Position numbers and translations under genes: made by a program. From IMG/VR virus record IMGVR_UViG_3300022670_000211, positions 1 through 62,495 of that record: a stretch of 62,495 nt of DNA, one strand, 5' to 3'. The stretch is from a virus. This document shows, in pieces, positions 1 to 62,495 of the stretch (within the stretch, counting starts at the first letter, position 1; every line of letters begins with the position of its first letter). The notes beneath the pieces were generated by a model that was not told the DNA's origin, made no database searches, and saw only the letters and a list, made by a program, of their open reading frames with translations.

Positions 1-144
1 CTAATGCCCATAAAATTTTTTACTCCTTACATTACTTTTTTCATTTCTAAAACTGTGAAATCCGCGGTTTCGGCTGCTACTATTTCTACCGAGTCAAGTT
101 CATAGCATCGTCCATCGTGCATGTTACGCCCCGATAATGTTTCA
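1..144. repeat. Terminal overlap copy A, identical to 62352-62495
   Basis: Read directly: ctaatgcccataaaatttt...ccgataatgtttca is present at both window ends, 144/144 identical. Confidence 0.95.
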
Positions 145-359
145 ATTTCTATACCATATTCGTCGCCTTGCTCAATTGCTTTCATAGCACAATCGAAAAT
201 TTGCTCTTTTTCATAGTCGTCTAGCTCGTCTTGTGAGCTACCACAAGGAAACAATAACGCGCGTAACTCTAAATCTTCTTGAATGATTTTGTAGCAAATG
301 TGTAAATTCTTGATTTTATCAAGCCCAGTTTTTGTAACTTCAATTAAAATTTTTGGCAT
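27..359 (-). CDS. hypothetical early protein (110 aa)
   Basis: Complete ORF with GGAG 7 nt upstream of the ATG. Confidence 0.65.
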   Translation of the reverse strand: MPKILIEVTKTGLDKIKNLHICYKIIQEDLELRALLFPCGSSQDELDDYEKEQIFDCAMKAIEQGDEYGIEIETLSGRNMHDGRCYELDSVEIVAAETADFTVLEMKKVM

Positions 360-370
360 TAGTTTGCTCC

Positions 371-547
371 TTAATTACCTACGTTAATTTTTAAACATTC
401 GGGGCATACGTGAAAGTAACTGTATGCCAGTTCTTTGTGCTTGCCTTGACCTTCTTGAATACGCAGCTCGCACGCCTTACCCTCTGAGTCAACAATGGTA
501 TACTGTCTGCCAATGTGTCCGCAGTGGTCGCATATTTTATCGGCCAT
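371..547 (-). CDS. small zinc-ribbon protein (58 aa, below the ORF-track cutoff)
   Basis: My translation is MADKICDHCGHIGRQYTIVDSEGKACELRIQEGQGKHKELAYSYFHVCPECLKINVGN; it has CxxC...CxxC pairs and AGGAG upstream of the ATG at 547. Confidence 0.6.
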   Translation of the reverse strand: MADKICDHCGHIGRQYTIVDSEGKACELRIQEGQGKHKELAYSYFHVCPECLKINVGN

Positions 548-557
548 TAGTTTACTC

Positions 558-872
558 CTAATAAAATTCTTCGTCTGCTATTTTGCCATGGAAACACATG
601 GCTAACTTTTTAACCTGATCCGCATCTTTTATCTTAGTTATGCCGTTTTTAAGATAACCATCATGGTCGTACTCAATACGAGAATCGACCACATTACTTG
701 AGTCATTACCTGTTAAGTGTACCCAGTAATCACCGTTACTACATCGAGCTAACTCAATATGACCACCACCAAACTTGATAATTAAATGTGTTGGCTCGGG
801 GTGTCGCTTATCACCTCTCACATGAATAGTAAGGGCGTCTTCTGATGTAGTTTGTTTAAATGACTTAGCCAT
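558..872 (-). CDS. hypothetical early protein (104 aa)
   Basis: The track ORF 558-917 starts at a GTG inside repeat element E1; the internal ATG at 872 carries the conserved GAGGATCAGAAC-ATG initiation region. Confidence 0.6.
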   Translation of the reverse strand: MAKSFKQTTSEDALTIHVRGDKRHPEPTHLIIKFGGGHIELARCSNGDYWVHLTGNDSSNVVDSRIEYDHDGYLKNGITKIKDADQVKKLAMCFHGKIADEEFY

Positions 873-890
873 GTTCTGATCCTCATTTGA

Positions 891-937
891 TGTATGTTTC
901 ACATAGCCAGCTATCACAAACTGGCTATAAAAAACGC
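891..937 (-). promoter_or_regulatory. Early intergenic hairpin cassette E1
   Basis: Minus sense reads GCGTTTTTTATAGCCAG-tttgtgatag-CTGGCTATGTGAAACATACA; the stem is ATAGCCAG/CTGGCTAT and the element ends 18 nt before the ATG at 872. Confidence 0.7.
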
Positions 938-954
938 ATCGTCATTGTGTATGG

Positions 955-1527
955 CTAGCTGCTGTGTTTTTCCACAACCTGTACCACTGCTAATTCGAAT
1001 TGGTCTAGCTTCGGCATTTCATAAGCCATCGGCACTGCTGATAAATTATTCCGCATTATTAGCGCTATGAACAAGCCCGCTAATTCTTCCATAGCGTCAT
1101 AGACGAAAACACCGCTAAGATGCCGATCATCTTCTAAAGCAATATCAACGCATTTATTTATCAATTGAGCAAACGGGAATAACTCCAGAACAAAACAGTC
1201 CTCACCGATACCGAATAGGTCGCCTATGCTATCTGGTGATTGTTTGATCACCTCTTCGGCAAAGTAATGTAAATACATAGCGTCTACTGCCGCGTCGTTA
1301 TTTTTTATTGATAGCTGTTTTTCGAGCTCTGCTATCTGCTCGGCTTGTTGGTCAATGAACTGTTCAACTAGACTCACTTCAAAACGTGTGTCGTCGTCGT
1401 CACCGTTAAGCGCGTCATATATTGTGACTAGTGCATTATTGATTAGCATTTTATTAACTGTTACTGGTATTGGTGTGTCTAACGTGTTGTTAAAGGCTAT
1501 TGGTTTAATGTTTGATGTATCTTTCAT
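955..1527 (-). CDS. acidic hypothetical early protein (190 aa)
   Basis: ORF with GAGGATCAGACC-ATG; D/E-rich with a DDDD run. Confidence 0.65.
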   Translation of the reverse strand: MKDTSNIKPIAFNNTLDTPIPVTVNKMLINNALVTIYDALNGDDDDTRFEVSLVEQFIDQQAEQIAELEKQLSIKNNDAAVDAMYLHYFAEEVIKQSPDSIGDLFGIGEDCFVLELFPFAQLINKCVDIALEDDRHLSGVFVYDAMEELAGLFIALIMRNNLSAVPMAYEMPKLDQFELAVVQVVEKHSS

Positions 1528-1550
1528 GGTCTGATCCTCATTGGTTTTGA

Positions 1551-1599
1551 TAGTGTGCTTCTAATAGCCAGCTAATATCTAAATGGCTATACAAAGCGC
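1551..1599 (-). promoter_or_regulatory. Early intergenic hairpin cassette E2
   Basis: Minus sense reads GCGCTTTGTATAGCCA-loop-TGGCTATTAGAAGCACACTA; it shares the exact 23-nt block AGCTGGCTATTAGAAGCACACTA with E3 and E4. Confidence 0.75.
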
Positions 1600-2063
1600 T
1601 ATTTAATGACTTTTAGTTGGTCAACTCTAAATTGATCAATGCAATCGACACAGTGATCAATTGTTTTTCGTTCTTCGCACTCGGGTAAGGCGTCCATTAG
1701 CTCAGATAGTGACGCGTCAACGGCTGTTCTAAGTTCGGCTAGTTGTGAGTCTTTGATTCTTAGGTGAACTAAGCCAACTTCAAAAGCTTCGGCAAGGTCT
1801 TGGTAATCTAATTGTGAATTAAAGCTAGTATCTTCAATTACTGATAAAGGTATATATTTCTTATTCCGTACTAAGCCGATAGATACCATGTCATAGCCTA
1901 AGCACTCGCACGTTGCCTTAATGGCTGCTGATACGTTATACATAGCTGAATATGACGCCTCGTCGATTTGCACTACATATACAGCGCCATCACCTAACGC
2001 GCTGGTGTAGCCTTTTTGGTCGTTGGTATAGTCTCTTAATATTACTAATTGTGTGGTGTCCAT
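1599..2063 (-). CDS. hypothetical protein, paralogue of the 11095-11661 product
   Basis: Shared blocks IKATCxCxG, L(A/H)EAFE(V/F)GL and CxDxID; the ATG at 2063 has AGGAATAAGACC-ATG; the longest ORF extends to 2105. Confidence 0.6.
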   Translation of the reverse strand: MDTTQLVILRDYTNDQKGYTSALGDGAVYVVQIDEASYSAMYNVSAAIKATCECLGYDMVSIGLVRNKKYIPLSVIEDTSFNSQLDYQDLAEAFEVGLVHLRIKDSQLAELRTAVDASLSELMDALPECEERKTIDHCVDCIDQFRVDQLKVIK

Positions 2064-2104
2064 GGTCTTATTCCTTTTTGGTAAAAATAATGATATATCC
2101 GGCA

Positions 2105-2308
2105 TTACATATGCTTCAATAGTTTTAGTGTTTCGTCTTGCTTAGTACCTAGAAGATACCCGTAATATATCGCCGCTATTAGGGCTTTGTCTAAGTTTCC
2201 TGCGAAGAATGGAAACTCAATTGTGTCGAGTGACTTTGCATTGTAATTAGCTATAAATTCCTCGTCCTTTTTAGCTAACTTATAAACATAATTTATTTTC
2301 TTGCTCAT
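2105..2308 (-). CDS. hypothetical early protein (67 aa)
   Basis: ORF with conserved GAGGATCAGACC-ATG. Confidence 0.6.
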   Translation of the reverse strand: MSKKINYVYKLAKKDEEFIANYNAKSLDTIEFPFFAGNLDKALIAAIYYGYLLGTKQDETLKLLKHM

Positions 2309-2367
2309 GGTCTGATCCTCGTTTTGGTTTATCTGGTATAAAAGCTAATATTCGCTAGCATTAAAAG

Positions 2368-2634
2368 CTAGTATTCGAATTCTTCGATATCCGTTTGGTG
2401 TGGTTGGTCGGTCACAAAGTAAAACATACGGTTAACGAATGCAAAACCATGAACCACTATTAATACGCCATCGCAATCGAGCACTGTCCATATGCGATCT
2501 TGATCGGTGATATCCATAATATCGACATAGCCCCAAGATGGATCGCGCCCATCGATATCACAGCTACCGTCAGGCGTGTTCGATTCCGTTAGTGTTAGGT
2601 CTTGTTCGTCTAGGTATTGAAAAAAGTCTTTCAC
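2368..2634 (-). CDS. hypothetical early protein (88 aa, acidic)
   Basis: ORF tightly packed against the next gene. Confidence 0.6.
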   Translation of the reverse strand: MKDFFQYLDEQDLTLTESNTPDGSCDIDGRDPSWGYVDIMDITDQDRIWTVLDCDGVLIVVHGFAFVNRMFYFVTDQPHQTDIEEFEY

Positions 2635-2635
2635 G

Positions 2636-2860
2636 TTACGCCCCTTGTTTAATAACTAGGCTTAAATTTAAGTTCATTAGCTCATGGCATAACTCGTCGC
2701 GTTGGTCAGCGGTCAAGTATATTATATTGCCAGCTAGAACTATTTCGGCTTGTTCTATATATAGGTCGTCGTCGTAAACAGTGCCTATTACTAAGTTACC
2801 TGTCTTTGAAAACAGGGCGCCGTTTTTCTTGTACTCAACTTTTTGCATAACTTTTGCCAT
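2636..2860 (-). CDS. hypothetical early protein (74 aa)
   Basis: ORF with conserved GAGGATCAGATC-ATG, preceded by E3. Confidence 0.6.
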   Translation of the reverse strand: MAKVMQKVEYKKNGALFSKTGNLVIGTVYDDDLYIEQAEIVLAGNIIYLTADQRDELCHELMNLNLSLVIKQGA

Positions 2861-2878
2861 GATCTGATCCTCGTTCGT

Positions 2879-2927
2879 TAGTGTGCTTCTAATAGCCAGC
2901 TATTGATAAACTAGCTATACAAAGCGC
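2879..2927 (-). promoter_or_regulatory. Early intergenic hairpin cassette E3
   Basis: Minus sense reads GCGCTTTGTATAGCTAG-tttatcaatag-CTGGCTATTAGAAGCACACTA; the stem has a U-G wobble in minus-sense RNA. Confidence 0.75.
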
Positions 2928-2930
2928 TAA

Positions 2931-3377
2931 CTAAGATAAGTTAACTTTGTTTTTTAGATGTAAAAAGAAACCATAGCCGCGTGAAAAATTGATAGGCTTT
3001 TGGTACTTAGTTATTTTTGCCCAAGTATGTAAAAGGCTTAAATCCCACTGTGTTAATTGCGCGGGATCTCTATGAAAACCAATGTGTGCAGATAAACGCG
3101 CCTTAGCAGTCTTTCTGGTGATACCCGATCCGTGGTAACATTTTCCTACATTATTTCGCGCTTCAATAATTAAGCGGGCGATACATTGGCGCGGTGAACC
3201 TCCCTCAATGCAATCGTGACAAACATCTTCACCGTTCTCGTCTATGAAATGAAGATCAAGAGCCTTGTAGCCGTTACGCTCCTTTGCCTTAAATAAAACA
3301 TTGCTACCGGATTCAACTAATACTTCGTTAAAATAATGAACCTCGGCTTTTAGGTCTTTAATCGTTACGCGTGACAT
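2931..3377 (-). CDS. hypothetical early protein (148 aa)
   Basis: ORF with GAGGATCAGATT-ATG. Confidence 0.65.
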   Translation of the reverse strand: MSRVTIKDLKAEVHYFNEVLVESGSNVLFKAKERNGYKALDLHFIDENGEDVCHDCIEGGSPRQCIARLIIEARNNVGKCYHGSGITRKTAKARLSAHIGFHRDPAQLTQWDLSLLHTWAKITKYQKPINFSRGYGFFLHLKNKVNLS

Positions 3378-3388
3378 AATCTGATCCT

Positions 3389-3538
3389 CTATGCGGTAGT
3401 TGCTATTACTAATGTATTCATATCTATAGCGTTGGTGTCGTGTAATTCGAGAATTAACTCTGCCAGCTCTATATAACTAGTGGTTGATGAAAAATAAGCA
3501 GTGCCGTCGTGGTACTGAGCATTTAAGGTATATGACAT
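3389..3538 (-). CDS. small ORF (49 aa, not in track)
   Basis: My translation is MSYTLNAQYHDGTAYFSSTTSYIELAELILELHDTNAIDMNTLVIATTA; GAGGA lies upstream and E4 ends 18 nt before the ATG. Confidence 0.45.
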   Translation of the reverse strand: MSYTLNAQYHDGTAYFSSTTSYIELAELILELHDTNAIDMNTLVIATTA

Positions 3539-3556
3539 TATTTGTCCTCGTTTGGT

Positions 3557-3605
3557 TAGTGTGCTTCTAATAGCCAGCTAAACGCTAACTAGCTATACAA
3601 AGCGC
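3557..3605 (-). promoter_or_regulatory. Early intergenic hairpin cassette E4
   Basis: Minus sense reads GCGCTTTGTATAGCTAG-ttagcgtttag-CTGGCTATTAGAAGCACACTA. Confidence 0.75.
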
Positions 3606-3612
3606 TAATCGA

Positions 3613-3783
3613 TTAGTCCGAATCGCGGTCTTGTCTCGCTTTTTCAGCTATCGCCCATAAGGCTTTTTTCTGCGCTACTGGTCGTTCTTCATTGCCCATG
3701 CGCTGCGCTTCATGCGCTCGCTCGTTTGGGTTCATGTTTTGCAGGTCTAAAACTCTTTGTACATCGTTATTATATCGTGGCAT
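3613..3783 (-). CDS. hypothetical early protein (56 aa)
   Basis: The internal ATG at 3783 has GAGGATCAACCC-ATG and avoids overlapping the RadC-like gene; the track ORF runs to 3852. Confidence 0.5.
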   Translation of the reverse strand: MPRYNNDVQRVLDLQNMNPNERAHEAQRMGNEERPVAQKKALWAIAEKARQDRDSD

Positions 3784-3823
3784 GGGTTGATCCTCTTTCT
3801 GGTTGGTGGTGGGTATTAAAAAA

Positions 3824-4447
3824 TTAGAAAGGCATTTTACCGCGTTCTGCATAGCTCATGGTTCCGGCAGGGCTAACAATGATGTGATCAAGTACTCGCA
3901 GCTCTAAGGTATTAGCCGCTGCACATATCTTTTTGGTGATCAGGTCGTCGGCTACTGATGAACTAAGCGTACCGGATGGGTGATTATGAGATAAGATCAT
4001 AGCGGTCGCGTTTAGTTCAAGGGCGCGTTTGATGATTTCTTTAGGGTAGACCGCTGCGGCGTCACTAGTACCGACGAACATTTCCTCATAGGCAATAACA
4101 CGGTGCTGGTTATTCATGAAGATAACCGCGAATATTTCACGCTCGCTAGTGCCAATCTTTAGCTGTAAAAATTGGCGTGTTAACTCGGTGCTTGTTAAAT
4201 GGTTAGCGGGGTCTTGGTTAACTAGTTTACTAGCTAATATCTCGATAGCGTGGTTAATAACCTCTTGCTCCGCGGCATTGTATTTATCACTAGTGCTGAA
4301 ACGATCCACTATATTACTTGTATCCATTCTGATCGCTGCTTCTTGCTCGCTCATTAGTTGTGGGGTCGTGGCTAATGGCGTGTTATGTTTTAACGTGGAT
4401 ACTAGTTTTAATGCTTCTCTTCTTGCAGGGTTGTTTAGATTATGCAC
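3824..4447 (-). CDS. radC: RadC-like JAB/MPN domain protein
   Basis: C-terminal half has the JAMM-type signature LSHNHPSG plus the upstream E and downstream D typical of the RadC family; GTG start. Confidence 0.8.
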   Translation of the reverse strand: MHNLNNPARREALKLVSTLKHNTPLATTPQLMSEQEAAIRMDTSNIVDRFSTSDKYNAAEQEVINHAIEILASKLVNQDPANHLTSTELTRQFLQLKIGTSEREIFAVIFMNNQHRVIAYEEMFVGTSDAAAVYPKEIIKRALELNATAMILSHNHPSGTLSSSVADDLITKKICAAANTLELRVLDHIIVSPAGTMSYAERGKMPF

Positions 4448-4517
4448 GATGATTACCTATTTAGTTAGTGAGGTATTGCTTACATGTATGTATAGCACAA
4501 TGTGTGGGTAATGCAAA

Positions 4518-4793
4518 CTATTTAGACTCTAATCTCTTAAGCCTCGCTATTTCTTTCTCTAGCGTACCTACTCGGTATTTGATAAGCCTAAGCTCAGTCC
4601 TAGAACAATGAGTCTCACTAGATAAATAAGCCTTAAGACCTTTGAGTTCTTTCTCAACGTCTTTTAGTGGTCGGTCGGGTTTTTTCTTAGATGTAGCTTT
4701 AGGCTTTCCAAGGTCTAATATCTTCGCCTCTACGATCTTGGTACGATGTTTTAATGCCTTGAGTTCGTTTTCATAGTCTCTTAACGTTTTCAC
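4518..4793 (-). CDS. basic coiled-coil protein (91 aa)
   Basis: ORF with K/E/L heptad-like composition. Confidence 0.6.
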   Translation of the reverse strand: MKTLRDYENELKALKHRTKIVEAKILDLGKPKATSKKKPDRPLKDVEKELKGLKAYLSSETHCSRTELRLIKYRVGTLEKEIARLKRLESK

Positions 4794-4978
4794 GATGAAG
4801 TGTCCTTAGCTTTTCTAGGTTTTCGAGGTGCTAATGTTATGTCTAGTGTTTTAATCAAGTGTAAATTGAGCCATAAGCTCGACGATATATCCGCATCAAT
4901 AGCGCGGCTTAGTATTTCGTCGGCTACTTCTGGCGATAGTGTGTAAGATATTGCTTGCTTTCTAAGGTGCTTTTGCAT
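4790..4978 (-). CDS. putative ribbon-helix-helix regulator, first gene of the leftward operon
   Basis: The pattern KQAISYTLSPEVADEILSRA (beta strand then helix) resembles Arc/CopG; AAGGAG RBS; lies directly downstream of the strong promoter. Confidence 0.45.
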   Translation of the reverse strand: MQKHLRKQAISYTLSPEVADEILSRAIDADISSSLWLNLHLIKTLDITLAPRKPRKAKDTSS

Positions 4979-5014
4979 GGTGTTTACTCCTTTATACGTT
5001 AAATCGTCGTTAAA

Positions 5015-5043
5015 AGTATAGGATGATATAGTATATGTGTCAA
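5015..5043 (-). promoter_or_regulatory. Sigma70-type early leftward promoter
   Basis: Minus strand reads TTGACA (5043-5038), a 17-nt spacer, then TATACT (5020-5015), about 36 nt before the ATG at 4978. Confidence 0.75.
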
Positions 5044-5108
5044 GATTAGACCCTAGAACGCTATGACGACCTCATAGGTAGCCTAATATTAGCACTTAAA
5101 CAATACGA

Positions 5109-5255
5109 GATTTCGTCGATTGTTGAGAAAAAGGGTTAAAAACCTCATATGTTTCAGCCAAAAGCTATGATGTTTTTTAGACCGTTTTAAAGGGTTGTAG
5201 CCAGCCCGCACTATGTGGGGGTGGAAAAGGGAACAGTCGGGATTTCGTCGATTGT
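5109..5255. repeat. 15-nt exact direct repeat GATTTCGTCGATTGT (5109-5123 and 5241-5255)
   Basis: Read directly; the related core TCGTCGATT also occurs at 8367-8375. Confidence 0.8.
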
Positions 5256-5507
5256 GATTTATTACGTGGTACGTGTCTGATATCACAAGGCTTTTTATCA
5301 CTGCGATGTTTTGGCTATTAAACGCGACGGAACAAGCGACGATACTCTTAGAAGCCTTATAGACTAAAGGCTGTAGAATACGAGATCATCTTAGGGCTAG
5401 TTTCTGGGAAAATCTAAAAACTATTAAGAAACACTATATATAACTAATAATAACACTAATAATAATACTATATAAATCTTCTTAAATGTTGTTCCCTTAA
5501 TCTTTAG

Positions 5508-5627
5508 TAGTCTATATTACTGATAAATAATAAATTAAAAGGGAACAACGGAAGTTCCCAAACTCCTTTTTCTGTCCCCCCTTGTTCCCTTTCAGTTAAA
5601 ACCTATAGTTATCAGTAATATAGACTA
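5508..5627. repeat. 19-bp perfect inverted repeat (5508-5526 and 5609-5627) enclosing GGGAAC/GTTCCC boxes
   Basis: tagtctatattactgataa pairs with ttatcagtaatatagacta; boxes lie at 5541-5546, 5554-5559 and 5584-5589, with more at 5229-5234 and 5491-5496; an AT-rich tract lies at 5400-5490. Confidence 0.85.
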
Positions 5628-5653
5628 TTGAGGGCTATTGTATATTATAATTG

Positions 5654-5706
5654 TTGACAATATGATGGCGTTTGTTTAGGGTATTAGTTCTATGAAGTGC
5701 TATAAT
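5654..5706 (+). promoter_or_regulatory. Candidate rightward promoters
   Basis: TTGACA at 5654-5659 with a weak TAGGGT 17 nt downstream; an extended -10 TGcTATAAT at 5698-5706, 32 nt before the ATG at 5738. Confidence 0.55.
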
Positions 5707-5737
5707 TTATAGGTTCCACTTAATCGAGGTCTAACCA

Positions 5738-5986
5738 ATGCCCCAATCAACAGTTCAAATTTGTATCGAAGAACAACGCGAGCGATATTACAAAGCTTTG
5801 AATGTAAAAATAGCTGAGTTTAAAAAGTTTATTGCTGCATCCAACAGTCAAAATGAAAAAGAGATTGAAAGATATTTACGCGGTGCTATCAGTCTTAAAA
5901 ATCTATTCGAGATCAAGAGCGCTGTCGTAACACTAACGCGTGATGATTTAGACCTATTAACGCGTATTCTGAACACTTCGGCTTAG
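5738..5986 (+). CDS. hypothetical protein (82 aa)
   Basis: ORF, first gene of the short rightward unit. Confidence 0.6.
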   Translation: MPQSTVQICIEEQRERYYKALNVKIAEFKKFIAASNSQNEKEIERYLRGAISLKNLFEIKSAVVTLTRDDLDLLTRILNTSA

Positions 5987-5999
5987 GATACTATCAAAC

Positions 6000-6722
6000 A
6001 TGGTGCTTAAACGTCACACACCGCTCAATGCTAACCAGTTAACGGTTTTGCAATACCTTAGTGAGGGTGTGAGCAAAATAGAGGCTTATCAGCGCGGATA
6101 TCCGCACGTACAGCGATACAAACCTGAGACTATTATCAAAAAGACTGAGGAATTTTTTAATACTAAGCGTATTCAATATTATATGACTAAGGATCTTCCT
6201 AGTCGTGATGATGTGGCAAAACTTGAGGGTAGAGGCGCTAAAGGTGGCTATTATCCTGCGTTAGTCATTGAATGTTATGAGTATTTTAGTATCCCGCCTG
6301 TTTCGGTCAAGTCTCTAGTTGATGAACATACCGGAGAAATCACTTTAGAAACAACGGTTAACAACTTACCAACTAAAGCAGGTTTTGCTTGTCAAGTTGG
6401 AATATTACAGAACACATTAGCCAGATATGCTGCTGCTGTTAACGATGATGGTACTAAGAAGTACGCGGAATTTAGCATAGCATGGGCAAGCGCTCAAGAT
6501 TCTCAAGAGAATATTTTAGTACATAACACATTGAATGGACACTATAACGCTGGGTTCGCTAAGTTCGTTGCACAAAATTTATTACAGTGGCGTGAGAGTA
6601 AAGATCTCAAGGTCATTAGTGAGTCAACCGAGAAGATTATTAATATCACTGTTGATATGACGCCCGAGCAAGCCGAGCGGATCTATATGGAACAGATGAA
6701 GACGTTACCAAGTCCCAAATAA
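6000..6722 (+). CDS. terS: terminase small subunit-like DNA-binding protein
   Basis: N-terminal HTH-like LNANQLTVLQYLSEGVSKIEAYQRGY; a central block LPTKAGFACQVGILQNTLARY...EFSIAWASAQDSQENILVHNTLNGHYNAGFAKFVAQNLLQW follows the PT..G.A..LG....TL..Y....F......A.....l....L.G..N...A.F...N..W pattern of TerS families. Confidence 0.55.
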   Translation: MVLKRHTPLNANQLTVLQYLSEGVSKIEAYQRGYPHVQRYKPETIIKKTEEFFNTKRIQYYMTKDLPSRDDVAKLEGRGAKGGYYPALVIECYEYFSIPPVSVKSLVDEHTGEITLETTVNNLPTKAGFACQVGILQNTLARYAAAVNDDGTKKYAEFSIAWASAQDSQENILVHNTLNGHYNAGFAKFVAQNLLQWRESKDLKVISESTEKIINITVDMTPEQAERIYMEQMKTLPSPK

Positions 6723-6777
6723 TAAAATAACCGGCTAACAATCCTAAGAGCAATGCGCGCCGGTTCTTGTAAGACTT

Positions 6778-6817
6778 ATCCCTTAGCTAGACACTGACTA
6801 GACTAAGGGATTTTTTT
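6778..6817 (+). terminator. Rho-independent terminator between convergent genes
   Basis: Stem atcccttag/ctaagggat followed by TTTTTTT. Confidence 0.8.
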
Positions 6818-6819
6818 GT

Positions 6820-7086
6820 CTACTGCTTTAGTTTAGCGGTCTCATCACAAATGAAGTGTTGAAGTTCCATTCTTAGTTCATGCGTATGTGAGCCATACAA
6901 TAGGCTTTGTAACATGATCCTGACCTCTTGGTTATCGGTGTTACTAATCGCTTTAGTGATCACCACCTCGCTATAATACTCACCTTGTACGATGGCTTGT
7001 AAATCTTGCAAGTGCTGCCTAGTGAATAACTTAGGCGCGTTTGTTATACCTCTGCCGATATCATATGAACTATTCATCTTAAGCAC
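6820..7086 (-). CDS. hypothetical protein (88 aa)
   Basis: ORF. Confidence 0.6.
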   Translation of the reverse strand: MLKMNSSYDIGRGITNAPKLFTRQHLQDLQAIVQGEYYSEVVITKAISNTDNQEVRIMLQSLLYGSHTHELRMELQHFICDETAKLKQ

Positions 7087-7297
7087 CCCTTATCATGTTA
7101 ATAATATCTGATCTCTTGCGGTTAACTTCTCGCATTAAGTATGACGTATCATCATGCGTGCGGCATGTAGCCATATGGTCAAAATCCATTTTTACTGAAC
7201 ACATTAGATAATTACATCGTTGTCTATCACCCACCTTTAAAAAGGCTTTATCTATCATTTTTCTAAGTTGTTTAGTGTTCATGATTTTACACTCCAA
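7079..7297 (-). CDS. hypothetical protein (72 aa)
   Basis: ORF overlapping its neighbours by a few nt. Confidence 0.55.
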   Translation of the reverse strand: MECKIMNTKQLRKMIDKAFLKVGDRQRCNYLMCSVKMDFDHMATCRTHDDTSYLMREVNRKRSDIINMIRGA

Positions 7298-7698
7298 TAG
7301 TCTTGACCGTCTAGGATGATAAAACAGTCTTTATCAGTTGGCGTGCTATATCGAACGCATTTAAAACTATGACCAATGTGTTTAGTGTTCGCGTCGTCAT
7401 AGTGTAGTTGTATGTCATGCTTGCGATTGTTACGCACTAGCACTAGCTTTTGATGATAAGCATTTAAAGCTAAGCGTTTAACCTCTGCCATATCATGACT
7501 GCTGTTAGTGTGAATAATAAATACTTGTTTCACACTTGATGGATCGACACTAATTGCTCGTATTGCGTGCACGTGGTAGTGATGTTCTAAACGGTCGAAT
7601 AATCGTTCCGTGTCGATCATATTCTCTAAAGCGTTGTTCGTAGCACGATACGCGCTAACTATAACGGTGTATTTCCTATCCGTATCTAAAGTGTTCAT
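7279..7698 (-). CDS. hypothetical protein (139 aa)
   Basis: ORF with AGAGG upstream. Confidence 0.65.
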   Translation of the reverse strand: MNTLDTDRKYTVIVSAYRATNNALENMIDTERLFDRLEHHYHVHAIRAISVDPSSVKQVFIIHTNSSHDMAEVKRLALNAYHQKLVLVRNNRKHDIQLHYDDANTKHIGHSFKCVRYSTPTDKDCFIILDGQDYWSVKS

Positions 7699-7750
7699 TA
7701 GTTTATACCTCTAAAAAGTAGCTAAAAGCGGGTGGCTAAAAGACACGCGC

Positions 7751-8294
7751 CCCGTGCCAAAAGTCTAAAAACTCGCCCATATGTTCAATTCATTAAGACA
7801 AGTAAACGAAATTTCGTAGATATCACACGGATATTTAACAATTACACAATATGTCGCATCTTCTAGCGCTACCGCGTCATTATTCTGGTGGCATCTAATA
7901 TACCAGTCGTGTTGTTTGATACTTGCTAAGTGTTCGTGCTTAATGTCGTTAGTTTCAATGTCCATTTGCTTACCCTCACAATGTGTTAGTTGATACACGG
8001 CTAAAGATAGACGGGCATTTGCTACTTGTCAAGGTCATTTGTCCGGTACTCGTAGCATTTGACACGGGATCAGCTACGAAATAGGGGTATTCTGTTGATT
8101 CTAATGGGTAATTGCCCACTGAGTTATACTTTAGCCACAAGGGATCGCGCTACAAGTCAATGAAAACGGGGTTATGTCCGCGGGCGCATGTATAGTGTTT
8201 TCGAAATTTTGGGCTGTGACTGGACCCGGACCCGTGGCAAAAATCACGAAAAACCGACCCCCTATGCCCCCTTTTCAGAACCTTTTTGCACGGG
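7751..8294. promoter_or_regulatory. Four copies of the motif TTT[GT]NCACGGG in a divergent control region
   Basis: 8058-8068 (+) TTTGACACGGG; 8283-8294 (+) TTTTTGCACGGG; 8231-8243 (-) TTTTTGCCACGGG; 7751-7763 (-) CTTTTGGCACGGG. Confidence 0.6.
7765..7965 (-). CDS. hypothetical protein (66 aa)
   Basis: The ATG at 7965 has GAGGGTAAGCAA-ATG; the track ORF starts at a GTG at 7998. Confidence 0.55.
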   Translation of the reverse strand: MDIETNDIKHEHLASIKQHDWYIRCHQNNDAVALEDATYCVIVKYPCDIYEISFTCLNELNIWASF

Positions 8295-8405
8295 TACCTT
8301 TAAAGAGGGTCGGACATACTCGTTTTATATTTTTCAAAAATCCGGGTAAGTGTTAACGACGAAAACTCGTCGATTCCAATATCAAATATATTTTTTATAA
8401 AATTT

Positions 8406-8436
8406 TTGCAGGAAACCATGACCCACGTACTATAAT
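8406..8436 (+). promoter_or_regulatory. Candidate sigma70 promoter for the long rightward block
   Basis: TTGCAG, a 19-nt spacer, then TATAAT (8431-8436), 35 nt before the ATG at 8471; the spacer is longer than optimal. Confidence 0.5.
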
Positions 8437-8470
8437 TAACGTACACCAAAACAAAAGACTAAGGCCACCT

Positions 8471-8827
8471 ATGAGTAACAAAGGCAAAGGGCTAACGGCT
8501 CTTATCGAGATAGATACCCTAGAAGAAAAGCACCCTACACATGTTGATGAATTCATATCCTATGGTACGGGTAATGATGACGAAGAACCAAACGAAGACT
8601 ATGCCCGTTGGGTACTCGATTACTTCCGCGGGTCGGCCATCTGTAGAATGGCTTTCCACGAATTCATGAAAGACAACTTATTGTTTTGTCGTCACAACGG
8701 CGAAAAATGGCGCGTTATTGGCGCTAGTCGATTAGGTGATATTTGGCTAACTAGTAATTTCAAACAAGATACAGGCTATGAGCTACGCGTTATGGTTGAT
8801 ACCTGCAGTTGTTGGCAACGTAAATAA
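8471..8827 (+). CDS. hypothetical protein (118 aa)
   Basis: ORF with AAGG upstream. Confidence 0.65.
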   Translation: MSNKGKGLTALIEIDTLEEKHPTHVDEFISYGTGNDDEEPNEDYARWVLDYFRGSAICRMAFHEFMKDNLLFCRHNGEKWRVIGASRLGDIWLTSNFKQDTGYELRVMVDTCSCWQRK

Positions 8828-8839
8828 GGTAACCACACT

Positions 8840-9136
8840 ATGTCTAAAACACCACCACCAAAAATCACGTACCGCTATGAAGACAAAATCGAAAACCTTC
8901 TTGACCAGTACTCGCAGCAGTTGGCAGTAGAAGACAAACTATTTGCCGAAAAGCATAAACACCTCAACCACCATGACTATGCTTGTGCCCGTGACAACGA
9001 CCCGATATTGGGCTGCATCCTCGAAGTCATTGCCAAGATATACGAAACAGCTATACCTATTGCTATCATCATTAAAGATGACCGGGTGAAGTTAAAAACT
9101 ACCGGTCCGGGATCACCTGGGGGTATCAGTCATTAA
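8840..9136 (+). CDS. hypothetical protein (98 aa)
   Basis: ORF. Confidence 0.6.
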   Translation: MSKTPPPKITYRYEDKIENLLDQYSQQLAVEDKLFAEKHKHLNHHDYACARDNDPILGCILEVIAKIYETAIPIAIIIKDDRVKLKTTGPGSPGGISH

Positions 9137-9182
9137 AAACTCAACTAAAATTTCGATCATCGTTTTAGTATTCTTTGGCTGG

Positions 9183-9626
9183 TTGTTTAGCCTCATACTA
9201 ATTTTGTCGCCATATGCCGAAGCTGCCCCTAATAATGACCTGAGATATTTTAAATTATCAGAGTTTACAGATAGTGAACCGCCGTATGATTCAAAAATGA
9301 ATCAGTCGTTTTTACTGAAACTCGACCGGCTTAGAGCATTATGCGGATTTCCGATTAATATTAAATCGGGTTACCGGTCCGAGAATCACCAAGACGAAAA
9401 AGATAAAGATAAACCTGGGACCCACACCCGAGGAATAGCGGTTGACATAATAGCTTACAACCCTCGACAAAGACTTAGCATTCTAAAGTATGCCATGCAG
9501 CTAGGATTCACAGGAATAGGTATTTATCCATTGCATATTCACCTAGACAGCCGACATGGTAAACAGGTAATATGGGTACTTGATTACTACAGCATTAACC
9601 ATGCTAGAGATAGCCCACGGAGATAA
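9183..9626 (+). CDS. Peptidase M15 (PF08291-like) cell-wall hydrolase, endolysin; the true start is probably upstream at ATT 9132
   Basis: Motifs SGYRS, THTRGIAVD, GIGIY and HIHLD (Zn ligands H/D/H); a hydrophobic leader continues in frame upstream of the TTG at 9183. Confidence 0.7.
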   Translation: MFSLILILSPYAEAAPNNDLRYFKLSEFTDSEPPYDSKMNQSFLLKLDRLRALCGFPINIKSGYRSENHQDEKDKDKPGTHTRGIAVDIIAYNPRQRLSILKYAMQLGFTGIGIYPLHIHLDSRHGKQVIWVLDYYSINHARDSPRR

Positions 9627-9631
9627 GTTTT

Positions 9632-9784
9632 ATGCCAAATGCTTCAACCACAGCAATCGAAGATTTAGAACAAATTGAAGACGAGATACAAGTCGAAAAA
9701 CCTAAGAAAAGAAATAAACAAGTTTTCCACCGCGCTATCAAGCGTGATTACCAGCGACAGAATTTTTGCCAAAAAACGAGATAA
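9632..9784 (+). CDS. small ORF (50 aa, not in track)
   Basis: ATG with GGAG 9 nt upstream; my translation is MPNASTTAIEDLEQIEDEIQVEKPKKRNKQVFHRAIKRDYQRQNFCQKTR. Confidence 0.4.
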   Translation: MPNASTTAIEDLEQIEDEIQVEKPKKRNKQVFHRAIKRDYQRQNFCQKTR

Positions 9785-9791
9785 TGCTATT

Positions 9792-10031
9792 ATGAAAACA
9801 CCTCAAATGAAAGTAAACGACAAAGGCGATAAAGAGTGGCTTCTAAACGGAAAAGCCCACAGAGAAGATGGACCATCACAGGAATGCGCCGACGGGGGTA
9901 AATTTTGGCACATCAACGACCGACTTCACAGAGAAGATGGTCCAGCGTGTGAATACGCCGACGGTCGTAAAGATTGGTACCTAAACGGTAAAGAACATAC
10001 CGAAGAAGAATTTAACTTAGTGGTCAACTAG
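9792..10031 (+). CDS. MORN-repeat (variant) protein
   Basis: Repeats W..NGK.HREDGP with DG.K.W; the ATG at 9792 is preferred over the TTG at 9675 of the track ORF. Confidence 0.6.
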   Translation: MKTPQMKVNDKGDKEWLLNGKAHREDGPSQECADGGKFWHINDRLHREDGPACEYADGRKDWYLNGKEHTEEEFNLVVN

Positions 10032-10045
10032 ATAAGGCAACCCTA

Positions 10046-10360
10046 ATGAGCGAAAACAATGAAAAATATCCCGAGAAGTCTGATGAATGTCCGATTAATT
10101 GGAATACCTACATTGAAGAATGTGAAAACCAAGTTTTCTTAGCGCGTGAAGTAAAACGCCTTATGAGAATTAATGACGCATTTGAATTTCGCTCAAGTCT
10201 AGCCTATGCTTTTGGCTATGGTGACGCTATGGGCGGGGTCGATTTTGACGGCGAATTCTGTATCGAAGATATCCATATTGAACAAGATGACGACGACAAG
10301 TGGACCGCCATGCGCCGCGAAGATGAACCTACAAAAGATGATGATGATGACCAATTATAA
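10046..10360 (+). CDS. very acidic hypothetical protein (104 aa)
   Basis: ORF; the C-terminus contains DDDDK and DDDDDQL. Confidence 0.6.
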   Translation: MSENNEKYPEKSDECPINWNTYIEECENQVFLAREVKRLMRINDAFEFRSSLAYAFGYGDAMGGVDFDGEFCIEDIHIEQDDDDKWTAMRREDEPTKDDDDDQL

Positions 10361-10769
10361 AAAATACTTAATACTCGCAGCCATAATAACGACCCTTACG
10401 GGTTGTTCTGCTTTAGGCAGTATGGGATCTTTTTTCGGCAAAAAGCCATCAATCGAGGTCAATGCTAATGTTGGTAAAAATGTTAAGCAAGAAAAGTCGC
10501 AAGTTAAGATCGAAACTCATAAGACAGAACAGACAGCGGAAAACATATCGAATGATACAAGTTACCAAGCCAAAACCATTAACCAAATTACTCAAGATAT
10601 ACCGCCGTATATTATCGGGCTACTGATACTAGGCTTTGGCTGGCTAATACCAGATCCAATGCAATGCTACAAGGGTGTAAAGTTCCTGATATACGATATC
10701 ACTAACAGTTTCTTTGTGGTGCCTGGGAAAGCTATAATTAGATTTTTTAGTACATGGCGAAATGGCTAA
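10338..10769 (+). CDS. lipoprotein with a C-proximal transmembrane segment (unimolecular-spanin-like)
   Basis: MMMMTNYKKYLILAAIITTLTG-C lipobox; later TMD YIIGLLILGFGWLI; the track ORF 10206-10769 has an implausible N-extension. Confidence 0.55.
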   Translation: MMMMTNYKKYLILAAIITTLTGCSALGSMGSFFGKKPSIEVNANVGKNVKQEKSQVKIETHKTEQTAENISNDTSYQAKTINQITQDIPPYIIGLLILGFGWLIPDPMQCYKGVKFLIYDITNSFFVVPGKAIIRFFSTWRNG

Positions 10770-11076
10770 CGTAGGTAGGGCTAGGTTCCGACAAATGTAT
10801 CGTAATCTAGTCATCAGGATCGCACAAAGAGAAATCGACGAAGACGAGGCTAAACAAATGAAACTTTTTAAAGATATAAGATTACACATAAAATTAATAT
10901 GGGTAGCGATACTAATATTAGCTCTACTGCAGCTATCTGGTTGTTCTGGCAACTATCGTTTAGGCGATACTTCTAAAATTTATTGCGCTGCAGTCACCTA
11001 TGACCCAGCCAAACAACTAGAAGTCACCACAGTTAAAAGCGGCGACGATACTATCGAAACTACTGTCGAGCACTAG
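10762..11076 (+). CDS. membrane or lipobox protein (spanin-type candidate)
   Basis: ATGGCTAA overlap with the upstream stop; the internal ATG at 10858 (GAGG upstream) would give MKLFKDIRLHIKLIWVAILILALLQLSG-C with lipobox LSGC. Confidence 0.5.
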   Translation: MANVGRARFRQMYRNLVIRIAQREIDEDEAKQMKLFKDIRLHIKLIWVAILILALLQLSGCSGNYRLGDTSKIYCAAVTYDPAKQLEVTTVKSGDDTIETTVEH

Positions 11077-11094
11077 CTCAATAAGGAAAAACAT

Positions 11095-11661
11095 ATGCCT
11101 GTTAGTACAAAAAGTCACGACTTTCAATTAGTAGTATTTAACGCTAAATATAGCGACGACAGACAGGGATACGAGGAGTCCGAAAGAGATAACGCTGCAC
11201 TGACCCTAGTATCAGATAATATAGTCCTCAATATGACAGCCTTAGAAATGTATGCGGCGAGGTCCACGATCAAGGCCACTTGTATGTGTACAGGTGGCGA
11301 AGTAAATGTAGGTATAGTACGAATGGAGTGCCCAGGGTTTAGCTATATATCTATGGCATTAATCGATGGGGTTAAGGTACGTTACGAGAACTTACACGAA
11401 GCCTTTGAGTTTGGTCTGCGAAGTATAGAACAAAAAAACCTTGAGATACTAGAACTAAGACTTCAAGCGAGAAGCGCATTAAAAAACCTAGCTTATGCGC
11501 TAGGTAGCGGGGATGACCATAAGCGAATTGGGTATTGTATCGATATTGTAGACTCCAAAGAAGAACCTATTTTAGATGTTAGCCAGATTAAAGTTAAAGC
11601 AACTAACGCAAAAGTAGAAGAATCTTTCACCACAGGGTATGCTGAGGAAAAAGGGTCCTAA
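11095..11661 (+). CDS. hypothetical protein upstream of TerL; paralogue of 1599-2063
   Basis: Paralogy blocks as listed for 1599-2063; the C-terminal peptide AKVEESFTTGY is shared with the scaffold N-terminus. Confidence 0.6.
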   Translation: MPVSTKSHDFQLVVFNAKYSDDRQGYEESERDNAALTLVSDNIVLNMTALEMYAARSTIKATCMCTGGEVNVGIVRMECPGFSYISMALIDGVKVRYENLHEAFEFGLRSIEQKNLEILELRLQARSALKNLAYALGSGDDHKRIGYCIDIVDSKEEPILDVSQIKVKATNAKVEESFTTGYAEEKGS

Positions 11662-13325
11662 TGGCAATAGACTATCTAAATCCCGACTACACCAACGTAT
11701 TTGTACAGCGCCAGCTAAAGCTACAGGAAATAAGACAAAACCCCGAGCTATTGGCCGCGCTAAAATTATACTATCGTGATAATCCGTGGGACTTTATAAG
11801 CGACTGGGGTTTTACCTTTGACCCGAGACAAATAGAAAAAGGCCTCCTGCCTAATATCCCGTTTATTGTTTGGCCAAAACAAGAAGAATATCTACGCTGG
11901 ATTGATCAGCAATGGAAAAACGGCGAGTACGGCCTTGTTGAAAAATCCCGAGATTGTGGGGTTACTTGGCTATCCGTGGCTTATTCCTGCTCTAACTGGT
12001 TATTCATCGACGGGTTTAGTGTCGGGTTCGGTAGTGCTAAAGAAGATAAGGTCGACAAAAAAGGCGACCCGGACTGTATTTTTGAAAAAATTAGATTTTT
12101 CTTAAACCACGTACCGCCCGAGTTCATGCCCGCAGATTATCAAGAGCGTGTGCATAGCGGCTTTATGAAGATGATTAACCCTAACAATGGTGCAACTATC
12201 ACCGGTGATGCTGGTGATCAGATTGGTCGAGGTGGCCGTAAATCGATTTACTTCGTGGATGAATCCGCATTCGTAGAGCGTCAAATGGCCGTAGCTAACT
12301 CACTATCCCAGGCTACTAACTGTCAAATTGATATCAGTACCTTTAATGGTAACGGCAACTTGTTCTATAGAAATTCCCTCAAGTTCCATGGCACCAGAAG
12401 AAAATTTATATTCGATTGGCGCGATGACCCGCGTAAAGATGATGCTTGGTACCAGAAACAGAAAGACGAACGCGACCCGATTACTGTTGCACAGGAAATT
12501 GATCGCGATCCTAATGCTTCTGCAGAAGACGTATTTATTCCTTCTCAGTGGGTCCAGGCTGCTCTTGACCTTCACCTATTAATCAAAGTATTACCTACAG
12601 GGATCAAGGTTACTGCTTTTGACCCTGCCGACACTGGTGATGCTAAAGCAATTTGCTCAAGGCATGGTTACGTCGTAACTGCTGCAGAACTGCTAAATGA
12701 CGGTGATATTACTCAAGCTATACCATGGGCATACAATCGCGCTTATCTTAATCAGAGTGAGGTTTTAACCTATGACGCGGACGGTATGGGCGCGCCGGTA
12801 ATGAAGATGGCCTTTGGTAATTACAAAGATACCCGATTAGCGTTTAAGACGTTTTACGGGTCCGGGGTGATTGAGGATCCTAATAAACGCTATGGCGAGA
12901 AACCTGATGATACACCCTTGGAACGTAAAGCTCTTAAAAAGAATAAAGATACGTTCTTGAATTTTAGATCCCAGGCCGCAACATGGTTAAGGGACCGGTT
13001 CGAGAATGCGTATATTGTCCGCAAACAAATTGAAGCGGGTGGTATGGTACTGGATATCGACTTCGATAACTTGATCTCGATTGATTCGACTTGTGTGAAT
13101 AAGTTTGAACTGGTCGCGGAATTGTCTAGGCCTAAACGCCTTTGGACGAATAATGGCAAGATTAAAGTCGAGGGTAAAAAAGAAATGAAGGCTAGACAGA
13201 TTGAGTCGCCTAACTTATTTGACGCTCTTATGATGTGCATGGCCACTAAAACCGCGGTAGTCAAAAAGAGACCTCAAGGAAGAAGTAGAAGTATTCGTGC
13301 CAGGGACCCTGGCGTAGGCATGTAG
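11661..13325 (+). CDS. terL: terminase large subunit
   Basis: ATPase region VEKSRDCGVTW and IYFVDE; nuclease region AFDPADTGDAKA; size 554 aa. Confidence 0.85.
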   Translation: MAIDYLNPDYTNVFVQRQLKLQEIRQNPELLAALKLYYRDNPWDFISDWGFTFDPRQIEKGLLPNIPFIVWPKQEEYLRWIDQQWKNGEYGLVEKSRDCGVTWLSVAYSCSNWLFIDGFSVGFGSAKEDKVDKKGDPDCIFEKIRFFLNHVPPEFMPADYQERVHSGFMKMINPNNGATITGDAGDQIGRGGRKSIYFVDESAFVERQMAVANSLSQATNCQIDISTFNGNGNLFYRNSLKFHGTRRKFIFDWRDDPRKDDAWYQKQKDERDPITVAQEIDRDPNASAEDVFIPSQWVQAALDLHLLIKVLPTGIKVTAFDPADTGDAKAICSRHGYVVTAAELLNDGDITQAIPWAYNRAYLNQSEVLTYDADGMGAPVMKMAFGNYKDTRLAFKTFYGSGVIEDPNKRYGEKPDDTPLERKALKKNKDTFLNFRSQAATWLRDRFENAYIVRKQIEAGGMVLDIDFDNLISIDSTCVNKFELVAELSRPKRLWTNNGKIKVEGKKEMKARQIESPNLFDALMMCMATKTAVVKKRPQGRSRSIRARDPGVGM

Positions 13326-13616
13326 TTATTTAGGTAGGTTACGAGATTTTTTCTTTTGCTTTTCCGCTTGGCTGATCTTTCTACTTTGTCTATATCGGAT
13401 ATATATTAAGATCAGTTTTTCAATTATAAATAGAATACCGCCAATACATGAAATCATTAAAGCATAATCGGTCATAGCCCATGGTTGGACTGCGATATCT
13501 TGTGCTACAGTTAGCCCAAGAGTACTAAAAATTGACGTTAAACCGATTCTATCCGCAAATACGTCGAGGGCTTCTACGTTAATCGATTTAGATAACTCTA
13601 TGATTTTTGCTAGCAT
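13326..13616 (-). CDS. holin-like small membrane protein (96 aa)
   Basis: Hydrophobic segments IGLTSIFSTLGLTV and YALMISCIGGILFIIEKLILIYI, then a strongly basic tail RYRQSRK..KQKKKSRNLPK; the only minus-strand gene in the late block. Confidence 0.5.
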   Translation of the reverse strand: MLAKIIELSKSINVEALDVFADRIGLTSIFSTLGLTVAQDIAVQPWAMTDYALMISCIGGILFIIEKLILIYIRYRQSRKISQAEKQKKKSRNLPK

Positions 13617-13709
13617 ACTGAGGCGTCCTAGTAAATAATTTTATAAGTTAAAATTTTATGTTAATATACGAATCACACTTATACTTTAATATAGCTTAGG
13701 ATAATGATT

Positions 13710-13895
13710 ATGCCACATGGTAAAGGTTATGGGAACGACAAAAAGATGCCCAAGAAAAAAGGTAAGAAATATAACGGTAACGATATGGGTTACGAAAGTG
13801 GCTTTGAAGGCGGAATGCCTGTTACACAAAGCGAAGAGAGTTATTTCAGACCTATGGATTCATACCCAGGCGGTAAAAACCCGCACGAATACTAG
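13710..13895 (+). CDS. small Gly/Lys-rich protein (61 aa)
   Basis: ORF; AGGA lies 8 nt before the second ATG. Confidence 0.45.
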   Translation: MPHGKGYGNDKKMPKKKGKKYNGNDMGYESGFEGGMPVTQSEESYFRPMDSYPGGKNPHEY

Positions 13896-13934
13896 AATTC
13901 TAAACTAACTAAAACTTTTTTAAGGTGACCAATT

Positions 13935-14297
13935 ATGTCAGGACAAACAGTACTTTTAGCCGCGGCAGACTCTACAGGTGTAGGGGTAGTTAAAACTTTT
14001 AGTCGCCTAATCGATAAACATGCGGTACAAGTTGTTACAACCGGTGACCCGACAGCGGTTACGATTCTTTTAGAGGGTAGCCTTGATGGTACTAACTTTG
14101 ATATTATCGGCACCCACGCTTTAACTGCAGCGGATATAGTAAATGATGGAGCTATATTTTTTGACGTAGATAGCCCGTGTTTACATGTAAGATTAAATCT
14201 AACCGTGCTAACTGCAGGTACATCACCAACCATAACGGCCATCTATGAAGGTATGCAAACTGGTGACTATCAATCAGGCCTCCACAGGGTAACCTAG
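13935..14297 (+). CDS. hypothetical virion-module protein (120 aa)
   Basis: ORF with AAGGTG upstream. Confidence 0.6.
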   Translation: MSGQTVLLAAADSTGVGVVKTFSRLIDKHAVQVVTTGDPTAVTILLEGSLDGTNFDIIGTHALTAADIVNDGAIFFDVDSPCLHVRLNLTVLTAGTSPTITAIYEGMQTGDYQSGLHRVT

Positions 14298-14300
14298 CTA

Positions 14301-14594
14301 ATGGCTGAAAACTGGACGCCTAAGGCTATAGACCTCGCTGATAATATTTCCACAGTATCGCCTACGTCGGTGATAGTTCGTGGGTATTATGTCAATACAA
14401 CCATATCAGCCCACGTTACCAATATTGACGACGGCGCTACTACTATCTTTAAAATCCCTGCTAGTCTTGCTGCAGGTACTGTAGTAGAGTTCGCATCCGA
14501 TGAAGGGGTCATATTCGCAACTAGCCTTATAATTGATCCTGACGATTCAGCTACAGGTAACATAACAATTCTCTATAAAGAACGAGTGCAATAG
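14301..14594 (+). CDS. hypothetical virion-module protein (97 aa)
   Basis: ORF tightly coupled to its neighbours. Confidence 0.6.
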   Translation: MAENWTPKAIDLADNISTVSPTSVIVRGYYVNTTISAHVTNIDDGATTIFKIPASLAAGTVVEFASDEGVIFATSLIIDPDDSATGNITILYKERVQ

Positions 14595-14596
14595 CC

Positions 14597-16990
14597 ATGA
14601 GCGACGATAACTATAACGATAGCGATAATCATAGCGAGAGCGAAGCTAAGAAAAAAGCTAATATCAAAGCTGTAATTATCCAAGGCAAAGAACTGCACCT
14701 CGATATGGATGGCATTGACCTCGAACTCGATGCACTAGGCCTTGTTTTATCCGAGTCACGATCTGACGCGATTGATGGTCGTAGACAATCCGGCATTGAA
14801 GACGAATGGCTAGAAGATGAAGAATATTACGAAGGCGTCGACGACGCCAACCGTAGCGAGCTTAAAGCTTGGCGCGGAAAACCATTAGGGCAAAAAGTCA
14901 TTGAAGACCAAGACGACGCCCGCCAAGGTTCAACTATATTTTTAAACATTACTCGAGCATATGTCGACGCAGTATCAGCCCGTATGGGTGATATGATGTT
15001 GCCAATGGATGATAAGAGCTGGGCTATATCTCCAACCCCATTACCTGAAATGAAAAAATTGGCCGAAGGTAAACTACCTAAGGCTATAAAAGATTCTATT
15101 GCTAAAAATAAAAAGGAAGATGAACGCGAAAAACTAGAAGCAAGCGCCATCGACCAAGCTAAAGAAATAATGGCTCGAGCTAAAGAATCGGCCAAAAAAG
15201 CCGAAGATCAAATATGGGATTGGCATGTAGAATCACAGTTCAATAGTCATAACAGGCGATTAATTGAAGATGCAGCCAAAGTAGGATCAGGTATTCTTAA
15301 AGGTCCTATTCCAGTTAAGTCGAGCAAGCTTATCTTTAAAGACGGTAAGCTTAAACAAGTTGAAGAAATAAAACCCGCGTCTATCCGTATTTCCTACAGA
15401 AACTTTTATCCCGATCCGGCGTGTGGCGAAGATATCCACAGCGGTAACTATATATGGGAACGCGACGATATAACCCGTGCGGGCTTAATGAAACTTGTCG
15501 ACACCCCAGGTTATATTAATACTCAGATTAAAAAAGTGATCCAGCAAGGCCCAATGGCGGCCGAGGCTGATTTCACCTCAGAACAAAACCCAGGCCTAGC
15601 GGGCTACGGTGATACCACTAGAAAAAACTTATTTGAAATTTGGTATTACCATGGAACTATCAGCACTAAAGAATTGCTCACTGTTGATATTATGTCGAAA
15701 AAAGACAATATCAAATTTAAAGACGATGAAGAATTTGTACACGTACAAGTTACCATGGTTAATAACCATGTATTGAAAGCGACGGTATCCCATCTAGCAA
15801 ATGGTGAATTTCCTTACGATGTTATGGTATGGCAACGCCGATTAGGTATGCCGTTCGGTATTGGTGTGGGTAGACAGCTAAGACCAGCACAGCGCATTAT
15901 CGTTGGCGCTATGCGTCACATGATGGATAACGCTGGTGTCGCTGGCGGACCAATGCTGTATATAAACACCGATTTGGTGCAAGCTGCCGACGGCACTAAT
16001 GAAGTCCGGCCCTGGAAGGTGTTTGTCGCTGGTGATGGCGACGAGACCGATGGTCTTAGAGCTAAAGACGGTATCCAGTTTATAATAGCGCCTATGATTC
16101 AAGAAGAATTACAGAACATTATAGAGCTAGGCCTAAAATTGGCCGAAGATATCACGGGTTTACCGCTTATCATGCAAGGCCAAACTAACGCGGCTACTCC
16201 TGAGACTCTAGGCGGCATGATGCTGCAGAATTATAACGCGTCCTCAGTCTTGCGCCGTGTTGCGCGTTTATACGATGATATCGTTACTACGCCTCATATT
16301 AGACGGTATTACAAGCATATACTGCAGCATGTTAAAGACGATTCGATGAAAGGCGACTTTAATATCGACGCTCGCGGTTCTTCTGCCTTGATTGAGAAAG
16401 ATGCAGCTAACCAAGCATTGTTACAGCTTGGCGAGTATATGAACAATCCGATATACAAAAAAGACCCTCAAAAATGGCTTGATAAAGTGCTGAGAGCACA
16501 TCATATCGATCCCGAAGCATTGAACTATGATGACGAAGAGTGGCAAAAAATTGTAGAACAACTGGCACAACCTCAAGCAGATCCTAAACTTGAGATTGAA
16601 CAGCTTAGGCAGCAGACAGTTATGGCACTAGAACAGTTTAGAGCAGAAAGAACCGCCGAAACTAAACAGTTTGACGCGCAAACAGCAGCACAAGCCAAAG
16701 AGAAAGAAATGCAGTTTAAGGCTTATCAAGAGCAGCTTAAAACGCAAAGCGACGATAAAAATAAAGAGTTCCAACTTGGTCTTAAACAAATGGAACAAGA
16801 CTTTACAGCCGCACTAGCACAAATGACTGAATCCGGTGTTAGTATTCGTCACGTAGATATGATTAAACAAAAAGTAAACGATACAGTACTGAAACTACAG
16901 GCTCAAATTAGCCTAAACGATACGGACGTTGCTACCCCAGTTGTCGAACCAGACGGGCGAGCGCCCGATGGTGACGCCTTCGAAAAATAG
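14597..16990 (+). CDS. portal protein
   Basis: 797 aa, positioned after TerL and before scaffold and capsid; has a long C-terminal coiled-coil (QLRQQTVMALEQFRAE...). Confidence 0.7.
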   Translation: MSDDNYNDSDNHSESEAKKKANIKAVIIQGKELHLDMDGIDLELDALGLVLSESRSDAIDGRRQSGIEDEWLEDEEYYEGVDDANRSELKAWRGKPLGQKVIEDQDDARQGSTIFLNITRAYVDAVSARMGDMMLPMDDKSWAISPTPLPEMKKLAEGKLPKAIKDSIAKNKKEDEREKLEASAIDQAKEIMARAKESAKKAEDQIWDWHVESQFNSHNRRLIEDAAKVGSGILKGPIPVKSSKLIFKDGKLKQVEEIKPASIRISYRNFYPDPACGEDIHSGNYIWERDDITRAGLMKLVDTPGYINTQIKKVIQQGPMAAEADFTSEQNPGLAGYGDTTRKNLFEIWYYHGTISTKELLTVDIMSKKDNIKFKDDEEFVHVQVTMVNNHVLKATVSHLANGEFPYDVMVWQRRLGMPFGIGVGRQLRPAQRIIVGAMRHMMDNAGVAGGPMLYINTDLVQAADGTNEVRPWKVFVAGDGDETDGLRAKDGIQFIIAPMIQEELQNIIELGLKLAEDITGLPLIMQGQTNAATPETLGGMMLQNYNASSVLRRVARLYDDIVTTPHIRRYYKHILQHVKDDSMKGDFNIDARGSSALIEKDAANQALLQLGEYMNNPIYKKDPQKWLDKVLRAHHIDPEALNYDDEEWQKIVEQLAQPQADPKLEIEQLRQQTVMALEQFRAERTAETKQFDAQTAAQAKEKEMQFKAYQEQLKTQSDDKNKEFQLGLKQMEQDFTAALAQMTESGVSIRHVDMIKQKVNDTVLKLQAQISLNDTDVATPVVEPDGRAPDGDAFEK

Positions 16991-17088
16991 GAAGTTCCCC
17001 CTAATGACGGTTATACTATTAATTATGGTCTTCTGCGTATGCGGAGGCCTAATTTGTGAATACCTCGAACGTAATAGGAAATACTAAT

Positions 17089-17484
17089 ATGATCAATAAA
17101 CACGCGTGTAACTGCCAGTTTTGCGATAAAGAAATGCTGGCCGAAAACATGGCCACTATGGTATGCGGCTATATAACTTGCGGCGCTCACCAGTGCCAGA
17201 TTGAAGCCGAAAATGTCACCACACATTTTATACGCGAGGAAATATCGAAAGTCGAGCATAATGCCCGAGTGTTAGTTTTCTCCACAAAAACACCGGAAGA
17301 CGATAAGACTTGGCGCTTGGTAGTCCAAAAAGATCATCCCGCAGCAATGAAAGATGTTCATGTTATGGGTCAAATGCAAGCGGGCCATTTTATGTACCTT
17401 GAAGACGAGAAAATATATTTCTGTGTTAAGTCTCCTAGCGAAGTTCTTAAAGACGTAACAGCGGGGCTCGCCGATGCCAGCTAA
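17089..17484 (+). CDS. Cys-rich hypothetical protein (131 aa)
   Basis: The ATG at 17089 has AGGAA 8 nt upstream; CNCQFC...CGYITCGAHQC cluster; the track ORF starts at a GTG at 17056. Confidence 0.55.
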   Translation: MINKHACNCQFCDKEMLAENMATMVCGYITCGAHQCQIEAENVTTHFIREEISKVEHNARVLVFSTKTPEDDKTWRLVVQKDHPAAMKDVHVMGQMQAGHFMYLEDEKIYFCVKSPSEVLKDVTAGLADAS

Positions 17485-17698
17485 AGAACCCTTATTAAGC
17501 GACCAGGACCTAATGAATCCAGCCGTGATAAAAATAATAGAGTATTTTGACGATAGGTTGACTAAACTAAGGTTAGATAACGATAGCGTTAAAGCTGACC
17601 CAAATATTAGAGGCAATATAGCTGAGATAAAAAAGTTTAAAAAAGCTGTATATCCTAAACAGCATAATGAAACGAATGGTCGCGTACACACCATGTAA
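17474..17698 (+). CDS. hypothetical protein (74 aa)
   Basis: ORF. Confidence 0.5.
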   Translation: MPAKEPLLSDQDLMNPAVIKIIEYFDDRLTKLRLDNDSVKADPNIRGNIAEIKKFKKAVYPKQHNETNGRVHTM

Positions 17699-17715
17699 TT
17701 GAGGAAAAAATAACG

Positions 17716-18762
17716 ATGGCTAAAGCATCCGTAGCAAAAGTAGAAGAAGCTTTCACCGCAGGGTACGAAGATAAAGAAATCGACCTTAGCGCTGAGCTTG
17801 ACGAAACACCAACAGCCGCAGAACTTGCCGCTGCAACTAAAAATGACTTGGAGGCTAATAAGCCAGAAATTAAAGATAAGGCCCCTGGGGCCGGCGACGA
17901 AATTAAAGATAAAGTAGAAGTTGATGAATGGGCCGGTGTGCCAGTAGCTATCAGAGAAAAGTTTGAAGCTATGAACGCCAACCTAACAAAAGTTCAAAAC
18001 ATAGCTAATTCAGCCTCGGGCCGGGCTAACAAACTTCAAGGTCGATTAGATAAACAAGAAAATCAAGCACCCGAAATAAAACCGGTATTAACTAGCGAAG
18101 AATTGCTAGGTGCAATGACCAATAAAGATAAGCGTGAAACGCTACGCGAAGAGTTTAGCGAATTCGCTGCAGCCCTTGACGAGATTGACGAATCCGTAAG
18201 TACGTCAGTCGGTGCAGCCATCGATAAATTGCAGATAGAAATGCGCGCAGAGGCTAAGACAATCAACGCCGCGTCTATGGCCGAACTCGAAATTAAGCGT
18301 ACACTTGACATTAAGCACCCTGGGTGGGAAAATACCGTCCAAGATGACAAGTTTAAATCCTGGGTTTACGAAGGTGGACCAGGCAAGCAAGAAAGTGATT
18401 ACTACGACAGTTTAGTATTTCAGGCTCACCAAGCCGAACCAGCCGACAAAGCCGCTTTATTTGGAACCGCCAAGAAATATTTTGATAGTTTGGTAGATGG
18501 TCACCCGGTTTGGGCAGAAGAAAAAGGCAAGTTATTCGGCGATTCGTCGGGTGAAGCTGCAATCTCAATGCTCGACAAATTTGTAAAAGATAACCTTGCC
18601 CCAGCGCCGACAGCCGAAGAACTGGCAGCGGCAGCGCAGCAAGACGAAGAAGAGAATATATTCGAAGCTAATTTAGTACCCACTAGAGGCAACAGCCATA
18701 AGGCACCCGTCGCCACTACTGACGCAGTAAATAAAGCTTTCTTAGATGGTTTCAAGAGTTAA
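17716..18762 (+). CDS. scaffolding protein (candidate)
   Basis: Acidic and Ala/Glu/Lys-rich with predicted helical composition; lies immediately upstream of the capsid gene. Confidence 0.6.
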   Translation: MAKASVAKVEEAFTAGYEDKEIDLSAELDETPTAAELAAATKNDLEANKPEIKDKAPGAGDEIKDKVEVDEWAGVPVAIREKFEAMNANLTKVQNIANSASGRANKLQGRLDKQENQAPEIKPVLTSEELLGAMTNKDKRETLREEFSEFAAALDEIDESVSTSVGAAIDKLQIEMRAEAKTINAASMAELEIKRTLDIKHPGWENTVQDDKFKSWVYEGGPGKQESDYYDSLVFQAHQAEPADKAALFGTAKKYFDSLVDGHPVWAEEKGKLFGDSSGEAAISMLDKFVKDNLAPAPTAEELAAAAQQDEEENIFEANLVPTRGNSHKAPVATTDAVNKAFLDGFKS

Positions 18763-18900
18763 CCTATATACTCTAGTATCAGCGCGGTAGCCCTGAGAGA
18801 TTTAACAGTAAACGGTTTTACCCTTTATTGAGAAGATAAAAGTTTTTGGCGAAATGCCAATTTTCTTAATTTATATTTTTATATATTGGAGTAAAACCTA

Positions 18901-19953
18901 ATGGGTATAGTTTCCTATGATAGCAACACCCCTCGAATTGCTAAGACAAAGGGTGAAATTTTAAAACATGCGATCCCTCGTATGGTCCTGTCTATTACTG
19001 GTCGTCAACATAAGATCGGTAAAAATATGTCGGACACTGTTGTATTCCGTCGTTGGTTACCGTTTGGTGGCGCGACTACTGATTCATCTACCATTAACAA
19101 CTGGGTAGTTGATCCTAATACGCATTTGACAACCGACGGTGTTACACCGGTTGCAGATACGATTACACCACAAGATATTTCTGTGCAACTTAATCAGTAT
19201 AGCTGTCTGTATGCTTATACCGACAAAACTGCTGACTTGTACGAAGATGATATCCCTAAGCCTATGATGAAACAAGCCGGTCAACGTATGGGCCTTGTTA
19301 AAGAATTAGTTGCTTATGGTGTACTTAAAGCAAGTACTAATAAATTTTATGCGGGTGGTACTTCCCGTGCAACAGTTGATGCTACCGTATCGTTAAACCG
19401 TTTACGGAATATTACTCGTTCTTTAGAAGCTAACCGAGCTGACCAAATTACCGAAGTAATCCAGGCGTCACCTAATTATAATACGACACCTATCGAGTCA
19501 GGTTATCTAGTATTTGTAGATACCGATATGGCTCATGATATACGTGAAATTGAAGGTTTCACCAAAGCTGCTGAATACGGTAGCATTGGCATGAAAGCGC
19601 ATCCCCGCGAATTGGGTGCCGTCGATGAATATCGCTTCATTACATCACCGGAATTAGGCCCTGCTCTTGCGAGTGGTGCGGCTGTCGGTACTACGGGCCT
19701 AGTGTCTGTTGGTGCGGCTAACGTTGATGTGTACTTTATGATTATCGTTGCGGAAGACGCTTGGGGCGACGTAGCCTTACGTGGCTTAGATGGTTTCAGC
19801 TTAACTCACTTGTCTCACAAACTGAAAGATAAGAATGATCCATTAGGTCAACGTGGTTATGTTGGTGGTAAGTTCTGGTGTGCTCCCTTCATGCAAAATG
19901 ATGGTTGGGCCGCAGTACTAGAAGTTGGTGCAACTGCTCTAGCTGATACCTAG
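18901..19953 (+). CDS. major capsid protein (HK97 fold, resembles the N4-gp56 type)
   Basis: 350 aa with a strong GGAG RBS; position after the scaffold; sequence pattern IGKNMSDTVVFRRW...DGVTP..DTITPQDISVQLNQY; a hairpin follows the stop. Confidence 0.75.
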   Translation: MGIVSYDSNTPRIAKTKGEILKHAIPRMVLSITGRQHKIGKNMSDTVVFRRWLPFGGATTDSSTINNWVVDPNTHLTTDGVTPVADTITPQDISVQLNQYSCLYAYTDKTADLYEDDIPKPMMKQAGQRMGLVKELVAYGVLKASTNKFYAGGTSRATVDATVSLNRLRNITRSLEANRADQITEVIQASPNYNTTPIESGYLVFVDTDMAHDIREIEGFTKAAEYGSIGMKAHPRELGAVDEYRFITSPELGPALASGAAVGTTGLVSVGAANVDVYFMIIVAEDAWGDVALRGLDGFSLTHLSHKLKDKNDPLGQRGYVGGKFWCAPFMQNDGWAAVLEVGATALADT

Positions 19954-20015
19954 AACTTAAAGCAGTCCTTAGGGGCTGCTTAAACCCATATTAAATTTTT
20001 TGAGGTAAACAAACC

Positions 20016-20489
20016 ATGAATAATCCCAACCTAAACCTAGGTGGTACTCTTAGCTTAGCGAATGTGCTAATAAAAGCAGGTACCACTACTACTTATGACC
20101 TTGATGTTTCATCATGTGTTATAGACGGTAAGTACGCGGTAGTACTCGCGGCTTCGACGACTCGCGCTGCACCGACAACTGATGCCAATACAGGTATTGC
20201 GTTTGTGACTGTTGCTGATGACAAAGGCTGCGCTTTAGTAGCCGGTGTTAATGCTGCTGGTGCATTCGCAGTAATCCAAGGTGATATCAAAGATATGGAG
20301 GTAGGCACTTTAGAATTTATAACTGCCCCGCCATTCCCAAGTCTACCAGCCGATTTCTGCCCTATAGGCTATGTTATCTGTAAAAACGATAGTGGCTCTG
20401 ATTACATTCCAGGGACTACGGCTTGGACGGCTATCGACGTAACTTTCGTTGATATAGCAATGATGCCTGATCGTCCGCAAGAGTCTTAG
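20016..20489 (+). CDS. possible capsid decoration or head-associated protein (157 aa)
   Basis: Position right after the capsid gene; Ala/Thr/Val-rich beta-type composition. Confidence 0.4.
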   Translation: MNNPNLNLGGTLSLANVLIKAGTTTTYDLDVSSCVIDGKYAVVLAASTTRAAPTTDANTGIAFVTVADDKGCALVAGVNAAGAFAVIQGDIKDMEVGTLEFITAPPFPSLPADFCPIGYVICKNDSGSDYIPGTTAWTAIDVTFVDIAMMPDRPQES

Positions 20490-20504
20490 GATTCTAAAGT
20501 ATAT

Positions 20505-20541
20505 AACCACTGTTAGGCTGAAAGGCTTATCAGTGGTTTTT
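20505..20541 (+). terminator. Candidate rho-independent terminator
   Basis: Stem aaccactg/cagtggtt with an 18-nt loop, then TTTTT. Confidence 0.5.
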
Positions 20542-20592
20542 GTATATTAGGGGCTATACTTAAAGGGAACTAGCAACCAAGAGGTAAACCCC

Positions 20593-20790
20593 ATGGCTAA
20601 ACCACAAGCAAAAACTACTGCAGCAAAAAACGATAAAAACGATAAAAAAGAAGATCCAAACGTACCAATGCCGCCAAGCGTCACATACTCGGTTGAAGAT
20701 ATTAACCAAGTAATGAATTATCTCGGCAATCGACCTTATGTAGAGGTTGCGGGATTAATTCAAATTATGCAATCTGGCAAAAGTTCATAG
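20593..20790 (+). CDS. hypothetical protein (65 aa)
   Basis: ORF with AGAGG upstream. Confidence 0.55.
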   Translation: MAKPQAKTTAAKNDKNDKKEDPNVPMPPSVTYSVEDINQVMNYLGNRPYVEVAGLIQIMQSGKSS

Positions 20791-20802
20791 TTAGAATTTA
20801 TG

Positions 20803-20811
20803 TGGTATACT
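20803..20811 (+). promoter_or_regulatory. Extended -10 promoter candidate
   Basis: TGgTATACT, 72 nt before the ATG at 20883. Confidence 0.4.
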
Positions 20812-20882
20812 GAAAATCCAATCCTCCTTAAACTAATTCTGGTATCGGGGGTAGAACTTCCAACGTAAAAAGGAATGAGATC

Positions 20883-21392
20883 ATGAAAGGTACACAAAGA
20901 GCAAGAAATATAACGATTACGGACAAGTTAACACTAGGTATTAACGCGGTTGTGCGATTAAAAAAACCAGGTAACGAAGGGTATGACATATTACTACCTT
21001 TTAGCAGTAACCACGCTGTTTTAACTACCACGAAAGCGATAGCGTCAAGCGAAAGCGGTACGCATTTTATACTAAACACAGCGACAGCTTTTGTTACTAC
21101 GTTACCTGCTCCTGCAGTTGGCTTAGAGTATTTCTTCCATATTGGCGCGACTGCGCCGACTACTACGCATACGGTGGTTACTAATGGTAGTGCTAACATC
21201 ATCCAAGGTAACATAACATCGCCAGAAGACGCGGCGGGTGCTGTAGCTACCGTAGCTGATGCTGACGTTATCTCATTCGTAGCTAACTTAGCCCTCCATG
21301 GTGATTTTGCCCATGTATGGTCCGACGGTACTGATTGGTACCTAGACGGAATGTGTAAAGTACAAGATGGTATGACAACGACTTCTACCTAG
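20883..21392 (+). CDS. hypothetical virion-module protein (169 aa)
   Basis: ORF with AGGAATGAG upstream. Confidence 0.55.
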   Translation: MKGTQRARNITITDKLTLGINAVVRLKKPGNEGYDILLPFSSNHAVLTTTKAIASSESGTHFILNTATAFVTTLPAPAVGLEYFFHIGATAPTTTHTVVTNGSANIIQGNITSPEDAAGAVATVADADVISFVANLALHGDFAHVWSDGTDWYLDGMCKVQDGMTTTST

Positions 21393-21418
21393 TCTATGAT
21401 TAGGGGGTAGTCTTGAAC

Positions 21419-21457
21419 AAGCTAAGTTAACCTATATGTTAACTTAGCTTTATTTTA
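21419..21457 (+). terminator. Strong rho-independent terminator
   Basis: 13-bp perfect stem aagctaagttaac/gttaacttagctt, loop ctatat, then TATTTT. Confidence 0.8.
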
Positions 21458-21478
21458 ACTAGTAAGGAATTACCCCTC

Positions 21479-22144
21479 ATGACAGACAAAAAACCCACTA
21501 AATCCGTATTAAGCCTAAAAGTACTGCAGTCACAAATTGCAGAATCTAATGATAAAAATGAAGCTTCTAACAAAGTTGTAGATCTCCAAATAGGTCAAAT
21601 GAAAGACTCTATCGAACTAATTCTAAAAGCGGTTAGTGCCAAAAATGTTCCTGCAAGTATCACTAAAGACGGTCCTCATTCAGAAGACGTTTATCTTGGC
21701 TTAGACAAAGTAGATATCGAATTTGCCGAAAATGGCGATATTCATGCTGATGTAGAAGTGGTGCGCCCAGGTATAGCAAGTGTCGATAGCATGGAATTCA
21801 AAGAAAAAGCGGATCAAACTCAGTTTGATCTGGAAAAACTACAGGTAATGGTTATGCCTTCCGCGTCAACTTATCCTGATCATACGTTTTTTGTCGGTGT
21901 TAATGGCAGACAATTATTAATCATACGTGGCCAAAGACAATGGTTACCCCGCAATTACGTTGAAGTGCTATTACGCGCTAAGATTTCATCTTATGCCAAC
22001 GTAGAACGCCGTAACGCGGCTAATGAACTAGAAGTAGTTTACCCTGAGACTAAATCTCACAGATACCCATTGCAGATCTTGCAGGATCACAACCCTCTAG
22101 GAACAAAATGGCTAGAACGTGTGGCCAACGATACAAGGACTTAA
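21479..22144 (+). CDS. hypothetical virion-module protein (221 aa)
   Basis: ORF. Confidence 0.6.
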   Translation: MTDKKPTKSVLSLKVLQSQIAESNDKNEASNKVVDLQIGQMKDSIELILKAVSAKNVPASITKDGPHSEDVYLGLDKVDIEFAENGDIHADVEVVRPGIASVDSMEFKEKADQTQFDLEKLQVMVMPSASTYPDHTFFVGVNGRQLLIIRGQRQWLPRNYVEVLLRAKISSYANVERRNAANELEVVYPETKSHRYPLQILQDHNPLGTKWLERVANDTRT

Positions 22145-22150
22145 AAACTA

Positions 22151-22876
22151 ATGGCGACGTTTCTAAAAATTTGTCAAGATGTAGCCCGCGAATGTGGTGT
22201 AGCTGGTGGTGCTGATGCAAACCCTAAGCCTACTGCAGTACTCGGCCAAACCGGTGAACTTAATCGAATAGTTAACTGGGTCCGGGACGCTTACGAAGAA
22301 ATACAGGGTAGTGAAAACTTCCGCTGGAACCGTAGGAGTTTTGAGGTTAATACCGTAGACGGCACCGGTGTTTATACTTTCGGAGATTGTACCGATGTTA
22401 GGGACGCGGCGGTAATATCACGTTTTAAGCTATGGAGACTTGACGATCTTAGAAACCCGCCTAAAATATTTTTAACATCTAACGGGGTCGGTGGTCAAAT
22501 TCTACTAACCTGGTCTCCGTGGGATAGCTTCGAATATTTATATAAAACTGGGGCGTTACAATCCCAAACGTCGCAGCCAATACACATAACCGTTAACCCG
22601 AATGATGAAATTGAGTTAGGTATAGTGCCTAATGATATTTATACGCTTAGGGGTGACTATCATAGGTCGGCACAAATTTTAGCAGCCGATGCAGACGTAC
22701 CAGAAATGCCAGCTCAGTACCATTCGTTGATAAAATACGAGGCGATGATATCATACGCGACGTTCGAATCCGCGCCCGAGATTTTGACGCGAGGTATGAA
22801 AGGTAAAAAACGTATTAATAACCAGCTTAAACGGAATCAATCACAGCCGTTTAGTCACGCAGGGCCTCTAGCATGA
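22151..22876 (+). CDS. virion structural protein (head-tail adaptor or tail tube candidate, 241 aa)
   Basis: ORF; function inferred from position only. Confidence 0.5.
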   Translation: MATFLKICQDVARECGVAGGADANPKPTAVLGQTGELNRIVNWVRDAYEEIQGSENFRWNRRSFEVNTVDGTGVYTFGDCTDVRDAAVISRFKLWRLDDLRNPPKIFLTSNGVGGQILLTWSPWDSFEYLYKTGALQSQTSQPIHITVNPNDEIELGIVPNDIYTLRGDYHRSAQILAADADVPEMPAQYHSLIKYEAMISYATFESAPEILTRGMKGKKRINNQLKRNQSQPFSHAGPLA

Positions 22877-24945
22877 CAAAAATAAAATTAGCGGAGCCTA
22901 AATTCGATTATCTAAAATTTACCGGAGGCTATGACACGGAAACTAAACCGTGGAACGCTAAAGGCGGTAAGCTTAGAGAATCCCAAAATTACGAAATGTC
23001 GATCAATGACCAAGGGTACACGGATATTGAAGGTTATGAGATATTCGACGGTAACCCGGCTCCCTCTTCTGCGCCATATTTTATTTTAGACGTTACGATC
23101 ACTGGCGAATTTTCAGTAGGCGACACGATCACTCAGCTAACATCAGGTGCTACCGCGGTAGTTCTTCAAGTAGTTACTAGTGAGACACCTAATTATTTAG
23201 TTATCACCAAAGTAACTGGCACTTTCGATGCGACGAACGATTTACAAGTATCGGCGTCAACCGAAGGTACCGCGTCATCATTAGCAAGACGAAGCGGCGC
23301 GTCTACATCATTATTAAACGCCCAATTTTTAAACCTAGCCGCTGACGAATTCCGAAGCGATATAAGCGCGGTCCCAGGGTCCGGAGCTATTCTAGGTATT
23401 TATCAGCTAGATGATATATGGTTTGCATTTAGAAATAATGCTGGTGGTACCGCAGCCGATTTGTATAAGTCATCTGCGTCGGGTTGGGTACAAGTAACCT
23501 TAGGCCGAGAACTCTCTTTTACGTCCGGCGGCACTTATGAAGTAGCCGAAGGCGATGTAATAACCGGTGAGGTCTCAGGAGCTACAGCCACAATAACTAG
23601 GATAGTGCTAGAATCGGGCTCGCTTTTAGGTGGTGACTCTGCAGGTAGATACATTTTCGCTTCACAGACAGGTACTTTTCAGGCCGAAACACTTAAAGTA
23701 GGTGCTAACCTCAACGTAGCGACGATAGCCGCTGATAGTAGCGCTATAGTGCAGTTACCGGGCGGTCATTATGAAATGGTGCGGAATAATTTTGGTGGTA
23801 TTGCGGGGGCTTTACGAATATATGGGGCTGACGGCGTTAACCGAGGCTTTGAATTCGATGGTACCGTTTTTGTACCTATTGATACAGGTATTGCTAGCGA
23901 TACCCCGTTGCATGTTATTGTACATAAAAAGCATTTATTTTTTTCTTTTAGTGGGTCCGCTCAACATTCAGGGATCGGAGCCCCGTACATATTTAGCCCT
24001 ATATTCGGTGCGGCAGAATTAGCCACCGGCGATACGATAACCGGTTTTATGTCCGAACCTGGGTCCGAAGGCGCAGCTACCTTAGGTATATATAATAGAA
24101 ATACAGTTCACATGCTGTATGGTACTTCTGTGCTAGATTGGAATCTCGTAACGTTTAGGGATGAGCTAGGCGCATTCGATTACTCAATACAACAATTTGG
24201 CCAAACTATGTATTTAGATGACCGTGGCCTAACTACTTTCCGAACTGTACAAGCCCATGGTAACTTTCAACAAGCAACCGTTTCAAGGCATATACAAAGA
24301 TTTATAAATACTAAACGTACCATCGTTAGTGCTTCATGTATCGCGCGTGACAAAAACCAGTATCGTATATTTTTCTCAGATAAAACCGGTTTATATGTTA
24401 CGACAGAAGGTAAAAAAGTCGTAGGATTAATGCCTATATTATTTACGGATAATGTTAGCGTTATATCATCGCTTGAAGATAACACGGGCGTAGAAATAAT
24501 AATGTTTGGGTCGTCTAATGGCAAAGTGTACCAATTAGATAAAGGCACTTCATTTGATGGTGAGCCGATAGAAGCGTTTATGAAAACCTTTTTCCATTTT
24601 TCTAAGTCTATTAGGGTTAATAAAAAATACTTAGGGCTTACTTTAGAGGCTACCGGCGATGGTTACGCGGAATTTAACTTTACAACTGAATTAGGGTATA
24701 ATTCCACCGACATATCTCAGTCAGGAACGCAAGACCAGATATTACCTTTAGGTACAGTATTTTGGGATTCTTTCGTATGGGATGCGTTTATATGGGATGG
24801 CGTTACGTTAAACCCCACTAATATAAAACTAGAAGGTAGTGCGGAAAATATATCATTAGTCATAAGAAAAAATAGCGATTTTTTCTTTCCTGTGAGTATA
24901 ACCGGGGCTATGATCCGATACTCTTTTAGGCGACAATTAAGATAA
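22873..24945 (+). CDS. large tail structural protein (690 aa; tubular or nozzle candidate)
   Basis: ORF with a 4-nt overlap on the previous gene; function inferred from position only. Confidence 0.5.
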   Translation: MTKIKLAEPKFDYLKFTGGYDTETKPWNAKGGKLRESQNYEMSINDQGYTDIEGYEIFDGNPAPSSAPYFILDVTITGEFSVGDTITQLTSGATAVVLQVVTSETPNYLVITKVTGTFDATNDLQVSASTEGTASSLARRSGASTSLLNAQFLNLAADEFRSDISAVPGSGAILGIYQLDDIWFAFRNNAGGTAADLYKSSASGWVQVTLGRELSFTSGGTYEVAEGDVITGEVSGATATITRIVLESGSLLGGDSAGRYIFASQTGTFQAETLKVGANLNVATIAADSSAIVQLPGGHYEMVRNNFGGIAGALRIYGADGVNRGFEFDGTVFVPIDTGIASDTPLHVIVHKKHLFFSFSGSAQHSGIGAPYIFSPIFGAAELATGDTITGFMSEPGSEGAATLGIYNRNTVHMLYGTSVLDWNLVTFRDELGAFDYSIQQFGQTMYLDDRGLTTFRTVQAHGNFQQATVSRHIQRFINTKRTIVSASCIARDKNQYRIFFSDKTGLYVTTEGKKVVGLMPILFTDNVSVISSLEDNTGVEIIMFGSSNGKVYQLDKGTSFDGEPIEAFMKTFFHFSKSIRVNKKYLGLTLEATGDGYAEFNFTTELGYNSTDISQSGTQDQILPLGTVFWDSFVWDAFIWDGVTLNPTNIKLEGSAENISLVIRKNSDFFFPVSITGAMIRYSFRRQLR

Positions 24946-24969
24946 TTATTATTAAGGACCGGTATCACA

Positions 24970-26976
24970 ATGGCGAATCCATATTACACCCCATCAGGAA
25001 CCCCAGGGACTAGCGCCCAAGGGTCTTCGTCCGATATACGGTCTGAATTTGCACTCATTCAAGCGGGCTTAGACAAGTTACCTGCTCTAACGGGTGACTT
25101 TGTAGTCGTAGTAAACGCTGGCGGTACCGCATTAGTACCCGTAGCATCCTTAACCGTGGCCCAGGGTGGTACCGGTGTTGCGACTCTAACCGATGGTGGC
25201 ATACTACTAGGATCAGGAACCGGCGCGATTACGGCTTTAGCTGTTTTAGCCGACGGCGAAATGGTCGTAGGTGATGGCACTACAGACCCTTCAATCGAAT
25301 CAGGCGCAACTTTAAGAACTTCTATAGGCGTTGGTACCGGCGATAACGTAACTTTTACTAATGTAACAGGTACGGGAGTAGGCACTTTTGCTTCACTCGT
25401 TTTAACAACAGATCTACCCGTGACACATGGCGGTACAGGCGCTTCAACGCTTACCGACGGTGGCATTCTATTAGGATCAGGAACTGGTGCGATTACGGCT
25501 ACGGCAGTTTTAGCAGACGGCGAAATGATCGTAGGTGATGGAACTACAGACCCTGCAATCGAATCAGGCGCGACTTTAAGAACCTCAATCGGCCTAGGCT
25601 CTTTAGCAGAACAAAATACTATTAATAACGGCGACTGGTCTGGTACTGATTTAGCGGTCGCTAACGGCGGTACTGGGGCTTCTACTTTCCCTACAGGGTC
25701 TATTTTACTAGGTAATTCAACAAGCGCTATAGGTAATACAGGCGTCCTAGCTGATGGAGATATGATCGTAGGTGATGGCGTAGGCGCGCCGGTAAGAGAA
25801 TCAGGTGCGACTTTAAGAACGTCAATCGGTGTCGGTACAAGTGATAATGTCTCTTTTGCAGGTATAACGGGTAGCGGTATACTATCAATAGATAGTGCAA
25901 CAGATTCAACGTCAACAACAACTGGTAGTATTCATACTGACGGTGGCTTAGGCGTAGTTAAAAATATACATTGTAATGGTAACTTATTTCTTTCACATAC
26001 CGTCGCATCCAATACTAGATTAGGTGATAATTCAGGTGAGAGTTTAGCCGGTGGCGCTCTGCGTAATACATCTTACGGTGGGGATTCACTAGCCCAAAAT
26101 GTATCGGGGGATGACAATACCGCAATCGGGTACGCGTCACTAAAAATAGTTACAGGGATACAGAATACCGCCGTTGGTCAGGGTTCATCAGAGTCTATTA
26201 CATCAGGGTCTAATACCACAGCTATAGGGTTTAACGCTTTGACGTTAAATACAGCCTCAGATAGCACGGCTGTCGGAGCCCTAGCCCTTGACGCTAATAC
26301 GTCGGGTCAACATATGACTGCAGTAGGCAAAGGTGCATTGTCTGCTACGGTAACCGCTTTTTCCGCTACTGCAGTAGGTAAAGAGGCTTTGTTATTATCC
26401 ACAGGGAACTTTAATACTGCTGTTGGCGCTTTTGCTGGGGATGCTATAACATCAGGTACCCAAAATACAATATTAGGCTACGATAGCGACACAGGTTCTG
26501 CGACGTCAACTCATAGAATAGTAATCGGTGCCGGGGTTATAGGTACTGCTAATGACCAAGTATCTATAGGCAAGGCCTCGAATATAGTCTCTAACGATTT
26601 TGGTACTGACGCCGTATGGACTCGCGCCTCAGATGAACGTAAAAAACAAGAAGTTAATCCGTTAATGCTAGGCCTAAGTTTCATTAATGACTTAGAACCT
26701 ATCACATATAGATGGAAAAGTGCGGACCAGTACCCTAAAGAGTGGAATATACCGTCTGATACTGAAATAGATACCGACACAATAATGACCGGTATGTTAG
26801 CTCAACAAGTTAAAAAGGCCTTAGACAACGCCAATACTGGTATTCGGTTCCCAGGGTGGAAAGAACTTGATAATGGTATGCAACAAATTTCAGGTGAAGC
26901 GTATATATTCCCCATAATTAATGCGGTTAACGAATTAACAGCGAGACTTAAAGCCTTGGAGATTGCCCATGCCTAG
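24970..26976 (+). CDS. tail fibre with a C-terminal S74 intramolecular chaperone, auto-cleaving domain
   Basis: C-terminal ASDERKKQEVNPL...LEPITYRWK (SDxRxK signature); three copies of the repeat GGTG..LTDGGILLGSGTGAIT..VLADGEM.VGDG...P..ESGATLRTSIG. Confidence 0.8.
   Translation: MANPYYTPSGTPGTSAQGSSSDIRSEFALIQAGLDKLPALTGDFVVVVNAGGTALVPVASLTVAQGGTGVATLTDGGILLGSGTGAITALAVLADGEMVVGDGTTDPSIESGATLRTSIGVGTGDNVTFTNVTGTGVGTFASLVLTTDLPVTHGGTGASTLTDGGILLGSGTGAITATAVLADGEMIVGDGTTDPAIESGATLRTSIGLGSLAEQNTINNGDWSGTDLAVANGGTGASTFPTGSILLGNSTSAIGNTGVLADGDMIVGDGVGAPVRESGATLRTSIGVGTSDNVSFAGITGSGILSIDSATDSTSTTTGSIHTDGGLGVVKNIHCNGNLFLSHTVASNTRLGDNSGESLAGGALRNTSYGGDSLAQNVSGDDNTAIGYASLKIVTGIQNTAVGQGSSESITSGSNTTAIGFNALTLNTASDSTAVGALALDANTSGQHMTAVGKGALSATVTAFSATAVGKEALLLSTGNFNTAVGAFAGDAITSGTQNTILGYDSDTGSATSTHRIVIGAGVIGTANDQVSIGKASNIVSNDFGTDAVWTRASDERKKQEVNPLMLGLSFINDLEPITYRWKSADQYPKEWNIPSDTEIDTDTIMTGMLAQQVKKALDNANTGIRFPGWKELDNGMQQISGEAYIFPIINAVNELTARLKALEIAHA
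25156..25833 (+). repeat. Three roughly 59-aa tandem-like repeats inside the tail fibre gene
   Basis: aa 63-121, 151-209 and 230-288 of the product are alignable by eye. Confidence 0.8.
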
Positions 26977-28459
26977 CCCGTTACAAATACCTCAGGCTCC
27001 TAAAAATCCTGAATTAGACCCACTTGATCCTAATGCGTCACTACCTACCGCGGTAGTGGGCAAAGAGGCACCTACGGACGTAGTGCCCGCGGCACCGACC
27101 CCGGTAACCGAAGGACCTGCGGCAGATTTATCGTTGTCAGCTATTGCTAAGCCAATTTCCACAGATATTGATCCATCGAAAGATACGGTTGAAGGCCGTG
27201 TGAGCGATATTATCAGTACCGGTAGCCCTTTACAGCAAATTGCCAAGACTCAAGCTAAGCAGGAAATGCAGCAAAAAGGCTTGTTAAATACGTCTATGGC
27301 TATCGGTGCAGGTCAGAAAGCCGTTATGGAACAAGCTTTATCAATTGCTAAGCCTGATGCGCTATACGCACAACAAATTAACCTACAGCGTGAAAAAGAG
27401 GATATCGATAAACGTATGTTAACGGCTAGTGCCGATGAACAAATACGACTAATTGCCAAGAAAAGTGAAGTTGATACCGCGTTACAAGAACTTTCAGGAA
27501 CTCAAGCGCTAGAACAAATAGGTGCTAGGGGCGAAGTTGAAGCAGATTTAATCGCTCGCCGCGGTGAAATAGAAACGATGCTACAGACTGCGGATTCTGA
27601 GACTAGAAGCCGCTTGATAGAAGAACAAGGCGCTTTAGAACTAGAGCTAGTAAAAGCTCGGGGTGTAGAAGAGTTATCATTACGAGATAGACAAGCTGAA
27701 ATAGATAACGAACTGGAAACTTTAAGGGCTGGATTTAAGACGGGCGATTTAGCGGCTCAACAGTTACACGAAACCGAATTAAATAATGAGCGTATGGCCT
27801 TAGAAGAACGTCTATTAGAAATGCAAGGCGACCAGAACCTAGTGCTACAGAATTTACAGGGCGAACAAGCCGTAGCCTTAGAAGATATTAGGGGCTATTA
27901 CGACGGTATAATAAATACCCAAAGAAACGCCGCAGTATTGTACAACACAACACAGCAAACTATAGCTGAGTTACTTACAAATCCTGATCTATCTCCTGAT
28001 GATAGGTCAGCAGCTATTCAGTATCAAATCGACAATCTCAATGCTTCGCTAAGCGTGTTAGGTACCATGGGTGGTGTAGATGTAAGCGACATATTAGGGA
28101 TAGCGCCGCCTACTACTCAAGAACCAAGTACCCTAGGAGTCCAAGCGGGTCCTGGAGACATAGGTGGTTCAGAGACAATAGTACCACCTACTGAAGGTGT
28201 GCCTAGTATATCCACGCAAGGTGAATTATCGTTCTTCCAAAGAATAGAAGATAGCGGATATAAGTCACGGAGCGGATTACAAGGTCTAGGTGGTTTAGGA
28301 GTCTCGGAAATTTCAGGAACTTATGAAGGTAAAGATTTTAATATAAAGGCGACTAACGAGATAATGGCCCAAGACCCTAGTTTCCAAAAAGCTCACGAAG
28401 ATAGTGACGTATTTATCGGTGGTCTTGGCTGGATTCCTCTAACCGCTTTTATAGAGTAA
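26963..28459 (+). CDS. coiled-coil virion protein (498 aa)
   Basis: Pro-rich N-terminus followed by long E/L/Q/R-rich helical segments. Confidence 0.55.
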   Translation: MPMPSPLQIPQAPKNPELDPLDPNASLPTAVVGKEAPTDVVPAAPTPVTEGPAADLSLSAIAKPISTDIDPSKDTVEGRVSDIISTGSPLQQIAKTQAKQEMQQKGLLNTSMAIGAGQKAVMEQALSIAKPDALYAQQINLQREKEDIDKRMLTASADEQIRLIAKKSEVDTALQELSGTQALEQIGARGEVEADLIARRGEIETMLQTADSETRSRLIEEQGALELELVKARGVEELSLRDRQAEIDNELETLRAGFKTGDLAAQQLHETELNNERMALEERLLEMQGDQNLVLQNLQGEQAVALEDIRGYYDGIINTQRNAAVLYNTTQQTIAELLTNPDLSPDDRSAAIQYQIDNLNASLSVLGTMGGVDVSDILGIAPPTTQEPSTLGVQAGPGDIGGSETIVPPTEGVPSISTQGELSFFQRIEDSGYKSRSGLQGLGGLGVSEISGTYEGKDFNIKATNEIMAQDPSFQKAHEDSDVFIGGLGWIPLTAFIE

Positions 28460-28462
28460 AAT

Positions 28463-28906
28463 ATGACTAGATGTATAAGAAAAGCTACACCTAGCGATAT
28501 AAGTGGCGTAGCACGTTTAGGGATAGAAGCACTTAAATTAGACGCATACGAAAATTTGCGGATAAGTAAAGCGAAAGTATTGGCGGTAGCTACCGAATGT
28601 GTCTCAGCACCTTGTAATTTTTGCTGGGTCGCTGAAAAAGATAATGAAATAGTAGGCGCAGTAAGTGCCGTGGTTCATCCTATGGCGTTCTATGAAAGAA
28701 GCCAAGCTAGCGTAGTACAGTTTTATTGTACGGACCCAGGGCAAGGTATTAAGCTTATACGGGAGCTTTTAAAATGGGTAGATACTCGCCCCGCTATAAA
28801 AATGGTTTGTTTTACGTTAGAATGTAGAGCAGACCCTAGAATAGGAAAACTCTTAAAACGGTTAGGGCTACAAAATGAATTACCAGTATATATGAGTATA
28901 ACGTAG
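28463..28906 (+). CDS. GNAT-family N-acetyltransferase (candidate)
   Basis: IRKATPSDI..., VAEKDNEIVGAVSAV, then QFYCTDPGQGIKLIRELLKW, which fits the acetyl-CoA motif Q/RxxGxG/A. Confidence 0.6.
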   Translation: MTRCIRKATPSDISGVARLGIEALKLDAYENLRISKAKVLAVATECVSAPCNFCWVAEKDNEIVGAVSAVVHPMAFYERSQASVVQFYCTDPGQGIKLIRELLKWVDTRPAIKMVCFTLECRADPRIGKLLKRLGLQNELPVYMSIT

Positions 28907-28926
28907 CATTAAGCAGGTACTAAAAA

Positions 28927-29628
28927 ATGAGTAAATTTTTTAAAGGTATGGCCAAGGTCGCAAAAAATATCGGCCACGGCATCCAAAAAGTATTTAAAAA
29001 AGTGATGAAATCCAAAGTATTTAAGATAGTGTTAATCGCTGTCGCTATATATTTCGGAGGTGCCATGCTAGGTCTTTGGGGTGGTACTGGTGCTGCGGGT
29101 GCTGGTGGTGTCGCGGCTGCTACAGGTGGTGGTACAACTGCTGCTGGTACAACTGCTGCTGGTACAACTGCTGCTGGTACAACTGCTGCTGGTACAACTG
29201 CTGCAGGGACCGGGGCTACTCTTGCTACAGGTACTGAGGTATCCGCGGCTTTAACCGCAGCACCGACGGCGGGTGCTGGTGCTGGACTCGCTACGGGTGC
29301 TGATGTAGCGACGGCTTTAACTGCTGCCGCGCCCGAAGTTGCTGCAGCGCCGTCTTTTTTAAGCACGTTAGGATCTGGTGCGTCATCAGTAGGTAGTTTT
29401 GTTCAAGCTAACCCTCTTGCAACTGCTATGGGTTTTAATGCACTATCTAGTGCGCTGTCACCTGATGAACTAGACTTATTGAAAGAGCAAGAAAACATTC
29501 GAAAACGAGAATTTGAAGCTACTTTAGAATCTCGTAGACAAAATTTAACCGGGTTTAATACGTTACCATTGCTACATCAAGCTCAAGGTAATGTATCTAC
29601 GCTACGAAATAGACGCTTAGGGGGTTAA
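28927..29628 (+). CDS. membrane-anchored Gly/Ala/Thr-rich virion or ejection protein
   Basis: TMD VFKIVLIAVAIYFGGAMLGLWGG followed by low-complexity sequence with (GTTAA)5. Confidence 0.6.
   Translation: MSKFFKGMAKVAKNIGHGIQKVFKKVMKSKVFKIVLIAVAIYFGGAMLGLWGGTGAAGAGGVAAATGGGTTAAGTTAAGTTAAGTTAAGTTAAGTGATLATGTEVSAALTAAPTAGAGAGLATGADVATALTAAAPEVAAAPSFLSTLGSGASSVGSFVQANPLATAMGFNALSSALSPDELDLLKEQENIRKREFEATLESRRQNLTGFNTLPLLHQAQGNVSTLRNRRLGG
29131..29205 (+). repeat. 15-bp tandem repeat x5 (ggtacaactgctgct)
   Basis: Four perfect copies plus one copy with a single change; in frame, encoding GTTAA. Confidence 0.95.
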
Positions 29629-29629
29629 G

Positions 29630-30181
29630 ATGGCAGTTCCTCAAAATAATGCAGGTCCATTAGATAGTGCTGGTCAAACACCTGTCGAACCTTCTGATCG
29701 TGAAATGACTCAAGGTACCCAACAATCAACGCCCGAAGAACAAGATTTCTACGAGCGTATAGTTTTAGCTGGTGATAAAATTATTTTTGGCAATGAAAAA
29801 GCGCGTACAGCTATAGTAGAGAAATTAAAAGTAGATGCTAAAGAACCTGCTAAGGCTTTAGCAGACGCTACAGCGTTACTAATGATACAGCTTGACGAGC
29901 AAACCGGCGGCACGATACCCGAAGCCGTAGTATTACCCGCCGCTACTGAACTTTTAGAGCATGTAGCGGAATTAGCGGACAGTTTAGAGCTGTTTCCTAT
30001 TGATGACGCGGTAGCTAACCATGCTGGTCAGCTAATGGTAGGTAATTTAGCCGAGGCATACGGCATGAGTCCCGAAGATATGCAAGCTATGGTTGATTCT
30101 GTACCGCCCGAAGCCGCTCAACAAATAGCCGCGGAGCAGGGTAATTTCGCTAATAAACAACCACCACAAGAGGTTTTATAG
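29630..30181 (+). CDS. acidic virion-module protein (183 aa)
   Basis: ORF. Confidence 0.55.
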   Translation: MAVPQNNAGPLDSAGQTPVEPSDREMTQGTQQSTPEEQDFYERIVLAGDKIIFGNEKARTAIVEKLKVDAKEPAKALADATALLMIQLDEQTGGTIPEAVVLPAATELLEHVAELADSLELFPIDDAVANHAGQLMVGNLAEAYGMSPEDMQAMVDSVPPEAAQQIAAEQGNFANKQPPQEVL

Positions 30182-30183
30182 TC

Positions 30184-30954
30184 ATGGCTAGCTTTCTTCA
30201 AAAATTCGCCCGCGGTGGTGCTGCTGCTGGTGGCGTTCTATTCGCAGATATGGCACGGGAACAGCTTAGGGCGGGTATCATGACCGAACGTGATGACGTG
30301 TTGAATGCTAATAGGCAGACTATGGAAAAATCCCGCCAAGAGGCCTCAACTCTGCAGCATGAACAACGTTTAGCGCAACAAGAATCGGAATTTGTCCGAG
30401 GCTTAGATTCTCCACGGGCTCAAGCTGACAAAATAAAATTAACTAGTGCTAAAAATTTAGAGAACTTAAAAACTCAGTATGCCGCGGCTACTACTGACGC
30501 AGAACGAGACACTATTGCTAAACAAATGGCCGCTGAACAAGGTAAGCCATTAGAAGGTAAGCCAGGGTCCGGTACTAAGCCTACTGCAGGGATTCAAGAA
30601 GCGCGTGTATTAGCTACTCTTGACGAATTCAAAAACGAAGCCGAAGCCTTGAAATTCTTAAAAAGTAAAGAGGGTAATATGGTCAAATCCGTATTTACTC
30701 AGCTTTTACAAAGCCAAGAAGATGCTATGGTCCAACCGGATGAACAGAACTATCTAACCGTAGAAGCTGCATTACTCAAGGCTAGAGAAATTATTAAACC
30801 TCAAAAACCAGCAACCGGCGGCGGTGACGGCGATATCGAGCAATTTAACACGACTAAACACCCAAGTGTAAAAACACAAGCTGATTTTGATAAATTAGAA
30901 TCGGGTGCTCTATACTTTGATGTATTCGATGGTAAATCATATAGGAAACCCTAA
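30184..30954 (+). CDS. virion-module protein (256 aa)
   Basis: ORF. Confidence 0.55.
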   Translation: MASFLQKFARGGAAAGGVLFADMAREQLRAGIMTERDDVLNANRQTMEKSRQEASTLQHEQRLAQQESEFVRGLDSPRAQADKIKLTSAKNLENLKTQYAAATTDAERDTIAKQMAAEQGKPLEGKPGSGTKPTAGIQEARVLATLDEFKNEAEALKFLKSKEGNMVKSVFTQLLQSQEDAMVQPDEQNYLTVEAALLKAREIIKPQKPATGGGDGDIEQFNTTKHPSVKTQADFDKLESGALYFDVFDGKSYRKP

Positions 30955-30956
30955 TC

Positions 30957-33900
30957 ATGGCGACTAATAGATTCGGGGGCGCGCCTCTTGACGAGGAAAC
31001 CGAGGGATCTAACCGTTTTGGCGGGATCGCTATCGATGAACAAACCCCTTCAACCTCAACCATAGACGAAGTACCTGAAAGATCATTCCTAGAAATGGGC
31101 GGTGATTTTGCTACTAGTTACGGTATTGGCTCCAACGCATTACTAAAAATGGGCGGTGATTTATACGGCCTAGCTACTGGCGACTTTGATAACTGGGCAT
31201 CCGAACAAGGTGCGCGCGGTATCGAGTACTTTGAGAATACTAAATCAGATACCTTAAAAACTTTAGAAAAAAATCGACAAGCCAAAGTCGCTAACGCGGA
31301 CGGCGAATTCGCTAAAGCGGGTACGATGTTTTGGGAAACGGTTTCTTCTCCTTCACTATTTGCCGCATTCGCATTCGAACAAGCCCCATTACTATTATCA
31401 ACTGCAGGTACGGGCGCTGCTGTCGGTGCTGGTGTTAAAATAGCTGGCGCGACTGCTTCAACTGTTGCAAAATCTGCCACGGCTGGCGCGATTACTGCCG
31501 GTGGCGTTATGCAAGGTGCCGACGTAGGTTCGGACGCTTATGAAAAATTACTTAGTTTACCCGATGAAGTTTGGGCAGCTAATGAAAGATACCAAGCACG
31601 AATAGCCGAAGGTATGACACCAGAAGCAGCTAAAGCGGAGATTGCGTTACCTTTATCGCGCGATAGTGCTATGGCCGCGGGTTTAGTATCTTTAGGCCTT
31701 AATATGATACCTGGGGCCGCTAAGCTGGAAAAAGCTTTAGTAGGCGTAAAGCGTTCAGGTAAAGGTGGATTACAAGGTTTTGCCAAAGGTTTTGCTGGCG
31801 AAGCTACTGCAGAAGGTTTAGAAGAAGGTTACGGCGCGTTGCGTAGTAACATAGCTGCCAAGAAAATAGATCCTAGCATAGATATTACGAAAGGGGTTGG
31901 CGAGGCTGCTGGCATGGGTGCTGCTGCTGGCTTTTTTGGTGGCGCTGCTGGTGTTCGTGGTGAAGGTCCTAAGTCAAACCGAGCCATTATCGACGAATTA
32001 GACCAGTCATTAAAAACTATTGCTGCTGCTCCTACCGTGGACGCAGCTATCGACGCAGCTAACGTGATAATCGGTAGTGAAGTTGGCATAAAAATAAAAG
32101 CTCAAGAACCTAGTCCCGCTGCAGCCATAGAACCAACAATCGGGGCTCCAATCGAAGTAGAGCCAGACCCAACAATCGGCGGCACTTTTGGTGGTTTACC
32201 TATCGAGCCGACTGCAGAAGTAGAGCCCGCCGGTCCTCCTACCGAAGAAGAACGTATATCGGCAGAAGTCGGCATACAGTCTAAAGCCCGTGCTCGAATT
32301 GAAGAAGAACAACGCCAGCAAGCAATATCAGCGCCGCAAGAAGCTCTTATCAGCGAGTTAACCTTATCTAAAGATGTGCCTCAGTTTAAGGCCGGTGCTA
32401 CTAAAGAAGGTGTCGTTGAGCCATTAGGCGGTACTTTTGATCGTGCTGGTGTGGGGCCGATTCAAGTTTGGGTCAGAAAAAGCGGTGCGAAAGAAGTGAT
32501 CACCGGTCGACATAGATTAGATCTAGCCAAGCGTAGCGGCATGACTACTATACCTGCTCAACTTCATTACGAAGCCGAAGGGTTTGACGTTAAACAAGCT
32601 AAAGCTTTGGATGCTACGCTAAATATCCGCGAAGGTCAGGGACAAGTAAAAGATTATATTAACTTCATCAAAGAAACTGATATAACCCCGGAACAAGCAG
32701 AGTCGCAAGGGATCTTAGCGCGTTCTACGGGTCAGCAAGCCTTTACCATCGCTAAAAAAGGTAGTGAATTACTAATCGATGCTCATAGCCAGGGCATAAT
32801 TAGCGATCCCGCTGCGGTTCAAATATCAGAAGCAGCGCCAAATAATGAAGCATTGCAAGTTGTCGGCCTAAAAGCTATTGAAAACGGTAAACCAGTAAAC
32901 GTAGCCGTTAACATGGTGAAAGCTGTTAGTACCATGGCACCAACTGAGCCGCAAGAAGGCGACTTATTCGGCTTCGATACTGGCGCTATTAAACAAGCGG
33001 AAGAATTAGCTCGAGCTGCAGCAGCTAAACAAGCGACTTTACAACGGTCATTATCCGCGGTTCAAGGTGCGACTAAAAATCCTGAGTTAGCAGCTAGAGA
33101 AGGTGTGAACGTCGATAACCCTGCAGCGTTAAAAACTCGTATTACTGCACTGAAAGCCGAAAAAGCTGCCTGGGCTGAATGGCATACTAATCCTAAATTA
33201 GTTAGCGAGCTTAAACGTGGGATTGAGGGATTACCCCCTAAGAAAGCTGAGCCTAAGAAAGTTGAGCCGAAAGTACAAAAAGATCGTGTCGTGGTAGAAC
33301 ACCCGATTGATATCAAAACTTTTGACACATTTAAAACGGCTAAAGATGCTGTTGACTGGTTAGCTACCAGCGCAAAAGATCCGGTTTTTAAAGCAATTGC
33401 TAAGTCGATTCAAGGCCTTATCGGTACCGATATTGGTTTTAGAATGCGAGGTAGTGGTAAACGTAAACGTAGTATTCGTCGCGGTGTATATGAGACTTTA
33501 AAAAATAGATACACTGGTGAACTCGTTCAACGAGAAGTCGGTATCTATACGGAAGGTATGCAAGAAGCCACCTTGACGCATGAGCTAATCCACGCTGCGA
33601 CCGTTGAGCTAATAGATAACCCTAAAACCGAAGCACAGAGAAAAGCGGTTATAGACCTTAAACAAGTTCAATTTGATGTGAATCGCATTATCGCCACTGA
33701 TTTAGCTCAATTTACCACGCTTACTAAGGAAGAACAAAACGCGTTCCAAACGGTAGGGAATTCTTTAAAGGAATTCGTTACCTACTCGTTGACTAATCCT
33801 GGCTTTCAATCTGCGCTTAAAAAGCTAACGTTTAAAGGCGAAAGACAAAGTATATTCAACAAGCTAAGTGATGTAATTAAACAATTGTTAGGACTAAAAG

Positions 33901-34370
33901 AAGTCTCCGGCACTGTTTTTGCTAGAGCTTTAGAGGCTAGTTCGGCAGTTGTTGAGTCAGCTACTAAAGTAACAGCGTCTAAGCCGCCGCCTGATACTCG
34001 AACTAAGTCTCAAATCAGTAAAGATAAAGCCGAAGAATTGCGGAAAGAAGCTTACAAAGCTACACTTAAAGCTAGTGACCAATACGCTACTAAAACCGGA
34101 TATGTTAAGTTTATTAACGATATGAAGGCTAAATATAAACAAGCTTTTAATAACTTACCTAAAAATACTATCCAGGGCCGAGCAGATTTCACCCAATTTA
34201 TTCAAGCCCAAGTCGGGCAAATGGTGTCATTAAGCGATATCAAGTTAACTAGAAAAATTACTGATAAAGATGGTAAGATACAGCTAGTTCAAGGTGCAGC
34301 CGAAACCGTGTTAAGACAAACAAGAAAAAAACGCGATATGGCGCTTAAATTATTAAGGTGTATACAGTGA
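30957..34370 (+). CDS. polyvalent virion protein with a ParB/Srx-like domain and a zincin (HExxH) domain
   Basis: N-terminal duplicated NRFGG motif and Gly/Ala-rich hydrophobic stretches; ParB-type EVITGRHRLDLAKRSG; metalloprotease-type TLTHELIHAAT. Confidence 0.7.
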   Translation: MATNRFGGAPLDEETEGSNRFGGIAIDEQTPSTSTIDEVPERSFLEMGGDFATSYGIGSNALLKMGGDLYGLATGDFDNWASEQGARGIEYFENTKSDTLKTLEKNRQAKVANADGEFAKAGTMFWETVSSPSLFAAFAFEQAPLLLSTAGTGAAVGAGVKIAGATASTVAKSATAGAITAGGVMQGADVGSDAYEKLLSLPDEVWAANERYQARIAEGMTPEAAKAEIALPLSRDSAMAAGLVSLGLNMIPGAAKLEKALVGVKRSGKGGLQGFAKGFAGEATAEGLEEGYGALRSNIAAKKIDPSIDITKGVGEAAGMGAAAGFFGGAAGVRGEGPKSNRAIIDELDQSLKTIAAAPTVDAAIDAANVIIGSEVGIKIKAQEPSPAAAIEPTIGAPIEVEPDPTIGGTFGGLPIEPTAEVEPAGPPTEEERISAEVGIQSKARARIEEEQRQQAISAPQEALISELTLSKDVPQFKAGATKEGVVEPLGGTFDRAGVGPIQVWVRKSGAKEVITGRHRLDLAKRSGMTTIPAQLHYEAEGFDVKQAKALDATLNIREGQGQVKDYINFIKETDITPEQAESQGILARSTGQQAFTIAKKGSELLIDAHSQGIISDPAAVQISEAAPNNEALQVVGLKAIENGKPVNVAVNMVKAVSTMAPTEPQEGDLFGFDTGAIKQAEELARAAAAKQATLQRSLSAVQGATKNPELAAREGVNVDNPAALKTRITALKAEKAAWAEWHTNPKLVSELKRGIEGLPPKKAEPKKVEPKVQKDRVVVEHPIDIKTFDTFKTAKDAVDWLATSAKDPVFKAIAKSIQGLIGTDIGFRMRGSGKRKRSIRRGVYETLKNRYTGELVQREVGIYTEGMQEATLTHELIHAATVELIDNPKTEAQRKAVIDLKQVQFDVNRIIATDLAQFTTLTKEEQNAFQTVGNSLKEFVTYSLTNPGFQSALKKLTFKGERQSIFNKLSDVIKQLLGLKEVSGTVFARALEASSAVVESATKVTASKPPPDTRTKSQISKDKAEELRKEAYKATLKASDQYATKTGYVKFINDMKAKYKQAFNNLPKNTIQGRADFTQFIQAQVGQMVSLSDIKLTRKITDKDGKIQLVQGAAETVLRQTRKKRDMALKLLRCIQ

Positions 34371-34690
34371 CCGATAAAACTATAGAAGATTTTGAAAGCG
34401 AAGGCTTTAAGATATATGACGAAGGTAAAAAACCTTCATCAACTAGTGGTCCTAAAGAATCGGGCGAGACTAAAGTACTTGTGCTAGATACTAAAGAAGT
34501 ATTACACGCTGTAAACCAAGCCAATGCTATAGTTAAAGAAGGTATCGAAAACTCTAACAAACAGTTAGCCGCTAGCATAGCAAAAATTGTGCGAGCCGTA
34601 GACGAGAGACCAGACGGCTTTACCTTAAATATCCATCGTGATCAACGCGGTTTTATGACCAGCATTGACGTAAAAATAAAGAGGACTTAG
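34358..34690 (+). CDS. hypothetical protein (about 110 aa)
   Basis: ORF with a GTG start overlapping the previous stop. Confidence 0.5.
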   Translation: MYTVTDKTIEDFESEGFKIYDEGKKPSSTSGPKESGETKVLVLDTKEVLHAVNQANAIVKEGIENSNKQLAASIAKIVRAVDERPDGFTLNIHRDQRGFMTSIDVKIKRT

Positions 34691-34693
34691 CCC

Positions 34694-34996
34694 ATGGCAA
34701 CATATATCGAATTAAGAACATTATTTAACGACGGTGACTTGGTTAACCGGACCGCTGTAGCTATAGTGATCACAGTTAATGCACTGCTTGAAGGCACCCC
34801 AACAGCTAACGATAAAGCGTATGCAAATGTAGTTTTGTCAGATCCCCAAGGTGAAGCTAAAAAAGTGCTAATGACCGTGCTAGCTGCTAATAAAGGGGTT
34901 GATGTATCCACCATACAAGGTGCTAGTGACGCGACGTTGCAGACTAAAGTAGATGCAATCGTACCACACTTAATAGACGCTTTAGCAGGAGTATAA
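34694..34996 (+). CDS. hypothetical protein (100 aa)
   Basis: ORF. Confidence 0.6.
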   Translation: MATYIELRTLFNDGDLVNRTAVAIVITVNALLEGTPTANDKAYANVVLSDPQGEAKKVLMTVLAANKGVDVSTIQGASDATLQTKVDAIVPHLIDALAGV

Positions 34997-34999
34997 TTT

Positions 35000-35455
35000 A
35001 TGGCTATTGGAGCAGATTCCGCGATAGAGTTCTTCGGAACTCAAGATACGTTAGGCACTTCCAGTGGGACTGTTGCCGATGACGCTTTTAGCATAGCGGG
35101 TGACTTGAGTACTTGGACTAACGACGACGACGCGCCTACAGCTAGTGTGACGCTATTTGTCGATTACTCTGTAGCGCCTACCGCTAATACGGCTATTAAT
35201 TTGTATCTTAGACTGCTGAATACTCAATCGACTAACGATTCTGACGTACCGGACGCAAACTTTCAACACTTCTACGTTGGTAGTTTTCCGGTAAATGACG
35301 TAACAACTAATCAGTATGTGACAATTGATATCGGTTTACCTAATGGTAAAACTTCTCAAGAGTACGAATTTTACATAGAAAATAAGACAGGCCAAACTAT
35401 CCAGGCAAGCTGGGACATATTTGTAACGCCTAAAACTATCGGCCCTCACGCTTAG
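35000..35455 (+). CDS. hypothetical protein (151 aa)
   Basis: ORF. Confidence 0.6.
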   Translation: MAIGADSAIEFFGTQDTLGTSSGTVADDAFSIAGDLSTWTNDDDAPTASVTLFVDYSVAPTANTAINLYLRLLNTQSTNDSDVPDANFQHFYVGSFPVNDVTTNQYVTIDIGLPNGKTSQEYEFYIENKTGQTIQASWDIFVTPKTIGPHA

Positions 35456-35466
35456 GGTACTAAACA

Positions 35467-36273
35467 ATGACTCTTTACACATTACCTAAAAAGTTTCATC
35501 CTGATTTTAGACAGCCTAATAAGCAACCTAGGACATTAGTTGAATGTGACCCTAGATTCGGCAAGACTAAGTGCTACCTACCAACACCGTCAGGAGTCTT
35601 AGATATCTCCAAAGGCGAGATAGTACCTTATGAGAATATGTCACATAAAATTGACTTGGGTGGTGTTGTAACTAACCCTACAGGCTCTAATAGTGTTGTA
35701 GAGATACCAACAGAAGGGATGAATAAAGATTCTGGTGCATGGCTTATCAGACTAAAAAGGGATTCATCAGGTACGACAAACTATTTAATGGACTCTACGG
35801 GTACTAGACATATATTTTTGTTTACTAGCGCATCTACGCTTCAATACTTTACAAACACGGGAATAAGAATAAACACCAGTACCTCGGGTTTTCCGCCTTT
35901 TGGCGAATATTTTAACATGGCTATAACATGGCCTGAGTCTGAGTTATGGATCAACGGTAGCCTGATTGTTACGGGTACGTCAGGGGCTCCAACTGGTCTA
36001 GGAACTAATTATACACTTTCAAATAGATTTACAAAGAATGAGCCGCTTTTAGGTTCTATTGCTTTATTTGCTATATTGGACAACAAAGGTAAAGGTAGTG
36101 TAAAGCAGTTAACGACTGACCCGTACCAGATACTAAAACCAGTCACGCCAGTCGTGTACTTTACCGCGGATGGTGCTCCGCCAAGTGGTAGAATAATGGG
36201 TAGTTTAGCGAATAAAGGCGGATTAGCGGGGCTTGGTGGTATCGCCGGTCCTGGTGGCGGATTAGCAGGATAA
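35467..36273 (+). CDS. virion protein with a possible LamG/ConA-like jelly-roll and a Gly-rich tail
   Basis: NMAITWPESELWINGSLIV-type segment; C-terminal GGLAGLGGIAGPGGGLAG. Confidence 0.45.
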   Translation: MTLYTLPKKFHPDFRQPNKQPRTLVECDPRFGKTKCYLPTPSGVLDISKGEIVPYENMSHKIDLGGVVTNPTGSNSVVEIPTEGMNKDSGAWLIRLKRDSSGTTNYLMDSTGTRHIFLFTSASTLQYFTNTGIRINTSTSGFPPFGEYFNMAITWPESELWINGSLIVTGTSGAPTGLGTNYTLSNRFTKNEPLLGSIALFAILDNKGKGSVKQLTTDPYQILKPVTPVVYFTADGAPPSGRIMGSLANKGGLAGLGGIAGPGGGLAG

Positions 36274-36279
36274 AATATT

Positions 36280-38745
36280 ATGAGCAGAGATAGAACAGTT
36301 GGCGATACCTTTTTTATCGCTTTCACAACAAGGGCTTTCGCCACTGGTATTCCTACAGTCTTAGCAGGTACGCCGGTAGTATCAGCCTATGAAGACGCCG
36401 GATTAACTCAAATAACGGCGGGTATTACCCTAGGTGTCGATCACGACGGTGTGGTCGGTATGAATATGCTTACTATTGTCGCTACAGGCGGTAACGGTTT
36501 CGAGTCAGGGAAAGATTATAATTTAGCACTAACTGCCGGTACCGTAGGTGGCGTTTCAGTTGTTGGTGAAATCGTAGGCCAATTCTCACTAGGCTTATCC
36601 GCTGCTGCCGTAGATTTAGCGAATGGTACAGACGGCCTTACAGCCTTAAAAACTGGGCTCGATGACGTTCCAACAGTCTCAGAATTTAACGCGAGGACTT
36701 TAGTAGCTGCAAGTTACTTTGATCCCGCAGCCGACGCCGTAGCAAACGTCACGTTAACAGCGACCACGACTGCAGTAACCAACCAAGTTACCGCTAACAT
36801 GACCGCGATATCAGGTGATTCTACCGCGGCAGATAATTTAGAGGCTATGTACGATGGTAGTGGCTATATCGACGATACTGCGCCAGCTTCACGGTCCCAG
36901 GTTGACAATATTAGTGTTATCGGTGGTGGTGCCGTTAACTTTAACCCTGAAAGTTCTAACGTTACCGGTGCGATAAAATCGATAACTTTTGTCGGTGTTC
37001 AGACCTCAGGAACTTTTGCAGATACCTTCACGCTTAATAGCGTTTTCCACGTTATAGACGATACGACTAACGAAATTGATCTCGTTTATAGTATTGACGT
37101 TACGGCTGTTAACTTAGCCTCAGAAGTTATTATCGCGGGTTTCTTGAATAGCGGTAATGATGAAATGAATATCCTAGCCTATGATTTTGTAGGTGTAGCT
37201 TGGGAGCAAATAGAAACCTTAGAAGGCCAAGGCGGGTCTTCTAACGTCACCATAACCGCGCCGTTATTAGTGCGTCATACTGGTACTACAGGCGCTGATA
37301 CGGGTAAGGTTCTAATTCGTATTCAGAATACCGGTCAATCAAACCCTACACTACAAATAGATAGATTAATTGTCCAAGCAGTATCTAACATAACTACATT
37401 AGGTTTTGTTGACGGTGCTGTATGGGTTAACACTCTAAATGGGACTAGTGGTACTGCTGAGGGAGTGGGGTTTATCGACAATCCGTCGGATAATTTAGCT
37501 GATGCGTATACGATTGCGACGGCTAATAACTTAACAAGATTCCAAATAGCCACCGGGTCTGCTGTAACGCTACCGGCGACGTCATCAGCCCGTGAGATAA
37601 TGGGTCAAAAATATACCGTAGCACTTAACAGTGCTGATATTAACGGGACTACAATTACGGGGTCCTCAGCTATAACAGGTATCGGTAATTGTTCAACGAC
37701 TGCAGCGTCGTTCTTTTCTTGCGGTATCGGTGACGTAACTATAGACCCCTGTAATGGTTTTGAATGTGGGTTCTTTGGTACCTTTACGCTTCGAAGTGAA
37801 GGTGTATATGTATTCGGCGGTAGTGCTGCGCTTACTGCGCCTGGTTTAGGTATGGTCATTGACTTTGGATCTGGCTTAAACGCGTCGTCATGGTCTATGC
37901 AGTCATGGGGTGGTGGTACTATAGAAGTTCAAAATATGGGCGCTGGTACCGGGTCTTATAATATGGAGGCTAGTGGCTGGGGTGATTTCACTATCAACGC
38001 CAACTGTAGCGCGACCTCTACTGTAGATTTACACGGTAACTTTGTTCTAACGAATAATGCGAGCGGTATAACCGTAACTGAAGATGCTAATTATATGGAA
38101 AGTATATTAGTAGATGCGGTCTTAGACGAGGCATTAAGTGGTCACACTTCCGCAGGTTCTTTAGGTAAAGCGGTTACTGATATCGAAACGGATGCGACAG
38201 CTATTTTAGCCGATACTACCGAAATCGGCACCGCTGGCGCTGGTTTAACAGACCTTGGTGGTATGTCAACAGGTATGAAAGCCGAAGTGAATGTAGAAGC
38301 GGACACGGCGCTAACTGATTATGATGGCCCGACTAACGCAGAAATGGAGGCGAGAACCTTAGTAGCTGCTAGTTACTTTGACCCCGCTGCCGATGCTGTG
38401 GCAAACGTTACTTTAGTAGCGACCACTACCGACGTAACGAACCAAGTTACAGCAAACGTAACAGCGATTAGCGGTGACAGTGCAGCCGCGGATAGCCTAG
38501 AAGCTTCATTAGAAACTTTAGTTACTGGTACCGCTACTGGCGTACCGACTACGACTACCATGGCAGACAGCACGTTAACCGAAGCAACCGACGATCACTT
38601 TAACGGACGTGTAATTATTTGGAGAACTGGCGCTTTAAAACAACAAGCCACAGATATCACAAGTTATAACGGTACCACTAAAACGTTCACCTTTACGGCT
38701 ACGACTAACGCAGCTAGCGCCGGTGATGCGTATGTGATCGTCTAA
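36280..38745 (+). CDS. tail fibre or spike protein (821 aa) with an internal 52-aa duplication
   Basis: ARTLVAASYFDPAADAVANVTL.ATTT.VTNQVTAN.TAISGDS.AAD.LEA occurs twice. Confidence 0.6.
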   Translation: MSRDRTVGDTFFIAFTTRAFATGIPTVLAGTPVVSAYEDAGLTQITAGITLGVDHDGVVGMNMLTIVATGGNGFESGKDYNLALTAGTVGGVSVVGEIVGQFSLGLSAAAVDLANGTDGLTALKTGLDDVPTVSEFNARTLVAASYFDPAADAVANVTLTATTTAVTNQVTANMTAISGDSTAADNLEAMYDGSGYIDDTAPASRSQVDNISVIGGGAVNFNPESSNVTGAIKSITFVGVQTSGTFADTFTLNSVFHVIDDTTNEIDLVYSIDVTAVNLASEVIIAGFLNSGNDEMNILAYDFVGVAWEQIETLEGQGGSSNVTITAPLLVRHTGTTGADTGKVLIRIQNTGQSNPTLQIDRLIVQAVSNITTLGFVDGAVWVNTLNGTSGTAEGVGFIDNPSDNLADAYTIATANNLTRFQIATGSAVTLPATSSAREIMGQKYTVALNSADINGTTITGSSAITGIGNCSTTAASFFSCGIGDVTIDPCNGFECGFFGTFTLRSEGVYVFGGSAALTAPGLGMVIDFGSGLNASSWSMQSWGGGTIEVQNMGAGTGSYNMEASGWGDFTINANCSATSTVDLHGNFVLTNNASGITVTEDANYMESILVDAVLDEALSGHTSAGSLGKAVTDIETDATAILADTTEIGTAGAGLTDLGGMSTGMKAEVNVEADTALTDYDGPTNAEMEARTLVAASYFDPAADAVANVTLVATTTDVTNQVTANVTAISGDSAAADSLEASLETLVTGTATGVPTTTTMADSTLTEATDDHFNGRVIIWRTGALKQQATDITSYNGTTKTFTFTATTNAASAGDAYVIV
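36691..36846 (+). repeat. Duplicated segment copy 1 (partner at 38350-38505)
   Basis: Roughly 85 percent aa identity and roughly 75 percent nt identity to its partner, estimated by eye. Confidence 0.8.
38350..38505 (+). repeat. Duplicated segment copy 2 (partner at 36691-36846)
   Basis: See copy 1. Confidence 0.8.
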
Positions 38746-38963
38746 TGGCTACTACTCGCTTAGGACTATATGGTGGCCCACGGGCTCCCTATGGTTCTTT
38801 TGCAGGGAAAACTTTAGAAGTAATCATACCTGATGCGGCGGTACCGGAACAATTTGGTAAAAAATGGTATGAGTTAGAACGTGAAAGACTTAGTTTACAA
38901 ATGCGCCAAGAAGACGAAGAAATATTAGCGTTAATTCAAATTATAGGAAAATTTTTATTATGA
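38745..38963 (+). CDS. hypothetical protein (72 aa)
   Basis: ORF, ATGA-type coupling. Confidence 0.5.
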   Translation: MATTRLGLYGGPRAPYGSFAGKTLEVIIPDAAVPEQFGKKWYELERERLSLQMRQEDEEILALIQIIGKFLL

Positions 38964-41857
38964 GCCGACTATCATCATGTATGAAAAAAGCCGGTAAAGC
39001 GCTAAGCAAAGCCGACGTAGATAATTTAACTAAAGTAACCAATCAGCATATGGAGGACGGCGACACGCATGTCGTAGCCGCCACTAAAGCTGTTGAAGAT
39101 ATGGTGCGTTCTTCTCAAAAAATTGTAGCTGGCTACGAGAAAGAGATCACGGATAAAGGCGGCGACGTTCAAGCCGCAGACTTTAACCTTAACGACGAGA
39201 TCAGTTTTGCCAAAGGTACATTTAAGCCTAAGGGTGTCGAGTCTAAATTAGATAAAATGATCGCTAAGAAAACTCGTAAACCTATCAAAGTTAAAAGAGA
39301 TATGACTAAAGATGAAGTTTTTGTCGAGTTCATGGATCAAGAAGGTTTCACCGAAGAAGAAGCAGCCGTCATTAAAAAAGGTGGCTTCGGTACTCAGTCT
39401 ATCGGCGAGAAGGTCAAAAAACGTGTATTGAAAGTTAACAAAAATGCCAAGACTAGATTTAGACAAGCGGTCGTTGATCAATATGCTTCATTTAAAGAGC
39501 TAATGGGCGACGATCGGTCCTGGATGTTGGCGCATCTTACCAGTTCTGCGCCTGGGGCTATCGAAGCAACGATGCACCATGGCCAGCCTAAGCTAGATAA
39601 ATCCGGCGTTATTACTGTCGACACTAAGAAAAAGAGCTTAGACCAAGTATTAGAACAACTTGGACCGGATCTTGATAAGTGGACGTACTGGATGGCTGGC
39701 AACCGTTCGAATCGATTAATCGCCGAAGGTAAAGAAAACTTATTCGAACAAGCGGATATCGATATCTTAATGGGTCTGGATAAAGGTAAAGAAAAACTCT
39801 TTGAGAAAGTTAGACAAGATTTTGAAGAATTAAACAACGCGGTCGTAAAAATAGCGGTCGACAGTGGCTTAGTTAATGCCGAAGAAGCCGAACAGTGGGC
39901 AGAAGAAGGCTTTTATCTGCCGTTCTATCGCGTACTGGACGACGGCGAGCCCGCATCCGGTCCAAGGGCTCTAGGTAAAGCTGGGCTCGTTAGACAGCAA
40001 GCATTTAAAAAGTTAAAAGGTGGCGAAGCTCAACTAGCCGACTTGATGACGAATGCTGTTCTAAACTGGAATCATTTAATATCTGCCTCATTAAAAAATC
40101 AAGCGGCTACTGCAGCGATAAATACTGCAGTTGAATTAGGCGCGGCTGAGTTAGTATCATTCGAAAACAAAAGCAAAAATGCGGTCTTTATTCGTGAGGA
40201 CGGTAACGAGGTTTGGTATGAAGTTAGTGAACCGTTAGTATTAGAGTCAATGATGGCGCTTAACTGGGATGGTCTCAATGGTCCGGTTATGGATATCATG
40301 CGGTCGTTTAAACGTGCTCTAACTATTGGCGTTACTGCTAGCCCTGAATTTAAAGCACGTAACTTAATACGAGATTCTATTCACGCCATGGCGGTTACTG
40401 ATACCAGCGCTAATATTTTTAAGAATTTAGCCATGGGTTTCAAAGCCACGGCTAAAGATAGTGATGTTAAGGCGCAAATGCTATCGAGTGGCGCTAGCTT
40501 TGGTCAGTCTGGTTATATTCACGGTAGCGACCCTGCAGCGATAACAAAATTAGTTAAAAAAGGTATGACCGAAGCTCAAGTAAAAGCGACGATTTTAGAT
40601 ACACCTAAAAAATTAGCTAAAGTTTGGGATGCTTACCAAGATTTCGGCGCAAGGTTAGAAAACGTTAACCGTGCGGCTGATTACTCGCAAGCGCTAGAAC
40701 GAGGTGAGAGCTTATTAAAGGCTACATTCGGTTCGCGTGACCACTTAGACTTTACTCGGACCGGTACGTCTAATTTAGTACGTTTTATTGCTCATACGGT
40801 GCCATTTGTTAACGCTCGACTGCAAGGTTTAGATAAAGCAGCTCGCGCGGCCCCTGGGACCTTTAAGGATTGGATGAACCCTAAAGAAGCTGCCAAGTTT
40901 AAAGCAGTTATCGGCGTTTACTCCCTAATGTCAGTCGGTTTATATCTCGCCATGAAAGACGACGACGATTATAAAGAAGCCGAAGAATGGGAAAAACGTA
41001 CCTATCATCTATTAAAAATACCGGGCGACGATACTATGTACCGCATCCCGAGACCTTTCGAAGTTGGCGCGATTGCGTATATCGCTGAATCGATAGCTCA
41101 ACAAATGGTCGACGATAAAGCCCACGGCGCGTTATTCGCTGAGCGTTTAGGTCATACGTTAACCGATACGTTTGCCATGAACCCGATCCCTCAGTTATTT
41201 AAACCTGGGGGCGAGATTGCCATGAATAAAAACATGTTTACGGGCAGACCTATCGAGTCACAAGCAATGAAAAGCTTGTCGCCTGAAAACAGAAAAAGAG
41301 CCTGGACCAGTGAAACCGCGATATGGGCGTCTGAAACTATGGCCGATATAGTATGGGCCGACGTTACTTTATCACCGGTACAAATTGAACATCTAGTACA
41401 AGGTTATCTAGGCTGGGCCGGCGCTCAAACTTTATCCGCTGTTGATATGCTTATTACTCGTCCGCTTACCGACGCACCGGCAGCGCCGACGACTAAGTTT
41501 ACTGAGTACCCGCTAATAAAAGCTTTTGTGAAAACGTCGCCGTCTAAGAATACTCATTATACGACCATGTTTTATAAGCGCCTTGAAGAGATCAACAATG
41601 CTTATGCTGATATTAACGAGGCTAAAAAGATTAAAGACTTTGATAAAGCCCGTGAGCTTATTGACAAAAATAAAGACGCCTTGAAACGTCGTAGATTTTA
41701 CAATAAAGCTCGAGCTAAGATCACTAAGATTAATCAGCGCATGAAACTTGTCCGTTTAAGTTCTATGTCTGCAGATAATAAGCGCGCTGAGCTTGATAGA
41801 CTAACGTTTTCTAAAAATGAATTGACTAAAAGAGTATTTGAAAAGGATGACAGATAG
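38960..41857 (+). CDS. large virion-associated protein (965 aa), function unknown
   Basis: ORF, last gene of the late block; I recognised no catalytic motif. Confidence 0.6.
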   Translation: MSRLSSCMKKAGKALSKADVDNLTKVTNQHMEDGDTHVVAATKAVEDMVRSSQKIVAGYEKEITDKGGDVQAADFNLNDEISFAKGTFKPKGVESKLDKMIAKKTRKPIKVKRDMTKDEVFVEFMDQEGFTEEEAAVIKKGGFGTQSIGEKVKKRVLKVNKNAKTRFRQAVVDQYASFKELMGDDRSWMLAHLTSSAPGAIEATMHHGQPKLDKSGVITVDTKKKSLDQVLEQLGPDLDKWTYWMAGNRSNRLIAEGKENLFEQADIDILMGLDKGKEKLFEKVRQDFEELNNAVVKIAVDSGLVNAEEAEQWAEEGFYLPFYRVLDDGEPASGPRALGKAGLVRQQAFKKLKGGEAQLADLMTNAVLNWNHLISASLKNQAATAAINTAVELGAAELVSFENKSKNAVFIREDGNEVWYEVSEPLVLESMMALNWDGLNGPVMDIMRSFKRALTIGVTASPEFKARNLIRDSIHAMAVTDTSANIFKNLAMGFKATAKDSDVKAQMLSSGASFGQSGYIHGSDPAAITKLVKKGMTEAQVKATILDTPKKLAKVWDAYQDFGARLENVNRAADYSQALERGESLLKATFGSRDHLDFTRTGTSNLVRFIAHTVPFVNARLQGLDKAARAAPGTFKDWMNPKEAAKFKAVIGVYSLMSVGLYLAMKDDDDYKEAEEWEKRTYHLLKIPGDDTMYRIPRPFEVGAIAYIAESIAQQMVDDKAHGALFAERLGHTLTDTFAMNPIPQLFKPGGEIAMNKNMFTGRPIESQAMKSLSPENRKRAWTSETAIWASETMADIVWADVTLSPVQIEHLVQGYLGWAGAQTLSAVDMLITRPLTDAPAAPTTKFTEYPLIKAFVKTSPSKNTHYTTMFYKRLEEINNAYADINEAKKIKDFDKARELIDKNKDALKRRRFYNKARAKITKINQRMKLVRLSSMSADNKRAELDRLTFSKNELTKRVFEKDDR

Positions 41858-41903
41858 TAACCAGTACTGGTTACTATCGCTAAAGTAACCCCTACTGGTT
41901 ACT
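41856..41903. terminator. Twin palindromes GTAACCnnTACTGGTTAC at the convergent gene junction
   Basis: agtaaccagtactggttact (41856-41875) and agtaacccctactggttact (41884-41903); no clear U-tract. Confidence 0.45.
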
Positions 41904-43073
41904 TTCTACCATTTGAACAGTTACGCAAACTTGAGATATCTCGCCGTACACTTTATGCCAAGTTTCCGCGGTTATACTTCTACCAGCGATATACCCACCA
42001 CCAGCCGCGAAAGCGTCTTTACCTGCTAAGGTCCGGTAAGTCTGCATTTCACATATCGCATTTTCTTCGAAAGATTTATGATGAACATGACCCATATAGA
42101 TTTTACGGTGCATGGTCTTGATGTGATTATCCATGATTTGTTTAGCGAACAACTGGTATAAGCGGTCGCCTTTTATCTGGTGGCCATGATGTGACATAAA
42201 GTAGCATTGACCATGCTGCCAGAAAAATACATTACCAGCGTTGTTACCGATAGTAACGCGGGGCTCGTCGGCGAATAGTACGCTTAGCATTTCTTGCATC
42301 CAAATAGATCCAACGTCGTTATGGTTGCCTACTTCTGGTCTAAAAATAACGTGCTCAAATTTTACTAAAGCCGCTTGAATGTAATAAAGCACAATGCGGA
42401 TCGCAACACGAACCACTTTATGATACCGACTATCCATATCGAGGACGTTACCGCTGCGGGCTGTCTTGCCTTCTAAATTATCCGAGTGCATGAAGTCACC
42501 TAAGTCGATAATAGTGCAATGCTTAGCTGCTGGCGTTTGTGCTATCAGCATATCAATAGCTTTACAGTGAAGTGCTTTAGCTACTTTGAGATCATATTTA
42601 TCTTTAGTCTCTTCCTCCCATGACAACATACCGATATGCGCGTCACCGATTGGTATATTAACCATTAGGTCGTCTTCAAGTGCTGCGACTGGTGGTGGGG
42701 TTAGTGGTATTGGCCCTACGCCTTCAAGTAGTTCGGCTGATAATTCCTTGAGCATTTCAAGTATTTTCTCGCGTTCTGGCTCTTGGATCACCCACTGGTT
42801 AGCTAGTTCGCCATCGCGGAAGTAACTAGATATCCGCTTGATGGCAAAACCTTCGGCGGCTGTCTTAGTCATCGACGCATATGGAGCGATACCTTTTTTA
42901 GCTGCAGATTTTAGTAATCGACTAAGACGCCGTGATACATTAGACGAGGCTACACCTAGTTCTTTCGCCGCGTCCCTGTCCGTATCATGACGGCGCACTA
43001 CATCAACAAACTTTTTGTGTTCGTCGCTTAGTGTTTCATAAAGGGTCTCGTCTACTAAATGTATCTGTCGCAT
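41892..43073 (-). CDS. HTH domain fused to a calcineurin-like metallophosphoesterase
   Basis: N-terminal AAKELGVASSNVSRRLSRL (sigma-r4/LuxR-like HTH); MPE motifs IGDAHIG, DLGDFMHSD, GNHND, HGH and GHVH. Confidence 0.75.
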   Translation of the reverse strand: MRQIHLVDETLYETLSDEHKKFVDVVRRHDTDRDAAKELGVASSNVSRRLSRLLKSAAKKGIAPYASMTKTAAEGFAIKRISSYFRDGELANQWVIQEPEREKILEMLKELSAELLEGVGPIPLTPPPVAALEDDLMVNIPIGDAHIGMLSWEEETKDKYDLKVAKALHCKAIDMLIAQTPAAKHCTIIDLGDFMHSDNLEGKTARSGNVLDMDSRYHKVVRVAIRIVLYYIQAALVKFEHVIFRPEVGNHNDVGSIWMQEMLSVLFADEPRVTIGNNAGNVFFWQHGQCYFMSHHGHQIKGDRLYQLFAKQIMDNHIKTMHRKIYMGHVHHKSFEENAICEMQTYRTLAGKDAFAAGGGYIAGRSITAETWHKVYGEISQVCVTVQMVESNQ

Positions 43074-43103
43074 GGCGTTTTCTCCGGTTATGTGGGTGTG
43101 TAA

Positions 43104-45161
43104 TTACTTACCGTATACTAGCATAACTTCGGGCTTAGCTACTAATGGCAAGCCTTTCAGCCAATCCGGTACATATTCCATTATCTCTTGCAGCAATTCT
43201 AAAGCTCGTTCTACTTGGTCTTCGTCAACTTCTAGTATTATTTCATCGTGAACGTGGAAAATTACTGGTAATTCTTCCTCTTCACAGTCTGCGACACAAT
43301 CTCGTAATCTTATGGCGCATGTAGCCTGGACCACGTTTTCGATAAAGATCCCACGCCATAATCCGTGCCGAGCCCATTCTTTCGAGTCAGCTCTTGGGGT
43401 GAATGCGGCTTTTAATGCGGTCAATTGTGGTCTGAATTCTGTTTCATCCCACGGTACCGCTTTCATTTCAAAACGGCATTCAGGGTATCTAAGCTTACTT
43501 TTACCGTCCGGCAGCGTACAATATAGCGCGCCGTCGTCGCTATGGAATTTATAGCTAACCTTACCCGCGACTTGTACGGTATCAGGGTACTTAACCGCAT
43601 TATGAGCAGCTTTTAACAATGCGTCAGCATAAGCAACGATTTTAGGATGCTTTGCGCGATAGCCTTTTACTATCTCTTCCTCTTTTTTCGGGTCGATATA
43701 AATATGGTACTGAGCAGCCATAGATTTTAGAGCGCCGACACCGCCAAGGAAACCACAGGCTAGATCCACAACTTTACCTACGCCACGTTCGTATGGGTCA
43801 GCCTCTTTAGTAATTTTCCTACCGTAGACACCCTCTGCAGCGTATTCGTAAGGGCAGTCGCCACGGATAAACATATCTAATTTACTTTGCTCACCAGATA
43901 CCCACGCATTCATTCGACTTTCTACCGCGTTCCAATCACCCACGACGAATACTTTACCTTTCGCTGGAATGATGGCACCACGTAATAACTTACCTAGCGT
44001 GTCCATCACTGGGACGTACTCGCCAGCCATATCTTTTAGTAAGCGACCTTCAAGCATTTGTTGTCTAAGGTGCATTACTTCCTCATAACTAAAGGCGTCA
44101 CGGCGAAAGTTATGTACTTGCAGGTCCATCGAGCTATATCTAGTAGTCGAAGCAGCCCCGGCATAGCGTAAGACCCCTCTAACTCTATCGTCGTCAGGAT
44201 CGGCTTTTAAGTCCATCTTAGCGAACTTGGAAACTGCCGAGCCGCCAGCGTCGGTCATTAGGTTTAATACTGTAAATACGTCATGTGGTAGACGGAAGAT
44301 ATTTTCTTTATTACCGGCTAGCATATTCATACGGACGTTTTTATCGGCTGAATATTTTTTCAGTGTTTCCTTAGTTTCTTTATCGGTTTTATACCGGATC
44401 ATAATTTTTACAACATCATGCAAGTCTGCCGCTTCTAACTTTTCACGTAGCCAAGTAGCAACGCGCTTATACTGAGTACATTTAGTGACGACTTTACGTG
44501 TGACTTTTTCAAGCTTCTTGTTAATCTCTGCGCGTTCCGCTTCGGCGTATTGGCTAGCGGCCCTGGCTAACTCGCGGTCAATTTTGATCCCGCGGTTGTT
44601 GATAATTTCGTTTAGGTGATAATCTTCTAGCTGGCGTTCGGTCATTTCGGGAACTGAGCGCGCTACTTTATCCATGACAACAAAATCTTGTAAGCAGTAA
44701 GCGCCAAGGTCGGCGTAATCTTGAGGGTCTTCGCTAAATGGGGGTATACAGCATTTTTTAATTAATGCGGTACCATTCGCCGACTTGCGTACTTTTAGCT
44801 TTAATGCTTTGGCTGCTTTGTCTAAAGCGCTGGGTAATCCCGCTAATCGGGTTTGTGCTTGAGTGCAGTACCATTGTTTTAATGGAACTTCGGGGAAATC
44901 GTGGTCTTCAACACAAACATAATCCCATATTTCACGGTCAAATTTTGCATTGGATGCGCCGACTAAACCGCCCGCGGCGAAATGGTCTGCTAGTTCTTGG
45001 GGGCATGGCTCGCCATTCCACCATAGTTTACCTTTACCACCTTTAGGACCCCAACTCATACAGATAGCTTTAGTGCTTTCATCTGAGGTGTAACCGGGGT
45101 TTGAAATATGGAGTTTTGATTGTGTTTCGAAATCTAATAAATAAGGATTCGTAGGGATCAT
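43104..45161 (-). CDS. polA: family A DNA polymerase with a 3'-5' exonuclease domain
   Basis: Exo I LLDFETQS; pol motif A VVGDWNAVESR; motif B RGVGKVVDLACGFLGG; motif C FHVHDEII. Confidence 0.9.
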   Translation of the reverse strand: MIPTNPYLLDFETQSKLHISNPGYTSDESTKAICMSWGPKGGKGKLWWNGEPCPQELADHFAAGGLVGASNAKFDREIWDYVCVEDHDFPEVPLKQWYCTQAQTRLAGLPSALDKAAKALKLKVRKSANGTALIKKCCIPPFSEDPQDYADLGAYCLQDFVVMDKVARSVPEMTERQLEDYHLNEIINNRGIKIDRELARAASQYAEAERAEINKKLEKVTRKVVTKCTQYKRVATWLREKLEAADLHDVVKIMIRYKTDKETKETLKKYSADKNVRMNMLAGNKENIFRLPHDVFTVLNLMTDAGGSAVSKFAKMDLKADPDDDRVRGVLRYAGAASTTRYSSMDLQVHNFRRDAFSYEEVMHLRQQMLEGRLLKDMAGEYVPVMDTLGKLLRGAIIPAKGKVFVVGDWNAVESRMNAWVSGEQSKLDMFIRGDCPYEYAAEGVYGRKITKEADPYERGVGKVVDLACGFLGGVGALKSMAAQYHIYIDPKKEEEIVKGYRAKHPKIVAYADALLKAAHNAVKYPDTVQVAGKVSYKFHSDDGALYCTLPDGKSKLRYPECRFEMKAVPWDETEFRPQLTALKAAFTPRADSKEWARHGLWRGIFIENVVQATCAIRLRDCVADCEEEELPVIFHVHDEIILEVDEDQVERALELLQEIMEYVPDWLKGLPLVAKPEVMLVYGK

Positions 45162-45174
45162 GATAGCCGCCTTA

Positions 45175-45212
45175 GTTGATTAAAAATAAAAGCGCCGGTC
45201 CCTGGCGCTTTT
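45175..45212 (-). terminator. Rho-independent terminator or attenuator upstream of the polymerase gene
   Basis: Minus sense reads AAAAGCGCC-agggacc-GGCGCTTTT followed by ATTTTTAATC. Confidence 0.7.
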
Positions 45213-45232
45213 GGATCTGCATCAACTAGTTT

Positions 45233-46114
45233 TTAGCGACGGCTTTTACGTTTACGAGGTTTTTCTTCACCTTCGGTTTCTTCACCTTCGGCTAGTGCTT
45301 CTGATAGTGCTTTGGCTTTAGCTTCTGCTTTAGCTTCTGCTTTAGCTTCTGCTTTAGCTTCGGCCAATAACTCGGCTTTAGCTTCTGCTTTAGCTTCGGC
45401 CAATAACTCGGCTTTAGCTTCGGCTAATGCTTCGGCTTTATCGTCGACGTCCATTTTAGCAGAAGACTTTTTATCTGTTTTCTTTTCGATTTTTTTGACT
45501 TCTTCTTCGGGCGCGTCATCATCTGCAGCCGCTAGTAACGCGTTAAGGTCATCTAAAGTTTTCCAGCTTTGGATGGTGATAGTTGGCGTATAAATTTTGC
45601 CGTGTTCTTTGTGCTTGTAATTATCCGCACCAAGTAGGACCGCCGGACAAACGCCGTCGTTACCAGCCACAATCTCAGCTACTACCGCGTTAAGAATGTC
45701 GCCATAAGCTTTACGACCACCAGTGGAGCAAGAATTAAAAGTTAATTTAACGCCTTTATCAAAACCAGATAAACAAACCATTTGCATAGAAATTTGTTGA
45801 GCCCAAGATCCCTCAACTTCTGGTAGATCTTTTTCGAAAGGTAGTGGACTAGTAGCATCACACATATCCTCACCTAGCTTAGTACCTTTGTTGTTATGAG
45901 CTTTATCGCCCCAAGCTATCCAGCCATGCTGAAAACCGTTCGGATGAATTGCCCACAGTGCATCGCCTTCGACTTCGGCTTCTTCTGCGCCCCAGGTCCA
46001 ATCACCTTTAGCGAATTTCATGAAGTTACCACCGCCTGAGTCGACAGATTGAGCAGATTGTTGTAAGCCTTTTGCGAGGTCGGCCATATTAGCCATTTGA
46101 GTAGAGTTTGACAT
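45233..46114 (-). CDS. replication/recombination-module protein in the ssDNA-binding slot, with an (AEAK)n tail
   Basis: Lies between the PD-(D/E)XK nuclease and the polymerase; low-complexity C-terminus AEAKAELLAEAKAEAKAE... then KPRKRKSRR; function inferred from position only. Confidence 0.45.
   Translation of the reverse strand: MSNSTQMANMADLAKGLQQSAQSVDSGGGNFMKFAKGDWTWGAEEAEVEGDALWAIHPNGFQHGWIAWGDKAHNNKGTKLGEDMCDATSPLPFEKDLPEVEGSWAQQISMQMVCLSGFDKGVKLTFNSCSTGGRKAYGDILNAVVAEIVAGNDGVCPAVLLGADNYKHKEHGKIYTPTITIQSWKTLDDLNALLAAADDDAPEEEVKKIEKKTDKKSSAKMDVDDKAEALAEAKAELLAEAKAEAKAELLAEAKAEAKAEAKAEAKAKALSEALAEGEETEGEEKPRKRKSRR
45315..45440. repeat. Nested 12-bp and 36-bp tandem repeats (gctttagcttct units)
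   Basis: Read directly; encodes the AEAK/AELLAEAK repeats on the minus strand. Confidence 0.9.
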
Positions 46115-46162
46115 AATTTAAGTTTCCTATGTATCGTGTAAGTGTAAGTGTAAGTTTAAGTT

Positions 46163-47368
46163 TTACTCTGCGATTTTCTTTAGAGCCTCTGCTATCCCTT
46201 TCTGAGTTGGTACGGCTTCACGCTTGTCACCCTCTAGCGCTATAGTGTTGCCGGAGCTTTCACTAATTGTTCGATCCTTCATACGCAGTACAACACCGGC
46301 TTTTTTGGCCGCGTCTTCTGCTTGTTTGGGTGATAGAACGGTCATTTTCATAGCGACTTTTGCTGTAAGCTTGCGCTTTAAGTATTCAGCCGTTGCGTCC
46401 GCGTCTATCCACTTCCTTGTTGCTCTTTTCTTCACCAGTTTATGACCTGGAATGTCGCCGCCAGCTTCTAATATATTAAAAGCAAACGTTCTAACATCTT
46501 TGATCCACGGCTCCAACTGTTTAGCAAGTACGAGAGCGTCAGATAAGTCTAGCACAGGGATCGCAAGATCGGTATCTTTGCCCTTTTTCAATGCTGCTAT
46601 TTTGGTTTTTAATTGAGGACCATCAATCAAGGCTAGCGCTGTTCTAGCTTTCTCGCCTTTTTTCGGGCAAATGCCAGCGCCTTTACAAAATTTACACCAG
46701 TCGCCGTCATTTAGGTTTTCACCCGGTTCTGAGCTTTCAGCAATATTAACCGCATCTAAAAATCTTTCACCAAAATTTTCCACAGCATCTATGGTAGTTT
46801 CCCAAACGTCGAGGGTCTTTTCGCGCTTATCTGAGGGTTGGATGATAGCGAACTGTACAGGCATATCGGGATCAAGGTCTGTTTTGAATACGTCATTAAT
46901 TAAGGCAATCCAAACAGCAAAGAACATTTGATCATTATCATCAGCAAAAACCATCACGCCATCGCCAAATTTATAATCTCCACAACCGATAGCCTCTTTA
47001 CTCCACATTAAAAGATCAGGTGTGCCGCCTATAATGTCGCTGTATTCTAATAATTCTTCGGTGACGACGGTAGTGAATCCGTGGTCTTCGACAAAATCTT
47101 CCATAGCTTCAAAAGCGGGGATTACTTTTTCTTCTAATAAATCTTCGGTTAGTACTTGACCTTCGTATTCAACGCCACGTTCTAATAGTTCGCCGTAGCT
47201 TAGGCCGTCGTCTTCTAATATTTCACAACACGTATGCAACATGGTACCGCGGTCGGCGTGTTCGCTGCTCTTATCGACGATATCTATCGAATCGGCTAGT
47301 GCTCGCCAGCCTGGGCAATTTAAAGTACGCTTGGCGGTACTACCGCCGTATTTGTAATGAAAACTCAT
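46163..47368 (-). CDS. PD-(D/E)XK nuclease, DUF2800/Cas4-like, with a C-terminal Cys cluster
   Basis: GTPDLLMW...GDYKFGDGVMVFADDNDQ (D...DxK core); CKFCKGAGICP; the ATG at 47368 is preferred and the track ORF runs to 47410. Confidence 0.75.
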   Translation of the reverse strand: MSFHYKYGGSTAKRTLNCPGWRALADSIDIVDKSSEHADRGTMLHTCCEILEDDGLSYGELLERGVEYEGQVLTEDLLEEKVIPAFEAMEDFVEDHGFTTVVTEELLEYSDIIGGTPDLLMWSKEAIGCGDYKFGDGVMVFADDNDQMFFAVWIALINDVFKTDLDPDMPVQFAIIQPSDKREKTLDVWETTIDAVENFGERFLDAVNIAESSEPGENLNDGDWCKFCKGAGICPKKGEKARTALALIDGPQLKTKIAALKKGKDTDLAIPVLDLSDALVLAKQLEPWIKDVRTFAFNILEAGGDIPGHKLVKKRATRKWIDADATAEYLKRKLTAKVAMKMTVLSPKQAEDAAKKAGVVLRMKDRTISESSGNTIALEGDKREAVPTQKGIAEALKKIAE

Positions 47369-47372
47369 ATGG

Positions 47373-47639
47373 TTATTTGTCCTTAGTGTATGCAGGTTTG
47401 TCGTCACCATCGATGACGGTCATTTTTTGGTAGCAGATTACTATCGCGGTGAGTACATCATTTTCGGAAACGATCTTCGCCTTAATACCTTTAGAAGGGT
47501 CAGCCTTAATAGTTAAGCGATCCGATTCGTCTTTGATATATTTGATTATCTCTTTAGGGATATAATAGCCCTTCCGCATTTTTGTCGACTTGTCTGGTAA
47601 TTCTAATTCTAGGGGCTGTTGCCCTTTATTGATTGACAT
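47373..47639 (-). CDS. hypothetical protein (88 aa)
   Basis: ORF. Confidence 0.6.
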   Translation of the reverse strand: MSINKGQQPLELELPDKSTKMRKGYYIPKEIIKYIKDESDRLTIKADPSKGIKAKIVSENDVLTAIVICYQKMTVIDGDDKPAYTKDK

Positions 47640-47653
47640 ACAGTTAGCTCCTA

Positions 47654-47944
47654 TTACTTAACTTTTTCATAAGTTAATTTAAAAATATCCGGTTTACATG
47701 GGTAAAACTCACCTGACACGCCTTTAATAACAAAATCCCCAATACTCGCCAGCATGACGCCCTCTAAAGTGTGTATTTGAAGGCCTTTATCTCTTACTAT
47801 TTGTGCGTACTGTTCCCAAGCATGCCTATCTGCTTGCGTTTTAAGGTTCGGTTTTTCGCCTTCTATAAAGGTCATCATGGCGAACAGGTCTTTACCAGTC
47901 CATTGTAAGGCGTCTATTTCAACAGGTAGTTTTCTAAATTTCAT
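47654..47944 (-). CDS. PGDYG-like small protein
   Basis: N-terminal KLPVEIDALQWTG and C-terminal IGDFVIKGVSGEFYPCKPDIFKLTYEKV. Confidence 0.55.
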   Translation of the reverse strand: MKFRKLPVEIDALQWTGKDLFAMMTFIEGEKPNLKTQADRHAWEQYAQIVRDKGLQIHTLEGVMLASIGDFVIKGVSGEFYPCKPDIFKLTYEKVK

Positions 47945-48087
47945 ACGCTAGGTTCCTTAGCTATAATTCATATCTATCTAACCTAATACTAATACCATCT
48001 ACAGAAATTGCCAAGGTTTTCTGTTTGTATTTTTTGTATACAGTGCTATGCTATAAATACACCAACTAAAAAGAGAGCTTATATAAC

Positions 48088-48339
48088 ATGGCTAAATTCA
48101 CCAAAATACCTCAAGTGGTCGACGCTGAACAGTGGACCGGTTCCAACATGGCCAAGATAGAAAAACTAGTCGGCGCTGATAGAGTCATCATCGATAACGC
48201 TGGCCTGATATTAAAGCTGCAGCATACCGATGTGTTCGTAACCCGTGGCCATTTTATAGTGGTAGAGGGTAAGGAATCGTACCCGATAATACTTTCTGAA
48301 TTCAAGTTCAATCTGACCTATTCACCTAAAAAGAAGTAA
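48088..48339 (+). CDS. PGDYG-like paralogue, divergently transcribed
   Basis: KIPQVVDAEQWTG ... RGHFIVVEGKESYPIILSEFKFNLTY. Confidence 0.5.
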   Translation: MAKFTKIPQVVDAEQWTGSNMAKIEKLVGADRVIIDNAGLILKLQHTDVFVTRGHFIVVEGKESYPIILSEFKFNLTYSPKKK

Positions 48340-48343
48340 GCTT

Positions 48344-48649
48344 ATGCTAGAGTCAAAATTACAAGCTAAGTGCGTTAAACTGGCTTCGGGAAACAGAGTA
48401 TTAGTTAGAAAAGTACGCGCCGAAAACCGCAAAGGGTTTCCTGACCTACTGTTAATATTCCCCATAACAGGCCAAACCGTCTACGTGGAAATGAAAAGGT
48501 CAAATGGTACCGGTCAACTAGCTAAGTTGCAGGAACGCGAGCTAAAGAGAATACGCCAACAAAACGCCAGCGCTTATCAATGTGACTCGTATAAGTGGTT
48601 TACCCACATAATCAAAACACATTTACGTGCTGAATTTAGAGAGGTGTAG
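48344..48649 (+). CDS. VRR-NUC nuclease
   Basis: GFPDLLLIF...VYVEMK (PD...ExK) in a 101-aa protein. Confidence 0.75.
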   Translation: MLESKLQAKCVKLASGNRVLVRKVRAENRKGFPDLLLIFPITGQTVYVEMKRSNGTGQLAKLQERELKRIRQQNASAYQCDSYKWFTHIIKTHLRAEFREV

Positions 48650-48690
48650 CTAGTGAACGTGCTAAGGGTATTAAAAATGGAGAAAACTAT

Positions 48691-48933
48691 ATGATTACGG
48701 TTAATATGTATACAATTCGTGATTTACTATACACGCCAGCGTTAAAAGGTAATCAAACAACCTTAGCAAAATTGTTGAATATTAATCGCACTACTTTACG
48801 CAAATATAAGGATGATACCGATAACGCCCGCCATGTTATATTTATGCGAAACGATAAATACGTTTTCCAGTGTTCCCCTAAAAAGCAAGTGGAGATAGAC
48901 CATGCCAACAACGCCCACGCCAATATGGCTTAA
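48691..48933 (+). CDS. putative HTH DNA-binding protein (80 aa)
   Basis: GNQTTLAKLLNINRTTLRKY. Confidence 0.5.
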   Translation: MITVNMYTIRDLLYTPALKGNQTTLAKLLNINRTTLRKYKDDTDNARHVIFMRNDKYVFQCSPKKQVEIDHANNAHANMA

Positions 48934-49237
48934 AAAACACAACTTAACTCAAGACTTATACGATATCGTTAAGCCTCGCTTATCATATGAAGTTAAGACT
49001 AAACACGATGGCTTACTACGCGCTGTGTCTAAAGAAACAATACAGATGGGCTACCGTAGAGTTGAAAGCGGTGGTGCTGTTAAAGGTGATGAATTGAAGA
49101 ATCTAGTCGCCGACCTGTACGATGTCATAAAACCTCGGGTAAGCGTGTGGGTCCAAACTAATCAAGATAAAAACTTCCGCTCTGTTTTAAGCCAAATAAT
49201 AAAAGTTGGCTACCGTAAAGCTATTAAGGCCAAATAA
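48902..49237 (+). CDS. hypothetical protein with two roughly 45-aa internal repeats
   Basis: LTQDLYDIVKPRLSYEVKT...IQMGYRR aligns with LVADLYDVIKPRVSVWVQT...IKVGYRK. Confidence 0.55.
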   Translation: MPTTPTPIWLKKHNLTQDLYDIVKPRLSYEVKTKHDGLLRAVSKETIQMGYRRVESGGAVKGDELKNLVADLYDVIKPRVSVWVQTNQDKNFRSVLSQIIKVGYRKAIKAK

Positions 49238-49238
49238 T

Positions 49239-49427
49239 ATGACAGATTGCCAAAAACTAATGTTACAGCTAAAATTATGTGAGCTATCCATGATTCAAGT
49301 CGGCCTAGAACTAGAGCACAACGGCCACTTACATATGGAGGCCGAAGCGGTATTAGAAACTACTCAAGACAATATAATGCTGTTAGGTGACGCTATTAGA
49401 GAGGCTTGCAATGCACAAACTAAGTGA
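49239..49427 (+). CDS. hypothetical protein (62 aa)
   Basis: The ATG lies right after the previous stop; the track ORF starts at a TTG at 49206. Confidence 0.5.
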   Translation: MTDCQKLMLQLKLCELSMIQVGLELEHNGHLHMEAEAVLETTQDNIMLLGDAIREACNAQTK

Positions 49428-50823
49428 CCTATCAGAGACCCAGCAACTAGGCATAGATCGCATATATGAAAATGACGAGAGCTTGCTAGTAGCCCCGAAA
49501 GGATTCGGTAAATGTGTTGTTGGGTTTACTGCTATCCAGGACCTAATCGACGACGGCATACTAAATCGTGTGCTAGTCTTATCCACCGCTCAAGTATGTA
49601 ATGAAGTGTGGAACAAAGAGTCGGACGGTTGGGAACACTTAAAAGGTATCGACTTTGTTTGCCTTACTGGCCACGACGAGAAAAAGCGCCGTGCTTTATT
49701 GGCGCAGAATTCTTGTATCGTGGTCTGTAACTTTGAAATCATGGCTTGGCTATTCACTAATTACCCTAAGCATAATTTTGATGGCTTAATCGTTGACGAG
49801 ATAACTAAACTTAAATCGGTTGGCGGTACCGGTTTTAAGAAAATTCGTAAACATCTTAAAAACTTTAAATGGCGTGTTGGCATGACAGCCGATCCCGTCG
49901 CTCAAGAAAGCGTAGAAATCTACGGCCAAATGCTAATCATTGACCAAGGCAAACGTTTAGGCCGTAACAAAGATAACTTTAAGCGCAAGTATTTTATGCA
50001 AATGAATTACACCGGGACTCAATGGGACTTTCAACCTGGGGGCTTAGCTCGCTTAACTAAGGTCCTGGCTGATGTTATTTATACGGTCGACAGTGAGGAA
50101 TATATTAAAAACCTACCTGAACTTATCGACATTGAGGTACCTGTTAAACTACCGCCTGATGTTCGCCACTACTATCAAGAAATGGCTAAGCACAATTTCG
50201 TTTACATAAATCACAAAGCACTAGAAGCGCCGAACGAGGCGTCGATGCAAAGTAAATTATTTCAAATGTGTTGCGGTAGTGTTTATCGAATGCCAGAAGA
50301 TGACGAGTACGGGGAACTTCAAACGGCTACTAAAGAAGCTATCTTTTTACACGATGCTAAAATGCGCGCTTTAGAAAAAGTATTGGCTAAAATTAACACG
50401 CCAGTCATCATAGCTTATCAATTCACCTTTCAACGTGACGCGCTAGTCAAAAAATATAAAGCGCCTGTATTCAGCGCTAAGAATTCTAAAAAAGTTAATG
50501 ATAATATCATGGAGTCGTGGAACAATGGCGAATTGCCTATGCTCCTATTACATTCAAAATCTGCAGGTCATGGCCTAAACCTACAATACGGACCTTGTAA
50601 TACTTTAATATGTCTTTCTTATTTTTGGTCTGCTGATGAATGGGATCAATTACTCGGTAGACTTAGACGCCGTGGCCAGCTATCAAAAACTGTTACCCGA
50701 TATACCATTTTTTGCGTTGACACTGTTGAAGACTGCGTAATGAAACCAAAACTAGACAGCCGGATCGATTCCGCTGAGCTTTTCCATGAATACCTAGCAA
50801 AACAAAAACTATTAAACTATTAA
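49411..50823 (+). CDS. SNF2/DEAD-like helicase
   Basis: APKGFGKC (motif I), VDEITKLK (motif II), SAGHGLNLQ (motif V), LLGRLRRRGQ (motif VI); the ATG at 49411 has a GAGAGG RBS. Confidence 0.8.
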   Translation: MHKLSDLSETQQLGIDRIYENDESLLVAPKGFGKCVVGFTAIQDLIDDGILNRVLVLSTAQVCNEVWNKESDGWEHLKGIDFVCLTGHDEKKRRALLAQNSCIVVCNFEIMAWLFTNYPKHNFDGLIVDEITKLKSVGGTGFKKIRKHLKNFKWRVGMTADPVAQESVEIYGQMLIIDQGKRLGRNKDNFKRKYFMQMNYTGTQWDFQPGGLARLTKVLADVIYTVDSEEYIKNLPELIDIEVPVKLPPDVRHYYQEMAKHNFVYINHKALEAPNEASMQSKLFQMCCGSVYRMPEDDEYGELQTATKEAIFLHDAKMRALEKVLAKINTPVIIAYQFTFQRDALVKKYKAPVFSAKNSKKVNDNIMESWNNGELPMLLLHSKSAGHGLNLQYGPCNTLICLSYFWSADEWDQLLGRLRRRGQLSKTVTRYTIFCVDTVEDCVMKPKLDSRIDSAELFHEYLAKQKLLNY

Positions 50824-50832
50824 GGGGCGAGT

Positions 50833-51024
50833 ATGCGATGGATAAACGTTAAAGATAAATTACCGCCAGATGAAGATGTTTTATTGTGGTTAGAGTTCAA
50901 AGATTTTTCTACTTACATGCTTGGGTACTACGATGATGATAAGTGGTTTTCAATGGCTGATGAACCACTACGAGATATTACACACTGGGCGTTATTACTA
51001 AAGCCGCCAATTACAAATAAATAA
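50833..51024 (+). CDS. DUF551-like protein
   Basis: MRWINVKDKLPPDEDVLLW...W pattern. Confidence 0.5.
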   Translation: MRWINVKDKLPPDEDVLLWLEFKDFSTYMLGYYDDDKWFSMADEPLRDITHWALLLKPPITNK

Positions 51025-51044
51025 ACTATTAAGGAACGAATATT

Positions 51045-51281
51045 ATGAACCCTTTTTCAGATCCTAATGACAGCCGGAAAGCACCGGTTAATAGAATGAT
51101 ACGCAAACTACTCGCGCTTAGAGCTAAAGCTTTACGAAGCTCTCAAGCACTACCTAAAATTACCTCTCACGGTAACCCGATCTTTATCAGCGAAGATGAC
51201 CAAAAAGCTGAATTGAAAAAGTACGCTAATATTAGAGTAATAGATAATATGATTACTCAACTTGAACAAATAGCATATTGA
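51045..51281 (+). CDS. hypothetical protein (78 aa)
   Basis: ORF. Confidence 0.55.
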   Translation: MNPFSDPNDSRKAPVNRMIRKLLALRAKALRSSQALPKITSHGNPIFISEDDQKAELKKYANIRVIDNMITQLEQIAY

Positions 51282-51294
51282 GGAAAAACACACT

Positions 51295-51762
51295 ATGAAT
51301 AAACTAATAATAGAACCTAAGATATTCGCCATCGATTTTGATGGTAGTATGGTCGGTTTCTCATTCCCGTTAGTGGGTAAAGATATCGGCGCTGCAGCAG
51401 TAATGCGAGATATGATCGCTGTCGGCCATCGCATAATATTACACACTATGCGCTCGGATAAAGAAGACCCCACAAGCCCTGACGTTGACATTCTATGCCC
51501 TAAAGCTGGTGATGACGCTAACTACTTATCTCAAGCTGTTATGTGGTGTAAAGACAATAAAATCCCACTATTCGGCGTTAATATTAACCCTGAACAGTAT
51601 TCATGGACTGATAGCACTAAACCTTACGCCGATTATTATATTGATGATATTTCGATAGGTTGTCCTACCATGAACGACCCTGAAATTAGCGACCGTCCTT
51701 TTGTGGATTGGGTCATGATTAGATCGGCTCTTGAATTTAAAAACTTACTACACCCAAAATAA
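51295..51762 (+). CDS. HAD-superfamily-like phosphatase (candidate)
   Basis: N-terminal FAIDFDGSMV (DxDG motif), a later HTMRS, and YYIDD near the C-terminus. Confidence 0.45.
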   Translation: MNKLIIEPKIFAIDFDGSMVGFSFPLVGKDIGAAAVMRDMIAVGHRIILHTMRSDKEDPTSPDVDILCPKAGDDANYLSQAVMWCKDNKIPLFGVNINPEQYSWTDSTKPYADYYIDDISIGCPTMNDPEISDRPFVDWVMIRSALEFKNLLHPK

Positions 51763-51774
51763 GGAACTGCCATT

Positions 51775-51969
51775 ATGTCTAATTGTTACCATGGCTGGAA
51801 TTACCAGCCCGACGCTACGTCGATAGAAGAATTATTAGAACGTATTACTAAAGAAGGTGATAAAGGCGCTTGGATCAAAAATAGTGAAATGGGTTTTTGT
51901 GGTCAGCTATTATTACAAAAGAAAATAGTTATGTGTGGCGAATGTGACCGTGCGGCCACATTAGTTTAG
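51775..51969 (+). CDS. hypothetical protein (64 aa)
   Basis: ORF. Confidence 0.55.
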   Translation: MSNCYHGWNYQPDATSIEELLERITKEGDKGAWIKNSEMGFCGQLLLQKKIVMCGECDRAATLV

Positions 51970-51971
51970 TC

Positions 51972-52187
51972 ATGGATGCCGACACACATTTACTAATATT
52001 AGTATTTTATATATTACTAGTCTTGTCTTACACGATTTTGTCTTTCGCTAATAACAAAGGAAGTCCGCGACAAATCAGAAGAACGTTAATAACATTCTGT
52101 TTTCTGATTTTTCCGGTTTTCATATTTTTGTTTAGCCTACTGAAATTATACGTGTATTTTTTAGACCCCAAGGTTGACAAAAAATGA
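51972..52187 (+). CDS. small two-TMD membrane protein (71 aa)
   Basis: LLILVFYILLVLSYTILSF and LITFCFLIFPVFIFLFSLL. Confidence 0.55.
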   Translation: MDADTHLLILVFYILLVLSYTILSFANNKGSPRQIRRTLITFCFLIFPVFIFLFSLLKLYVYFLDPKVDKK

Positions 52188-54586
52188 CAGATACTTCTAA
52201 AAATATCAGTCTATTTATAGACAATATTTTCGGGGGCAGAGACAAAGATGAACAAGTCCTTTATTGGGCTTCTTCTAGTCCTATACCCGGTTTTCCGCAA
52301 TCCGAAGAAAAATTTAATCGTGCAGCTCGAGGTAAACTAAATAAGGCGTGTTACTTTAGTACGTCTACCGTGGAGCTAGACGACGAAGGCCGACTATATA
52401 ACAGGCAATCCCTGTTTAAGAAACTGTACTGCATTGTCTTAGACGATATGGGCTCGGGGCTCGGTTCTAAATGTAAAATCGACGACCTACCAGAAATGCT
52501 GCAGAAAGAATATTCATGGCGTATAGAAACCTCGCCGGATAACTTTCAGTATGGCTTTTTACTCGACACGCCTATTGATAATCTTCATGACGCCCTAAGT
52601 TTGGTACACATAATATATGGTGCCGGTCCCTGGGATAGTGGCGGGGCTACTTCTAATAAATTAGTCCGCTTACCTTGCGGTATTAACCTTAAACAAAAAT
52701 ACGCTGGCGAAGACGACGAGCTATTCCGTATCGATCCCGTAGACGATATTTTTTCAAAAGAACCCTTTAACGTATTCTCCCCCGACGAACTATTATCAGC
52801 GGTGCGCGCTGGTATCACCTGGGCCGATGTTCAATCCGGTAATGCCGGAAAACTAGATCCTCGCCGCGCTAAAGGTACGACACCATGGCGAGAAGGTGTT
52901 TTCCATAGTAGCTTAGACGGCGTAGTCGATGACGCCTTAGAATGGCTTAACGAAGAGAATTTAGTAGTCAACGAAAACGACGAGTGGTTTGATATTATAT
53001 GCCCATGGCATGAGGAACATTCCGAAGGCGGTGGAAATACTGCCGGTTATAAACCTCTAGGTTTTGGCTCTAATCGTGAGACTAGGGCTTTTCATTGTTT
53101 TCATGATCACTGTAGTAAAAATCATGGTAAAGAGTTTCTTGACTGGATGAAAGCCGAGGGTGGACCTATGCTCGGTATTTTTGATCCCGTACCATTATTA
53201 GTTGCCGAATGGGCTTTAGATGAAATTAGTAATTCTTTTGTATCGCTAAAAGATCCTCGAATCAAGGTACCGAACGCGGGTTTTAAAACTGGCCATCAAA
53301 ACGATGTGTGGTGGGTTGGCATGAATGACAAGCCAGCGCATACCAGTGAATATAACTTGATATTAAAATCTAAAGGTCTGCTAAAACTGATGGGTGATAA
53401 GTACGACCCAGGTGGTCCGGGTATCATAGAACAAGGCGTATATAAAAAACTAAACTCTTGGAGTATGCCGCAATGGGATATCCAAAAAATAGATAAATCC
53501 GTCGACCATTGGAAACAATTTAAACAGTTTATCGAATATCTAATACCCGATCCTCAAGATGCTTCATGGTTTCTTGACCATATAGCCGCTAAATCCCAAA
53601 ATCCTAAATACCGTGGTCCCTGTGTCATATTGTGGACGCCTGTACATGGATCGGGTCGCGGTACTTTAGAGGATTTACTGGGCGATTTATGGGGTCAACA
53701 CAATTCGACTACTGTCGGTCTAAGTGAATTAATAGACGGTCTAGGCGGTAAAGGCTTTAATGATTTTTTACTAAATATGTGGGTGATAATACCTGAGGCT
53801 CAAGACGCTCAATTAACGCGGACTCAAGAATCGAAAGCCTACGAGTCACTAAAAACTGGTATTGACCCTGCACCAACGAGACACGTAATAAAATATAAAT
53901 ACGGCGGTCAAGGTCCGGGCACTGCGTATAGCTCTACTCTTATATGTTCTAACCATGAGGGCGCGGCTTTAAGCATACCTGTAAGCGACAGAAGATTCTT
54001 AACGATAGAATGTACTGTTAGAGCTGCGACGGTTGAATACTTCAAAGCGCTTAACGACTGGCGTGATACTAACTGGTGTCCGGCAGTGTGGAACGAGCTA
54101 AGAACGCGTGATATCTCACATCATAATGGTTTTGCACCTAAAAACCTTCAACGTAATATAAGCCCTGAGGCTCTTATAGCAGCCAGTTTACCGGGCCAGT
54201 CTCCTATTGACCGTATCGCCTCAGTGGCCATCTTATTTGCTAATATTGAATGCGACGGGCTGATTCATACGCCTACGATATGTCAATGGGCCCTACAATT
54301 CCAAATACAACTCGGCGCGCCGAGTTTCTCCGGTTGGGAGAATGTACTAAAAAGAATTTTACAGGATGCTACCAGCGAAATAAAACCTAACAGCGTTAGA
54401 AAATCTTACAAAGTTGACGGTAAGAAATGCTTTATACGTCATACGTTATGTGCTGACGGCTACGGAATACATGACCTATTATGTGAGACTTGGAACACTG
54501 AACTAATCAAAGAAAAATTCCATACTAAAACAGCGGACGAGTTTAGAGACTTTGTTCTTGAAATATTTAACGAAGCAGGTATCTAA
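52184..54586 (+). CDS. primase-helicase (RepB'/prim-pol-like N-terminus, zinc ribbon, D5/P4-type NTPase)
   Basis: VLDDMG and RIETSPDNFQYGF; CPWHEEHS...FHCFHDHC; NTPase region TPVHGSGRGTLEDLLG. Confidence 0.7.
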   Translation: MTDTSKNISLFIDNIFGGRDKDEQVLYWASSSPIPGFPQSEEKFNRAARGKLNKACYFSTSTVELDDEGRLYNRQSLFKKLYCIVLDDMGSGLGSKCKIDDLPEMLQKEYSWRIETSPDNFQYGFLLDTPIDNLHDALSLVHIIYGAGPWDSGGATSNKLVRLPCGINLKQKYAGEDDELFRIDPVDDIFSKEPFNVFSPDELLSAVRAGITWADVQSGNAGKLDPRRAKGTTPWREGVFHSSLDGVVDDALEWLNEENLVVNENDEWFDIICPWHEEHSEGGGNTAGYKPLGFGSNRETRAFHCFHDHCSKNHGKEFLDWMKAEGGPMLGIFDPVPLLVAEWALDEISNSFVSLKDPRIKVPNAGFKTGHQNDVWWVGMNDKPAHTSEYNLILKSKGLLKLMGDKYDPGGPGIIEQGVYKKLNSWSMPQWDIQKIDKSVDHWKQFKQFIEYLIPDPQDASWFLDHIAAKSQNPKYRGPCVILWTPVHGSGRGTLEDLLGDLWGQHNSTTVGLSELIDGLGGKGFNDFLLNMWVIIPEAQDAQLTRTQESKAYESLKTGIDPAPTRHVIKYKYGGQGPGTAYSSTLICSNHEGAALSIPVSDRRFLTIECTVRAATVEYFKALNDWRDTNWCPAVWNELRTRDISHHNGFAPKNLQRNISPEALIAASLPGQSPIDRIASVAILFANIECDGLIHTPTICQWALQFQIQLGAPSFSGWENVLKRILQDATSEIKPNSVRKSYKVDGKKCFIRHTLCADGYGIHDLLCETWNTELIKEKFHTKTADEFRDFVLEIFNEAGI

Positions 54587-54619
54587 GGCTATCAATACAA
54601 TAATTAGGTATCCTTTTTG

Positions 54620-54648
54620 TTGACAATTATTAGTAATAGTCTTAATCT
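54620..54648 (+). promoter_or_regulatory. Sigma70-type promoter candidate
   Basis: TTGACA, a 17-nt spacer, then TAATCT, upstream of the small-ORF cluster. Confidence 0.55.
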
Positions 54649-54684
54649 GTAATAGAACACAACATTTAAGCGGTGGTACCAACT

Positions 54685-54849
54685 ATGATTTTATACGGCC
54701 AGTTCATCGAGGTTAAAGATATAGTCTCTATATTGCCTAGTGGTAATATGAATGGTTGCGTCGTCACGTTTAAAAGCGGGGCTGCAGACCATGTTAAGGG
54801 CTATAGCGAGTTAATGGCTGAAATGGTAAAGCTGGAAGGTGAAAAATGA
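54685..54849 (+). CDS. small ORF (54 aa, not in track)
   Basis: My translation starts MILYGQFIEVKDIVSILPSGNMNGCVVTFKSG...; ATGA overlap with the next gene. Confidence 0.45.
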   Translation: MILYGQFIEVKDIVSILPSGNMNGCVVTFKSGAADHVKGYSELMAEMVKLEGEK

Positions 54850-55097
54850 ACAACGATATAATCTCAGATGGTGACTTATGTGTCATCAAGAATTGTGATG
54901 GTACTTTGAAGCTAACGCAAGAGCCATGCTTTTGTAGTGCTACTAGTATGCCGCCGTGTAGCTCATGTGAAAATAGTATACTCGCATGTGATACTTGCGA
55001 CTGGAATGAGGACGAGGACCCTGGAGACTGGGACCTTCATCTTAAGCCAAAACCTAACACGATCACCTATGACAAAAGTATGAAAAAATTATTCTAA
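54846..55097 (+). CDS. Cys-rich (zinc-binding?) protein (83 aa)
   Basis: CVIKNC...CFC...CSSC...CDTC. Confidence 0.55.
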   Translation: MNNDIISDGDLCVIKNCDGTLKLTQEPCFCSATSMPPCSSCENSILACDTCDWNEDEDPGDWDLHLKPKPNTITYDKSMKKLF

Positions 55098-55114
55098 TTT
55101 AGGGGAGGCTAAAA

Positions 55115-55282
55115 ATGAAAGATAAAGAATTTTTACAATGGATTCACGACAGAATGCTGCATGTTCATGGTGAGAATCCACCGGTTGACTATATGTGCAA
55201 ACTTAGGGCAATTATCGCGGCTACTGACCCAAACAAGCTAACGCCGAATGTTTGTAATAGCTGTGAAAAACTTAAAAAGTAG
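55115..55282 (+). CDS. small ORF (55 aa, not in track)
   Basis: GGGGAGG RBS; my translation starts MKDKEFLQWIHDRMLHVHGENPPVDYMCKLRAII... Confidence 0.5.
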   Translation: MKDKEFLQWIHDRMLHVHGENPPVDYMCKLRAIIAATDPNKLTPNVCNSCEKLKK

Positions 55283-55288
55283 CCATCT

Positions 55289-55507
55289 ATGACCACTAAA
55301 ACATTTGCTCTAATAATCTGTGAAGACCATGACTTTCTTATCGTGAAAAAGGAAGTCGTGACAGTCGAGGTCGAAAATCATCAACAAGCTATGGATTACT
55401 TTATCGATAAACATCATGAAGAGTTATTAGGTTTAACCCTAATGACTTTTTGTTTTAAGGACGAGGCGAAAAAATACGGTTACAAATTTTTAGAAATAAA
55501 AAAGTAG
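55289..55507 (+). CDS. hypothetical protein (72 aa)
   Basis: ORF. Confidence 0.55.
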   Translation: MTTKTFALIICEDHDFLIVKKEVVTVEVENHQQAMDYFIDKHHEELLGLTLMTFCFKDEAKKYGYKFLEIKK

Positions 55508-55516
55508 GAGTAGATA

Positions 55517-55723
55517 ATGAACACAGCAACGCACAGGCAGAAAAAGGGTAGTAAAGTTTGGACTCTACCTAAACGCAAGTTACTAATTAAAATGAGCGGC
55601 TACTTTACTAAAGACGAAATGGCGGAAAAGCTGGGCCTGGAAGTCTCCCAAGTCGTCGAAATGTGTAACCGGACCGGTGCTAGTCACCGCGTTACAAAAA
55701 ACATAGAGGATTATGTGGAATGA
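55517..55723 (+). CDS. putative HTH protein (68 aa)
   Basis: FTKDEMAEKLGLEVSQVVEMCNRTG; AGGAG RBS. Confidence 0.5.
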   Translation: MNTATHRQKKGSKVWTLPKRKLLIKMSGYFTKDEMAEKLGLEVSQVVEMCNRTGASHRVTKNIEDYVE

Positions 55724-56019
55724 AAAATCGTAAATACAAAAGTAAAAGTTTCTATAAACCTAATGAAATTCGCACCAATAAAGCCGGTGATAAAACGTGG
55801 TTTGAGAATGGTGTTGTTCATCGGGTCGGGTTACCGGCCATCGTATTTGCTGACGGTTCTAAGGATTGGATCGAGCATGGCGATTTTCATAATGTATCAG
55901 GACCGGCGCGCACGTTTGCCAAAAACAACGGCAAAGCTTGGTTTATCCGTGGCGAACAATTAACCGAAGCTCAATTTAACGCGCGCGTATACGAGGCATT
56001 TACCTATGAACATCAGTAA
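55720..56019 (+). CDS. MORN-repeat (variant) protein
   Basis: GDKTWFENGVVHRVGLPAIVFADGSKDWIEHGDFHNVSGPA. Confidence 0.6.
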   Translation: MKNRKYKSKSFYKPNEIRTNKAGDKTWFENGVVHRVGLPAIVFADGSKDWIEHGDFHNVSGPARTFAKNNGKAWFIRGEQLTEAQFNARVYEAFTYEHQ

Positions 56020-56410
56020 TATAGATTATAATTCTATACCTGAGGATATAATTACTCTGTACGAAAACTTCTGTATGAATATACTCAATGTGTGTGTAAA
56101 ACAGACAACCGTAGCTATAATTGTCGACTTAGAAAATAACTTTCACCTAGGCTATAACTCTTGTGCGACCCCACAATTATTATGCCCTAGAGGTGATATG
56201 CCAACCGGAGAGGGTTATCACTTATGTATTGAGGTATGTCACCAAACAGGTCATGCCGAGGTAAACGCATGTAAACAAGCCGGTCCTCACTGTACTTACG
56301 CTAGTTTGTATCTATTTGGTCACACGTATTGCTGTGATGATTGTATAAAGGTGATGAAAGAATATGGTGTGAGTGACGTACTTATTACTAAAAGGAATAC
56401 CAGACTATGA
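56006..56410 (+). CDS. dCMP/cytidine deaminase family protein
   Basis: Zinc motifs GHAEVNA and YCCDDC (HAE...PCxxC type) in a 134-aa protein. Confidence 0.8.
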   Translation: MNISNIDYNSIPEDIITLYENFCMNILNVCVKQTTVAIIVDLENNFHLGYNSCATPQLLCPRGDMPTGEGYHLCIEVCHQTGHAEVNACKQAGPHCTYASLYLFGHTYCCDDCIKVMKEYGVSDVLITKRNTRL

Positions 56411-56892
56411 AGACAATTAAAAAACCTAAGTTTTTATTATCTGCTATCGCTATCCTTACTCTTATTGCGGTTGTGAGCACTGGGGCTGTTTGTGGTGCAT
56501 TAGATGCGGCACCATGGCTAACGTTCCTTATAGATAGTTTTATCGGGGTTATGGGTCTTTATGCCTACCATAGAGCAGCGTTAATGATCTTACATATCCG
56601 ATTTAGTGGTGAAAAGGGACCTAGAATTATGGCGAATTACCCTCGAAGTACGGAAGATTACCAGGGTACCTTTAGGCTAACCGAAGATGAAATAGAGTTA
56701 TATGCCCGCGTTGAAAAGTACCTTATCGACAGCGATGTGGCGTCTATGCACGCTAGTCGCAAGCTATCTAACGAGTTATCTAATTGGTGCAGAGAACGCG
56801 ATATACCTACACATCAATTAAATTCTGCAAAAATGACAATCGGTGACAGACTAAGAAAACATGGCCTCATTGAAAAGCGTATCAGACCATGA
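56407..56892 (+). CDS. membrane protein with two N-terminal TMDs (161 aa)
   Basis: FLLSAIAILTLIAVVSTGAV and FLIDSFIGVMGLYAY. Confidence 0.6.
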   Translation: MKTIKKPKFLLSAIAILTLIAVVSTGAVCGALDAAPWLTFLIDSFIGVMGLYAYHRAALMILHIRFSGEKGPRIMANYPRSTEDYQGTFRLTEDEIELYARVEKYLIDSDVASMHASRKLSNELSNWCRERDIPTHQLNSAKMTIGDRLRKHGLIEKRIRP

Positions 56893-57407
56893 TTAGCCTT
56901 ATGGGTTGGGTATTTTTTGCCGCGTTTTGGGTGCTCTTGTATTTCGGTAAAGAGGATAATCATGATTATATGTATTGCTTAATTTTGGCAATTGCTTGTT
57001 TATCTATTAAGCCAGCAGATAGCGCCGAATACGAGATCACGTATTACGTGGTATCAAAGCATATCGAGTCGAAGATGAACAGCACCACGGAATATAACAG
57101 CGACCATTGTTTTATTGGGATCGAATATCGGACCGGTAATCATGGTTATGCTTTTTCGTCGTTTTGTAACAGCTACTATAAGCAGTCGTACTTGATCGAT
57201 TACGCGCGGTACTGGCAACCATATACTGATATAGAGTTTAGCGCTCGTATTGGTGGAGTCACTGGCTACGGTGACGAATACAAGTATTGTGGCAAGGTTT
57301 GCCCCATGGCGTCGGTCGGTATCGCTTACACTGCCAATAAATACATTATCCCTAAGCTGTCTTTTGCTCCTGGGGTCTTCGTTTTAACTTTTAGTATGAG
57401 GTTTTAA
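56889..57407 (+). CDS. possible outer-membrane beta-barrel protein (172 aa)
   Basis: Hydrophobic leader, alternating aromatic and polar segments, and a C-terminal ...VFVLTFSMRF ending in Phe. Confidence 0.4.
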   Translation: MISLMGWVFFAAFWVLLYFGKEDNHDYMYCLILAIACLSIKPADSAEYEITYYVVSKHIESKMNSTTEYNSDHCFIGIEYRTGNHGYAFSSFCNSYYKQSYLIDYARYWQPYTDIEFSARIGGVTGYGDEYKYCGKVCPMASVGIAYTANKYIIPKLSFAPGVFVLTFSMRF

Positions 57408-57410
57408 ATT

Positions 57411-57626
57411 ATGTTTTTTAAATTCCTAGTATGGTTCGGTAAGTTATTTAATATAGATGGCGCTCCGATTTGTAGAGTGTGGAGTGATGATAAAACAGAA
57501 AGCTACACATTATATAACAATGGTTGGATCATTATTGCGTCACCTAAAGACGAGTCAACGGATATGCTCCACATATGCCAAGTTAGCGAAGTATTAATCG
57601 CTAAATTTGAAGCTAAATTAGCATGA
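57411..57626 (+). CDS. hypothetical protein (71 aa)
   Basis: ORF. Confidence 0.55.
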   Translation: MFFKFLVWFGKLFNIDGAPICRVWSDDKTESYTLYNNGWIIIASPKDESTDMLHICQVSEVLIAKFEAKLA

Positions 57627-57838
57627 AAAGGATTAAAGCTAAGGCGCGTAAAGCCGCCGGTAATATTTACTGTGACCATTGCAAGCCTGAAAAGGTTGAC
57701 GCTATTTGGCGCGGTAGACGTGGTAATCATCAAGCGGGCGATTATGCCTGTGATGATCACAAGCATTTAATAGTAGATGAACCCGAAGACGACGGTCATA
57801 TGACCGAAGCCGATTATCAAACATGGGGAAGATTATGA
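57623..57838 (+). CDS. small Cys/His-containing protein (71 aa)
   Basis: CDHC ... CDDHKH. Confidence 0.55.
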   Translation: MKRIKAKARKAAGNIYCDHCKPEKVDAIWRGRRGNHQAGDYACDDHKHLIVDEPEDDGHMTEADYQTWGRL

Positions 57839-58002
57839 ATAATATCACTAGAATACAATTAGCACTTTTAATACTACAAGTAAGCAGTCTTATGTACTGT
57901 TTATTTACAGGTAGTAACCCTTTGTATACGCATACAGGTTTTTCTATGTGGGGACTTTTACCTATACTGGCGCTAAATTTTCTACATACAACACGAAACT
58001 AA
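57835..58002 (+). CDS. small membrane ORF (55 aa, not in track)
   Basis: My translation starts MNNITRIQLALLILQVSSLMYCLFTGSNPLYTHTGFSMWGLLPILALNFL...; ATGA overlap. Confidence 0.45.
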   Translation: MNNITRIQLALLILQVSSLMYCLFTGSNPLYTHTGFSMWGLLPILALNFLHTTRN

Positions 58003-58011
58003 GGCCTCGTC

Positions 58012-58182
58012 ATGAGAAACGAATACAAGGTTACTTACGAAATGCCACCTATCAGCGAGATAGTAAAAGAGCAATTTATAAAAGCTCACAACATACAAAA
58101 CGCTGTTAGTTTTTTCTTTTCAGATAAAGAGTGCACTACCGTTGTCTTTAAAGTTGAACTAATAGATACCGATGTGGAGTAG
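58012..58182 (+). CDS. small ORF (56 aa, not in track)
   Basis: My translation starts MRNEYKVTYEMPPISEIVKEQFIKAHNIQNAVSFFFSDKE... Confidence 0.45.
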   Translation: MRNEYKVTYEMPPISEIVKEQFIKAHNIQNAVSFFFSDKECTTVVFKVELIDTDVE

Positions 58183-58185
58183 ATT

Positions 58186-58425
58186 ATGAGAAAGAAAAAA
58201 TATAGAGGCGTTTTTATGTGCTGCGAAACCGAAGTCGAAACCACAGAAGAGTTCGAAGACTGGATCGGTGACGACGGTAAGTTAGTTATGCCAATAAGCC
58301 AAGTAGTCGACGACTGGGCTTATGGGTTCTATGACAAAGGCCCTTATAAAGAGATCAGCTTTGAAGATATAACCGAGCCAATGGCGACCGTTGACGACTG
58401 GGAAAAACTGTGGAGCAAACTATGA
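58186..58425 (+). CDS. acidic hypothetical protein (79 aa)
   Basis: ORF. Confidence 0.55.
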   Translation: MRKKKYRGVFMCCETEVETTEEFEDWIGDDGKLVMPISQVVDDWAYGFYDKGPYKEISFEDITEPMATVDDWEKLWSKL

Positions 58426-58610
58426 AAAAGAGAAAAAACGGTAGGAATGACTCTAAAGGCCGATGGCGATCAAGAGTTACCCTAGCGTATGACACTTGTG
58501 AAGTTAAGACAGCTTACGATACTAAAGAAGATGCTTTACAAAAAGGTATGAAATCTTACCAATGTCAGTTTTGCGGTAAGTGGCACCGAACTAGTATAAA
58601 AAAGAGGTAG
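58422..58610 (+). CDS. small basic protein with CxxC (62 aa)
   Basis: ATGA overlap with the previous stop; YQCQFCGKWH. Confidence 0.55.
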   Translation: MKKRKNGRNDSKGRWRSRVTLAYDTCEVKTAYDTKEDALQKGMKSYQCQFCGKWHRTSIKKR

Positions 58611-58615
58611 CTAAT

Positions 58616-58819
58616 ATGTTTAACACTATAAGAGAACGCGGCGGCGTAGCTGATACAGATACTTTAACTGTGGAAGAAATACGAGCCACCGCTTTAGCCA
58701 ATGGCTTTAAACTCAAGCAACAACCTAACGGCGAAATGGATCTAAACCCGTATGTTTATAAGTTTGTTAGAGCTATATTGATTAAAGCTAAATATAAGGG
58801 AGGCCAAACCGGACCATGA
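58616..58819 (+). CDS. hypothetical protein (67 aa)
   Basis: ORF. Confidence 0.55.
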   Translation: MFNTIRERGGVADTDTLTVEEIRATALANGFKLKQQPNGEMDLNPYVYKFVRAILIKAKYKGGQTGP

Positions 58820-59091
58820 TTAATATGAATGGCTTGGCCGAAGACTTCACCGAAGTCATAGCGCGTATGCTTTTGCGTAAACAAATGATACTAGAAGGCT
58901 ACCCTATTAGTGCCGATATGCCTAATACTGACCATTGGCGCGACTTGTACCTAAATGGATATAGGGGTGAGAGTCCCTTTACCGCTATGGATACTTTACG
59001 ATATAACCATTTCAAGGCCGAAGTTGATGGCATTGTCTGTCTGCTTCTGAACCACACCGACAAACGAATGTTTAACATGCTAGAAGAATAA
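58816..59091 (+). CDS. hypothetical protein (91 aa)
   Basis: ORF. Confidence 0.55.
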   Translation: MINMNGLAEDFTEVIARMLLRKQMILEGYPISADMPNTDHWRDLYLNGYRGESPFTAMDTLRYNHFKAEVDGIVCLLLNHTDKRMFNMLEE

Positions 59092-59125
59092 AGCTAAAGA
59101 CTAGCCTAGGTCCCAGGCAAATATA

Positions 59126-59160
59126 ACCAAGTTAGTGTCTAGTGCTATACTTAACTTGGT
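59126..59160 (+). terminator. Hairpin, weak terminator candidate
   Basis: Stem accaagtta/taacttggt with a 17-nt loop and a poor U-tract; preceded by CCCAGGCAAATA. Confidence 0.35.
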
Positions 59161-59228
59161 CATTGTTTATGATGCTAGTGTACCTGTGAACCCTGAAAAT
59201 TTTATATACTAACCGGAGAAAAAAAATT

Positions 59229-59582
59229 ATGCCAAATAATACTGATAAAACTAAATTTGACCCCGAAGCTCAATACTCAGTTCTATATAGCTTTGAAGAA
59301 TCTGAGGATATAGAGCAAGACCCAGTATCTAGAAAAACTATGATTAAAGCTGTCACAGATAGACTTAGGTCTTATGGAGCGCCGATAGATACAATTTTTA
59401 TCCTGACGTATTTGCCTGTCGGTAGTATCGAGTCTAAAGACTCTGTGGGTTACTTAGGATGTAAAACCGTCCCTTTCCCTTTGAGTGCTATAGCCAAAAA
59501 GAACCTCGACCATTGTAGCTCTAAAGACTCAGTTTTTGCTCGGGAGTTAAAAGAAGACATGCAATTAGCGTGGTCTAGCTAA
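59229..59582 (+). CDS. hypothetical protein (117 aa) in a terminator-bracketed cassette
   Basis: ORF with a GGAGAAAAAAAATT-ATG RBS. Confidence 0.6.
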   Translation: MPNNTDKTKFDPEAQYSVLYSFEESEDIEQDPVSRKTMIKAVTDRLRSYGAPIDTIFILTYLPVGSIESKDSVGYLGCKTVPFPLSAIAKKNLDHCSSKDSVFARELKEDMQLAWSS

Positions 59583-59606
59583 GACCCCTTAAAACCCAGG
59601 CAAATA

Positions 59607-59637
59607 AAAAGCCCTTATTGAGTATAAGGGCTTTTTT
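59607..59637. terminator. Strong bidirectional rho-independent terminator
   Basis: AAAAAGCCCTTAT-tgagt-ATAAGGGCTTTTTT between convergent genes. Confidence 0.85.
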
Positions 59638-59706
59638 CATGAACACATATCTAAAAACAAACTAACCAAAACAATATTAGTATAGGCTATTCTAAGAAAT
59701 TAGATA

Positions 59707-60696
59707 CTAAAACTTCCTCTGTATCTTAGCGTCTAGTATTTTATCGATTCGAGCGCCCGCGGCTCTTACTTGGGCTACGGTCATTTTCTTCATCATTAAG
59801 CTAACCGCTTTCCCTGCTGTTTTATGACCTTCAAGGCTCGCCAATGTTAACCACATAAAAGCAGATTCAATGTTACGGTCTGTGCCATCGCCTAAGTAAT
59901 ACATGTTCCCTAATCTAAACTGAGCGTCAGGATACCCAAGTTTTGCCGCAATTGTGTAATATTTTAGCGCTTTAGTTTTATCTACCGGTGCGCCTCGACC
60001 TTGATAATATGCTAGCCCGACATTGTACGCGGCAAATTTGTTACCTTTATCAGCACTCATTTTGTACCATGCTAGCGCTTTGTTAAGGTTTATCTCCACA
60101 CCACGGCCTAGTTCGTACACGATACCGATATAATACTCAGCTCTATGTGATCCTTGCTTCGATGCTTTGATGAACCACGACAACGCTTTGTTATAATCTT
60201 GCTTAGTACCACGGCCTAAATAGAACATCACGCCTAAATCTACTTGAGCTTCGGCTAATCCACCATCAGCAGCAGCTTTAAAATACCGAAAAGCTATTAC
60301 TCGGGTTTGGTTATCGTTACCGTACCGATCATACAGTTCGCCTAACTTAGCGCTAGCTTCTAAATATCCTTGTTGATGGGCTAAATGTAGCCATTCTATC
60401 GCTCTACCTAAGTCCTGACCCACTATCATCCCCTCGTAATAGTAAAGCCCTAATTTGTACTGTGCGGCGGCGTCACCCGCGTTCGCTTTTTTCTCTAAAG
60501 CACTGGCTATTTTTAACAAGTCCATCAAATGCGCTTGCGTTTCGACACCATCGACCCCGTATGTTTTATCAAGTGCTACGTCTTGGGCGTTCGCTGTTAC
60601 GACGGCTGATACCGCGAGCGCTAGTGCTAGGATGATATGCGCTAGCACTATTGCGATTACTTTATGTTTGGTCTTTAAATTTTTAAAATATTTCAT
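59707..60696 (-). CDS. secreted Sel1-like repeat (SLR/TPR-type) protein
   Basis: Signal peptide MKYFKNLKTKHKVIAIVLAHIILALALAVSAVVTANA-QD; at least six repeats of the type A..WY.KAA.QG...AQ..LG.MY..G.G...D; the track ORF starts 13 codons upstream. Confidence 0.75.
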   Translation of the reverse strand: MKYFKNLKTKHKVIAIVLAHIILALALAVSAVVTANAQDVALDKTYGVDGVETQAHLMDLLKIASALEKKANAGDAAAQYKLGLYYYEGMIVGQDLGRAIEWLHLAHQQGYLEASAKLGELYDRYGNDNQTRVIAFRYFKAAADGGLAEAQVDLGVMFYLGRGTKQDYNKALSWFIKASKQGSHRAEYYIGIVYELGRGVEINLNKALAWYKMSADKGNKFAAYNVGLAYYQGRGAPVDKTKALKYYTIAAKLGYPDAQFRLGNMYYLGDGTDRNIESAFMWLTLASLEGHKTAGKAVSLMMKKMTVAQVRAAGARIDKILDAKIQRKF

Positions 60697-60703
60697 GATA
60701 CTT

Positions 60704-60901
60704 TTACCCTTTACGTTTATTAGTCTTTGTTTCATTTATGCTGGTGATAATCACGCTACTAGCATAACCACCAAAATCTTTAGCGACACCGTTTTGCGCG
60801 TCACTCATTGCTTGCTCTAATGTTTCGGCACTGATAGTACCGTCACCTGTTGCTTTACATGACTTACTTTTATAACTGAACTTAAACTTAAAATGCTTCA
60901 T
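60704..60901 (-). CDS. hypothetical protein (65 aa)
   Basis: ORF. Confidence 0.5.
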   Translation of the reverse strand: MKHFKFKFSYKSKSCKATGDGTISAETLEQAMSDAQNGVAKDFGGYASSVIITSINETKTNKRKG

Positions 60902-60904
60902 TGG

Positions 60905-61189
60905 TTATTTCTCCCGCTCGTAATATACAACTTCTACTATTTTTAACGTGATTAGTAACAAGCGCCATGCTGAGTACGGCATTTGTCGGTTATCGAACTT
61001 ATTACGTGGTACCTCCCATTTAGCGACGGTCGATGATCCTTTATCAGTCCAGCGAACGCCTACTATTTTGGCAACGTCAATTTGAGTTAAGCCGAATTCT
61101 TTTCTTAACCTTTGAAGATCGCCAGGACCGGGCGGCTCAATATTTCTATCGGTAGCTAATAATTTACAATTCTCTTTAATATAACTCAT
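60905..61189 (-). CDS. XRE-family HTH protein (YiaG/antitoxin-like)
   Basis: LQRLRKEFGLTQIDVAKIVGV....STVAKWE...PYSAWRLLL. Confidence 0.65.
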   Translation of the reverse strand: MSYIKENCKLLATDRNIEPPGPGDLQRLRKEFGLTQIDVAKIVGVRWTDKGSSTVAKWEVPRNKFDNRQMPYSAWRLLLITLKIVEVVYYEREK

Positions 61190-61192
61190 AGG

Positions 61193-61735
61193 CTATTTTT
61201 CCTTAATGATTTTGACTCTGTGGCCTAATTTCTCTTCAATTTCGGCTACGGTTAGTTCGATAGCATGTAAAGGCGTAAAAGCATAACTAACCATTTCTCT
61301 AAGTGCCGAAAGTCCGCTGTTCGTCATACATGCGCGCCCCACATATTCGTTCTTTGGCTGAATATGCCATTTATCGGTATTCACGAAAACAGGCGGGTGC
61401 ATCATAGCGAAAGTTAGTGCGTCCTGTTCCAGTTCGCGCTTTAGCCTTGCTTCGGCTCTCCGGCGATTTTCTAGCTCTGAGTGAAAAGACGCTAGACTTT
61501 TATACTGCTTACCGTTTAGCCAAAATTCTGAGACTCGATCATTATTCTCTAGCACCGCCGCGCCGTATTCATTGTGCAACTTGCCATGCTGGTACCAAGC
61601 CTTGCGACCGTAGGCGGATATCACCGCCGGTGCTCCTTCTCGGTGATAATCGTTAGTACCTGCAAGGTGCCAATACTCGCTCCCGCTATCGTAAACGTTT
61701 ACTTTATATGTGGTCATGATTATTGTCTCTGACAT
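61193..61735 (-). CDS. MORN-repeat (variant) protein with the C-terminal AEIEEKLGHRVKIIK motif
   Basis: YWHLAGTNDYHREGAPAV..YGRKAWYQHGKLHNEYGAAV; the alternative start at 61717 is coupled to the upstream small ORF. Confidence 0.6.
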   Translation of the reverse strand: MSETIIMTTYKVNVYDSGSEYWHLAGTNDYHREGAPAVISAYGRKAWYQHGKLHNEYGAAVLENNDRVSEFWLNGKQYKSLASFHSELENRRRAEARLKRELEQDALTFAMMHPPVFVNTDKWHIQPKNEYVGRACMTNSGLSALREMVSYAFTPLHAIELTVAEIEEKLGHRVKIIKEK

Positions 61736-61899
61736 TTGAGGATTAGTTTAAAAAAGCTTGTGTTAAACATACTTGTACCAACTATTACGTAGCGCCCGTT
61801 TTCTGATATTTCTCCCGCGACCACTTTAGTACCTACTTTCATATGTGGCATATTACCGCCTACACGAATAATTCTGTCGCCTCTTTTAAATTTTGGCAT
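61720..61899 (-). CDS. small ORF (59 aa, one codon below the track cutoff)
   Basis: My translation is MPKFKRGDRIIRVGGNMPHMKVGTKVVAGEISENGRYVIVGTSMFNTSFFKLILKCQRQ; GAGGAAAAG RBS; E5 lies 23 nt upstream. Confidence 0.5.
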   Translation of the reverse strand: MPKFKRGDRIIRVGGNMPHMKVGTKVVAGEISENGRYVIVGTSMFNTSFFKLILKCQRQ

Positions 61900-61922
61900 A
61901 AGCTCTTTTCCTCTTGGTTTAA

Positions 61923-61970
61923 TAGAATGTTTCTAATAGCCAGCTATCGCAAACTGGCTATACAAAACGC
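61923..61970 (-). promoter_or_regulatory. Early intergenic hairpin cassette E5
   Basis: Minus sense reads GCGTTTTGTATAGCCAG-tttgcgatag-CTGGCTATTAGAAACATTCTA. Confidence 0.7.
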
Positions 61971-62290
61971 TATTTAATGACTTTAATTTTATAGCCTAAT
62001 TTCTTTTCAATTTCGGCTATGGTCATATCCGTAGTCTGGTTCAATGCGGCGGCGTGTCCTGCTTTGGTACATTTCTTACCATCAAGCCACCACTCGCGGC
62101 CACCGTCGGTATCTTCAACCGCCGGTCCCTGGGTCCTGTGCAACTTGCCAAGCTTATACCAGTATTTATCACCGTTACATGTCTGAGCGGGTAAATCACC
62201 TTCTCTGTGCCTTTGACCATTTATTAGCCACGTTTCGCTGGCGTGGGTATGTGTGCTTTCTTCTACTACTTCTACTTGATATGTAAGCAT
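61970..62290 (-). CDS. MORN-repeat (variant) protein with the C-terminal AEIEKKLGYKIKVIK motif
   Basis: WLINGQRHREGDLPA..NGDKYWYKLGKLHRTQGPAVEDTDGGREWWLDGKK; the ATG at 62290 has AGGAG 8 nt upstream; the track ORF extends to 62362. Confidence 0.65.
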   Translation of the reverse strand: MLTYQVEVVEESTHTHASETWLINGQRHREGDLPAQTCNGDKYWYKLGKLHRTQGPAVEDTDGGREWWLDGKKCTKAGHAAALNQTTDMTIAEIEKKLGYKIKVIK

Positions 62291-62351
62291 TGGTTTTGCT
62301 CCTAGTGGTGTGTGTGGGTGAATTGTTGGTCTGCCTCGGTGGTACCATTGT

Positions 62352-62495
62352 CTAATGCCCATAAAATTTTTTACTCCTTACATTACTTTTTTCATTTCTA
62401 AAACTGTGAAATCCGCGGTTTCGGCTGCTACTATTTCTACCGAGTCAAGTTCATAGCATCGTCCATCGTGCATGTTACGCCCCGATAATGTTTCA
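62352..62495. repeat. Terminal overlap copy B, including a partial second copy of the 27-359 gene at 62378-62495
   Basis: Exact repeat of 1-144; the boundaries fall inside coding sequence. Confidence 0.95.

Follow-up and report, generated by a model that had tools for sequence, protein, structure and literature searches.

The five hairpins that lie between genes of the early operon of an uncultured marine phage are, in our judgement, probably processing and stability signals for the host RNase III, analogous to the five early sites of phage T7. The element would be a new sequence family of an already known type of signal. A preliminary description of this DNA had proposed several roles. The one with the best support is that of a site of RNA processing or stability, and since the invariant base pairs of the hairpin match published rules for the distal and proximal boxes recognised by the enzyme, this role can be narrowed down to an RNase III-type site. 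All hairpin copies in the window (the whole 62.5-kb stretch of DNA that was analysed) are located within one leftward early operon of roughly 10 kb.

The early operon and its hairpins

The assembly is circularly permuted, and the operon follows a path from 4978 to 1 and then from 62351 to 59707, over the circular junction. The contiguity of copy E5 with copies E1-E4 across this junction, which had been proposed earlier, is borne out by the identical 144 nt at both ends of the window. The operon has a single sigma-70 promoter and a single terminator:

1-144, equal to 62352-62495, no strand: terminal duplication (identity of the first and last 144 nt)
5015-5043, minus strand: putative sigma-70-type promoter, TTGACA-17-TATACT, 11/12 matches in a consensus scan
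59602-59636, minus strand: canonical intrinsic terminator at the end of the leftward operon, sequence AAAAAAGCCCUUAUACUCAAUAAGGGCUUUUUAUUU

The promoter precedes the first gene of the operon (ATG at 4978) and is presumed, from its sequence, to be the source of a polycistronic transcript that bears all five hairpins; comparable sigma-70-type promoters stand upstream of the operon in the related phages L004 and L007. The terminator, which is also present in L004, L005 and L007, shows that the phage and its host use ordinary terminators made of a hairpin and a U-tract, from which the elements differ: they have no T-run and do not figure among the terminator-like sites, in agreement with the earlier statement that they are not intrinsic terminators.

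Five full copies were found at the sites first described, all on the minus (coding) strand and all intercistronic, but a sixth, degraded copy had been missed. A covariance model built from the relatives gives the five copies 66-79 bits, while the next-best match in the window has 10.5 bits.

887-942, minus strand: E1 hairpin, covariance model 70 bits, RNAfold -23.5 kcal/mol, z = -4.9; basal stem GAUG/CAUC, middle stem with U-A, internal loop of the UU/GU type; upper-stem arms 928-919 / 912-903, predicted RNase III 3'-strand cut 901/900, next ATG 872
1548-1604, minus strand: E2 hairpin, 65.7 bits, fold -17.6 kcal/mol; basal stem AUAG/CUAU, the UAG of which is the stop codon of the upstream 154-aa gene, middle stem with C-G, single U.C mismatch below the distal box; arms 1590-1581 / 1573-1564, predicted cut 1562/1561, next ATG 1527
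2876-2932, minus strand: E3 hairpin, 70.6 bits, fold -23.8 kcal/mol; basal stem GUUAG/CUAAC, middle stem with C-G; arms 2918-2909 / 2901-2892, predicted cut 2890/2889, next ATG 2860
3554-3610, minus strand: E4 hairpin, 66.1 bits; basal stem UUAG/CUAA, middle stem with C-G; arms 3596-3587 / 3579-3570, predicted cut 3568/3567, next ATG 3538
61920-61975, minus strand: E5 hairpin, 78.9 bits, fold -22.3 kcal/mol; basal stem AAUAG/CUAUU, the UAG of which is the stop codon of the upstream gene, middle stem with U-A; arms 61961-61952 / 61945-61936, predicted cut 61934/61933, next ATG 61899
2326-2370 (approximately), minus strand: relic of a sixth copy (alignment A6), below detection by the covariance model

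The 23-nt block said to be common to E2, E3 and E4, TAGTGTGCTTCTAATAGCCAGCT in plus-strand spelling, matches exactly at 1551, 2879 and 3557 and with three mismatches at 61923, where 100 shuffles lead one to expect 0 occurrences. The distances from the originally drawn element ends to the start codons (18, 23, 18, 18 and 23 nt for E1-E5) were likewise reproduced. The relic keeps 32/34 nt of the 32-nt apical-loop insert that L004 and L007 carry; after this comes a degraded 3' arm, and nothing remains of the hairpin's 5' half.

Architecture and distribution

The element is a hairpin of 56-57 nt with three helices, basal (4-6 bp), middle (5 bp) and upper (10-11 bp), which together comprise 19-22 bp. 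The helices are set apart by one loop of 1x3 and another of 1x1 or 2x2, and about 11 bp lie above the first internal loop and about 10-11 bp, loops included, below it. The hairpin cassette of the preliminary description is real, but its size of approximately 47 nt was too small, as two further helices lie below the upper stem, and its apical loop is 5-7 nt rather than 10-13 nt long because the upper stem goes on with G-C, U.G and U-A pairs. RNAfold predicts the same three-helix hairpin in 18 of 20 correctly extracted copies, the basal stem being lost in L009_827 and L014_1030. Over the 20 copies the energies run from -17 to -30 kcal/mol and z from -2.7 to -8.9, and in every one of the 20 the antisense strand folds less stably than the sense strand. 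The hairpins occur only at junctions of genes without translational coupling; each is followed by an A-rich linker and ends 4-12 nt before the Shine-Dalgarno (SD) sequence.

Searches of other genomes located 27 copies, spread over about 12 metagenomic contigs of related phages, all on the coding strand, between genes and in the same early operon, although the flanking proteins are only 46-56% identical among these phages. The element is confined to this single phage clade. In 185,579 bacterial and archaeal species genomes there was no copy: a strict pattern gave 0 matches, and a loose pattern gave 21 single matches, all with at most 24 bits, compared with 56-79 bits for real copies. REP elements, which are host genomic repeats present in hundreds of copies, resemble the element, as do other intercistronic stabiliser hairpins, in being repeated imperfect palindromes between operon genes that can shield upstream mRNA from 3' exonucleases; the present element differs in its absence from the species genomes and in having position-specific sequence constraints beyond stability. 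A REP element or a mimic of a CRISPR repeat was rejected on the ground that the repeat is absent from bacterial genomes. The search of Rfam 15 with the whole window gave no match at gathering thresholds, and at E <= 5 nothing was found at the elements in 700-3900; described RNA families (nut/put, ribozymes, riboswitches, sRNAs) were rejected because none scored above its gathering threshold.

Covariation and the sense of the structure

Standard pairs make up 94.8% of the pair cells (94.6% on the 27-copy alignment) compared with 32-44% when the partners are slid, and nine of the 21 base pairs have changed on both sides (four basal, one middle and four upper), with the qualification that many copies are orthologous and the independent compensatory events are therefore fewer than such cell counts suggest. 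The basal variants CUAU/AUAG, CUAA/UUAG and CAUC/GAUG covary, C-G also exchanges with U-A, and compensatory differences are present even within one genome, among E1, E2 and E3 of the window and between the L016 copies at 3477 and 1727. Homologous elements in related phages, a comparison that had been suggested as a check, keep their pairing with compensatory changes. U.G wobbles account for 17% of the cells, and one of them is invariant in 27/27 copies; on the antisense strand these wobbles would become A.C mismatches, and the model gives 56-79 bits for the sense strand versus 14-39 bits for the antisense strand. The covariation and the sense-only wobbles bear out the original proposal of a structure that forms in the minus-sense transcript, as opposed to a double-stranded DNA site.

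We consider it very improbable that the element functions primarily at the DNA level, whether as an operator for an Xre-type HTH protein, as the boundary of a recombination or mobile cassette, or as a hairpin for single-stranded DNA replication. The upper stem is indeed an inverted repeat, an Xre-type HTH protein (60905-61189) is conserved in the operon, and there are variable gene content between copies, one gene-order swap and several relics at elements. However, the 5' arm has C->T in 18/27 copies, an arm asymmetry in the direction that keeps G.U pairing; the spacing between the arms ranges from 5 to 32 nt; two copies in the same genome differ by compensatory changes; covariation extends to two helices outside the palindrome; the SD distance is fixed; and no recombinase adjoins the copies.

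An action on transcription is similarly hard to credit, be it as a promoter for an unrecognised phage polymerase or a modified host polymerase (including an extruded hairpin like those of N4), as a pause, or as a nut/put antitermination site. The points in its favour are that the 3' half of about 25 nt is highly conserved, that the copies share the orientation of the genes, and that, by eye, the type I tail CACACTAT resembles the promoter core of T7, SP6 and K11 and CGCUUUUUA resembles boxA. These stretches are, however, base-paired and covarying, as neither a fixed promoter core nor a single-stranded boxA could be. A promoter scan had no match at any copy, consistent with the earlier conclusion that the element is not a sigma-70 promoter, and the TTGTAT-like and TATTAG-like hexamers stand anywhere from about 21 to about 47 nt apart. 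The suggestion of a phage-specific promoter fared less well: when the large ORFs were searched against Pfam, PHROGs and PDB, neither an RNA polymerase nor a sigma factor turned up, and catalytic motifs were likewise not found. The scan found no terminators between copies that would require antitermination, Rfam has no match, and we know of no precedent for five nut or put sites in one operon.

N4-like hairpin promoters are also several conserved hairpins in a single orientation in the early region. They have a 5-7-bp stem and a 3-nt loop and need a virion RNA polymerase of roughly 3,500 aa, whereas the stems here are 19-22 bp with RNA-type wobbles, a virion RNA polymerase was not found, and the operon is headed by an ordinary sigma-70 promoter. 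The N4-type hairpin promoter was rejected on account of the stem size and the missing polymerase.

Agreement with RNase III recognition rules

According to rules established for the E. coli enzyme on T7 R1.1, RNase III recognises an 11-bp helix with a distal box of UA then UG, in which the UG requirement is stringent (30- to 50-fold loss if changed), and a proximal box of GC, AU/UA, AU, AU/UA, in which GC or CG at pb2 or pb4 are antideterminants, while cleavage is not determined by the sequence or position of the loop (PMC1540722). An ideal substrate has 22 bp, or two turns, and internal loops at the target site result in single-strand cleavage, with 3' hairpins acting as stability determinants (PMC3867540). 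The distal box of the element has U-A in 27/27 copies and U.G in 27/27, followed by a 4-bp spacer, and the proximal box, which adjoins the internal loop, has G-C at pb1 in 23/27 and A-U, U-A and A-U in 27/27 each, so placed that the register of the boxes is that of T7 R1.1; this match was noticed post hoc, and the rules concern the E. coli enzyme and one substrate. Compensatory changes in the upper stem involve three spacer pairs and pb1, the only variable box position (non-G-C in 4/27 copies), while db1, db2 and pb2-4 never vary. Two details depart from the optimum or vary: pb3 is U-A where A-U is optimal, and about 40% of the copies are without an extra loop-closing pair above the distal box. 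The box signature is rare: eight hairpins in the window have it, five of which are the elements, versus about one in shuffled sequence. Several real T7 sites have no canonical UA/UG box, so this box is not necessary for the class. The helix of about two turns with internal loops matches the two-turn substrate geometry, and the tolerated 32-nt apical-loop insert of L004 and L007 fits loop-independent cleavage.

The invariance of the boxes bears on the possibility of a passive hairpin that has no dedicated partner and acts as a barrier to 3'-5' exonucleases or as a translation-uncoupling insulator, like REP and puf-type hairpins. The folding energies of -17 to -30 kcal/mol, the restriction to translationally uncoupled junctions and the maintenance of the structure by covariation would all be expected of such a hairpin, but we consider it quite improbable, as it would need only a stable stem. 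It leaves unexplained that none of the 27 copies has its U.G wobbles repaired to Watson-Crick pairs, that the three A-U pairs adjoining the loop never become G-C, and that two internal loops are conserved.

If the hairpins are RNase III sites, we propose the following mechanism. Host RNA polymerase would start at 5043-5015 and, some 10 kb further on, reach the terminator at 59636-59602. The gaps between genes, about 70 nt each, fold into a pseudo-helix of approximately 22 bp, as the covariation of its basal, middle and upper stems shows, and the upper stem offers the U-A/U.G distal box, the 4-bp spacer and the G-C/A-U/U-A/A-U proximal box. By the published rules, cleavage by RNase III would take place in the internal loop beneath the upper stem, with the predicted 3'-strand cut two nt past the stem, the next nucleotide being an invariant G (..GGCUAUGU|GAAAC or ..GGCUAUUA|GAAGC); a 5'-strand cut before AUAG may also occur. 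The upstream message would then keep an 11-bp 3'-terminal hairpin that could shield it against 3' exonucleases, and the downstream message would begin 28-34 nt before the AUG, its leader being A-rich and free of structure, with GAGGA as a strong Shine-Dalgarno sequence.

The conserved middle stem and the conserved nucleotides of the 1x3 loop (C opposite A-Y-W) are not obviously explained by the RNase III rules, and a further factor may therefore be involved. One possibility, which we regard as unlikely, is that the hairpin is bound or cleaved by a sequence-specific factor dedicated to it and distinct from RNase III, for example a phage RNA-binding protein that represses or activates translation of the downstream gene, or a phage endoribonuclease. 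Such a factor would account for internal-loop nucleotides and a middle stem that are nearly invariant next to flanking proteins of 46-56% identity, for a hairpin end that lies 4-12 nt from the SD, within the ribosome footprint, and for the limitation of the element to one phage clade, and it could hide among the early-operon proteins, the majority of which have no recognisable family. On the other side, searches of the 20 early proteins found neither an RNA-binding nor a nuclease domain, the downstream genes are mutually unrelated, the RNase III boxes already account for the invariant pairs, and the apical loop is variable and takes the 32-nt insert, which sets the element apart from operators that are read through the loop, such as those of MS2 coat protein, lambda N-boxB and Cas6. 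In the same vein, there is a small chance that, instead of or in addition to being an RNase III site, the hairpin is the recognition element of a clade-encoded factor among the ORFan early proteins, for instance a small endoribonuclease or a translational regulator. Were this true, the hairpins would define a post-transcriptional regulon private to the clade, which would set the timing of five blocks of early genes that probably act against host defences, with the conserved middle stem and the C / A-Y-W internal loop as its signature.

Comparison with the early sites of T7

The early mRNA of T7, of roughly 7 kb, contains five RNase III signals (PMC3867540). These sites (R0.3, R0.5, R1, R1.1 and R1.3), which have relatives in Autographiviridae, share several features with the present hairpins. 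There are five copies in one early operon read by host RNA polymerase, and the gaps are of similar size (62-80 nt in T7 and 69-75 nt here). The hairpin is irregular: its upper stem, about 10-11 bp long and containing wobbles, is conserved, the stem beneath the internal loop varies or covaries, and the apical loop is unconstrained. The hairpin end lies shortly before the next SD, and nucleotide conservation between genera is strong. The last point is documented by the R0.5-type site, which has 78-91% identity in 906 phage records from many genera; strong sequence conservation is therefore normal for this class of site. The differences are that the hairpins have no sequence homology with the T7/T3 sites, that T7 has one larger asymmetric loop in place of the two internal loops found here (1x1 or 2x2, plus 1x3), that pb3 of the proximal box is U-A, and that cleavage is here predicted. 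The covariance model finds nothing in the T7 early region, and the element is therefore an analogue and not a homologue. The phage itself is also distant from the T7 lineage, having no T7-type RNA polymerase and a DNA polymerase that is about 30% identical to that of any cultured phage.

PeSL cassettes and recombination between copies

The preliminary description had likened the elements to the PeSL (promoter-early stem-loop) cassettes of T4-type phages, in which a terminator stem-loop is followed, before the SD, by a sigma-70-like promoter (-35, N17, -10) (PMC4122927). The two are alike as short conserved regulatory repeats before the SD/ATG of small early genes in a hyperplastic region, with degraded half-copies near indels and as plausible recombination substrates for ORF shuffling (PMC4122927). 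The present early region has this setting, being hyperplastic with indels and ORF exchanges, but assignment of the elements to the PeSL family is not supported: they have neither promoter nor T-run, and their hairpin is much larger, is supported by covariation and, with only 4-12 nt before the SD, leaves no room for a promoter.

The proposal that the cassettes mediate gene shuffling receives circumstantial support from several observations, although such recombination is more plausibly a side effect of having repeats of 56-80 bp, which may serve as substrates for homologous recombination or gene conversion and so reshuffle the small early genes. The genes upstream of E2 and E5 both end in KVIK-TAG, as had been stated, and the similarity of these two copies does run into the upstream genes, with DNA identity over 11 nt upstream of ATAGCG (AAAGTCATTAA), so that E2 has an E5-like extension. 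In L011 the order of genes F6 and F2 is swapped at an element. Chimeric copies exist, relics of the element are present in the window and in L005, and the gene content between copies differs among the window, L004, L005, L007 and L016.

Element copies and genome setting

When the window is read on the minus strand, five near-identical stretches appear between small genes, and the covariance model finds these five copies in the window and no more. Each corresponds to an RNA hairpin of about 56-57 nt, and together with the two signals that bound the operon they occupy the following positions.

887-942, minus strand: element copy E1
1548-1604, minus strand: element copy E2
2876-2932, minus strand: element copy E3
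3554-3610, minus strand: element copy E4
61920-61975, minus strand: element copy E5
5043-5015: near-consensus sigma-70 promoter ahead of the leftward operon (promoter scan)
59636-59602: hairpin-plus-U-tract terminator of textbook form at the end of the leftward operon

The 23-nt block that the preliminary description had reported as shared between copies matches exactly in three of them and differs at three positions in a fourth, while none is expected in shuffled sequence. Because the first 144 nt recur exactly at the end (1-144 = 62352-62495), the window represents the circularly closed or permuted assembly of a phage genome of about 62.35 kb. In it, more than 20 small genes form a single leftward operon that runs from 4978 to 1 and onward from 62351 to 59707. 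The genome encodes a large terminase (TerL), a portal-like protein, internal virion proteins, a tail spike, a family A DNA polymerase, a primase and an SNF2 helicase. No cultured phage is closely related, and none that is close offers a transcriptome: megablast returned 0 matches, and identities reached at most 45% for TerL and 33% for the DNA polymerase. An 821-aa ORF of the virion module (36280-38745, plus strand) has no match in Pfam, PHROGs or PDB sequences.

Distribution of the element

The 190-aa protein encoded between E2 and E1 has metagenome homologues with 46-57% identity. The contigs that encode these homologues (L004, L005 and L007) share the operon, and the element again occupies gaps of about 70 nt. 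Scanning JGI metagenomes for a DNA pattern yielded seven further contigs with the element, and a looser pattern and a neighbouring protein yielded four IMG/VR contigs, for a total of 27 copies (26 distinct), each of which lies in the early operon and on its coding strand. Across 185,579 bacterial and archaeal genomes the strict pattern gave 0 matches and the loose pattern gave chance matches only, at no more than 24 bits compared to 56-79 bits for real copies. Rfam contains no family matching the element, the covariance model detects no copy in a relative's region of replication and structural genes, a RadC-based hunt for more relatives led to an unrelated phage without the element, and a literature search with motif strings returned only unrelated primers. 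In L001, a JGI contig from the same phage, positions 1-53 match window 3604-3656, adjoining E4, in an orientation opposite to the remainder of the contig; this inversion is probably an assembly chimera.

RNA structure and covariation

Of the 20 correctly extracted copies, 18 receive the same fold from RNAfold; the remaining two (L009_827 and L014_1030, named for their contigs) are without the basal stem. In each of the 20, the sense strand folds more stably than its antisense counterpart.

Components of the predicted fold (RNAfold)
Basal helix: 4-8 bp
First internal loop: 1x3, C opposite A-Y-W
Middle helix: 5 bp, G-Y-U-U-U with R-A-A-R-C
Second internal loop: 1x1 or 2x2
Upper helix: 10-12 bp, AUAGCYAGUU with AGCUGGCUAU
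Apical loop: 4-7 nt; two orthologous copies with a 32-nt insert that folds into its own hairpin

The copies with GAUG/CAUC basal stems were misaligned by MAFFT (alignments A1 and A2), and because of this shift an ungapped alignment, A3, was forced with artificial GC anchors, which occupy columns 1-12 and 96-111 and are not real sequence. In A3, standard pairs fill 94.8% of cells, compared to 32-44% when the partners are slid, and five pairs show changes on both sides, the independent compensatory events being fewer than such cell counts suggest because many copies are orthologous; the observed covariation score was reached by 0 of 500 shuffles. The basal helix occurs as AUAG/CUAU, UUAG/CUAA, GAUG/CAUC, GAUG/CGUC and GUAG/CUAU, and one pair of the middle helix is C-G in 6 copies and U-A in 15 copies with no exceptions. 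The distant IMG/VR copies add four upper-stem pairs with compensatory changes (A-U to C-G; G-C to A-U or U-A; U.G to G-C), some of these upper-stem differences being between two copies within one genome, so that covarying pairs amount to 9 of 21 overall. RNAalifold independently finds the middle and upper helices. U.G wobbles make up 17% of cells, one of them invariant in 27/27 copies, and because such wobbles would be A.C mismatches on the other strand, the hairpin belongs to the mRNA-sense strand. The earlier proposal of a structure acting in the mRNA is thus well supported, and the observed element is both confirmed and enlarged.

Promoter, terminator and other known classes

The preliminary description had likened the element to the promoter-early stem-loop (PeSL) cassette, which combines a stem-loop terminator, a sigma-70-like promoter and a Shine-Dalgarno (SD) sequence (PMC4122927). 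A promoter of this type cannot fit, because only 4-12 nt separate the hairpin from the SD. The hexamers in the element are spaced variably (21-47 nt), the candidate -10 (TATTAG or TATGTG) is without the -7 T, and the sigma-70 scan was negative; no copy of the element matches the terminator pattern. Assignment to the PeSL class is therefore unsupported.

The other promoter option raised earlier, recognition by a phage-specific factor, fared no better. Neither an RNA polymerase nor a sigma factor emerged from Pfam searches of the ten largest and twenty early ORFs, PHROGs searches of ten ORFs, searches of PDB sequences with the two largest unknowns, or a motif scan, and the promoter-like stretches are paired and covary. 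The core of a T7/SP6/K11-type promoter is resembled by CACACTAT, which is paired and covarying and is replaced by CATACATC or CACACTAA in other copies, and no single-subunit RNA polymerase was found among the ORFs searched. An N4-like hairpin promoter was rejected since these ORFs include no virion RNA polymerase, the 1137-aa ORF being an internal virion protein. Inspection by eye rejected a sigma-54 promoter, whose GG-to-GC spacing is 1 nt short and whose GC is missing in most copies. The boxA-like CGCUUUUUA is base-paired with C-G versus U-A covariation, and a boxA/nut site was rejected on that ground.

Non-promoter classes were also rejected. A K-turn lacks its G.A pairs after the 3-nt bulge (by eye), Rfam was negative for ribozymes and other known RNAs, and a search for tRNA and tmRNA was likewise negative. 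Inspection by eye suggests a similarity between CTGGCTATTAGAAA and the 3' end of type I-F CRISPR repeats; a CRISPR-repeat mimic was rejected on the grounds that TTAGAA occurs in only 7/27 copies, that the stretch is paired with GUUUU, and that the repeat is absent from the bacterial genomes scanned. The same genome scans ruled out a REP-like host repeat, and type III antitoxin-like repeats were set aside because the copies are dispersed rather than in tandem.

Proposed correspondence with RNase III processing signals

The function that we consider most likely, with moderate confidence, is that of an RNase III-type processing and stability signal. T7 carries five RNase III signals in an early mRNA of roughly 7 kb (PMC3867540), and its intercistronic gaps, which fold over 62-80 nt, have the same layout as the phage element: a conserved upper stem of about 10 bp with wobbles, below it an internal loop and a lower stem that varies, and the SD shortly after. 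Strong nucleotide conservation is normal for this class of signal, because the T7 R0.5-type site is 78-91% identical across 906 phage records from many genera.

The point taken as decisive for an RNase III signal is the fit to recognition rules measured on another T7 signal, R1.1 (PMC1540722), rules that come from E. coli RNase III acting on one substrate and may not apply in the phage's host. These rules specify an 11-bp helix from the loop to the cleavage site; a distal box (pairs db1 and db2) of U-A then U.G, in which replacement of UG by AU brings a loss of more than 30-fold and by GU one of 50-fold; and a proximal box (pb1-pb4) of G-C, A-U/U-A, A-U and A-U/U-A that ends at the scissile bond. 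G-C and C-G are antideterminants at pb2 and pb4, and recognition does not depend on loop sequence or position (PMC1540722). The register of the element boxes is that of R1.1, as reconstructed from T7 folds and in agreement with the numbered pairs of that paper.

Candidate RNase III boxes in the element, from the loop downward
db1: U-A, 27/27 copies
db2: U.G, 27/27 copies
Spacer, 4 bp: variable; compensatory changes at three of four pairs
pb1: G-C, 23/27 copies
pb2: A-U, 27/27 copies
pb3: U-A, 27/27 copies
pb4: A-U, 27/27 copies; internal loop directly below

RNase III boxes would account for a wobble that is never repaired, for three loop-adjoining pairs that are never G-C, and for covariation that lies mostly in the spacer between the boxes, with pb1 the sole varying box position; a generic hairpin explains none of these three. 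Eight hairpins in the window carry the box signature, five of them the elements, compared to about one in shuffled sequence. The element departs from the rules in having U-A rather than A-U at pb3 and in the variation of pb1 in four copies; the canonical distal box is itself absent from several genuine T7 sites.

The part of the helix above the first internal loop (about 11 bp) and the part below it (about 10-11 bp) together equal the 22-bp two-turn ideal RNase III substrate (PMC3867540). Loops in target sites lead to single-strand cuts that leave protective 3' hairpins (PMC3867540), and in the phage element RNase III would be predicted to cut two nt past the 3' arm, before an invariant G, leaving leaders of 28-34 nt ahead of the next AUG. 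Additional cuts may fall at 2919/2918 in E3 and 61962/61961 in E5.

Cuts predicted by the model (minus strand)
901/900
1562/1561
2890/2889
3568/3567
61934/61933

The conserved middle helix and the C / A-Y-W loop go beyond the RNase III rules, and because the rules leave them unexplained, a dedicated factor might recognize the element; we regard this as unlikely. If the function is of the RNase III type, the element is a new sequence family of an already known kind of signal, and this is probably its status in this uncultured marine phage clade. Confirmation would extend the segmentation of long early mRNA by RNase III beyond T7-like phages, with an independent origin in an unrelated marine lineage in which no phage-encoded RNA polymerase was found, and would establish a new, well-supported family of structured RNA (27 copies with 9 covarying pairs, absent from Rfam). 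The model makes cleavage-site predictions at the single-nucleotide level, and variation among natural copies is equivalent to comparative mutagenesis of both boxes. The family could also serve as a marker for the early operons of uncultured relatives, and such compact hairpins may be useful as insulator parts in synthetic operons.

Possible recombination between copies

Several observations bear on exchange between copies. E2 and E5 have in common 11 extra nt upstream of ATAGCG, an extension through which two unrelated proteins both end in KVIK, and orthologues of the protein upstream of E2 end differently. E2, E3 and E4 contain the identical 23-nt block despite differing basal stems, while L009_827 and L014_1030 have lost basal pairing because a GAUG 5' half is joined to a CUAU 3' half. 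In contig L011 (417-2334) the order of two early-gene families is F2, element, F6, whereas at element position 2 of the window F6 precedes F2; this is a rearrangement whose junction is the element. One copy in L005 is reduced to its first 12 nt, and the window has a relic of a loop-insert copy (2326-2370, minus strand). Which genes lie between conserved element positions varies widely from one relative to another. Gene shuffling, as proposed earlier, fits as a side effect of 56-80-bp repeats; these observations do not demonstrate a dedicated mobility mechanism. The copies would mark exchange junctions of early genes, probably anti-defence genes, which would help explain the plasticity of the region.

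The insert is itself a conserved 32-34-nt module, UUAGCUUUUAAUGCUAACGAGUAUUAGCUUUUAU, with a small hairpin and an internal direct repeat; it lies in the apical loop of one element (L004 9925-9958 and L007 2097-2130) and stands alone as the window relic.

Other features of the early region

Between the leftward operon and a two-gene rightward unit lies a divergent control region (window 4979-5737) that is dense in short repeats: TTGTTCCC/GGGAACAA occurs in several copies, direct and inverted, ATCGACGAAATC(T/C)CG occurs twice, and a 22-nt inverted repeat lies at 5508-5529 / 5606-5627. Comparable motifs, of the GGGAACA and CGACGAAAT types, recur in the corresponding region of L004 and L007, and these repeats may be operator sites or origin iterons.

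Two paralogues with MORN-like repeats (..WYKLGKLHR.., ..EWWLDGK..) are encoded on the minus strand at 61970-62290 and 61193-61735 and have a common C-terminal tail, IAEIE(K/E)KLG(Y/H)(K/R)(I/V)K(V/I)IK; relatives carry 2-3 copies of this family (F0). Early-region genes at about 6820-7965, 3824-4447 and 59707-60735 (all minus strand) encode an S-AdoMet lyase, known from the annotation of contigs L002 and L004, a RadC-like JAB protein and a secreted or membrane Sel1-repeat protein, kinds typical of counter-defence or host takeover; L004 has an additional Mom-like gene. Near-identical ribosome-binding contexts, ACGAGGATCAGAYCATG, occur at many gene starts of the operon (e.g. window 2311-2325, 3378-3392 and 873-890), with or without an upstream hairpin, and in relatives too.
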